Part shown: positions 1-64,000 of the stretch, piece after piece
Numbering within the stretch: position 1 is the first letter of the stretch
How the letters are laid out: every line of letters begins with the position of its first letter
Assembly: GCA_951406725.2 (NCBI GenBank)
Contig: OX597842.1
Span: 31,372,001-31,436,000 of the forward strand
DNA length: 64,000 bases
DNA from: Octopus vulgaris
Lineage: Eukaryota
Direction: 5' to 3'
Made by a program: the position numbers and the translations under genes
Notes under the pieces: generated by a model
What the model was told of the DNA's origin: nothing
Databases searched by the model: none
What the model saw: the letters and a program-made list of their open reading frames with translations, nothing else

Positions 1-124
1 CTGTCGAAGAGCGTAGGCTCGAAACGTAAAAGACTTGTTTTATTTCTATTCCTGAGCGCCATACTAATACAATTGTTTGTTTGTATTCCACCTGCCTTCG
101 TCTTTTGTTTATTTTCATAAAGCT
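1..124 (+). mobile_element. Penelope-like terminal-repeat fragment with minimal hammerhead-like motif (cut by window start)
   Basis: CTGTCGA-A-GAGC(gtag)GCTC-GAAA-CG-TA-aaagac. A related copy lies in reverse at 24141-24292. Ends in (TA)n. Confidence 0.6.
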
Positions 125-139
125 TATATATATATATAT

Positions 140-192
140 TGAATCAATTTCGGAATTAATCTCATAAAAGATTTATTCGTCTTCAGTAGAGC
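140..192 (-). ncRNA. Degenerate hammerhead-like motif
   Basis: Minus strand: CTGAAGA-c-GAAT a AATCT(tttatg)AGATT a ATTC-c-GAAA. The 3' arm of stem I is absent (runs into TA repeat). Confidence 0.4.
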
Positions 193-321
193 TTACGAGA
201 GAATATAAATAAGATACTTACATGCGCCCATGGAAAAAGCCGAAGCAAAACACCTGGGTACACTTAAGTACCCCAGTTATATCTCGAGCAGTCAACACGT
301 TGTTCTGAGGCTGACCAAGGA

Positions 322-388
<67 letters not shown>

Positions 389-404
389 TGTGTGTGTGTG
401 TGTG

Positions 405-678
405 TGGAGGTGCAATGGCCTAGTGGTTAGGGCAGCGGACTCGCGGTCGCAGGATCGCGGTTTCGATTCCCAGACTGGGCGTTGTGAGTGTTTATTGAGC
501 GAAAACACCTAAAGCTCGACAAGGCTCCGGCAGGGGGTGGTGGTGATCCCTGCTGTACTCCTTCACCACACTTTCTCCCACTCTTTCTTCTGTTGGCCTG
601 CTCGCTTAGCCAGCGGGGTGGCATCATTCGAAGGCTAAAACATCTGATGGTCTGGTCGGTCACGTGATCACGTGATAT
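405..678 (+). mobile_element. tRNA-derived SINE family C (tail type 1)
   Basis: A box TGGCCTAGTGG, B box GTTTCGATTCC. Homologous to 62098-62398. Ends CACGTGATCACGTGATAT. Confidence 0.85.
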
Positions 679-1035
679 ATATATGTGTGTGTGTGTGTTT
701 GTACACATATATTTGTCTGTGCATGTGGATGTATGTATATCTATGCACACACACACACACATCCATGTGTGTACATGTTTTTTACTCCATGTCTTTGCCC
801 TGCTACCAGTTTAGACTAAAACCACAGAAGTCCCTCTCCTGGTTCCGTCAGCGCTGTGTCGTATCTCGGTGGTTTAAATGTAGGGATCCCTGTGGCATTG
901 GGGTGGGTGGGGTGGACACCCCCCTCTCAAGGGTTGGTGTGAGGGACAGCATCTGAGTATGGAATGATGTTCCCTTGTGATACCTTGTCTGACCTTCGCC
1001 GGAGCGGATAGGGGTGGGGGGGAGAAACACGTAGG

Positions 1036-1770
1036 GTGATGGTGATGGGTATGATGATGGTGGTGGTGATGAAGTCAATGTTGGTGGTGATGATGATGGT
1101 CATGACGATGATGATGATGGCTATGGTGATGAGGGTGATGATGATGATGATGATGGTGGTGGTGATGAAGGCAATGTTGGTGGTGATGATGATGGTCATG
1201 ACGATGATGATGATGGCTATGGTGATGAGGGTGATGATGATGATGATGATGGTGGTGGTGATGAAGGCAATGTTGGTGGTGATGATGATGACGACGATGA
1301 CGATGATGGTGATGAAGGCAATGTTGGTGATGATGATGATGGTCATGACGATGATGATGATGGCTATGGTGATGAGGGTGATGATGATGATGATGATGGT
1401 GGAGGTGTTGATGACACCAATGATGGTGATGATGATGACGACGATGACGATGATGGTGATGAAGGCAATGTTGGTGATGATGATGATGGTCATCATGATG
1501 ATGATGGCTATGGTGATGATGATGGTGGCGGTGGCAGCAGTGGTGTAGGTGTTGATGACACCAATGATGGTGATGGTGATGGTGATGATGATGATGATGA
1601 TGGCGGTTGTGATAATGCCAAGGGTGATGATTATGATGATGATGATGTTGGCTATGGAGATGGTGGTGGGGATGATAATGGTGGTGGTGGTGGTGGTGGT
1701 GATGGTGATGGCGGTGGTGGTGGTGGTGGTGGAAGCTACAGCAACAATGATGGTGATGATGTTGATGATA
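1036..1770. repeat. Compound (GAT/GGT)n repeat with 96-bp higher-order unit
   Basis: Marker GAAG(T/G)CAATGTTGG at 1071, 1167 and 1263 (96-bp spacing), then irregular spacing. Confidence 0.85.
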
Positions 1771-1929
1771 CAGACACACACACACACGCACACACACACA
1801 CTCTCTCTCTCTCACACACACTGATATATTCATAACTGCAGTGAATTGTAGAATATGTTTAGAAGATGGAGTGGGTGGCATGGTGGGGTTGGAGATTAGG
1901 TTATTGACATCATGGCTAATCATCACCAC

Positions 1930-1964
<35 letters not shown>

Positions 1965-2099
1965 CTGTTTGTCTTTGTCTTCATTTTCCTCCTCCTCTTC
2001 CTCTTCCCCCTCCTCCTCCTCCTCCTCCTCCACATCATCATCGTCGTCATGGTCACCTGTCTACACCACAATGGTTCCTGTTTCTGCGTGCATGAATCT

Positions 2100-3190
<1,091 letters not shown>

Positions 3191-3293
3191 CCTGTCTGTT
3201 TATTAATCTGTAGAGGTGAAATGCCATGGGACATTCTTTGTTTCTTGCCAAACTTTAACAAAAAGATGACATCATATTTCGCAGACACTGTTA

Positions 3294-3341
<48 letters not shown>

Positions 3342-3604
3342 GGTATATATTGTGCTGCATCTATATTGTAGGGTGTGTAGTTTTGCGTATTGAGTACAGG
3401 CTGTATAGTGTTGTGTATATATTATAGATGTAATATATACAATGTATATATTATATCTACAGTGTAGTGTACACACTGGGTGAATGTTATGTCTATATGG
3501 TAGGGTGTATATAGCATTGTGTATAACATTGTATAGTGTGGTGTATATATAGTGGGGGGTATTTCTTACTTCTGTGTTGTAGGGTGAATATTGAAGTGTA
3601 TATA

Positions 3605-3653
<49 letters not shown>

Positions 3654-3656
<3 letters not shown>

Positions 3657-4073
3657 CGCATGAGTGGATGTGTGGTAAGTAGCTTGCTAACCAACCACAT
3701 GGTTCCGGATTCAGTCCCACTGCGTGGCACCTTGGGTAAGTGTCTTCTGCTATAGCCCCGGGCCGACCAATGCCTTGTGAGTGGATTTGGTAGACGGAAA
3801 CTGAAAGAAGCCTGTCGTATATATGTATATATATATATATATATATATGCGTGTGTGTGTGTGTATGTGTTTGTCCCCCTAGCATTGCTTGACAACCGAT
3901 GCTGGTGTGTTTACGCCCCCGTCACTTAGCGGTTCAGCAAAAGAGACCGATAGAATAAGTACTGGGCTTACAAAGAATAAGTCCCGGGGTTGATTTGCTT
4001 GACTACAGGCGGTGCTCCAGCATGGCCGCAGTCAAATGACTGAAACAAGTAAAAGAGTAAAAGAGTAAAAGAG
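3654..4073 (+). mobile_element. tRNA-derived SINE family A, full length (CORE-like; possibly an octopus OR-type SINE)
   Basis: tRNA-like head, CCTTGGG(C/T)AAGT CORE-like motif, internal (TA)/(TG) microsatellite, (GTAAAAGA)n tail. More than 20 homologous copies or fragments in the window. Confidence 0.9.
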
Positions 4074-4342
4074 ACAGGTTATGGTGTTTGAATAGTGGTG
4101 GCTTTTCGCATTGCTGCAGGGGCTAGAGGTGGTTATCTTTAATTGTGGGTGTAAAAATTTAGGGGATTTTGGAAAAGGGGGGTAAAGAAGAGGGCAATAA
4201 AAAGAACCAGGCAAAGAAGACGAACAAAAGAAGAAAGGGAAAAGGGGACAACACGCACAAAACAACACCACCACTAAAACCCGAGCGAAGCACGGGTCAA
4301 AACAGCTAGTATATATATACATATATATACATATATATATAT

Positions 4343-4763
4343 AGGTGTAGGAGTGGCTGTGTGGTAAGCAGCTTGCTTATGAACCACATGGTTCCGGGTT
4401 CAGTCCCACTGCGTGGCATCTTGGGCAAGTGTCTTCTGCTATAGCCTCGGGCCAACCAATGCCTTGTGAGTGGATTTGGTAAAAGAAAACTGAAAGAAGC
4501 CCATCGTATATATGTATATATATATATGTATGTATGTGTGTGTGTGTGTTTGTGTGTCTGTGTTTGTCCCCCTAGCATTGCTTGACAACCGATGCTGGTG
4601 TGTTTACGTCCCCGTCACTTAGCGGTTCGGTAAAAGAGACCGATAGAATAAGTACTGGGCTTACAAAGAATAAGTCCCAGGGTCGATTTGTTCGACTAAA
4701 GGCGGTGCTCCAGCATGGCTGCAGTCAAATGACTGAAACAAGTAAAAGAGTAAAGAGTAAAGA
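4343..4763 (+). mobile_element. SINE family A, full length
   Basis: Homologous to 3654-4073. Confidence 0.9.
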
Positions 4764-4802
4764 GCATATTCATACATACTTATATTATATATATGTATGG
4801 GT

Positions 4803-4877
4803 GTGGAGGCACAATGGCCCAGTGGTTAGGGCAGCAGACTCACGGTCGTAGGGTTGCGGTTTCGATTCCCAGACTGA
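4803..4877 (+). mobile_element. SINE family C head fragment
   Basis: GGAGGCACAATGGCCCAGTGGTTAGGGCAGC...TTCGATTCCCAGAC. Confidence 0.75.
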
Positions 4878-5140
4878 ACCGAAATCCTTAATGTTCTGAA
4901 GCAAACTTCTTAACCCCACAGCTATGCCCTGTGTCTGCGTGTATACACACCTACATAATAATATATATAATTAATATACACCCACTGGTTAAACATGCTT
5001 TTTGGTAAAAGTATGAAATCATGTATGTTTACAGGAATATACACAATGCAATATAGACACAACTATATACACCCTACAATACAGACTTAACAATATACAT
5101 CCTGCTATATACGTATATATATATATATATATATATATTG

Positions 5141-5353
5141 CTCTTTACTCTTTTACTTGTTTCAGTCATTTGACTGCGGCCATGCTGGAGCACCGCCTGT
5201 AGTCAAGCAAATCAACCCCGGGACTTATTCTTTGTAAGCCCAGTACTTATTCTATCGGTCTCTTTTGCCGAACCGCTAAGTGACCGGGACGTAAACACAC
5301 CAGCATCGGTTGTCAAGCAATGCTAGGGGGACAAACACATACACACACACACA

Positions 5354-5397
<44 letters not shown>

Positions 5398-5558
5398 TAC
5401 GACAGGCTTCTTTCAGTTTCCGTCTACCAAATCCACTCACAAGGCATTGGTCGGCCCGGGGCTATAGCAGAAGACACTTGCCCAAGGTGCCACGCAGTGA
5501 GACTGAACCCAGAACCATGTGGTTGGTTAGCAAGCTACTTACCACACAGCCACTCCTG
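5141..5558 (-). mobile_element. SINE family A, full length
   Basis: Reverse complement of family A. Confidence 0.9.
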
Positions 5559-5786
5559 TTTATCCCATAAAACTCAATTTTTCCCATATTCCTCACCATG
5601 GCAACAAAACCGTAGCCCTGAGCAACTTGCAACCCTCCTCACACCATTGCCCACCCCATTTTACCCCCCAGTGTAAATTTTGGCGCCAATCCAACCCCAT
5701 TTACCGGACCCTTAAACCGTTCCCATCCCAAAATGAGACAAATATCCAAGAAATCAAACCTATTTGCATTTCAACTTTATAGATAT

Positions 5787-5830
<44 letters not shown>

Positions 5831-5924
5831 TAATAAATAAAATATATGCATACATACAAACATATATGTACGTACCTACATCTACATGTATATATACATG
5901 CATATATAAATATATATACGTACA

Positions 5925-6600
5925 GGAAGAGAGAGAGAGAGAGAGAGACACACACACACACAGACAGACAAGGCAAGTGAGAAAGAGAGGGAGAGAGCGA
6001 GGGACAGACAGATAGACAGACATACGTCCAGATGGAGAGAGAGAGGGATAAAGTGAGTGAGAGAGGACAAAGGGAGGGAGAGAGAGAAACAAGGAGTGTG
6101 AGATAGAGAGAGAGATAGAAACAGACAGACAGATAGATGTACATATAGAAGAGAGAGACAGTGAGACAGAGAGAGAGAGGAGAGATATAGATAGACATGC
6201 ATAGAGACAAGGAGAGAGAGAGAGACAGACAGAGAGAGAGATAGAAGGGGAGGTAGACAGATAGAGAGAGCAAGAGAGAGAGGGGGACAGACAGATATAC
6301 AGAGAGAGAGACAAAGAAAGTTAGAGAGGGAGAGATGTACATACAGATGAACAAGGAGAGAAAGAGAGGGAGAGATGTACATACAGATGAACAAGGAGAG
6401 AAAGAGAGGGAGAGATAGACAGATAGGGAGAGAGAGGGAGAGATAGACAGAGAGATTGAGAGAGACAGACAGAGATGTACATACAAATGAACAAGGGGGG
6501 GGAGAGGGGGAGAGATAGATAGACAGATAGATAGATAGAGAGGGTGAGATAGACAGAGAGAAAGACAGATAGATAGAGAGAAAGAGAGAGAGAGGTAAGT
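5925..6600. repeat. (GA)n/(GACA)n/(GATA)n purine-rich tract
   Basis: Seen directly; includes duplicated GGGAGAGATGTACATACAGATGAACAAGG blocks. Confidence 0.9.
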
Positions 6601-6912
6601 AGATGGTTGATAAGAAGATTGTGTATGTTGCTATTGAAAGCAAAAGAAACAATTTAATCAAAGATGAAGGCTATTATTGTATTAGTGGAGATAGTGATTG
6701 ATTTTATCACTGTATCAATATATTGATTTATTGATCTGTTAGATTAATATATTTAAATTTCGCTGTTGTTCGCTTGTTTGGAAGCAAATGGAACATCAAG
6801 TCAACGACCAGGCCGGAAGATGACCGACAAAACACTTCGCATTCTTTCACAATGCTGTATCATGATCATCATGATGATGGTGATGATGATTATAATGATA
6901 TTAATAATAGTA

Positions 6913-7225
6913 ATGGAGGCGCAATGGCCCAGTGGTTAGGGCAGCAGACTCGCGGTTGGAGGATCGCAGTTTTGATTCCCAGACTGGGTGTTGTGTGTGT
7001 TTATTGAGCGAAAACACCTAAAAGCTCCATGAGGCTCCGGCAGGGGGTGGTGGTGACCCCTTCTTGTACTCTTTCGCCACAACTTTCTCTCACTCTCTCT
7101 TCCTGCTTCTTGAGTAACGCTGCGATGGACTGGCATCCCGTCCAGCTGGGGGTAACACATACGCCATAGAACCTGGGAAACCGGGCCCATGAGCCTGGCT
7201 AGGGTTGAAAAGGGCACATGAATAC
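6913..7225 (+). mobile_element. SINE family C (tail type 2)
   Basis: Same head as 405-678, but the 3' part contains CTGCGATGGACTGGCATCCCGTCCAG. Ends at a (TAA)n tract. Confidence 0.85.
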
Positions 7226-7227
7226 AT

Positions 7228-7424
7228 AAAATAATAATAATGATAATGACGATGATGATGATGATAATAATGATAATGATAATAATAATTATACTGATAA
7301 AAATAATAATAATAATAATAATAATGATAATAATAATGATAATAATAATAATAACAATAATAATAATATCAATAATAATAATAATAATAATGATAATAAT
7401 AATAATAACAATAATAATAATATC

Positions 7425-7456
<32 letters not shown>

Positions 7457-7715
7457 TAATAATAATATCAATAACAATAACAATAATAATGTTAAAATAA
7501 TGATGATGATGATAATAATAATTATACTGATAAAAATAATAATAATAATAATAATAATGATGATGATGATGATAATAATAATAATAACAATAATAATAAT
7601 ATCAATAATAATAATATCAATAACAATAATAATGTTAAAATAATGATGATGATGATAATAATAATGAAAATAATAATGTTAATGATAACGATAATGATAA
7701 TAATAATAACAATAA
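7228..7715. repeat. (TAA/TGA/CAA)n trinucleotide tract
   Basis: Seen directly. Confidence 0.95.
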
Positions 7716-7956
7716 CTTGTCTGTCCCATAGATATGTCTGTGCAATGGCCATACTCGATAACGAGGGGCAGCCATCATATATATATACATAAATATGCAT
7801 GTGTATCGTAGTACTTAAGCCTCCACATTTTTGTTGATTTCAGTTTTCAGATAGCACCTACATTTCTAGGAACAAGAGCTAAAAGCTCTCAGGGCCCCAA
7901 AGAAGCACATGTCTATCTGCTGACAAGGGAGCCAAGTGTCCCAGAGAGTAAGAGAG

Positions 7957-8007
7957 ATCATCCTACGAGAATTGTAGTTTCGCTTGAAATTAAAGCTCAT
8001 CAGTGAT
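7957..8007 (-). ncRNA. Type-I hammerhead-like motif, cleavage site altered
   Basis: Minus strand: ATCA-CTGATGA-GCTT(taatttc)AAGC-GAAA-CTAC(aattctc)GTAG-GA-TGAT. All three stems pair, but U16.1 is G. Confidence 0.65.
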
Positions 8008-8550
8008 ACACACTCCAACCCTGAAGGGTCTGGTCAAATTCCAACGGTCAGCAGTCGATAGCATTTACCACACGAATCAATGAATGATTCCACAAGATCG
8101 TTATGGGGGAAATTATGAAATAACGAATGCAGCTAAAAGCAATTTAAAACCAAAAACGAAGAATTCGATCGTTATTAATTGTGAATAACGGTGCAGAATG
8201 AATGGCCCCTGCATTGCTAGACTTGTTCTACTTTGCAGCTAAGAGGGTTATTAACTCTTATTTCTAGCAATGTTGGTGCTGCCCAACAACATCTGCCACC
8301 ATTAGTGACAATTGAATTTTCCCATTTTCGTTTTATATTCCTCATAGTTGCCTTCATTATTTTATATACACCCATACATATGTGTGTGTGTGTATATATA
8401 TGTACATATATGTATATATATATATATGTATATATATGTGTGTGTATATATACATGTATATGTGTGTGTGTATATATATTTACATACATGGATATATATG
8501 TATATATATATATGTGTGTGTGTATATATACATATATATGTGTGTTTGTG

Positions 8551-8581
<31 letters not shown>

Positions 8582-8768
8582 ATGTGTGTGTGTATACATG
8601 TATATGTGTGTGTGTATATATATTTACATACATGGATATATATATAAATATATATGTGTGTGTATATATACATATATATAAGTGTGTATATATATAGATA
8701 TGTGTGTATATATATATATATGTGTTTGTGTATATATGTACATATATGGATGTATATATATATATATA

Positions 8769-8816
<48 letters not shown>

Positions 8817-9086
8817 TGTATGTATATGAATTGTATTCTTACCTCCCTCAGTCAGCCTAATTAACTTATAAAACATTCAACGTAGATTTATTGAGCACTT
8901 TAGCTAGATTCCTGCTTTTAACATACATTCCAGACATGTGTGTGTGTATATATATTTACATATATACACTTCACTCTGGCTGCAGTAAAACTTTGTTTAT
9001 TTGTCAATAAATTCCAGTGGTAAATATACGAAGCAACTTGGAATTGTGCAATGATACAATAAAATGTGTGTGTGTGTGTGTGATGA

Positions 9087-9245
9087 GAGGTGTGGCTGTG
9101 TGGTAAGAAGCTTGCTTTCAAACCACATGGTTGCAGGTTCAGTCCCACTGCATGTCACCTTGGGCAAGTCTCTTCTACTATAGCCTTGGGCCAACTAAAA
9201 CCATGTGAGTGGATTTAGCAGATAGAAAGTGGAAGAAGCATGTCA
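9087..9245 (+). mobile_element. SINE family A, 5' half (diverged)
   Basis: Head and CORE-like motif; a further fragment lies at 9458-9532. Confidence 0.75.
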
Positions 9246-9253
9246 GGTGTGTG

Positions 9254-9281
<28 letters not shown>

Positions 9282-9289
<8 letters not shown>

Positions 9290-9414
9290 AAAATTTAATA
9301 AGGGTAGAAATTGATATTAATTAATTAAAACCAGTGGCCCAGCATTTTTTTAATATGCTGGGCCACTGGTTTTAATTGATTAATATCAATTTCTACCCTT
9401 ATTAAATTTTAAAT

Positions 9415-9419
<5 letters not shown>
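9282..9419. repeat. Near-perfect palindrome (~62-bp arms) in a (TA)n tract; MITE-like or PLE-derived foldback
   Basis: ...AAAACCAGTGGCCCAGCAT-ttttttaat-ATGCTGGGCCACTGGTTTT...; one mismatch seen. Confidence 0.85.
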
Positions 9420-9457
<38 letters not shown>

Positions 9458-9539
9458 CCTTTACTATAGCCTTGGGTCAACAAAAGCCTTGTGAGTGAGT
9501 TTGGTAGATGGAAACAGAAAGAAGCCCGTTGTGTATATA

Positions 9540-10723
9540 TTGAGCCATGCCATAAATAATGTGTTTTTTTTTATACATCTTTTATTTTTCAAAATTAATA
9601 TAAACAAAGTCCTTTTTTAATTTAAGATATTCTCTCCTTCATTTTCTACAATGCTCTTCCATCTATCTGCTAGACTTGCAAGGCCCCTTTTCCAAAATTC
9701 ACTTGTCCCTGACGAAAAATACTCTTCCAGTACAGAATTCATAGTTTTCCCATCCAAATGATTTTGAAGACAGCAAAATAAATGATAATGAAATGAGGTA
9801 ATATCTGGCGAATATGGTGGGTGGGGCATCGTTTCCCATTCGAACAGCTCCAGCATTTGGAATGTCATCCTCGTTGTATGGAGCCAAGCATTATCCTGAT
9901 GGAAGAACACCTTTTATCTTGAAACCAAAGATGGTCGTTTTTCTTTTAGCGTTGACTTGAATAATTAGTTGAATGACCAAATCCACGCTTCTCTGCTACT
10001 TCCTCAACATCTGAGATGGGATTTTGTTCCACCAGGGTTTGCAAGACATCCTCTTTGAGCTCTACAGATCTTTCAGGTTGAGGTTCGTCTTCTAGGCTGT
10101 AGTTTCCGGAACCACCTTTGACGTTGACTTATGCTTATTGCCTGGTCCCCTTTACATTGCATTAATATTCCTCACACTCTCCATTGCGGTGTTTTTTGTT
10201 GTTTGTTCCTTCCCAAGCCATGCCTGGCTCATAAGGGCCAGTTTCCCAGTTTCCTTGGCGTAAAGGTTCCCCACCTGGACGGGACACCGGTCCATCGCAG
10301 GTGAGCTGCAAGATGCAGGAGGAAAGAGTGAGAGAAAGTTGTGGTGAAAGAGTCAGCAGAAGTTTCGCCATTACCTTCTGCCAGAGCCATGTGTAGCTTA
10401 GGTGTTTTGCTCATAAACACACACATCGCCCGGTCTGAGATTCGAACCCGCGATCCCTCCACCACGAGTCTGCTGCTCTAACCACTAAGCCATGTACCTC
10501 CACATTGTGGTGTTGCCTTTATTGAACTCCTAATGCAAAATATACTGAATATACTCCTTTATCACTTCCACTACAGCTTTGAAAAAATAACTTAAAATCG
10601 AACTGCACTCTTTAAAACTTGCACCAAGAATAAGCACAAGGTAAAATTACTACCTGCTTCCCGCCTCCCTCTGACTTTTAGTTCATGCAACTGAAAAACC
10701 ACATTATTTATGGAATGACCCAA
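9540..10723 (-). mobile_element. Decayed mariner (DD34D-type) transposon with TIRs, TA-flanked, interrupted by a SINE
   Basis: ORF remnant HQDNAWLH...HPPYSPDITSFHYHLF. TIRs TTGAGCCATGCCATAAATAATGTG and CACATTATTTATGGAATGACCCAA. N-terminal remnant EVIKEYIQYILH*EFNKGN near 10510-10570. Confidence 0.85.
10195..10503 (-). mobile_element. SINE family C (tail type 2) nested in the mariner
   Basis: Reverse-complement homologue of 6913-7225. Confidence 0.8.
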
Positions 10724-10861
10724 TAAACATGTTGCATGATACAAATAAAATATATTTTTGAATGCAGGAACTCTGAGTAAATTACCATTAATTAAAATTA
10801 ATTTTAATTAATAGTAATTTACCCAGTGTTACCATTACAAAGCAGAAAAATTTGTCAACAA

Positions 10862-10925
10862 CCAACCATGGGACTTGAACCTACATCCTTCAAAGATTCC
10901 AGCTGAGTGCTTTAACCATTAAGCC
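10862..10925 (-). mobile_element. tRNA-like (Pol III A/B box) segment beside a short palindrome (10773-10826)
   Basis: Minus strand: GGCTTAATGGTTAAAGC...GTAGGTTCAAGTCCC; acceptor stem not intact. Confidence 0.55.
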
Positions 10926-11449
10926 AAATTTTGTGGTATCTACACTTACAAGTAGATATAGCATAGTGTGTGATCTGAGGTATACTCAGCTGCTATCTGT
11001 CATCTGAAAAACTACTCAGAGTGAATTCTCTCGTTTGCATTTCTGCTCCTGTTGATTGAAGGTCTTAATTAATTTAATTAATTTATTCTACAATTAATTA
11101 GTGACCAGAAACAATTTGCATGTGTTACTTTGTGTGTGTGTTTTTTTTGTTGATTCTGTCGGTACACACACACACACACATGCACACACACATGCACACA
11201 CACATACACACATGCACACACACATACACACATGCACACATACACACATGCACACACACACACACACACACACATGCACACACATATATACATACAAACA
11301 TGTATACATACATTTATGTATATATGTATATATAATTGCATGTATATACACCCATGATTATATAAGGCTGCATATAACAGTAATATATATTCCTATTTGT
11401 ATATATATGTATGTGCATATATATATATCTGTGTGTGTATATGTATATA

Positions 11450-11534
<85 letters not shown>

Positions 11535-11904
11535 TTACTTATATATATGTACGTATATATATATATATATATATCATCATCTTATGTGTGTGTGTGTATA
11601 CTTACGTGTGTATGTATATATCTATATGTATGTATGCATACCTGTGGATGTGTGTATAGATGTATGTGTGTGTGTATATATATATATATATACACACACA
11701 TATATATACATATATCACATAGACCCACACACACATACACACACGCATGCAGGCCTTCACATATATATGTATACATGCAGACACACACACCCAGACATAC
11801 CCCCTCCCCTACCCCCCCTCCCCAGCCCCCCTCATTCGCTTCGTTTCTCTTAATTCTTCAATTAATTGTTACCGGATAGATTTGCTTCTTAATCACGTGC
11901 TGTA

Positions 11905-12072
11905 ACCACCACCACCACCACCACCACCACCACTACCGCCACTACCACCACCACCGCCAATACAGCCACAATGCCCAGCACTGTCATTACTACCACCACC
12001 ACCACCACCACCACCACTACTACTGCTACTACTACTATCATCACTACTACTACTACTACTACTACTACCATC

Positions 12073-12164
<92 letters not shown>

Positions 12165-12261
12165 CACCACCACTACTACTGCTACTACTACTATCATCAC
12201 TACTACTACTACTACTACCACCACCACCACCACCACTACTACTGCTACTACTACTATCATC

Positions 12262-12326
<65 letters not shown>

Positions 12327-12333
12327 CATCACC

Positions 12334-12413
<80 letters not shown>

Positions 12414-12495
12414 CATCACCACCACCACCACTACTACTACTACTACCACTCCTACTACCACCACCACCACTACTACTACCACTGCTGTCACCATG

Positions 12496-12527
<32 letters not shown>

Positions 12528-12880
12528 CACCACTTCCACCATCACCACCACCACTTCTACCACCACTACCACTGCTATCACCATGACTACTACTACTACT
12601 ACTGCTGCTACTACTACCACCACCACTACCACCACCAAAGCTACTTCTACTGGTACTACTACCACCACACTACCACCACCACCGCTACCACTGCTATCAC
12701 CATGACTACTACTACTACCACCAAAGCTACTTCTACTGGTACTACCACCACCACCACTGCTATTATCATTACTACTACTACTACTGCTGCTGCTACTGCT
12801 ACCACCACCAAAGCTACTTCTACTGGTACCACCATCACCACCACCACCACCACCACTACTACAGCCTCTACTACCACTCA
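11905..12880. repeat. (CAC/TAC)n trinucleotide mosaic
   Basis: Seen directly; source of the poly-T and poly-V pseudo-ORFs. Confidence 0.95.
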
Positions 12881-13329
12881 TAGTCTGGAAGTGAAAACCT
12901 TGTCATGCACCAAACTCTCGTCGATCAAGTGGAACGCAACTTAATCATCTTTTTCCCTTCTTCACAAAACACTCATCTCCAAGCAACCCCCACCCCACCC
13001 CGCCCACCGCATGCCGTTCCCCCCTCGCCCCTCCCCCTCGTCGACCTTTTTGTCTAGTTTCAAGTCCAATAATTAACTTTTTTTTGGTGTTTAATGAGCA
13101 AAAAGTCGGAAGGGTGGGGGTGGGGTGGTGTGGGGGAATTTTACAAGTTTGTCGCTTGAGTGGCAACGAAGGAGGAGGCGCGGGCCTCCTCCTCATCCTC
13201 CTCCTCCTTTTATTGTTGTCGTCGTCGTCATCGTCATCAATTGCTGCAAACGAATGCTACAAGTTTCATCTTCTTCGTTGTCATCGTCAGCTGTGAGTAT
13301 CTCTTTTCCACGAAGACAACATATCGTCT

Positions 13330-13424
13330 TCATCATCATCACCACCATCATCACCATCACCACCATCATCACCACCATCACCACCATCATCACCACCATC
13401 ATCACCATCATCACCACCATCATG

Positions 13425-13455
<31 letters not shown>

Positions 13456-13523
13456 CCATCACCACCATCACCACCATCATCACCACCATCACCACCATCA
13501 TCACCATCATCACCACCATCATG

Positions 13524-13599
<76 letters not shown>

Positions 13600-13860
13600 C
13601 CACCATCATCACCACCACCATCACCATCATCACCACCATCATCATCATCATCATCATTATCATCATCATAATCTCCACCATCATTATCATCATCATTATC
13701 ACCATCATCATCACCACCAACATCATCATCATCCTCATCACCAACATCATCACCATCATTATAATCATCATCATCAATGCCACCACCATCATCATTATCA
13801 CCACCATCATCATCATCATCACCATCATCATCACCACCACCACCACCACCATCATCATCA
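13330..13860. repeat. (CAT/CAC)n tract
   Basis: Seen directly. Confidence 0.95.
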
Positions 13861-13864
13861 AAGG

Positions 13865-14447
13865 GTTTGAGCTGGCAGAATCATTAGCATGCTGAATGAA
13901 ATGCTTAATGGTATTTTGTCTGCCGTTACGTTCTGAGTTCAAATTCCGCCGAAGTCGACTTTGCCTTTCATCCTTTCGGGGTCGATAAATAAAGTACCAG
14001 TTATGCACTGGGGTCGATGTAATCGACTTAATCTGTTTGTATGTCCTTGTTTGTCCCCTCAGTGTTTAGCCCCTTGTGGGTAATAAAGAAATAAGAAACG
14101 TTAGCACGCCGGGCGAAATGCTTAGCAGTATTTCGTCTGCCGTTACGTTCTGTGTTCAAATTCCACCGAGGTTGACTTTGCCTTTCATCCTTTCGGGGTC
14201 GATTAAATAATTATTCACGACTTAATCCGTTTGTCTGTCCTTGTTTGTCCTCTCTGTGTTTAGCCCCTTGTCGGTACTAAAGAAATAGGTATTTCGTCTG
14301 CTGTTACGTTCTGAGTTCAAATTCTGCCGAGGTCAACTTTGCCTTTCGGGGGTCAATAAATTAAGTACCATTTGCATACTGCAATCAATCTAATTTACTA
14401 GTCCCCTCCTACAAAGTTTCAGGTTTTGTGCTTACAGTAAAAACGAT
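13865..14447 (+). mobile_element. Head-to-tail trimer of tRNA-derived SINE family B (Deu/Nin-like central motif)
   Basis: Repeated GTTCTGAGTTCAAATTCCGCCGAGGTCGACTTTGCCTTTCATCCTTTCGGGGTCGAT units; later units restart inside the head. Confidence 0.85.
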
Positions 14448-14474
14448 TATTATTATTATTATTATTATTATCAT

Positions 14475-14730
14475 CTTTTTTCTCTTCTTTCAAATTTGCT
14501 TCCATTTCTTGCCGAGTGTCTTCCCGACTCCTAGGGCAAAGAAACTCATGGTATACATTGGTAGGCCATTAAACCAAACTCAGTAGTTCGTTCATTTTTT
14601 TCTTTTTTTTTTTTTTAAGTTAAATCAAAATTCATGAGCAGCAACAGTTCTCACATCGACAATGCTCTTCTCAATACGTGTGATGTACCAGTTAAGACAA
14701 TCTTTTGCACTTCTTGCATAGTATGGTGGA
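14475..14730 (-). mobile_element. R4/Dong-like non-LTR retrotransposon 3' end
   Basis: C-terminus MQEVQKIVLTGTSHVLRRALSM* resembles R4/Dong ends; 3' end abuts (TAA)n, the known Dong target. Confidence 0.6.
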
Positions 14731-15348
14731 CCCGTTTGAAAGGGCTCAAGACAGACACATCATCAACTTCTTCAAGTTTCCCTTGAAAAGAAAGTTGAGG
14801 GTGGAGAGGGGGGTGAATGCTGGAAGAAGGGCCAGTGTGAAAGGACCAGTTCTGTGAAAAAATTAAAGAAGGGTTCTTGCTCTGTTGATCAGGCACCCGT
14901 GGTTTTTGTGGGGTTTTCCATGAGGACCCTAAGGCGCCTCCCCTATTTGGGAGATTTTAATTTGTTTAATTTGTTTAATGACTGAAACAAGTAAAATTAA
15001 GAAAACAAAAGCTAAATAAAGAAGTTAAGATTGTCTTTGATTATAGATCTGACTGGATCAGGACTGACCTAGGGCTAAACAACTGGACCTCCACTACCCC
15101 CAACCACCACCACCACCACCAACAACAACTACAACAACCATGATTACTACTGCTGTTGCTAATGTTATCTTCAAGAAAGAGAGAGGGGGAGAAAAAGAAG
15201 GACAAGGAGAGTAAGAGAGGGGGAGAGCAGCGGAATGAGAGATAGAGGATGAGGGAGAGAGAGAGAGAGAGAAAGGATCGAGGAGAGTGAGTGAGAGAGA
15301 GAGAGAAGTAGAGAAAGAAGTGCCCTGTCCCCCTCCCACAGCAGATCC

Positions 15349-15392
<44 letters not shown>

Positions 15393-15587
15393 AGTTGTTC
15401 TAAAGATTGGAAGAGGAGAAGGAGGAAGAAGTAGAATGTGAGAGAGAGAGAGAGAGAGATAAGCCGTGTTATCGTTGTCCCCTCCACATTCGCCCTCCTC
15501 CACTGCAACTGATCTTCAGAAGTTTGTCTCTCCCTGATTTCCAGATAAGCAGCAGAAAAACCCACTTTCACAGATAAAAACAGAGGC

Positions 15588-16090
15588 AGTGGTGGTGGTG
15601 GTGGTGGTAGTGGTGGTGGCAATGGTTGCGGTGATGGTGGTGGTGGTGGTGGTGGTGGTAGTGGTTGTGATGGTGGTGTTGGTGGTGGTGGTATTGGTGG
15701 TGGTGGTGATGTTGATGATGGTGGTGGTGACGGTGGTGATGGTATTGGTGGTGGTGGTGGTGGTGGTAACAGTGGTGGTGGCAGTGGTGGTGGTGATGGT
15801 GGTAGTGGTTGTGATGGCGGTGGCGGTGGTGGTGGTGGTGGTGGTGATGGTATTGGTGGTGGTGGTGGTGGTGGTATTGGTGGTGGTGGTAACAGTGGTG
15901 GTGGCGGTGGCAGTGACGGTGGTGGTGGTGGTGGTGGCGGTGGTGGTGGTGGTGGTGGTGGTGGCGGTGGTGGTAGTGGTGGTGGTGGCGGCGGTGGTGG
16001 TGGTTGTGGTCGTGATGATAATGGTTGTGGTGGTAGTGGTGGTGGTGGCGGTGGTGGTGGCGGCGGTGGTGGTGGTTGTGGTGGTGATGC
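15588..16090. repeat. (GGT)n tract
   Basis: Seen directly. Confidence 0.95.
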
Positions 16091-16599
16091 CATCTCCTCC
16101 CCCCTCACCTCCACCGCCGCCTCCATTGTTGTTGTTCTTGTTGCCGTTGTGTCTTCTTTATTGCCTAAAGACATGACCACCAGGAGTGTGTGTTTGTGTG
16201 TGTGTGTGTGTGCACACACGCATGGGGGGTGGGCGAGGATGGACTGTTTCCTTCTTTACTTTTACTTCATTAGAAATTTTTTTCAAGTTTTATTATTTTT
16301 TTTGTTTGTTTTTCCATTTGTTTTCGTTTCACTGTTTTTTTTTAAATATTTTCATCCAGTTTTCCTTCCCCCCCCTCCCTCCCCCCTCCCCCCACTCCCA
16401 CCCCTGCCCCATCGTTTTTTTCTCCTTCAATTTCATTTTCCTTTGATTTTCTTCATTTTGTTTCCTTTCTTTGTCTTTTATTTTTTCTATCTTTGCTCTT
16501 TTTATCATTATTCTTCCTCCTTCTCCTCATTCCCCTTCTCCTCCTCCTCCTCCTCCTACTACCTTAGATATCTCTCTCTCTCTCTCACTCTCACTCTCT

Positions 16600-17003
16600 C
16601 TCTTTTACTCTTTTACTTGTTTCAGTCATTTGACTGCGGCCATGCTGGAGCACCGCCTTTAGTCGAGCAAATCGACCCCGGGACTTATTCTTTTGTAATT
16701 CCAGTACTTATTCTATCGGATCTCTTTTGCCGAACCACTAAGTGACGGGGACATAAACACACCAGCATCGGTTGTCAAGCAATGTTAGGGGGACAAACAC
16801 ACACAAACACACGCACACACATATATATGTACATATATACGACAGGCTTCTTTCAGTTTCCGTCTACCAAATCCACTCACATGGCATTGGTCGGCTCGAG
16901 GCTATAGTAGAAGACACTTGCCCAAGGTTCCACGCAGTGGGACTGAACCCGGAACCATGTGGTTGGTAAACAAGCTACTTACCACACAGCCACTTCTATG
17001 CCT
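16600..17003 (-). mobile_element. SINE family A
   Basis: Reverse-complement full copy. Confidence 0.9.
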
Positions 17004-17017
17004 ATATATATACATAT

Positions 17018-17050
<33 letters not shown>

Positions 17051-17059
17051 CATACATAT

Positions 17060-17430
17060 AGGCGCAGGAGTGGCTGTGTGGCAAGTAGCTTGCTAACCAA
17101 CCACATGGTTCCGGGTTCAGTCCCACTGCGTGGCACCTTGGGCAAGTGTCTTCTACTATAGCCCCGGGCCGACCAATGCCTTGTGAGTGGATTTGGTAGA
17201 CGGAAACTGAAAGAAGCCCGTCGTATATATGTATATATATTTGTGTGTGTGTGTTTGTGTTTGACACCCAATGCTGGTGTGTTTATGTCCCCATTACTTA
17301 GCGGTTCGGCAAAAGAGACCAATAGAATAAGTACTGGGCTTACAAAGAATAAGTCCTGGGGTCGATTTGCTCGACTAAAGGCGGTGCTCCAGCATGGCCA
17401 CAGTCAAATGACTGAAACAAGTAAAAGAGT
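17060..17430 (+). mobile_element. SINE family A (head-to-head with the previous copy)
   Basis: Full copy with a small internal deletion. Confidence 0.9.
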
Positions 17431-17737
17431 ATATACACACACACATATATATTATATAGAATATCATTTAAGACATATATTATATACACTCACCGCAGTG
17501 GGTGGAATACTGAATTTTATAATTCACACCTGATATAATAAAGAGTACACACACAAAGGGCTTCTTTCAGTTTCCACCAACCAAATCCACTTACCAGGTT
17601 TCAGTCAGCCCAAGGCTACAGTAAAAGATATTTACCCAAGGAGGCACGCAGTGGGACTGAACCCAGAACCATGTGGTTCTGGAGCTAGCTTATGCATATG
17701 CTTTTTATGCATATCTGCATGTATTTTTATTTGTATT

Positions 17738-18036
17738 CTAGCAGTATCGCCCAGCGTTGCTCGAGTTTGTAAGGGAAATAACCATATAAGCATTTTTAGA
17801 GAGTTACTTCCCTTATATAATAGCAAAAAATGCATTAAAAATGGGAAAAAATTATGGTAAATTTTTTTTTTAAATCGTAGACTCATCATAGACACGCGCT
17901 AATATCCAGAAGGGCCCGATATGAATCACGACTATAAGATACCCGGTTTTGGTTAAACTGCACCGCAAAATGTGGGAGTAGTTAGGAATCTAAATCGTAG
18001 GAGACAGACACACAACTTCACTTTTATATATAAAGA
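17738..18036 (-). mobile_element. Non-autonomous Helitron
   Basis: Minus strand 5'-TCTTTATATATAAAAG ... GC-rich hairpin ... CTAG-3'; homologous to 20324-20724. Confidence 0.8.
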
Positions 18037-18084
18037 TATATACATGTGTGTCTATGCATGTATGTATACATGTATGTCTGTATG

Positions 18085-18607
18085 TATTTATCTGAGTGTT
18101 GGTTCTCATGGAGGCAATGACCAAGATCTTTGGCATTATGTTTCGCTTGAGAGGAAGACCCATCAAGCCAAGCAAATTCACGATTGTGGCAGATACCTAT
18201 TTCTTTACTACCCACAAGGGGCTAAACACAGAGGGGACAAACAAGGACAGACAAACGGATTATATCAACGCCAGTGCATAACTGGTACTTATTTAATCAA
18301 CCCCGAAAGGATGAAAGGCAAAGTCGACCTTAGTGGAATTTGAACTCAGAACGTAACGGCAGACGAAATTCAGCTACGCATTTCGCCCGGCATGCTAACG
18401 TTGTGGCAGATACCGGTGTCACTGCAATGGCACCTGTGCCAGTATCACATAAAAGCACCGATTACACTCTCCCCAGAGCAGTTGGCATTAGGAGAGGGAG
18501 AAAACCCTGCCAAATCAGACTGGGGCCTGGTGCAGCCTTGCCACTTACCAGCACTGGTCAAACTGTCCAACTCATGCCAGCATGGACAGTGGATGTTAGA
18601 TGATGAC
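18085..18607 (+). mobile_element. RTE 3'-end fragment interrupted by a minus-strand SINE B (about 18195-18400)
   Basis: GAGGCAATGACC...CTTTGGCATTATG (ORF end) and 3' UTR ending CATGCCAGCATGGACAGTGGATGTTAGATGATGAC. Confidence 0.7.
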
Positions 18608-18983
18608 GAATTTGTGTTGAAATTGCGTTACAAAATTTCTGATGTGAAACTGTTGAAACAGATGCTGTATTTTGGGATGCACTTGCTGACTTCCAGGAAG
18701 CGGGGCTTTCAACTGGTAGCACTTTCACGTGCAAATCGTTTGCATTTTTTTTTTGTGGTGGTCATGATTGGGTGGGGGAATATAAACACATGCACTGTTC
18801 GTTTGTTCTTCCCTCGTTTATGGCTGTCCTCATTCTATCTTACGTCCATTGTCTGAAAACCTTTTGTCACATCTGCGACCACTTCAGCGACCCCTCCCAT
18901 CCATGTGTATCCTCGTGCTCTGGACTAAGTGGAGCAGGAGAATACACTTGGATGGGAAGGGTCGCTGAAGAGGTCGCAGATGT

Positions 18984-19750
18984 CATCATCATCATCATCA
19001 TCATCATTTAGCGTCCACTTTCCATGCTAGCATGGGTTGGATGGTTCAACTGGGGTCTGTGAAGCCAGAAGGCTGCATCAGGCCCAGTCAAATCTGGCAG
19101 TGTTTCTACGGCTGGATGCCCTTCCTAACACCAACCACTCCATGAGTGCAGTGGGTGCTTTTTATGTGCCACCCGCACAGGTGCCAGACGGAGCTGGCAA
19201 ACGGCCATGGACGGATGGTACTTTTTACATGCCACCGGCACAGGGGCCAGGCGAGGCTGGCAATGGCCACAAATGGATGGTGCTACGTGCCACCGGCACG
19301 GGGGCCAGGCGAGGCTGGCAACGGACACGATCGGATGGTGCTTTTTACGTGCCACCGGCACGGAGGCCAGGCGAGGCTGGCAACGGCCACGAACGGATGG
19401 TGCTACGTGCCACCAGCACGAGGGCCAGGCGAGGCTGGCAACGGCCACAAACAGATGGTGCTATGTGCCACCGGCACGAGGGCCAGGCGAGGCTGGCAAC
19501 GACCACGAATGGATGGTGCTACATGCCACCGGCATGGGGGCCAGGCGAGGCTGGCAACGGACACGATCGGATGGTGCTTTTTACATGTCACCGGCATGGA
19601 GGCCAGTCGGGGCGGCGCTGGCAACGGCTACGATCAGATGGTTCGCTTAACCACATCTGCAACTTCCATTGATGTTGATCGACTTCGATTTTGGTTCTGC
19701 TTTCTGATATCTGATTTGATTTGGTTTGATTTTGATTTTGATTTGAATGG
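18984..19750 (-). mobile_element. RTE 3'-UTR element with internal ~57-61-bp tandem array
   Basis: (CAT)n tail, CTGGATGCCCTTCCTAA motif, about 8 units of GGATGGTGCT..ACGTGCCACCGGCAC..GGCCAGGCGAGGCTGGCAAC. Confidence 0.8.
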
Positions 19751-19963
19751 CTGTTAAATGATGACGATGATGACGAATTTGTGTTGAAATTGCGTTACAA
19801 AATTTCTGATGTGAAACTGTTGAAACAGATGCTGTATTTTGGGATGCACTTGCTGGCTTCCAGGAAGCGGGGCTTTCAAGTGGTAGCACTTTTACGTGCA
19901 AATCGTTTACATTTTTTTTTTTGTGGTGGTCATGATTGGGTGGGGGAATATAAACACATGCAC

Positions 19964-20184
19964 TATTTGTTTGTTCTTATTCTATCTTACGTCCATTGTC
20001 TGAAAACCTTTTGTCACATCTGCAACCACTTCAGTGACCCCTCCCATCCATGTGTATCCTCGTGCTCTGGACTAAGTGGAGCAGGAGGATACACTTGGAT
20101 GGGAAGGGTCGGAAGTCGCAGATGTGTGAGGAAAAAAAATCTCTAGACAATGGACATAAGATAAAATAAGAACAAAAATAAATA
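19964..20184. repeat. ~220-bp imperfect foldback (MITE-like); truncated duplicate at about 18833-18983
   Basis: TCTTACGTCCATTGTCT...CACATCTGC...CCCATCCATGTGTATCCTC pairs with GAGGATACACTTGGATGGG...GCAGATGTG...AGACAATGGACATAAGA. Confidence 0.8.
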
Positions 20185-20323
20185 ATTAAAGAATGAATAA
20201 ATAGTGTGTCTGTGTGTGTGTTTGGCCTCTAAAAAATGACCGTCCCAAAATACAACATATATAAGTATACACACACACATATACACATATACACATTTAT
20301 ATGCATACACACACACATGTATA

Positions 20324-20724
20324 TCTTTATATATAAAAGAGAGGTTGTGTGTCTGTCTCCTACGATTTAGATTCCTAACTACTCCCACATTTTGTGGTGC
20401 AGTTTAACCAAAACCGGGTATCTTATAGTCGTGATTCATATCGAGCCCTTCTGGGTATTAGCGTGCGTCTACGATGAGTCTACGATTTTAAAAATAATTT
20501 AACATCATTTTTTTCCATTTTAATGCACTTTTTCGCTATTATATAAGGGAAGTAACTCTCTAAAAAAATGTCTACGATGAATCAACGATTTAAAAAAAAA
20601 TTTACCATAACTTTATTTTGCATTTTTAATGCATTTTTTTGCTATTTTTTGGCTATAACTCTCTAAAAATGCTTATATAGTTATTTGCCTTACAAACCCG
20701 AGCAACGCCGGGCGATACTGCTAG
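20324..20724 (+). mobile_element. Non-autonomous Helitron
   Basis: A^TCTTTATATATAAAAG ... CCCGAGCAACGCCGGG-CGATACTG-CTAG^T: 5' TC, 3' hairpin plus CTAG, inserted between A and T. Confidence 0.85.
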
Positions 20725-20754
20725 TATATATATATATATATATACGTTTGTGTG

Positions 20755-21760
20755 TGTGGCTGTGTGGTCAGAAGCTTGCTTACCAACCACATGGTTCTGG
20801 GTTCCATTCTACTGCTTGGCGCCTTGAGTAAGAGTCTTCTACTATAGCCTCAAGTCAACCAGAGCATTGTGAGAGGATTTGGTAGACAGAAAATGAAAGA
20901 AGCCTGTTGTGTATATATGTGTGTGTTTGTCTCCCCCACCATTGCTTGATAACCGATGTTGGTGTGTTTACATCCCCAAAACCTAGTGATTTGGCAAAAG
21001 TGAGCGTTAGAATAAGTACCAAGCTAACAAAGAATAAGTCCTGGGGGGGGGGTCTATTCCTTCAACTAAAAGGCAATACTCCAGCATGGCCACAGTCATA
21101 TGACTGGAACAAGTAAAAGAATATATTTATATATGTATATATATTCTTTTATCTGTTTCAGTCATTTGACTGCGGCCATGCTGGAGCATTGCCTTTTGTC
21201 AAACAAATCAACTCCAGGACTTATTCTTTGTAAGCCTAGTTACATTTTATATCTGTCTCTTTTGCTGAACTGCTAAGTTTCATGGACATAACACACCAAC
21301 ATCGGTTGTCAAGTGATGGTTGGGGTACAGACACAGACACCCACCCAAACATATACATATACATACATATATATATATAAATATGTAGGCACGGGCATGG
21401 CTGTGTGGTTAGAGAGCTTGCTTCCTAGCTACATGGTTTCGGGTTCAGTCCCACTGCGTGGCACTTTGGGTAGGTGTCTTCTACTATAGCCTCGAGCCAA
21501 CCGAAGCTTTGTGATTGGATTCGGTAGGTGGAAGTTACTGCTGTGTGTGTATATGTGCGTATAGCTGCTCAGTGCCTCTCCGAAAGAGAGAGGGGATGAC
21601 GGACTTTTTTCAGTTTCCATCTACCAAATCCACTCAACAAGGCTTTGGTCGGCCTGAGGCTATAGTAGAAGACACTTGCCAAAGGTGCCACGCAGTGGGA
21701 CTGAACCTGGAACCATGTGGTTCGTAAACAAGCCACTTACCACACAACCACTCCTACGCC
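20755..21760. mobile_element. Cluster of diverged SINE A copies and fragments in both orientations
   Basis: + 20755-21120, - 21145-21335, + 21386-21535, - 21600-21760. Confidence 0.75.
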
Positions 21761-21846
21761 TCCCACACAGCTAGTCCTATGCCTTGCCACACGACTACTC
21801 CAGATATATATATATATATATATATATGTGTATATATTTATGTGTG

Positions 21847-21899
<53 letters not shown>

Positions 21900-21913
21900 A
21901 TGTATATATATAT

Positions 21914-21945
<32 letters not shown>

Positions 21946-21988
21946 GTATATGTATATTTATATATATATATGTGTATATATATATAGA

Positions 21989-22037
<49 letters not shown>

Positions 22038-22384
22038 GTGTATATATATGTATATATATGTGTGTGTATGTGTGTGGTGTGGGCTGTGTACAGATATGGA
22101 CATTAAAATGTAAAGCCATAGAATCCGGCTTCATGAAAGAGTGGACACAAAGGACGATGGGTGTATGAAGACAAAGGAGAGTAGGGTGTGTATATATGGT
22201 GTGGTAGGGAAATAGGGGTAAGGGTGGAGGAAGGGGGGATATCTGGTTCTATTTTAATCAGCGTTCTGTTTAATTAGAATTTCAAGTGTTTAATCAATAT
22301 GGAAGAGGAGGTGGAAGAAGAGGAAGAGGTAAATTCTTGACAATACAACACTACATCAGATGTCGGTTTGGCGGGGGGGGGGTG

Positions 22385-22425
<41 letters not shown>

Positions 22426-22574
22426 GTGTGTATGTGTGTGTTTATAAATATTTGTGTATATGTGTGTGTGTGTGTTTATATATATATATTTGTGTGAGTG
22501 TGTATGTATATATGTGTTTGTATGTATATATGTGTTTGTGTGTATGTGTACATAATGGGTATGTGTGTGTATAT

Positions 22575-22722
22575 ATATTTCTTTATTACCCACAAGGGGC
22601 TAAACACAGAGGGGACAAACAAGGACAGACAAACGGATTAAGTCGATTACATCGACCCCCAGTGCGTAACTGGTACTTAATTTATCGACCCCGAAAGGAT
22701 GAAAGGCAAAGTCGACCTCAGC
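22575..22722 (-). mobile_element. SINE family B 3' part
   Basis: CCCACAAGGGGCTAAACACAGAGGGGACAAAC...GAAAGGATGAAAGGCAAAGTCGACC. Confidence 0.8.
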
Positions 22723-22817
22723 GTTATGTGTGTGTATATATGAGTTTGTGTGTATATATGTTTGTGCATAATGTATATGTGTGCGTGTGTGTATGGATGT
22801 GAATATGTATATATCAT

Positions 22818-23960
22818 CATTATCATCATCATCGTTCATTTTCCATGCTAGCATGGGTTGGACGGTTTGACCGGAGTCTGGGAAGCCAGGAGGCTGCACC
22901 AGGCCCAGTCTGATCTGGCAGAGTTTCTACAGCTGGATGCCCTTCCTAACGCCAACCACCCCGTGAGTGTAGTGGGTGCTTTTCATGTGCCACCAGCACA
23001 GGGGCCAGAGGAGGCTGGCAACGGCCACAATTGGTAGCTTTTTACGTGCCACCGGCACTGAAGCCAGTCAAGGTAGCGCTGACATAGGCCATGTTTGGAT
23101 GGTGCTTTTTACATGCCACCAGCAAGGGTATCACAACTACAATTTCCGTTTGATTTTTATTTTGATGTTGATGTACTTGACTCAATAGGTCTCCTCAAGC
23201 ACAGCAGGTTGTCCTATGATCCAAGATACTTTTGAATGGGCTGAGGCTAGTTATGCAAAGCTGGTGTAGGATACATCCGTGAACTCACTTTATTTGTCGG
23301 GTCTTCACAGTCACAGCATATCTCCAGAGGTCTCGGTCTTCCATCATTGCCTCTGTAAGGCCCAACGTTTGAAGGTCATGCTTGACCACCTCATTCCATG
23401 TCTTCCTGGGTCTGCCTCTACACTGGATTCCTTCAACAGTTTGGGAGTGGCACTTCTTCACACATCTTTCCTTATCCATCCATAGTACATGACCATACCA
23501 ATACAAATGTCTCTCCTGCACGCCACATCCGATGCTTCTTATCTCCAACATTTCTCTCAGGACGCTTACACTCTGTCCTGCATGCACACTGACATTACAC
23601 ATCCAGCAGATCATGCTAGCTTCATTTCTTTTCATCCTACGCATGTCTTCAGCAGTCATGGCCCGTGTTTCACTGCCATGAAGCTTGGCAGTTAGCACAC
23701 ATGCGCCATACAATATAACTTTCACTCTGAGCAAGAGACCCTTTGTCACCAGTAGGGGTAGGAGCTTCCTAAACTTTGCCCAGGCTATTCTTATTCTAGT
23801 TGTAACACTCTCTGAGCAACCACCCCTACTACTAACTTGGTCACCTAGGTAGCAGAAGCTATCAACTACTTCTAGTTTCTCCCCCTGGAGTGTGATGGAA
23901 TCTGTTTTCTGAGCATCTGTGCAGTTTATTTCCCATGTGTATCTGCCGCACATGAAAGTT
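22818..23960 (-). mobile_element. RTE-clade LINE, 5'-truncated: C-terminal ORF (23285-23953) plus 3' UTR
   Basis: LEVVDSFCYLGD...RIRIAWAKFRKL...LHGSET...LYWYGHVLWMD...RGRPRKTWNEVVKHDL...DRDLWR is a typical RTE C-terminus, contiguous with the recurring 3'-UTR family and a (GAT)n tail. Confidence 0.9.
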
Positions 23961-24140
23961 ATCTTCTTGGTTAATCTACCTGAAAATTTTGCTTAAAATC
24001 TCAGCAAAAAACCAAAGATTTTTCTTGAGAACACATTCTTCATGGTAAATGGCGATTTGACATCTATGTTTAGCATATAAGCTGTCCACTTTTAGTGGTC
24101 AGTCCACTAAATTTTGTTTATATATATATATATATATATA

Positions 24141-24292
24141 GGGAGGGTTTACGAAAAAGCAAAAGACGAAGACAGGTGGTGTACAAAACAAATAGATGTA
24201 TTAGTATAACGCACAGGAATAGAAAAAGTCTTCTACGTTTCGAGCCTACGCTCTTCTACAGAAAGATACACAGAAAAAACAAGGAGAGAAAA
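24141..24292 (-). mobile_element. PLE-like terminal fragment with hammerhead-like motif (24228-24267)
   Basis: Minus strand: TCTTT-CTGTAGA-A-GAGC(gtag)GCTC-GAAA-CG-TA-GAAGA; homologous to 1-124; TA-flanked. Confidence 0.6.
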
Positions 24293-24624
24293 TATATATG
24301 TATGTATGTATATATACATATGTATAAATTTATATATATATATGTATGTGTATATATTTGTGTTTGTGTGTGAGAGTGTTAGTTGAAAAGAAAGAATTAT
24401 CTGAAGATGTCTGCTGGAGAAGAGTAAAAAAAAAACCAGTGAAAGGGAAAATTAGAAACATAAAAAGCAGGAACCAAACTTTTTAAAGAATAAAAATACA
24501 TTTAGGAAGTTTTTAGATTGATAAAGGAGAAAGAAATAACTATATGATTGAGGGAGATCGTTTGTGGGGGCAGCTGTGTGTTGGAAAGGGGCTTCATGTA
24601 TGTATAAGGAACGGGAGTCTTGAC

Positions 24625-25745
24625 TGCTGTTTCTAGCAGTGGTCTAGCTCTAAGCTACCATGTAGAGGTCTCCCTCATTGGCTCATACATACATAAATAC
24701 ATAGATAAGAGAGTAGGGTGTGATATGAGGGAGATTTAGCTGCTATTTCTACCAGGTCTAGCTACCATGTAGAGGTCTCCCTCATTGGCTCATACATACA
24801 TATATACATAGATAAGAGAGTAGGGTGTGATTTGAGAGGAGATTTAGCTGCTATTTCTACCAGGTCTAGCTACCATGTAGAGGTCTCCTCATTGGCTCAT
24901 ACATCATATACATAGATAAGAAGTAGGGTGATGAGGGATTTGCTCTATTTCTACAGGTCTAGCTACTATAGAGGTCTCCTCATTGGCATACATACAATAA
25001 CAGATAAGAGAGTAGGGTGTGATTTGAGGGAGATTTAGGCTGCTATTTCTACCAGGTCTAGCTACCATGTAGAGGTCTCCCTCATTGGCTCATACATACA
25101 TATATACATAGATAAGAGAGTAGGGTGTGATTTGAGGGAGATTTAGCTGCTGAGCTACATGTGGCTCCCATTGGCTCATCATACATATATACATAGATAA
25201 GAGAGTAGGTGATTAGAATTTAGCTGCATTTCTAGGCTAGTAGTAGAGGTCTCCTCATTGGCTCATACATACATTATACATAGATGAGTAGGTGATTGAG
25301 GAGGTTTAGTGCATTTCTACCAGGTCTAGCTACCATGTAGGGTCTCCTCATTGGCTCATCATACATATACATATAGATAAGAGAGTAGGGTGTGATTTGA
25401 GGGAGATTTGGCTGCTATTTCTACCAGGTCTAGCTACCATGTAGAGGTCTCCACCAGGTCATTGGCTCATACATACATATATACATAGATAAGAGAGTAG
25501 GGTGTGATTTGAGGGAGATTTGGCTGCTATTTCTACCAGGTCTAGCTACCATGTAGAGGTCTCCCCCATTGGCTCATACATACATATATACATAGATAAG
25601 AGAGTAGGGTGTGATTTGAGGGAGGTTTGGCTGCTATTTCTACCAGGTCTAGCTACCATGTAGAGGTCTCCTCATTGGCTCATACATCCATATATACATA
25701 GATAAGAGAGTAGGGTGTAATTTGAGAGAGATTTGGCTACTATTT
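24625..25745. repeat. ~107-bp tandem satellite, about 11 units
   Basis: ACCAGGTCTAGCTACCATGTAGAGGTCTCC recurs at 24751, 24859, 25051, 25423, 25535 and 25642. Confidence 0.9.
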
Positions 25746-26302
25746 CTTTTAAATGCAATCACACAACCACCAACCACCACTACCACCATTTCTTAAAGTC
25801 ACATCATTATGAATTCACCACCACCACAACCTCCACAACCACCACCAGCACAGCTACTGCTTTATACCCAACACTCCAGCCCCCAAACCCCACCGCACCC
25901 AACCATGTCTCTACCCCCAGCCCCTTCCTCGTCCCCCCACCTGTCACCGCAATCCCCGCCTTTCTATTCCAAAGAGGAATCTTTTTGCTATAAATAACCG
26001 TTTTCCTCATTTGTCACTCTCTGGTTTCTGTTTCTCTTCTTCAGTTTAGAGACGGAGTTTCTTGGAGAAGATTTTTTCTTTGATTATTTTTAGAGGGTTT
26101 TTTTCTTCTTCTCTGGTTCCATTTGTCTTCTGCCGATATATACACACACAGACATATACACAGGCATATATATTCATGTATATATATATATATATATGTA
26201 CATACACTAACCTACTTTAGTGTGTGTGTATATATATATACATATATATTAATATATGCATAAATACATATACGCGTACATATATATGTATATACATCCA
26301 TA

Positions 26303-26383
<81 letters not shown>

Positions 26384-26400
26384 CATATATATTTACATAT

Positions 26401-26431
<31 letters not shown>

Positions 26432-26778
26432 TATATGCATAAGTATTTATATATATGGATATATGCATAAATATATATATATGATGTGTGTGTGTATATA
26501 TATATATATATACACACACACTCATATATATACAACCATATCTACATATATATTTACATATTTATATATATATATACACACACACACACATATATGCATA
26601 AGTATTTATATATATGCATATATGCATAAATATATATATATGTTGTGTATATATATATATACATGTATGTATATACATACACACACATTAATATATATAC
26701 AACCATATCTACATATATGAGTAATTTATATTCACATGTGTATACACATGCACACACGTGTGTGTGCACGTGTATGTT

Positions 26779-26826
<48 letters not shown>

Positions 26827-27071
26827 ATGTATGTATCTATGTACATGTGTATAGTATGTATGTATGTTTGCTTAAGCCATTTCAAATTCTACTTTATAAC
26901 AAGCTGAGTGTTCGATATACATAGTTACACATTTGTGTAAACAAAGAAACATTGTGTATATATATATATATGTGTGTGCTTGCGTACATACATTTGTATG
27001 TGTATATATACAGCTGTATACACATGTATATATATATGTATATAGTATATAGCACAATATATAGGTATAGA

Positions 27072-27111
<40 letters not shown>

Positions 27112-27344
27112 GAAGTGTGTATATTTATGTATATGTGTGTTTCTGTATATGATGCTTATATGTTTTGTGCATATAAGGAGAGAAAAAGAGAGAGAATGAG
27201 AGGGAGAGAGAGAGATAAAGATAATCCCAGTTAAGCATTAATCTTTGTGAAGGTTGATCTATCAATCGAAACTCTTCCATTTGTATTTTGATATTTTCCC
27301 GCCTCTTTATCTTGTTATCTATCTCCTCACCACGACAGGCCCCT

Positions 27345-27373
27345 TTGTCTGTCTGCCTGTCTGCCTGATTGCC

Positions 27374-27404
<31 letters not shown>

Positions 27405-27490
27405 TGTTGTATTTACCTGCCTACCTATTTACCTATTTATATAGCCATCCATTCATCGTCAATCTATCTCCCTTTCTGTCTGCCTATCTA

Positions 27491-27525
<35 letters not shown>

Positions 27526-27646
27526 TTCTGTCTGTATGTCTGTCTGTCTGTCTATCTGTCTATCTATCTATCTGTCTGTCTGTCTGTCTGTCTGTCTGTA
27601 TATCTATCTGTCTGTCTGTCTCTCTGTCTGTCTGTCTCTCTATCTA

Positions 27647-27687
<41 letters not shown>

Positions 27688-27714
27688 ATATCTATCTGTC
27701 TGTCTATCTATCTA

Positions 27715-27773
<59 letters not shown>

Positions 27774-27915
27774 GTCTGTCTGTCTCTCTATCTATCTATC
27801 CAGCTCTTTCTCTGTCAGTGTTTTTCTCTCTCTATCTGTCTGTCCTTCTCTCTCTCTCTCTCTCTCTATCTATCTCTGTTTGTCTGTCTGTCTGTCTGTC
27901 TATCAGTCCATCTAT
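27345..27915. repeat. (TGTC/TATC)n tetranucleotide tract
   Basis: Seen directly. Confidence 0.95.
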
Positions 27916-28209
27916 CCATCCTCTCATCCTTCCCCTCCATACAAAAATCTCTCTCTTTCCTCTTACACATCTCACCGCTGCGTAAGTTAGCCATCTTTGC
28001 AAGCAACATCCACTTCCAATATGGAGACATGATACTTAAACAGTTCTCTGGTCTTCCAGTGGACTCAGACCTGAAACCAGTTGGTCACCACCTGCAAAGG
28101 CCAGCTGGAGTGTAGGGCACATAGCCTCTTCTTCCTCAAGTGTCTGCAGTGACATTCTAAAGCAGACTTCCTCTCAACAGATGGCTGATAACATTTCACA
28201 CCCATTGAT

Positions 28210-29095
28210 ATTTATTTTGATGTTGATGTACCTATTGAGTCAAGTACATCAACATCAAAATAAATCATCATCATCATCATTCTCATCGTTTAACGTCCGT
28301 TCTCCATGCTAGCATGGGTTGGACGGTTCAACTGGGGTCTGGGAAGCCAGAAGGCTGCACCAGGCTCCGGTCTTATCTGGCAATGTTTCTACAGCTGGAT
28401 GCCCTTCCTAATGCCAACCACTCCGTGAGTGTAGTGGGTGCTTTTTATGTGCCACCTGCACAGGTGCCAGGTGAGGCTGGCATCGGCCACGGTCGGATTG
28501 GTGCATTTTACGTGCCACCGGCACAGAAGCCAGTCGAGGCAGCACTGGCTTCGGCCACAATTCGGATGGTGCTTTTTACGTATCTCCAGTCCAGGGGTCC
28601 TGGCATCTGCCGGGTGCCAGTCATAGGATTGGTATCAAATGGAAATTGTAGTTGCGATCCCTGTGCCAGTGACATGTAAAAAGCACCATCTGAACGTGGC
28701 TAATGCCAGCGCCGCCTTGACTGGCTTCTGTACCAGTGGCACGTAAAAAGCACCAACCGATTGTGGCCGCTGCCAGCCTCCCCTGGCACCTGTGCCAGTG
28801 GCACGTAAAAAGCACCAATCGATTGTGGCCGCTGCCAGCCTCCCCTGGCACCTGTGTCGGTGGCACGTAAAAAGCACCATCCGATCGTGGCCATTTGCCA
28901 GCCTCGTCTGGCACCTGTGTCGGTGGCACGTAAAAAGCACCCACTACACTCACAGAGTGGTTGGTGTTAGGAAGAGCATCCAGCTGTAGAAACACTGCCA
29001 GACCAGACTGGAGCCTGGTGCAGCCTTCTGGCTTCCCAGACCCCAGTTGAACCGTCCAACCCATGCTAGCACGGACGCTAAACGATGATGATGAT
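28210..29095. mobile_element. Plus-strand RTE 3'-UTR element with a minus-strand copy of the same family nested at about 28264-28635
   Basis: CCTATTGAGTCAAGTACATCAACATCAAAATAAAT resumes at CAAATGGAAATTGTAGTTG (28637), matching the reverse complement of 23135-23190. Confidence 0.75.
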
Positions 29096-29364
29096 AACAT
29101 TTAATGGCAACATTAACTTGTAGATCCAACAAACAAACAACACCAAATCCTTGACTGGTCAACTTCCAACTGAAGATTTTCAACCATTGAACATCTCACC
29201 AATTCCTCTTCCATGGCATCTCATTTTCTGCTCAGCTTCCTCTTAGTGATAGGTCTTTTATTCTTAAGGCGTTTTTCTTCAAACTGCTGCTTTCTGGAAC
29301 TACCACCATCTTACTTTCTAATTCTTCTTTCTTCTTGGCTGTAGTCTTTGGACCCTCATCAAAA

Positions 29365-29816
29365 TCTTGCTCAGAACATTTACCTCCTGGAATCTGTCCA
29401 GAGACGTGCAACCAAACGCATACCCTCCATCAGACACCTACCATATTCTGAGCGCCTTGTTTCCCTGGGCATGGATTCACTGAAGCTCCGGCGTCTGGCG
29501 ACGGACTTGGTAAACGCCCACAAAGTTATCAACCACCTCACCAACAACAACACTGAACACCTTTTTGATCTCCATGTGTCTAACACACGTGGACATGCCT
29601 ACAAAGTCAGAAAACAGCACAGCTCCCATGACTTTCGGAAACATTTTTTCACGCTCAGAGTTGCTGAAGCATGGAATAAACTGCCTGCGTCAGTTGTTGA
29701 CTGCCATGACACTGCATCCTTTAAGGCCCTCATGCTTTCCGAAATCCACCGAAACTACACCTGATTATATATACACTTTAGATGAGTTGTAGTGCACCTG
29801 AGCACTGTACACAATG

Positions 29817-29865
<49 letters not shown>
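29365..29865 (+). mobile_element. CR1-clade LINE 3' fragment
   Basis: LESVQRRATKRIP...YSERL..LGMDSLKLRR...TRGH...FFTLRVAEAWNKLP; (TAT)n tail. Confidence 0.9.
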
Positions 29866-29868
<3 letters not shown>

Positions 29869-30218
29869 CCTGGCCATCGTTCCATTGAACTTTCTCATCC
29901 AGGATCCTCTTATCAACACCCCTAAATGTGTCTCCCACATTTCTTCTCAGACACATCCTTTCTCTATTCCGTTTCCTCTCAGCCATAAATCTTTTTCTTC
30001 CAACAGCTCCTTTCCTAGAACGTCTTCTCCCTGGAATTCACACCATTATTTCATTTCTTATTTCGTACTCAGGTTGTTCACATGATGGCCCCTCCTCTTT
30101 CTACTCAGTTGCAGTCTTGTGATATGCACTGATATAAACCCTCTAATAAAAGCCAGAAACATATGTACCGCTAAATCCTTTGCATCATGTTTTTATTTTG
30201 ATAAAAATATATATATAT

Positions 30219-30612
30219 TGGCTGTGTGGTAAGTAGCTTGCTAACCAGCCACATGGTTCTGGGTCCAATCCCACTGTGTGGCACCTTGGACAAGTGTCTT
30301 CTACTATAGCCTCGGGGCCGACCAATGCCTTGTGAGTGGATTTGGTAGACGGAAACTGAAAGAAGCCTGTCGTATATATGTATATATATATGCATGTGTG
30401 TGTATATGTTTGTGTCTGTGTTTGTCCCTCTAGCATTGCTTGACAACCGATGCTGGTGTGTTTACATCCCCGTCACTTAGCGGTTCGGCAAAAAGAGACC
30501 GATAGAATAAGTACTGGGCTTACAAAAAGAATAAGTCCCGGGGTTGATTTGCTCGACTAAAGGCTGTGCTCCAGCATGGCCGCAGTCAAATGACTGAAAC
30601 AAGTAAAAGAGT
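30219..30612 (+). mobile_element. SINE family A
   Basis: Homology to family A. Confidence 0.88.
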
Positions 30613-30914
30613 AAATGATTCCAGAAGGTTCTACTAAATAATGACTTTACAGTAAAAAATGGGATGGTCAGAATTGGAACGTTTTTGATCATAGGTCTAT
30701 TTACTGTAACATGACTGACCTAGGGCTAAATATCAACTAACGCCACCAATACTAACTCCTGTACCATACATTAGATAGTGTAGTCCTAGATACACTAACG
30801 TCTCTCCAACCCATAAAATGATTTATGTGTTTTGCAATAAAGATGTTTTAGTTTTTCATCAAAAAGTGAACATTATTATTATTGTGGGGGGAAAAGTGGA
30901 GGGGGTTACAGCAA

Positions 30915-31207
30915 TAGTGGGGGTGGGGGTGGTGGCGGTGGTGGTGGTGGTGACAATGATGATATTATTGGTGATGATGATGATGATGGTGATGGCTGTG
31001 ATGATGATGATGGTGGTGGTGGTGGTGGTGGTGGTGGTGATGGTTGTGATGATGGTGATGAGGATAATGATGATGATGATGATGATAGTGATGATGATGA
31101 TGATGATGGTGATGGCTGTGATGATGATGATGATGATGATGGTGATGGCTGTGATGATGATGATGGTGATGATGATGATGATGACGATGGTGGTGGTGGT
31201 GGTGATG
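30915..31207. repeat. (GAT/GGT)n tract
   Basis: Seen directly. Confidence 0.9.
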
Positions 31208-31541
31208 ACACACTGTTCTCAATTATTTTAAACCTAACAACAGTTTTTATGTGAAACTTATTAAAGCACCACCAGAGCTTGCTGCTTTCTCACCCTTCTC
31301 CAACCATGACCTCTCCTGCTGACATTCGACCCCGCAAACTGTACATCAAACACCTCAATATCTCCAGGTTGGGAGTGGTGGTGGTGGTGTGAGGTGATGG
31401 CTGGCTCTTTGGGCTCTGTCCCCTCTGCCTTCATGCCCCCACCCCATTGTCTTAGAAATCCCCCCCCACACACACACATTTATACTGGTCTATGGAGATT
31501 TGCGCTTGTGTATATAGGGTGTGTGTATATGTATGTAGGTG

Positions 31542-31608
<67 letters not shown>

Positions 31609-32249
31609 GAATGTGTGTGTGTGTGTGTATGTGAATGTGTGTGTGTGTATGTATGTGAATGTGTGTGTGTGTGTATGTTGGTGTGTGCGTTAGTGTAAAT
31701 ATGTATATGTTTATATGTTGGTGTGTGTATATGTGTGTGTGAGTGTATATATATAAATGTTTATATGCTGGTGTGTATGTATATATGTGTGTGTGAGTGG
31801 ATGTATATGTGTGTGTACACATATATACATATAGACACATGATACACATGCACACACTTACACATATACACGTGTGTAGATTTGTTTTGGGTGTATAGGC
31901 ATGTGTAGTATAGATATGTCTGTGTGTGTGGAGGTGTGTGTATGCATTATACGAGCAAATGTTTAAAGCGTTTGTTACCACAATGTTCTGGGTTCAATCC
32001 TAGAACCTCACATCTTCAAATAATTTCCTGTCTTAGTTCGACCCAAACATTTCAAGATAGAAACTGTGTTGAAGCCTCTCGAATAGATTGTATTTGTAAT
32101 CCAAATGGTACAGCTCTGAGACAGACACTGCTGCTATCCTGGTTCTGGCTGGAAACTATGTTAAGAGTACAGGTGTCTGTGGTATACTCAGCTTGTCAGA
32201 TGTTAATTTAAGGAGTTTGGTGGTGGAGATGACCATTGTCCAACTGAGC

Positions 32250-32355
32250 ATATAATAATAATAATGAAATTATTGTATACAGTGCTCAGGTGCGCCACAA
32301 CTTGTCAGAAAGTGTGTATAAAGTACAGGCAGTAATGTAGAAATGTCTGGAAAGC
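32250..32355 (-). mobile_element. CR1 3'-UTR fragment
   Basis: CAGTGCTCAGGTGCGCCACAACT matches the reverse complement of the CR1 tails near 29785 and 57315. Confidence 0.6.
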
Positions 32356-32427
32356 GATGTTTGTTGTTCAGGCACCGTCCCTCTCCTCTATTGACAATGA
32401 TGATGATGATGATGATGATGATATACG

Positions 32428-32470
32428 TTCTCTGATGAGAATCCAATAAGGTTCGAACATCGATTAAGCT
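32428..32470 (+). ncRNA. Degenerate hammerhead-like motif
   Basis: CTGATGA-GAATC(caataa)GGTTC-GAAC-ATCGAT-TA; A15.1 is C and stem I is weak. Confidence 0.45.
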
Positions 32471-32596
32471 TGATCATCATATTTTTTCAGTCTGCGGAGA
32501 AAAGGCTAAAATTTGCCCTGAATATAATTATAACCTATGTTACATACATATATATATGTATGTATGTATGTGTGTGTGTGTGTGTATGTGTGTGGC

Positions 32597-32631
<35 letters not shown>

Positions 32632-33005
32632 AGGCGCAGGAGTGGCTGTGTGGTAAGTAGCTTGCTAACCAACCACATGGTTCTGGGTTCAGTCCCACTG
32701 TGTGGCACCTTGGGCAAGTGTCTTCTGCTATAGCCCCGGGCCGACCAATGCCTTGTGAGAGGATTTGGTATATATATATATACATATGCACACTCACACA
32801 CTTGCACATACACACATATATTCACACACACATGTACACACACACATATATGCACACACACACAAACATAGAACACATTCATACTCGTACAGTTATATAT
32901 TGATATACGTCATATATTAAGATGTGTATAGGTTCACACACACATATCTGCATATATATATCCGCACACATATATTCACACACACATACACACATATGTG
33001 CATAG

Positions 33006-33044
<39 letters not shown>

Positions 33045-33312
33045 TGTATATATTTACACACATACACATGTTGATGTGTGTGTATATTTCTCCCTGTTTT
33101 AAAATTTCCAAATGATCTCAGTTTCTTTATTAAAGTACAATAAACACAGTGCTAGATATATACATCATATACTTCAATATATATTCTATAGCATGTAATG
33201 TATATATATATGTGTGTGTGTCTGTGTGTATGTATCTATGTATAAATATATATATATGTTTAAATAAATATATATATATATATATATATATATGCATGTT
33301 TGTGTATGTATG

Positions 33313-33349
<37 letters not shown>

Positions 33350-33617
33350 AAATGTATATAAATATATATTTATATATATATCCACACACACACACACACC
33401 CACATATATATATACATATGTATAAGTATATTTTTAGTGCAAGTAGATTCTTTCTTACTTTTCGATGGAATGACTGAAGGCAAAGTGTGCTGAGACTCTG
33501 TAAGTGATATCATATATGTAAATGTATGATAATATATGCTAATGTATTTAAATATATGTAGTTCATCACAGGTACTGAGTGCTTCCCTGCCTGTTTAACA
33601 CCCCACAGCAATACACA

Positions 33618-33660
<43 letters not shown>

Positions 33661-34038
33661 ACACACAGAGGCTTATACATAGATCTGTGTATGTATAAGT
33701 ATGAAAGCGTGATGTATATATGGGGTTTTATGAATAGCTTTCTCCCCCCCTCTTGTTCTTTCTCCCTTCCTCTCTCTCTTCTCTCTCCCTCCCCACTCTG
33801 TATATGTATTCTTTTATTCTCTCACTTGCTTCAGTCGTTTGGCTGTGGCCATGCTGGAGCACTGCCTTTTTTAGTCGGACTAATCGACCCCCAGGACTTA
33901 TTGTTTGTAAGCCTAGTTACTTATCCTATCGGTCTTTTTTGCTGAACTGCTAAGTTACGGGGATGTAAACACACCAACACTGGTTCTCAAGTGATGTGTG
34001 TGTGGGAGGGGGGTAAACATAGACACACAAACATATAC

Positions 34039-34079
<41 letters not shown>

Positions 34080-34094
34080 GCTTCTTTCAGTTTC

Positions 34095-34510
34095 TTATTT
34101 CTGTATTGCCCACAAGGGGCCAAACAGAGGGGACCAACAAGGACAGACAAACAGATTAAGTCAATTAGATCGACACCAGTGCGTAACTGGTACTTAATTT
34201 ATCGACCCCAAAAAGATGAAAGGCAAAGTTGACCTTGGCGGGATTTGAACTCAGAACGAAACAGAAGACGAAATACCTATTTCTTTACTACCCACAAGGG
34301 GCTAAACATAGAGGGGACAAACAAGGACAGACAAAGGGATTAAATTTGATTACATCGACACCAGTGCGTAACTGGTACTTAATTTATCTACCCCGAAAGG
34401 ATGAAAGGCAAAGTCGACCTCAGCAGAATTTGAACTCAGAGCGTAACGGCAGATGAAATACTGCTAAGCATTTCGCCCGGTGCGCTAACGTTTCTACCGT
34501 CACGTTGCCT
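34095..34510 (-). mobile_element. SINE family B dimer
   Basis: Two tandem family-B units. Confidence 0.8.
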
Positions 34511-34619
34511 TTCAGTTTCTATCTACTAAATCCACTTACAAGGTGTTGGTTGGCCTGAGATTATAGTAGAAAGACACTTGCCCAAGGTGTCATCCAGTGG
34601 GACTGAACCCAGAACCACA

Positions 34620-35240
34620 CATTCCTCAAATTCAGGTGGGCGGTATAATGTGCATATTACCATGTCAAGTTGCTTTAGATGTGCCATGAGTGTGTCACAG
34701 ACTGCATTTGAGTGCGACAGCAGCGTCAATGCAGTGGCATCTTCACGGATGTACATCGCAACTCCACCGTGACTTCTCTCTTTTCTGCCTGTGTGGCACA
34801 CAGTGTACATGGCTGTGTATACCTCTGCATCATGTCTCCCAGGTATGCAATTTTGCTCATGCTTTTGTTTTGCAAGAGGCTTCTGATGTTTGTCAGTAGA
34901 ATTGGCATAATGGATGACTCGGCAGCAGTGGTGGCCATCCTGGGTCCATCACTTGTGGTGGTCTTGTTTGTGGGTGTGCATGGCGTAATTTCGTTTGTAG
35001 CCATGGTAACTGCTGCGTTATCATTTGCACGATACTTAAAAAACTGTTAGTGCTCGGCTGCTGCAATTCGCACCACATCTGCGTACAGCTTTTTGGCATT
35101 CTTTTTCGTTGGTGTGCATAGGATCGTGGACTTTCCTGGGTGTGGGTGCTTATCCAGGGTAGTGGTAACAGCTGTGCATTCTATCTTGCCTAAGCATTGC
35201 ATGTATAAAGCAGCTGTGTGTCCCCTTCTCTCCATTCCAT
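34620..35240 (-). pseudogene. LINE fragment: probable end of ORF1 plus APE endonuclease N-terminus (frameshifted, deleted)
   Basis: ILLTNIRSL..NK; GRKERSHGGVAMYIRE...VICTLYRPP are APE motifs of CR1/Jockey-group LINEs. Confidence 0.75.
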
Positions 35241-35271
35241 ATACAGATATACATATGTATATATATATATG

Positions 35272-35303
<32 letters not shown>

Positions 35304-35306
35304 TAT

Positions 35307-35725
35307 ACTCTTTACTCTTTTACTCTTTTACTTGTTTCAATCATTTGACTGTGGCCATGCTGGAGCACCGCCTTTAGTCGAGCAAATCGACCCCGAGACT
35401 TATTCTTTGTAAGCCCAGTACTTATTCTATCGGTCTCTTTTGCCGAACCGCTAAGTAACGGGGACATAAACACACCAGCATCGGTTGTCAAGCAATGCTA
35501 GGGGGACAAACACAGACACACAGATACAGACACATACATATATATATATATAAAAAATATACGACAGGCTTCTTTCAGTTTCCGTCTACCAAATCCACTC
35601 ACAAGGCTTTGGTCGGCCCGGGGCTATAGCAGAAGACACTTGCCCAAGATGCCACGCAGTGGGACTGAACCTGGAACCATGTGGTTGGTTAGCAAGCTAC
35701 TTACCACACAGCCACTCCTGCGCCT
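35307..35725 (-). mobile_element. SINE family A
   Basis: Full reverse copy. Confidence 0.9.
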
Positions 35726-36544
35726 ATATATACATACATACAGACACATACATATATACACACACACATATATAAATATATACATTCGTACATACATATA
35801 TATATTCATATTTATATATATGTGTGTGTAATGTAGTTTAATATTTTTTTTGTTGTCCATAATTTCAAACTATTTTGTTAAAAAGAAGAAACTTCTTACG
35901 GAACCAAAAAATAAATATATAAATTCAGAAATAAAATCAAATAAAATATTTAAAAAATCAGTGAAATTTCCCAAAAACTATCCATGTATGGCATTTTTTT
36001 CTTTTTCTTTCATCGAGTTAAATTTGAAATTTTCCAACTCCAAAATAGCCGAAGATTTAATAAAACTAAATTCTTAATTCGAAAATATCTGAAATGGATT
36101 TGAAGACAAAAAAAAAAATGAAACAATTTTTGAGCGAAGCGAGATTTATTTTTTCTGATCCATGGAAATTAGAATTTGTCTCCCAGAAAATTGGTAAAAA
36201 GATAATTATGTTGTTAAGATAATTAAATTAGTAAAAATGATATTAGAGAATGGAATAAAAATGGTTTGGAGCCTGGTGTTCAGGGACGGATGGATGGATG
36301 AAGAAATGAATGAGGAACATGGGTGTATATGTGTGTGGCTGTGTGGTAAGAAGCTTGCCTATCAACCACATGGTTCTCGGATCAGTCCTACTGAGTGGCA
36401 CCTTGGACAGGCTGTTCAAAAAGTGTCTCCGCACTGAATTTTTTGAAGATACCATCAACACCGAGATAAGGATTACTCAAACATCGTCTCTCCATTTGTA
36501 GGGGCCAACTCTGTAGGGGCCAACTCTCTGAAAGGGAAATGAAT

Positions 36545-36896
36545 ACTCTTTTACTCTTTACTCTATTACTTGTTTCAGTCATTTGACTGTGGCCATGCTG
36601 GAGCACCGCCTTTAGTCGAGCAAATCGACCCCAGGACTTATTCTTTAGTAAGCCCATTACGTATTCAGTCTCTTTTGCCGAACCGCTAAGTGACGGGGAC
36701 ATAAACGCACCAGCATTGGTTGTCAAGCGATGCTAGGGGGACAAACACACACACACACACATATACAAACACACACACACATACATATATATACATATAT
36801 ACGACAGGATTCTTTCAGTTTCTGTCTACCATATGTATGTGATTGATTGATTGATTCTAGTTTCAGCTCATATATATATATATATATACACACATA

Positions 36897-36950
<54 letters not shown>

Positions 36951-37095
36951 TATGATAGGCTTCTTTCAGTTTCCGTCTCCCAAATCCACTCACAAGGCAT
37001 TGATCGGCCCGGGGCTATAGCAGAAGACACTTGCCCAAGATGCCACGCAGTGGGACTGAACCCAGAACCATGTGGTTGGTAAGCAAGCTACTTAC
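36545..37095 (-). mobile_element. SINE family A with internal duplication and microsatellite expansion
   Basis: TTCTTTCAGTTTC..TCT segment occurs twice (about 36810 and 36960). Confidence 0.8.
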
Positions 37096-37119
37096 CACAC
37101 AGCCACTCCTGCGCCTATA

Positions 37120-37370
37120 ATGCATGCTTTCAGCAAGATGGAGCTACAGCTCATACTTCATGAGTCAGCGTGACTCGAGAAGGTAATTTTATTTTTTTCA
37201 CCTGAGTCCAGCCTTTGTTCCTTGTGATTTTTAGCTGTTCCCCAAGCTGAAGGAGTCTGTGACAAGGGTCTTGGGCCCTTTCACGTTGGATGGCTTCTAT
37301 GGGGCCTTCATAAAGTGGCTGGAATACTACAACAAATGCATCGAAGTCAGGGATCCTACTTTGAAGAGTT
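37120..37370 (+). pseudogene. Tc1/mariner transposase fragments
   Basis: FQQDGATAHTS and LKESVTRVLGPFTLDGFYGAFIKWLEYYNKCIEV. Confidence 0.65.
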
Positions 37371-37398
37371 TGGGACTTGTTTGGAATTAATAACTGTC

Positions 37399-37815
37399 TC
37401 TCCTGAAAAAAATTCAATAGGGGCAGGAGTGGCTGTGTGGTAAGTAGCTTGCTAACCAACCACATGGTTTCAAGTTCAGTCCCACTGCGTGGCATCTTGG
37501 GCAAGTATCTTCTAATATAGCCCCGGGCCGACCAATGCCTTGTGAGTGGATTTGGTAGACGGAAACTGAAAGAAGCCTGTCGTATATATATGTATATGTG
37601 TGTGTGTGTGTATGTATTTGTGTGTCTGTGTATGTCCCCTTAGCATTGCTTGACAACCGATGCTGGTGTGCTTATGTCCCCGTTACTTAGCGGTTCGGCA
37701 AAAAAGAGACCGATAGAATAAGTACTGGGCTTACAAAGAATAAGTCCTGGCGTTGATTTGCTTGACTAAAGGCGGTGCTCCAGCATGGCCGCAGTCAAAT
37801 GACTGAAACAAGTAA
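37399..37815 (+). mobile_element. SINE family A
   Basis: Full copy. Confidence 0.9.
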
Positions 37816-37833
37816 AAAAAAAAAAAAATTGCA

Positions 37834-38556
37834 ATGTATGACGGAACCTGTGGTAGAGGTAGACCGAGGAAGACTTGGGATGAGGTGGTGAAGCACGATC
37901 TTGGAACTTTGAGTCTCAGAGAGGCAATGACTAGTGACCGAGACCTCTGGCATATGCTCTGCTTGAGAAGAAGACGTGTCAAGCCAAATGCATTCATTGT
38001 TGTGGTTGGTGTTCTGCAACTGGCACCTGTGCTGGTGGTGCATTCTGAGTGTTGGGCCTCATGGAGTTCTTTTCAAGGGTTGGGCCTCAAGAAAGTGAGT
38101 TCCTTTCAAGCATTGGGCCTCACAGAGATGATTTCCTTTTGACATTGGGCCTCACAGAGGCAAAATGGTTGAGTTCCTTTTGAGCGTTGGACCTCACAGA
38201 GGCGAGTTTCTTTCGCGTGTTGGGCCTCATGGAGGCAAAGTGGTTGAGTTCGTTTTGAGTTTTGGGCCTCTCAGGGCCAATGAGCGAAACCTTTGGCATT
38301 ATGTGGTGCTCGAGATGAAGACCCATCAAGCAAAGCAAAATCGCAGCCATGGCAATTACTGGTGTCACACAAATGGCACCCATGCTGGTGGCACATAAAG
38401 GCACCCATTACACTCTGCTGAGTGGTTGGTTTTAGGAAGGGCATCCAGCTGTAGAGAAACCATGTCAAATCAGACTGGAACCTCAGCTTACCAGCCCTGG
38501 TCAAACCATTCAACTCATGCCCACATGGACAACGGACGTTAACTGATGATGATGAT
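37834..38556 (+). mobile_element. RTE 3' end with internal tandem repeats
   Basis: GRGRPRKTWDEVVKHDL..LREAMTSDRDLW, then repeated TTGGGCCTCA units and a 3' UTR ending GGACGTTAACTGATGATG. Confidence 0.85.
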
Positions 38557-38569
38557 GAGGAGGAGGAGG

Positions 38570-39905
38570 ATTAACACATCTCATCTACACACCCCACAAG
38601 TACCCTCCAACCTCCACATTCATACCCGTTCCTCACTGTCAGATTAGTCAATGGCACCACAGTTCTACACATTATGCACCCCACCCATGTCCCTCTAGCC
38701 TTCGATATTCAACCCCCATGTCTCACCGCTGTGTATATTATTAATATACCCCACATATTATACACACTCCATGGCCCTCCAGCTTCCACCAGCCTTCTAT
38801 ACTCAACGGTAGAGGGACAATTGGCCGACAGACAACTTACAGACAGGACAATTGTGTGGTATGATGCAGAGTCCTGTTGCCAGACTTAGGGTGTTCCAGC
38901 AGCCACCGTCTTGACCCAGGGCAGCAAAACCTCCTCCAAGCACTTGATGTAGGCCTCCATGTTGAGTCTGTAGCCATGTGGGAATTGTCTGTCAGCGAAT
39001 TGTCTGCACATGATATTCAACATCCATGTCTCACTGCTGTGTAGATTATTAATATACCCCACATATTATATATACCCCATGTACCTCCAGCCTTCTATAT
39101 TCAACACCCATGTCTTACTGCCATGTATATTAACACATCTCATGCTTTATACACCCCCCCATGTTCCTCCAGCTTCCACACACCTTCAATATTCTACGGA
39201 TGCATATTTATTAACACATCCCACACACTGTACACCCCTTGTGTCCCTCCACATTCAACACCTGTGTGTTACTGTCATGTCGGCTAACAACCCTCCCTAC
39301 CGTCCCATCGCTATACATCATTATACACTCGTCATGTCCTGCCAGCCTCCCTCCGCATTCGACACCCATGTCTCGCCATCATCTCAGATAGCATCATCAC
39401 ACTTATTGTGCACATTATACACACCTCGTCTCGTCTCGTCTCTCCCTCCAGCCTCCGCGGGCCTTACGCCCTCACCCCACCCCCTCCACTGATGCTCCCT
39501 CCATACACACTCTTCCTCCGCTCTACCACCACCACCACCACCATACACACATACACACACATATACACACAAACATACACATACACATGCACATATATAC
39601 ACACACACACATACACACACACACATACACACACACATGCACATACACACACACATACACACATACACATGCACACATACACACACACACATGCACATAT
39701 ACACACACACACACATACACACACACACATACACACACACATGCACATACACACACACACGCACACATACACACACACATGCACATTATACACACCTTGT
39801 CTCGTCTCGTCCCTCCAGCCTCCGCAGGCCCTACACCCTCACCCCTCCACCGACGCTCCCCCCATGCACACCCTTCCTCCGCTCCACCACCACCACCACC
39901 CCCCC
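38570..39905. repeat. Old degenerate tandem repeat; last unit duplicated (39410-39540 vs 39781-39900)
   Basis: Recurrent CATTATACAC..CATGTCCCTCCAGCCT..ATTCAACACCCATGTCTC. Confidence 0.6.
38850..38985 (-). pseudogene. Tc1/mariner-superfamily transposase fragment
   Basis: FPHGYRLNMEAYIKCLEEVLLPWVKTVAAGTP*VWQQDSASYHT. Confidence 0.7.
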
Positions 39906-40049
39906 CACTCCCCCGCTCATTTAATTATCTCTCCCACACTCAACCAATCAATCACACAGAAACTGTTCAATAAACAAAACCTCTGAAATTCAATATTGAT
40001 CTGAATATTTAATATTTTCTGTTTAACTTCAGTTCCATACGCAGTTCAG

Positions 40050-40491
40050 TCTGTGTGTGTATATATGTGTGTGTATATACGTGTGTGTATATATGTGTGT
40101 GCATGTGTGTGTGTGTGTATGTGCATGTGTGTGTGTATATGTTTGTGTGCGTGTGTATATGTGCATGTGTGTGTGTGTATGTGTATATGTGCATGTGTGT
40201 GTGTGTATGTGCATGTGTATGTGTGTGTATATGTGTGTGTATGTGTGTGTGTGTATGTGTGTATATGTGCATGTGTGTGTGTGTGTGTATATATGTGTGT
40301 ATGTGTGTGTATATGTGTGTGTGTATATGTGCATGTGTGTGTGTATATGTTTGTGTGTGTGTGTATATGTGCATGTGTGTGTATATATGTGTGTGTGTGT
40401 ATATGTGTGTGTATATGTGCATGTGTGTGTGTGTATATGTGCATGTGTGTGTATATATGTGTGTGTGTGTATATGTGTGTGTATATGTGCA

Positions 40492-40522
<31 letters not shown>

Positions 40523-55799: not shown

Positions 55800-56044
55800 G
55801 TGTATATACATACATTAGTGTGTGTATATTTTTAATGTCATTTTCAATAAATAAATTGCACCTCTACATATAAAATACAATATTGTGAAGTGCTTATAAT
55901 GAATCGTTTGTTTTATACACATCATCGTCATCGCCGTCATCATTCAATGTCCATTTTCCATGCTTGGAGAAATTTTGAACCTGGGTTCTCATTCCTAAGA
56001 TATTTTTTGATGTTGTTATTATTGTTATTACTATTATTATTATT

Positions 56045-56113
56045 CAGGTCACTGCCTGGAATTGAACTTGGAATCTTGGGTTTGGTAGCCCGTGCTCTTA
56101 ACCACTATGCCAT
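56045..56113 (-). other. tRNA-like Pol III A/B-box module
   Basis: Minus strand: TGGCATAGTGGTTAAGAGC...CCAAGTTCAATTCC, followed by (TAA)n. Confidence 0.6.
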
Positions 56114-56121
56114 ATACTTGA

Positions 56122-56167
56122 GACACCTGATGAAGGCTGGAGGGTATCTCAGCCGAAAGGTTGTGTT
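56122..56167 (+). ncRNA. Minimal type-I hammerhead motif (PLE type)
   Basis: GACAC-CTGATGA-A-GGCTG(gagggtatct)CAGCC-GAAA-GG-TT-GTGTT. Confidence 0.7.
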
Positions 56168-56314
56168 AACAACAAACAAGATGAGGACAAATATCCATCA
56201 AATGTAAATAATGTAAATAATGTAGATAATTCCTCGTCTCTTAAATATGGAACTGTATTTGGAAGGAGATCTAAGCATAGAAATCCTACCAAAACAGATG
56301 TTAAATGATGATTT

Positions 56315-56712
56315 AGGTGCAGGAGTGTCTGTGTGGTAAGTAGCTTGCTTACCAGCCACATGGTTCTGGGTTCAGTCCCATTGCGTGGCACCTTGGGCAA
56401 GTGTCTTCTACTATAGCCACAAGCTGTCCAAAGCCTTGTGAGTGGATTTGGTAGATGGAAACTGAAAGAAGCCTGTTGTATATATGCATGTGTGATGTTT
56501 GTTTGTCTGTTTGTTCCCCCTTCTCCCCACCATCGCATGACAACCGACGCTGGTGTGTTTAATTCCCTGTAACTTAGTGGATCGGCAAAAGAGACTGATA
56601 GAATAAGTACTAGGCTTACAGAAAACGAGTCCTGGTGTTGATTTGTTCGACTAAAGGTGGTGCTCTAGCATGGCCACAGTCAAATGACTGAAACAAGTAA
56701 AAGAATAAAAGA
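56315..56712 (+). mobile_element. SINE family A (diverged)
   Basis: Homology to family A. Confidence 0.85.
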
Positions 56713-56757
56713 GTACACGATAGGCTTCTTTCAGTTTCTGTCTACCAAATCCCATCA

Positions 56758-57363
56758 GCTATGGTACGACCACACTTGGAATTCGCATCATCAGTTTGGA
56801 ACCCCTATCTTGCTCAGAACATTGACCTCCTGGAATCTGTCCAGAGACGTGCAACCAAACGCATACCCTCCATCAGACACCTACCATATTCTGAGCGCCT
56901 TGTTTCCCTGGGCATGGATTCACTGAAGCTCCGGCGTTTGGCGACGGACTTGGTGAACACCCACAAAGTTATCAACCACCTCACCAACAACAACACTGAA
57001 CACCTTTTTGATCTCCATGTGTCCAACACACGTGGATATGCCTACAAAGTCAGAAAACAGCACAGCTCCCATGACTTTCGGAAACATTTTTTCACGCTCA
57101 GAGTTGCTGAAGCATGGAACAAACTGCCTGCATCAGTTGTTGACTGCCATGACACTGCATCCTTTAAGGCCCTCATGCTTTCCGAAATCCACCGAAACTA
57201 CACCTGATTGTCCCCTTTCCATACTCATACACATATGTGTATGTCATGACTCATGCACTGTTCTTTTCCTGACGCTTGTACATTACCCTATGTACTATAC
57301 ATACACTTTAGATGAGTTGTGGTGCACCCGAGCACTGTACACAATGTTTTATTATTATTATTA
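56758..57363 (+). mobile_element. CR1-clade LINE 3' fragment, near-identical to 29365-29865
   Basis: VRPHLEFASSVWNPY..NIDLLESVQRRATK...; longer 3' UTR and (TAT)n tail. Confidence 0.9.
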
Positions 57364-57367
57364 TCTC

Positions 57368-57625
57368 CAGTAAGTTCACCATCATCAGTTTACCACGGGG
57401 CAAGTTCACCAACATCAACTCACTGCAGGGAAAGTTCACTGTAAAGTTCATGTTTTGATCTCCATTACTTTTGGAGTTTTTTCCCAATAAAATAGTTTTT
57501 TTTTGTTAATGGTGAGAGACTATGGATATATTTTCTTGGTAAACTTTCCTCATCTTGAACTTTTTTCATGGTGAATTGATGACAGTGAACTTACCCTGCA
57601 GTGAATTGATGACGGTGAACTCGCC
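57368..57625. mobile_element. Foldback-type element whose inverted arms are built of ~15-bp subrepeats
   Basis: AGTTCACCAACATCAACTCACTGCAGGGAAAGTTCACTG is inverted by CAGTGAACTTACCCTGCAGTGAATTGATGACGGTGAACT. Confidence 0.65.
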
Positions 57626-58029
57626 TATAATCACCAGATCTACTCACAAGGTTTTCATAAGCCCAGGGTGATAGTAGAAGACACTTGCCCAAGGTAACAG
57701 ACAGTGGAACTGAACTCAGAACCATGTGGTTCAGAAACTGTCTTTTTAACAAACACCACACAGTGATGTTACCCATGCATACATTAAATTGACCCTCTCA
57801 AAGTCTGGTATATTTAACAAGCATATATCTGGATGCCTTTATATTTATAATACAATGTTCATGTGTAGCATAATATATGGTCTAAAAGACACTATATGGA
57901 CAACACATATTTAAGAGACGGGTTAGCGAGCTGCATTAATAACCAACAAGAGTGCATCTTTACCTGATCTGAAATTATAGAATATAATCCTTACATAACT
58001 AAACCCTTCTTAGTGAAGTTTTTAATTCC

Positions 58030-58428
58030 CAGCAGACCTTTGACCAAAGATGTTCCAGCTGTGACCATCCCATCTTTTATTCAGGAATAGTGTATCTGGG
58101 ACTACATTATCTAATGTATAATTGAGTAGTTAGTATCAGTGACTGTGGTTGTTGCTGTTGTTCTTTAGCCCCTGGTCAGTCCTGATCCAGATAGACCCAC
58201 GACCAAAGACGTTCCAGCTGTGACCATCCCATCTTTTATTTAGACATGGTGTATCTAGGACTACAGTATCTAATGTTTAGTATAGTAAGTATTAGTGGTT
58301 GAAGTTGTGTTGTTTATCCCCAGGTCAGTCCTGAGCCAGATAGACCTATGATCAAAGACGTTCCAGCTGTGACCATCCTGTCTTTTATTCAGGCACAGTG
58401 TATCTAGGACTACATTATCTAATGTATC
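58030..58428 (+). repeat. Three tandem copies of an unclassified interspersed repeat (reverse copies at about 15030-15085 and 30655-30800)
   Basis: AGACCTATGATCAAAGACGTTCCAGCTGTGACCATCC...GTGTATCTAGGACTACATTATCTAATGT. Confidence 0.75.
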
Positions 58429-59034
58429 ATTCCACTTATGTAATAGTATTTAGTATTACAGCAACATATCTGTTATTATTTGTAGCCATTCCATTTAACC
58501 ACTGCCAACACCACCACCACAGTCACACTGCTAGAGCATGTGACCTCATGTAATCACCCCCACCACCACCATCATTATTGACATTACTCCTCCCACCGCC
58601 ACCATCGTCCTCTGCAAACATTATTAATATTAAAGCGTCCCTGTTTGTGTTTGGCATGTTAGTGTTTGGTCCTCTCTCCGGGATTGTTTTGCGGGATAAC
58701 GAAATATGTGTGTGCGACCATGCGCGAACAGATAACTAACCACAAAATAGAAAATATGTACAGAGGCATGTGTGTGTGGGTGTGTGCGTGTGTGTGGGTG
58801 GGTGTGGGGTATCCAACACTCTATGTATCTGTCTATGCAACATACACGCATACATACATACATACATATATATATATATATACACACACACACATATATA
58901 TACATATGCATATGTATATGTGTATATATACATATGTGTGTGTATATATATATGTATGTATATATATTTGTGTGTGTGTATATATATATTTATATATATG
59001 TATATATATATGTGTGTATATATATATATATATA

Positions 59035-59106
<72 letters not shown>

Positions 59107-59350
59107 CATACATACATACATATATATATATATTTACATGTATGTATGTATATATATATATATTTACATGTATGTATGTATATATATATATTTACATGTA
59201 TGTATGTACATATATATATATACTGTCGTTATCTCTCACTACACTTATGTTACTGTATGTTTATTATTCCAGGAAACATATATAAATATATACAATGTAC
59301 AATATAGTATATATATATATATATCAATATACACATAAATACAAACACAT

Positions 59351-59387
<37 letters not shown>

Positions 59388-59592
59388 AAATACAGTAATG
59401 TGTGTTTGTGTATAGATATATGTCTGTGTGAGTGTGTATATATTTATTGAACCTCTCTCTCTTTATGTATATTACACTAGTACGCATATAGTGTATATGA
59501 AGTATGTGTGTACATATATATGCATATATATATATATCATGATCATTCTTTAACATCCATTTTGCATATCTATACACACACAACACATACAT

Positions 59593-59644
<52 letters not shown>

Positions 59645-59849
59645 GTATGTATGTATGTATGTATGTGTTGTGTGTGTGTGTGTATACTCTCACACACATG
59701 TAATGAGTGTAGAATTTTCTGCTTATACATACACACACAAATGAATAAATGTGAATATATATGCACGCACTTATACACATCCAGTGGATTAAGCTATTCA
59801 CAAACACACCAAAAATATAATACACACACACACATAAATATATACATAC

Positions 59850-59897
<48 letters not shown>

Positions 59898-59912
59898 TTA
59901 TATGTATGTATG

Positions 59913-59958
<46 letters not shown>

Positions 59959-60264
59959 TGTATGTATATATATATGTATGTATGTATGTATATATGTATG
60001 TATGTATGTATGTATATATATATATGTATGTATGTATGTATATATATATGTATGTATGTATGTATATATATATATGTATGTATGTATGTATATATATATA
60101 TGTATGTATGTATATATATTTATATATATATGTATGTATGTATATATATTTATATATATATGTATATATATTTATATATATATGTATGTATGTATATATG
60201 TATATATGTATGTATGTATATATATTTATATATATATGTATATATGTATATATATATATGTATG

Positions 60265-60312
<48 letters not shown>

Positions 60313-60559
60313 CACATATATATATATATATACACAAATATGCATATATGTATGTTTATATATATATATTTATAAACATATATATATATATATATACTGT
60401 CGTACTTTGGTTTACGAACATCTCAGATCACGAATAAATCATGCTTTATATACATTTATATCAAAATATATATATATATATATACACACATACACATGGT
60501 TTGCAATATATATATATATATATATATACACACATGTACACGCATTCGTATATACATCT

Positions 60560-60805
60560 CTTTCTCTGCAAGTGGTTGCAACGAAGATGCATCTCAGGAT
60601 GGTGCTCCAAGAATCTTTGTTCCAATCCTTCCTCCCCCCCAACTCCCGCTCCATCTCCTGCCATTATCTTTGGTAAATCCTCAGTTCCGTATATTCTGTG
60701 CTTCTACCAATATTATTAAAGCTGTTGAGTTGCGGCCGTCCTTTATTAGAGGATGGAGAAGTCTCTGGAAAATGGCTACAGAGATGGCACGGTGTTCTGG
60801 CATGA
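60560..60805 (-). pseudogene. Highly decayed RTE-like LINE C-terminus
   Basis: KGRPQLNSFNNIGRST.. then, after a frameshift, [10 protein letters not shown] resembles RTE-group C-termini (GRP...EDLP..M.DR). Confidence 0.45.
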
Positions 60806-60880
60806 TGCACACACACACACACGTGCATACACACACACACACAGATGCAGGCGCACACACACACACACACACGGATGCAG

Positions 60881-60917
<37 letters not shown>

Positions 60918-60920
60918 CAG

Positions 60921-60977
<57 letters not shown>

Positions 60978-61030
60978 TGCAGGCACACACACACACACAG
61001 ATGCAGGCACACACACACACACACACACAC

Positions 61031-61065
<35 letters not shown>

Positions 61066-61075
61066 TGCATGCATG

Positions 61076-61490
61076 CAGGCACGAGCTTGGTCACATGGTA
61101 AGAAGTTTGCTTTCCAACCACATCATTCTTGGTTCAATCCCATTGCATGGCACCAAATGGCAAGTACCTTCCACCTGCACTCATCAAAGCCTTGGGAGTG
61201 AATTTGGTAAAACAGGAACCAAAAGAAGCTCATTCTATCTATTTATCTGTCTAAGTATATCTGTCTATTTATCTATCTATCTATCTGTCTATCTATTTGT
61301 TTGTCTGTCTGTCTATCTATCTATCTATCGTTGCTGGTGTGTTTACGTCCCCGTAATTTAGTGGTTCAGCAAAAGAGACCGATAGAATAAGTACTGGGCT
61401 TCCAAAGAATAAGTCCTGGGGTCGATTCGCTCGACTAAAGGCGGTGCTCCTGCATGGCCACAGTCAAATGACTGAAACAAATAAAAGAAT
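61076..61490 (+). mobile_element. SINE family A (diverged head, less diverged 3' half)
   Basis: Homology to family A. Confidence 0.8.
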
Positions 61491-61613
61491 ATATATATAA
61501 TTAGAGTATATATTAACTTCATGAAGGGAGTGTTGCATCCAAGGAAACACTGGTTCAATACCTAGTATTGTTGGCAAATGATATTCCCTTAAAACAATAG
61601 GTATATATTAAGC

Positions 61614-62060
61614 ATATAGCTTACCTCCAGTTAAAAAAAGAAAAGAAATTGGAGATAAGGAATTTAATAATTGTTCATCTTCGCTTCTTACAACCGTTTC
61701 AGTGAATACTCAATTATTTAATTACAATTTTGGGTATTAAATTTACCTTTATGTGACATGAGTATAATTTCATCAGAGAAAGAAAAGATGATGTACCTGT
61801 GGATGTTATATGTGGGTTTGTCAAATCTTATCAGCAGACACATGTCTGTCGAAATGAATTCACAAACGCACAACATCCAAAGGAAAATCTTTTTCTCTCT
61901 GATGAAATTATACTCATGTCACATAAAGGTAAATTTAATGACCAAAATTGTAATTAGATTATTGAGTATTCACTGAAACGGTTGTAAGAAGCGAAGATGA
62001 ACAATTATTAAATTTCTTATCTCCATTTTTTTTCTTTTTTTAAATGGATATAAGCTATAT
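61614..62060. repeat. ~445-bp imperfect palindrome, each arm with a hammerhead-like core (61684-61781 minus; 61894-61991 plus)
   Basis: Arms pair from ATATAGCTTA/TAAGCTATAT inward to the centre CAGACACATGTCTG. Confidence 0.85.
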
Positions 62061-62097
62061 AATATATGTGTGTGTATATATATATATGTAAGTATGG

Positions 62098-62398
62098 TGG
62101 AGGCGCAATGGCTCAGTAGTTAAGGCAGCGGACACGCGGTCGTAGGATCGCGGTTTCAATTCCCAGACCGGGTGTTGTGAATGTTTATTGAGCGAAAGTC
62201 CACGAGGCTCCGGCAGGGGGTGGTTGCAATCCCTGCTGTACCCTTTCGCCACAACTTTCTCTCACTCTTTCTACTGTTGGCCTGCTCACTTAGCCAGCAG
62301 GGTGGCGGCATTTGAAGGCTAAAATAATGCGAAGCGCATTGTGACCAGCGATGTGTAGCAACATATGATAGCCTGGTCGGTCACGTGATCACGGTGAT
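62098..62398 (+). mobile_element. SINE family C (tail type 1)
   Basis: Homologous to 405-678. Confidence 0.85.
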
Positions 62399-62422
62399 AT
62401 ATAAGTATGTATGTATCCATAT

Positions 62423-62800
62423 GTGGCCATGTGGTAAGAAGCTTGCTTCCTAGCCACATGGTTCAGGGTTCAGTCCCACTGCGTGACAGCCTGGGCAAGT
62501 GTCTTCTACTATAGTCTTGGGCTGACCAAAGCCTTTTGAGTGGATTTGGTGGACGGAAACTGAAAAGAAGCCTGTCATGTATTTATATATATATATGTGT
62601 GTGTGCGTGTGTGTGTATGTATATGTATCTGTGTGTGGGTGTGTTTATGTCAATGTAACTTAGCAGTTCGGCAAAAGAAACCAATAGAATAAGTACTAAG
62701 CTTTAAAAAAAAAGTCCTGGGGGTCAGTTGGTTTGAATGAAAGGTGGTGCTCCAGCATGGCCGCAGTTACACGACTGAAACAAGTGAAAGAATAAAAGAA
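62423..62800 (+). mobile_element. SINE family A (diverged)
   Basis: Homology to family A. Confidence 0.8.
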
Positions 62801-62813
62801 TATATAAATATAT

Positions 62814-62856
<43 letters not shown>

Positions 62857-62904
62857 CTTCTCTTTATCTCTCTCGTCATATATCTGTATCTATATATATA
62901 TATA

Positions 62905-63366
62905 TAATAGAAATATTAAAATTACTATGTCTCTCTAAAAGAGATCACGGCAGCGTTCCTGGAAAATAATAGTTATCGCCATACTAATATTAGTATGGCA
63001 ATAACTATTAATTTCCAGGAACGCTGCCGTGATCTCTTTTAGAGAGACTTAGTAATTTTAATATTTCTATTATTGAAGACAAGTGGATGTATTCCACCGA
63101 AACTAGGTAAATAAAACCTTCGAACAGAGATTGTCAGAAGCGACACCTACTGGTCTGACTACGCTACATTGAAAAGGGGCAATACCCCGAAACACGTCTG
63201 TAGCTGTCGGTCAAGTAGTGTGGAGCGACTGACCTCCCTTGTTCGAAGGTTATATGGATACAGTTTGTGTATCAAATAGCTAACTTAAGGCGATGGCCTC
63301 ATGGAGCTAATAAGCGGACAGCTTTTTCTTATTTTTATAAGAATGCCATATTAATATGGCGATAAC

Positions 63367-63372
<6 letters not shown>
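62905..63372 (+). mobile_element. Putative PLE-derived unit: 168-bp palindrome, two hammerhead motifs and a partial direct repeat
   Basis: Palindrome 62905-63072 (3 mismatches seen); hammerheads at 63073-63112 and 63163-63204; ATGGC(A/G)ATAACTATTA at about 62995 and 63356; (TA)n on both flanks. Confidence 0.65.
63163..63204 (+). ncRNA. Type-I hammerhead ribozyme, U3-A8 core variant, GUC cleavage site (after 63198)
   Basis: GCTACA-TTGAAAA-GGGG(caata)CCCC-GAAA-C(ac)G-TC-TGTAGC: 6-bp stem I, 4-bp stem II, minimal stem III. Confidence 0.75.
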
Positions 63373-63411
<39 letters not shown>

Positions 63412-63412
<1 letters not shown>

Positions 63413-63623
63413 TCTTTTTTACTCCTTTACTTGTTTCAGTCATTTGACTGCGGCCATGCTGGAGCACCACCTTTAATCGAGCAAATTGACCCCGGGACTT
63501 ATTCTTTTGTAAGCCCAGTACTTATTCTATCGGTCTCTTTTGCCGAACTGCTAAGTAACGGGGACATAAACACACCAGCATCGGTTGTCAAGCAATGCCA
63601 GGAGGACAAACACAGACACACAA

Positions 63624-63663
<40 letters not shown>

Positions 63664-63781
63664 ATATATACGACGGGCTTCTTTCAGTTTCCGTCTACCA
63701 AATCCACTCACAAGGCTTTGTTCGGCCCGAGGCTATAGTAGAAGACACTTGCCCAAGATGCCACACAGTGGGACTGAACCC
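63412..63781 (-). mobile_element. SINE family A (head truncated)
   Basis: Homology to family A. Confidence 0.85.
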
Positions 63782-63804
63782 ATATATATATATATATAAA
63801 TAAA

Positions 63805-64000
63805 GATTTGAGCGAGGTTGTTGCCAGTACTGCCTGACTTGCCCTATGCCGGTGGCACGTAAAAAGCACCCACTACACTCTCGGAGTGGTTGGCATTAGC
63901 AAGGGCATCCAGCTGTAGAAACTCTGCCAGATCAGATTGGAGCCTGGTACAGCCATCTTGTTGGCCAGTCCTCAGTCAAAATTGTCCAACCCATGCCAGC
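63805..64000 (+). mobile_element. RTE 3'-UTR element (runs off the window)
   Basis: GGTGGCACGTAAAAAGCACCCACTACACTC...AAGGGCATCCAGCTGTAG. Confidence 0.8.

What the first reader, a model, noticed from the sequence alone, without database searches (positions are those of the whole stretch)
63115..63251. Intact-looking U3-A8 hammerhead at the tip of a ~137-nt rod-like hairpin
Seen: GCTACA/TGTAGC stem I, core TTGAAAA, GGGG/CCCC stem II, GAAAC..GTC. Stem I continues through CTGAC/GTCGG, CTACT/AGTAG and GTCAG/CTGAC to a perfect 12-bp closing helix AACCTTCGAACA/TGTTCGAAGGTT. Known: positions 3 and 8 form a Watson-Crick pair in the active hammerhead, so C3U with G8A is compensatory, and bulged stem I can contact loop II. 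Inference: a selected, probably active ribozyme that strict CUGANGA searches would miss; the minimal stem III may require dimerisation.
Basis: partly seen in the sequence, partly recalled or inferred. Interest (0 to 1): 0.75.

Follow-up and report, generated by a model that had tools for sequence, protein, structure and literature searches.

The report
One copy of a hammerhead retrozyme
This is one of well over a thousand genomic copies of a 362-base non-coding jumping repeat of a known kind (a retrozyme) carrying a predicted self-cutting RNA with an already published core variant; the family likely cuts as a pair and is likely pasted in by Penelope-type enzymes, but this copy has a rare mutation that would probably weaken its own cutting.

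Summary
The hammerhead is real. It lies in a 362-bp unit with 945 exact copies of a 27-nt core in this 2.8-Gb octopus-like genome, many in tandem: an animal non-LTR retrozyme. U3-A8 is family-wide and already published (2011, 2014). Sister subfamilies show compensatory stem changes, and the stem III hexamer switches among three palindromes (ACGCGU, ACAUGU, ACUAGU), good evidence for selection on dimer cleavage. This copy reads ACACGU (8 genomic matches against 892 for ACGCGU) and has only one hammerhead in its insertion, so 'probably active' fits the family, not this copy. Insertions carry the Penelope footprint: (TA)n targets, head-to-head arms and two fixed 3' ends 62 nt apart; 50 of 53 two-ended insertions use one of each. 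Intact Neptune-type Penelope elements with their own U3-A8 hammerhead exist in the genome, but no pLTR homology to the retrozyme was found. Cleavage, circularisation and expression are untested. The scan reported this family and pattern before on other DNA. New member of a known kind.

The parts
62891..62903 (.). (TA)n target repeat, left flank
   Evidence: sequence; 107 of 166 family 3' ends abut AT/TA-rich 30-nt flanks
62904..62988 (-). Inverted short arm (85 nt) of the insertion; its outer end is the fixed 3' end E1 (equivalent to 63073)
   Evidence: 85-nt arm 96% complementary to 62989-63073, no spacer
62989..63372 (+). Long arm (384 nt = one 362-nt unit plus 22 nt); outer end is the fixed 3' end E2 (63372)
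   Evidence: direct repeat 62987-63010 / 63348-63371
63011..63372 (+). One retrozyme repeat unit, 362 nt, 40% GC, longest ATG ORF 17 aa
   Evidence: tandem period 361-363 in sister loci; ORFs and identity 91.5-98.6% to 77 other units; circular fold -115 kcal/mol, z -7.4 against 60 shuffles
63011..63073 (+). 'Tail' between the two fixed 3' ends E2 and E1 (62 nt)
   Evidence: 147 of 166 3' ends fall at E1 or E2
63115..63251 (+). Rod-like extended stem I carrying the hammerhead
63160..63162 (+). UAC bulge of internal loop 1 (with U63205 opposite); predicted tertiary contact to loop II
   Evidence: sequence; matches Schistosoma motif described in PMC2632901; U63205 invariant in 24 rows
63163..63204 (+). 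Type I hammerhead: stem I 63163-68/63199-204, core U3 U4 G5 A6 A7 A8 A9 (63169-75), stem II 63176-79/63185-88, G12 A13 A14 A15.1 (63189-92), predicted cleavage after C63198
   Evidence: 945 exact copies of the 27-nt core, control 0
63192..63197 (+). Helix III hexamer ACACGU; family form is the palindrome ACGCGU; A63194 is a rare private change
   Evidence: 892 against 8 exact genomic matches; 42 of 44 aligned segments have G
63345..63360 (+). Small hairpin just upstream of E2; its copy at 62977-63000 forms the centre of the head-to-head junction
63373..63410 (.). (TA)n target repeat, right flank
   Evidence: sequence

Best explanation
This is one young, dispersed copy of a 362-nt non-coding animal retrozyme whose U3-A8 hammerhead is predicted to cut only as a pair and whose RNA is likely copied into (TA)n DNA by a Penelope-like (probably Neptune-type) reverse transcriptase-endonuclease supplied in trans. 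Shown from sequence: the unit, copy number, tandem arrays, conserved core, covarying stems, palindromic helix III, two fixed 3' ends, head-to-head arms and (TA)n targets. Inferred: transcripts of tandem copies fold so that two hammerheads exchange strands through the palindrome and form a 6-bp helix III; cleavage after C17 releases 362-nt monomers, which likely circularise as in mussel, coral and axolotl retrozymes; the Penelope protein nicks both strands of a (TA)n tract and primes cDNA at E2 on one end and E1 on the other; the two cDNAs, often longer than one unit, are joined at their far ends. The window copy (85-nt E1 arm plus 384-nt E2 arm) is such a product. It has one hammerhead and a broken palindrome (A63194), so it is likely a poor or dead cutter on its own.
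For: Copy number: 945 exact 27-nt core matches, control 0; 1,748 matches to a looser U3-A8/ACGCGU pattern, control 37; 667 to a pattern catching mostly other subfamilies, control 1. Tandem period ~362. Covariation on 24 copies from several subfamilies: 93.1% of cells paired against 31-44% for slid controls; 33 double-sided cells against 11.3 shuffled (0/500); switches A-U/G-C at 63149-63216, 63158-63207, 63166-63201 and 63176-63188. Helix III centre, left free in the search pattern: 97 of the first 100 listed matches palindromic (77 CATG, 15 CTAG, 5 CGCG, counted by eye); 118 of 129 distinct cores in fetched loci; A-U 15, G-C 5, U-A 3, unpaired 1 (the window) in the alignment. Penelope footprint: 67 of 99 distinct insertions head-to-head; 147 of 166 3' ends at E1 or E2; 50 of 53 insertions with both ends at fixed sites use one of each (p 5.5e-12). 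This matches the inverted 5' copy, one-sided tail and (TA)n bias described for PLEs (PMC8557442 passages) and two internal RT start sites with both-strand cleavage shown in vitro (PMC11167929). 75 of 166 arms exceed one unit and only 3 of 166 5' ends lie within 4 nt of the cleavage site, so the template was circular or uncleaved multimer, not the linear monomer. Intact 781-aa RT + GIY-YIG ORFs exist, and 32 of 45 PLE rows (3 pairs are the same locus) carry a U3-A8 hammerhead with ACAUGU near a (TA)n end, with two 3' ends (22 short, 14 tailed).
Against: No cleavage, circle or transcript shown. No significant primary-sequence likeness between the retrozyme and the pLTRs examined (blastn; local alignment to the 781-aa family end p 0.77, tails p 0.39), so the partner is unidentified. 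Covariation counts sequences from few subfamilies, not independent events; pairs with double change 8 against 5.9 shuffled (23/500) and pair-type count not above shuffles (225/500); the outer closing-helix pair 63116-63250 is broken in 10 of 24 and the U-G at 63156 in 18 of 24. Loci were chosen by matching the hammerhead or long stretches, which biases arm lengths upward. In vitro only 1 of 9 predicted Xenopus retrozyme dimers cleaved (bioRxiv 10.64898/2026.07.22.740005); PLE hammerheads are weak and cleavage was not needed for PAc insertion.
Confidence: 0.8

Rival explanations
1. The unit is mobilised by PLE machinery from uncleaved read-through transcripts of tandem arrays; the hammerhead is real but works late, only with protein help, or is a passenger, and no RNA circle is involved.
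For: PAc hammerhead cleaves only with protein and is dispensable for insertion in vitro; unprocessed RNA is the main template (PMC11167929). Over-unit arms (75 of 166) fit multimer transcripts as well as circles; arrays of up to ~6 units exist.
Against: Three different palindromes and compensatory stems are maintained across subfamilies, so the fold is selected during mobilisation. The hammerhead has canonical stem sizes and tertiary motif, like retrozymes shown to cleave and circularise (PMC7229834).
Confidence: 0.15
2. The repeat is the solo pLTR (5'-truncated end) of an autonomous Penelope element that was not sampled, not a separate non-autonomous element.
For: Same insertion footprint as PLEs; PLE insertions are mostly 5'-truncated (PMC8557442). 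Only 46 PLE loci plus 8 extensions were examined out of 6,136 GIY-YIG candidates.
Against: Units join directly head-to-tail with no ORF between; arms run from one unit into the next; among retrozyme loci PLE protein matches occur in 5, none as an ORF running into the unit; no ORF over 17 aa from ATG in the unit.
Confidence: 0.04
3. It is a satellite spread by DNA-level recombination, with a hammerhead-like motif kept by descent only.
For: Tandem arrays exist; near-identical copies conserve everything regardless of function.
Against: Copies are dispersed over many contigs as short two-armed insertions with fixed ends in (TA)n; compensatory and palindrome-preserving changes between subfamilies.
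Confidence: 0.01

Closest known systems
Animal non-LTR retrozymes (Cervera & de la Pena 2020, PMC7229834; parts 2-3 of 6 and passages read; Li et al. 2026, bioRxiv 10.64898/2026.07.22.740005; parts 1-3 of 5 read)
   Same: Non-coding tandem unit of 150-450 bp, GC under 50%, one type I hammerhead per unit, short palindromic helix III, highly self-paired predicted circle; mussel units are 350-390 bp; co-occur with PLEs and proposed to be non-autonomous PLE derivatives.
   Different: U3-A8 core throughout the family; octopus-like host ('octopus' and 'cephalopod' do not occur in the PMC7229834 main text; supplements not read); mostly short head-to-head insertions with two fixed ends rather than long arrays; no pLTR homology found, unlike 24 of 57 Xenopus families.
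PLE-associated U3-A8 hammerheads of Schistosoma mansoni Cercyon (PMC4209133, parts 1-2 of 4 read) and natural U3-A8 variants (PMC3088659, passages)
   Same: Same core covariation; palindromic helix III; predicted to act as dimers.
   Different: Here the stems are canonical (6-bp stem I, 4-bp stem II, Schistosoma-like UAC bulge and CAAUA/CAAAUA loop) and extended into a 137-nt rod, not a minimal PLE hammerhead.
EN+ Penelope-like element insertions: PAc of Anolis (PMC11167929, parts 1-2 of 4 read); PLE structure in Craig et al. 2021 (PMC8557442, passages)
   Same: AT-rich target, two internal RT start sites downstream of the hammerhead, tail on one end only, inverted 5' copy.
   Different: Non-coding; tail is 62 nt rather than 30-40; both arms can exceed one unit.

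Membership tests
Type I hammerhead ribozyme | Core Y3UGAN7R8A...GAAA...UH with a 3-8 Watson-Crick pair | tested here: met
   U3/A8 in the window and in 127 of 129 fetched cores; N7 varies A/T/C
Type I hammerhead ribozyme | Stems I and II with open stem I, supported by covariation | tested here: met
   double-sided changes in stem I and at pair 10.1-11.1
Type I hammerhead ribozyme | Helix III, as monomer or through a palindromic dimer | tested here: inconclusive
   Family met (118 of 129 palindromic). Window copy not met: ACACGU, homoduplex -2.3 kcal/mol, monomer pairing probability 0.0
Type I hammerhead ribozyme | Match to an Rfam hammerhead model | tested here: not met
   No hammerhead hit at E<=10 for the window or a CAAAUA-loop copy; the variant core and minimal helix III may account for it (inference)
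Type I hammerhead ribozyme | Self-cleavage | not testable with these tools
   needs in vitro assay
Non-LTR retrozyme | Short non-coding unit, tandem copies each with a type I hammerhead, low GC, no LTR | tested here: met
   362 nt, 40% GC, longest ATG ORF 17 aa, arrays with one core per unit; the window insertion itself has one core only
Non-LTR retrozyme | Highly self-paired monomer | tested here: met
   circular fold -115 kcal/mol, z -7.4, 61% paired
Non-LTR retrozyme | Expressed as linear and circular RNA | tested here: inconclusive
   only contigs from runs guessed to be RNA were available; contigs cannot show circles or ends
Non-autonomous Penelope-like element | PLE insertion footprint (inverted 5' copy, one-sided tail, microsatellite target) | tested here: met
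   67 of 99 inverted; 50 of 53 one end of each kind; 107 of 166 3' ends in AT-rich flank
Non-autonomous Penelope-like element | Sequence homology to the pLTR of an autonomous PLE | tested here: not met
   none in 46 PLE loci and 8 extensions; sampling incomplete
Neptune/Nematis-type PLE (candidate partner) | RT, CX2-5CxxC linker, C-terminal GIY-YIG | tested here: met
   781-aa ORF: RVT_1 28.9 bits (cut-off 29.6), GIY-YIG 30.6 bits; CX4CxxC linker read; no tree built, so the clade name is an inference

The most novel reading that the evidence does not exclude
A small ribozyme RNA circle hijacks a Penelope enzyme dimer that primes both ends of one double-strand break from two fixed sites 62 nt apart on the same RNA, one site per end (50 of 53 insertions), rolling round the circle on each side. 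The helix III palindrome (ACGCGU, ACAUGU, ACUAGU) acts as a pairing code that decides which ribozymes can dimerise; older subfamilies share ACAUGU with the genome's autonomous Neptune-type element, while the window's young subfamily has switched away from it.
Probability: 0.4. Interest if true: 0.6.

Novelty: new member of a known kind. Interest (0 to 1): 0.3.

Why it matters
The ribozyme variant and the element class are both in print, so the locus itself is ordinary. The value lies in the family: more than a thousand young copies give natural covariation for dimer-dependent cleavage (three palindromes) and a sharp rule for insertion ends (one E1 and one E2 per insertion). These make two open questions testable in a 362-nt substrate: how Penelope enzymes build their inverted, one-tailed insertions, and whether retrozyme circles are the template. 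The window allele is a ready natural loss-of-palindrome control.

Tried and rejected
Rfam: no hammerhead match in four scans of this element or a sister copy; the miRNA-family hits at 62918-63059 reflect only the inversion palindrome and are below gathering scores. Expression: no RNA holder listed on record; contigs of four runs only guessed to be RNA cover the unit, and all that cover 63194 read G, but neighbouring high-copy repeats are covered far more deeply, so this says nothing on expression, ends or circles. No empty-site joint among the joints shown (382 not shown; flanks are skipped repeats). Parent PLE: blastn at word size 7 against 46 PLE loci and 8 extensions, and shuffled local alignments, found no pLTR homology. 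Pile-up of 5' ends at the cleavage site: not seen, 3 of 166. No PLE protein match inside the window. Literature: searches showed no paper describing an octopus retrozyme; one search was swamped by unrelated papers; the O. vulgaris repeat paper has no occurrence of 'hammerhead', 'ribozyme' or 'retrozyme'; Lunse et al. (PLE hammerheads cleave as dimers) is known to me only through a review passage. Supplements of PMC7229834, PMC4209133 and the bioRxiv preprint were not seen and may list cephalopod examples.

Full report
Observation. Every element in the finding is present. The rod 63115-63251 has a 12-bp closing helix and three internal 5-bp helices and leads to a 6-bp stem I, the core UUGAAAA (63169-75), a 4-bp stem II with loop CAAUA, GAAA, the hexamer ACACGU and C17 at 63198. 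The region folds at -64 kcal/mol with z -6.3. A relaxed hammerhead descriptor hits this site only, and nothing in 100 block-shuffled windows. Rfam finds no hammerhead here.

What it is part of. The window lies in a 2.8-Gb, microsatellite-rich genome; 'octopus-like' is my reading of the repeats and genome size plus earlier scan notes, not a label from the genome tool. The best 40 of 2,090 candidates are 97-100% identical to 63090-63375. A 27-nt core has 945 exact matches, control 0, many spaced 361-363 bp apart. The unit is 362 nt, 40% GC, non-coding (longest ATG ORF 17 aa) and folds as a circle at -115 kcal/mol, z -7.4. A second group of subfamilies about 84% identical turned up by chance and has 2,678 candidates. 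These are the features of animal non-LTR retrozymes (PMC7229834; mussel units 350-390 bp).

Selection on the ribozyme. Among 129 distinct cores in fetched loci, 127 are U3-A8, 2 are C3-A8 and none C3-G8; position 7 varies freely (A, T, C). On 24 copies picked by hand from 82 plus the window to cover subfamilies, 93.1% of cells pair, against 31-44% for slid controls, and four pairs switch between A-U and G-C. The number of pairs with double change is only modestly above shuffles (8 against 5.9; 23/500) and the rows are related, so this is support, not proof. The strongest signal is helix III. With its two central bases left free, 97 of the first 100 of 667 listed matches are palindromes of three kinds (77 ACAUGU, 15 ACUAGU, 5 ACGCGU, counted by eye), and 118 of 129 in fetched loci. 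A two-base loop cannot close a monomer helix (pairing probability 0.0), whereas the palindrome gives a 6-bp helix in a double hammerhead, the known route for animal type I hammerheads (PMC4209133; review PMC6765202). The bulge UAC (63160-62), U63205 and loop CAAUA (CAAAUA in sister subfamilies) match the Schistosoma loop 1/loop 2 contact (PMC2632901).

This copy. The window reads ACACGU; the exact 30-nt core has 8 genomic matches with this hexamer and 892 with ACGCGU. The change is a G-to-A at a CpG, likely post-insertion decay (inference). The homoduplex drops from -7.5 to -2.3 kcal/mol, and the insertion holds one hammerhead only.

How it moves. The window insertion is an 85-nt inverted arm (62904-62988) joined without spacer to a 384-nt forward arm (62989-63372) between (TA)n tracts. 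Of 99 distinct insertions (duplicates and loci cut by the fetch window dropped), 67 are head-to-head; 147 of 166 3' ends fall at one of two sites, E2 (63372) and E1 (63073, 62 nt further along the tandem); 107 of 166 abut AT/TA-rich flanks. Of 53 inverted insertions with both ends at fixed sites, 50 use one of each (p 5.5e-12); 14 other inverted insertions have at least one end elsewhere. 75 of 166 arms are longer than 370 nt and only 3 end within 4 nt of the cleavage site (loci were selected on the hammerhead, which inflates lengths). PLE insertions are described with an inverted 5' copy, a tail at one end only and (TA)n bias (PMC8557442), and purified PAc cuts both strands and starts reverse transcription at two internal sites that define the tail (PMC11167929). 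I infer that a PLE enzyme primes from both ends of one break, at E1 and E2, on a circular or multimeric template.

The partner. A GIY-YIG search gave 148 matches among 150 scored of 6,136 candidates, many in 781-aa open frames with RT and a CX4CxxC linker, so Neptune- or Nematis-type (no tree built). 32 of 45 rows carry their own minimal U3-A8 hammerhead with ACAUGU about 100 nt before a (TA)n end, and they too show two 3' ends (22 short, 14 tailed). Other PLE families have U3-A8 cores with ACCGGU. No pLTR aligned to the retrozyme beyond chance. One locus (L141) joins a retrozyme arm directly, without (TA)n, to a PLE ORF fragment and a PLE-like 3' end, a weak hint of shared machinery. The partner remains unidentified.

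Comparison with what is known. U3-A8 was reported in nature in 2011 with prior in vitro activity (PMC3088659) and in about 1,300 S. mansoni PLE-associated motifs (PMC4209133). A 2026 preprint argues that animal retrozymes are non-autonomous PLE sequences; only 1 of its 9 tested dimers cleaved. My searches showed no paper on an octopus retrozyme; supplements were not read. After I had reached this reading, the scan's notes showed the same family and the same two-start pattern reported from other pieces of this genome and from other genomes; these are not independent evidence.

Verdict. Real hammerhead, selected at family level, probably impaired in this copy; new member of a known kind. Interest 0.3. 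The most novel reading not excluded, two-ended priming from fixed sites on a ribozyme circle with a palindrome pairing code, has probability about 0.4 and would merit 0.6.

Noticed in passing
L141:800-2222 (G000:C1:30481819-30484855): A retrozyme arm is joined without (TA)n to an inverted piece of a Neptune-type ORF start (aa 5-81), followed by a degenerate U3-A8 core with ACCGGU and a PLE-like 3' end at (TA)n; a 238-bp part is duplicated in inverted form at 800-1037. Possibly a chimeric retrozyme/PLE insertion.
   Followed up: partly
L091-L101 (for example G000:C16:20834800-20840800): Young Neptune-type PLE family with many intact 781-aa ORFs, in two loci (L094, L099) an overlapping upstream 479-aa open frame with no convincing Pfam match, a minimal U3-A8/ACAUGU hammerhead and two alternative 3' ends.
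   Followed up: partly
L164:1366 and L127, L163, L165, L167 ends: Other PLE families carry ACCGGU-type palindromes after a GAAA/GCAA-like motif; L164 has a full U3-A8 core, suggesting U3-A8 is general among this genome's Neptune-type elements.
   Followed up: no
window 62466-62844 and 63370-63781: The insertion sits at the centre of a larger inverted arrangement of very high-copy SINE-like repeats (three arm pairs, 85-90% complementary).
   Followed up: no
family-wide, unit positions 63031-50, 63231-50, 63331-50: 5' ends of arms cluster in three 20-nt bins (25, 22 and 20 of 166), each at a predicted hairpin or the 3' strand of the closing helix; may mark RT stalling or snap-back joining, or partly alignment artefact.
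   Followed up: no
window 24653-25747: 107-bp minisatellite array in two blocks, about 10 copies.
   Followed up: no
L104:37-590 with 1100-3400: A second-subfamily retrozyme and a PLE lie tail to tail in one long (TA)n tract, consistent with a shared target.
   Followed up: partly
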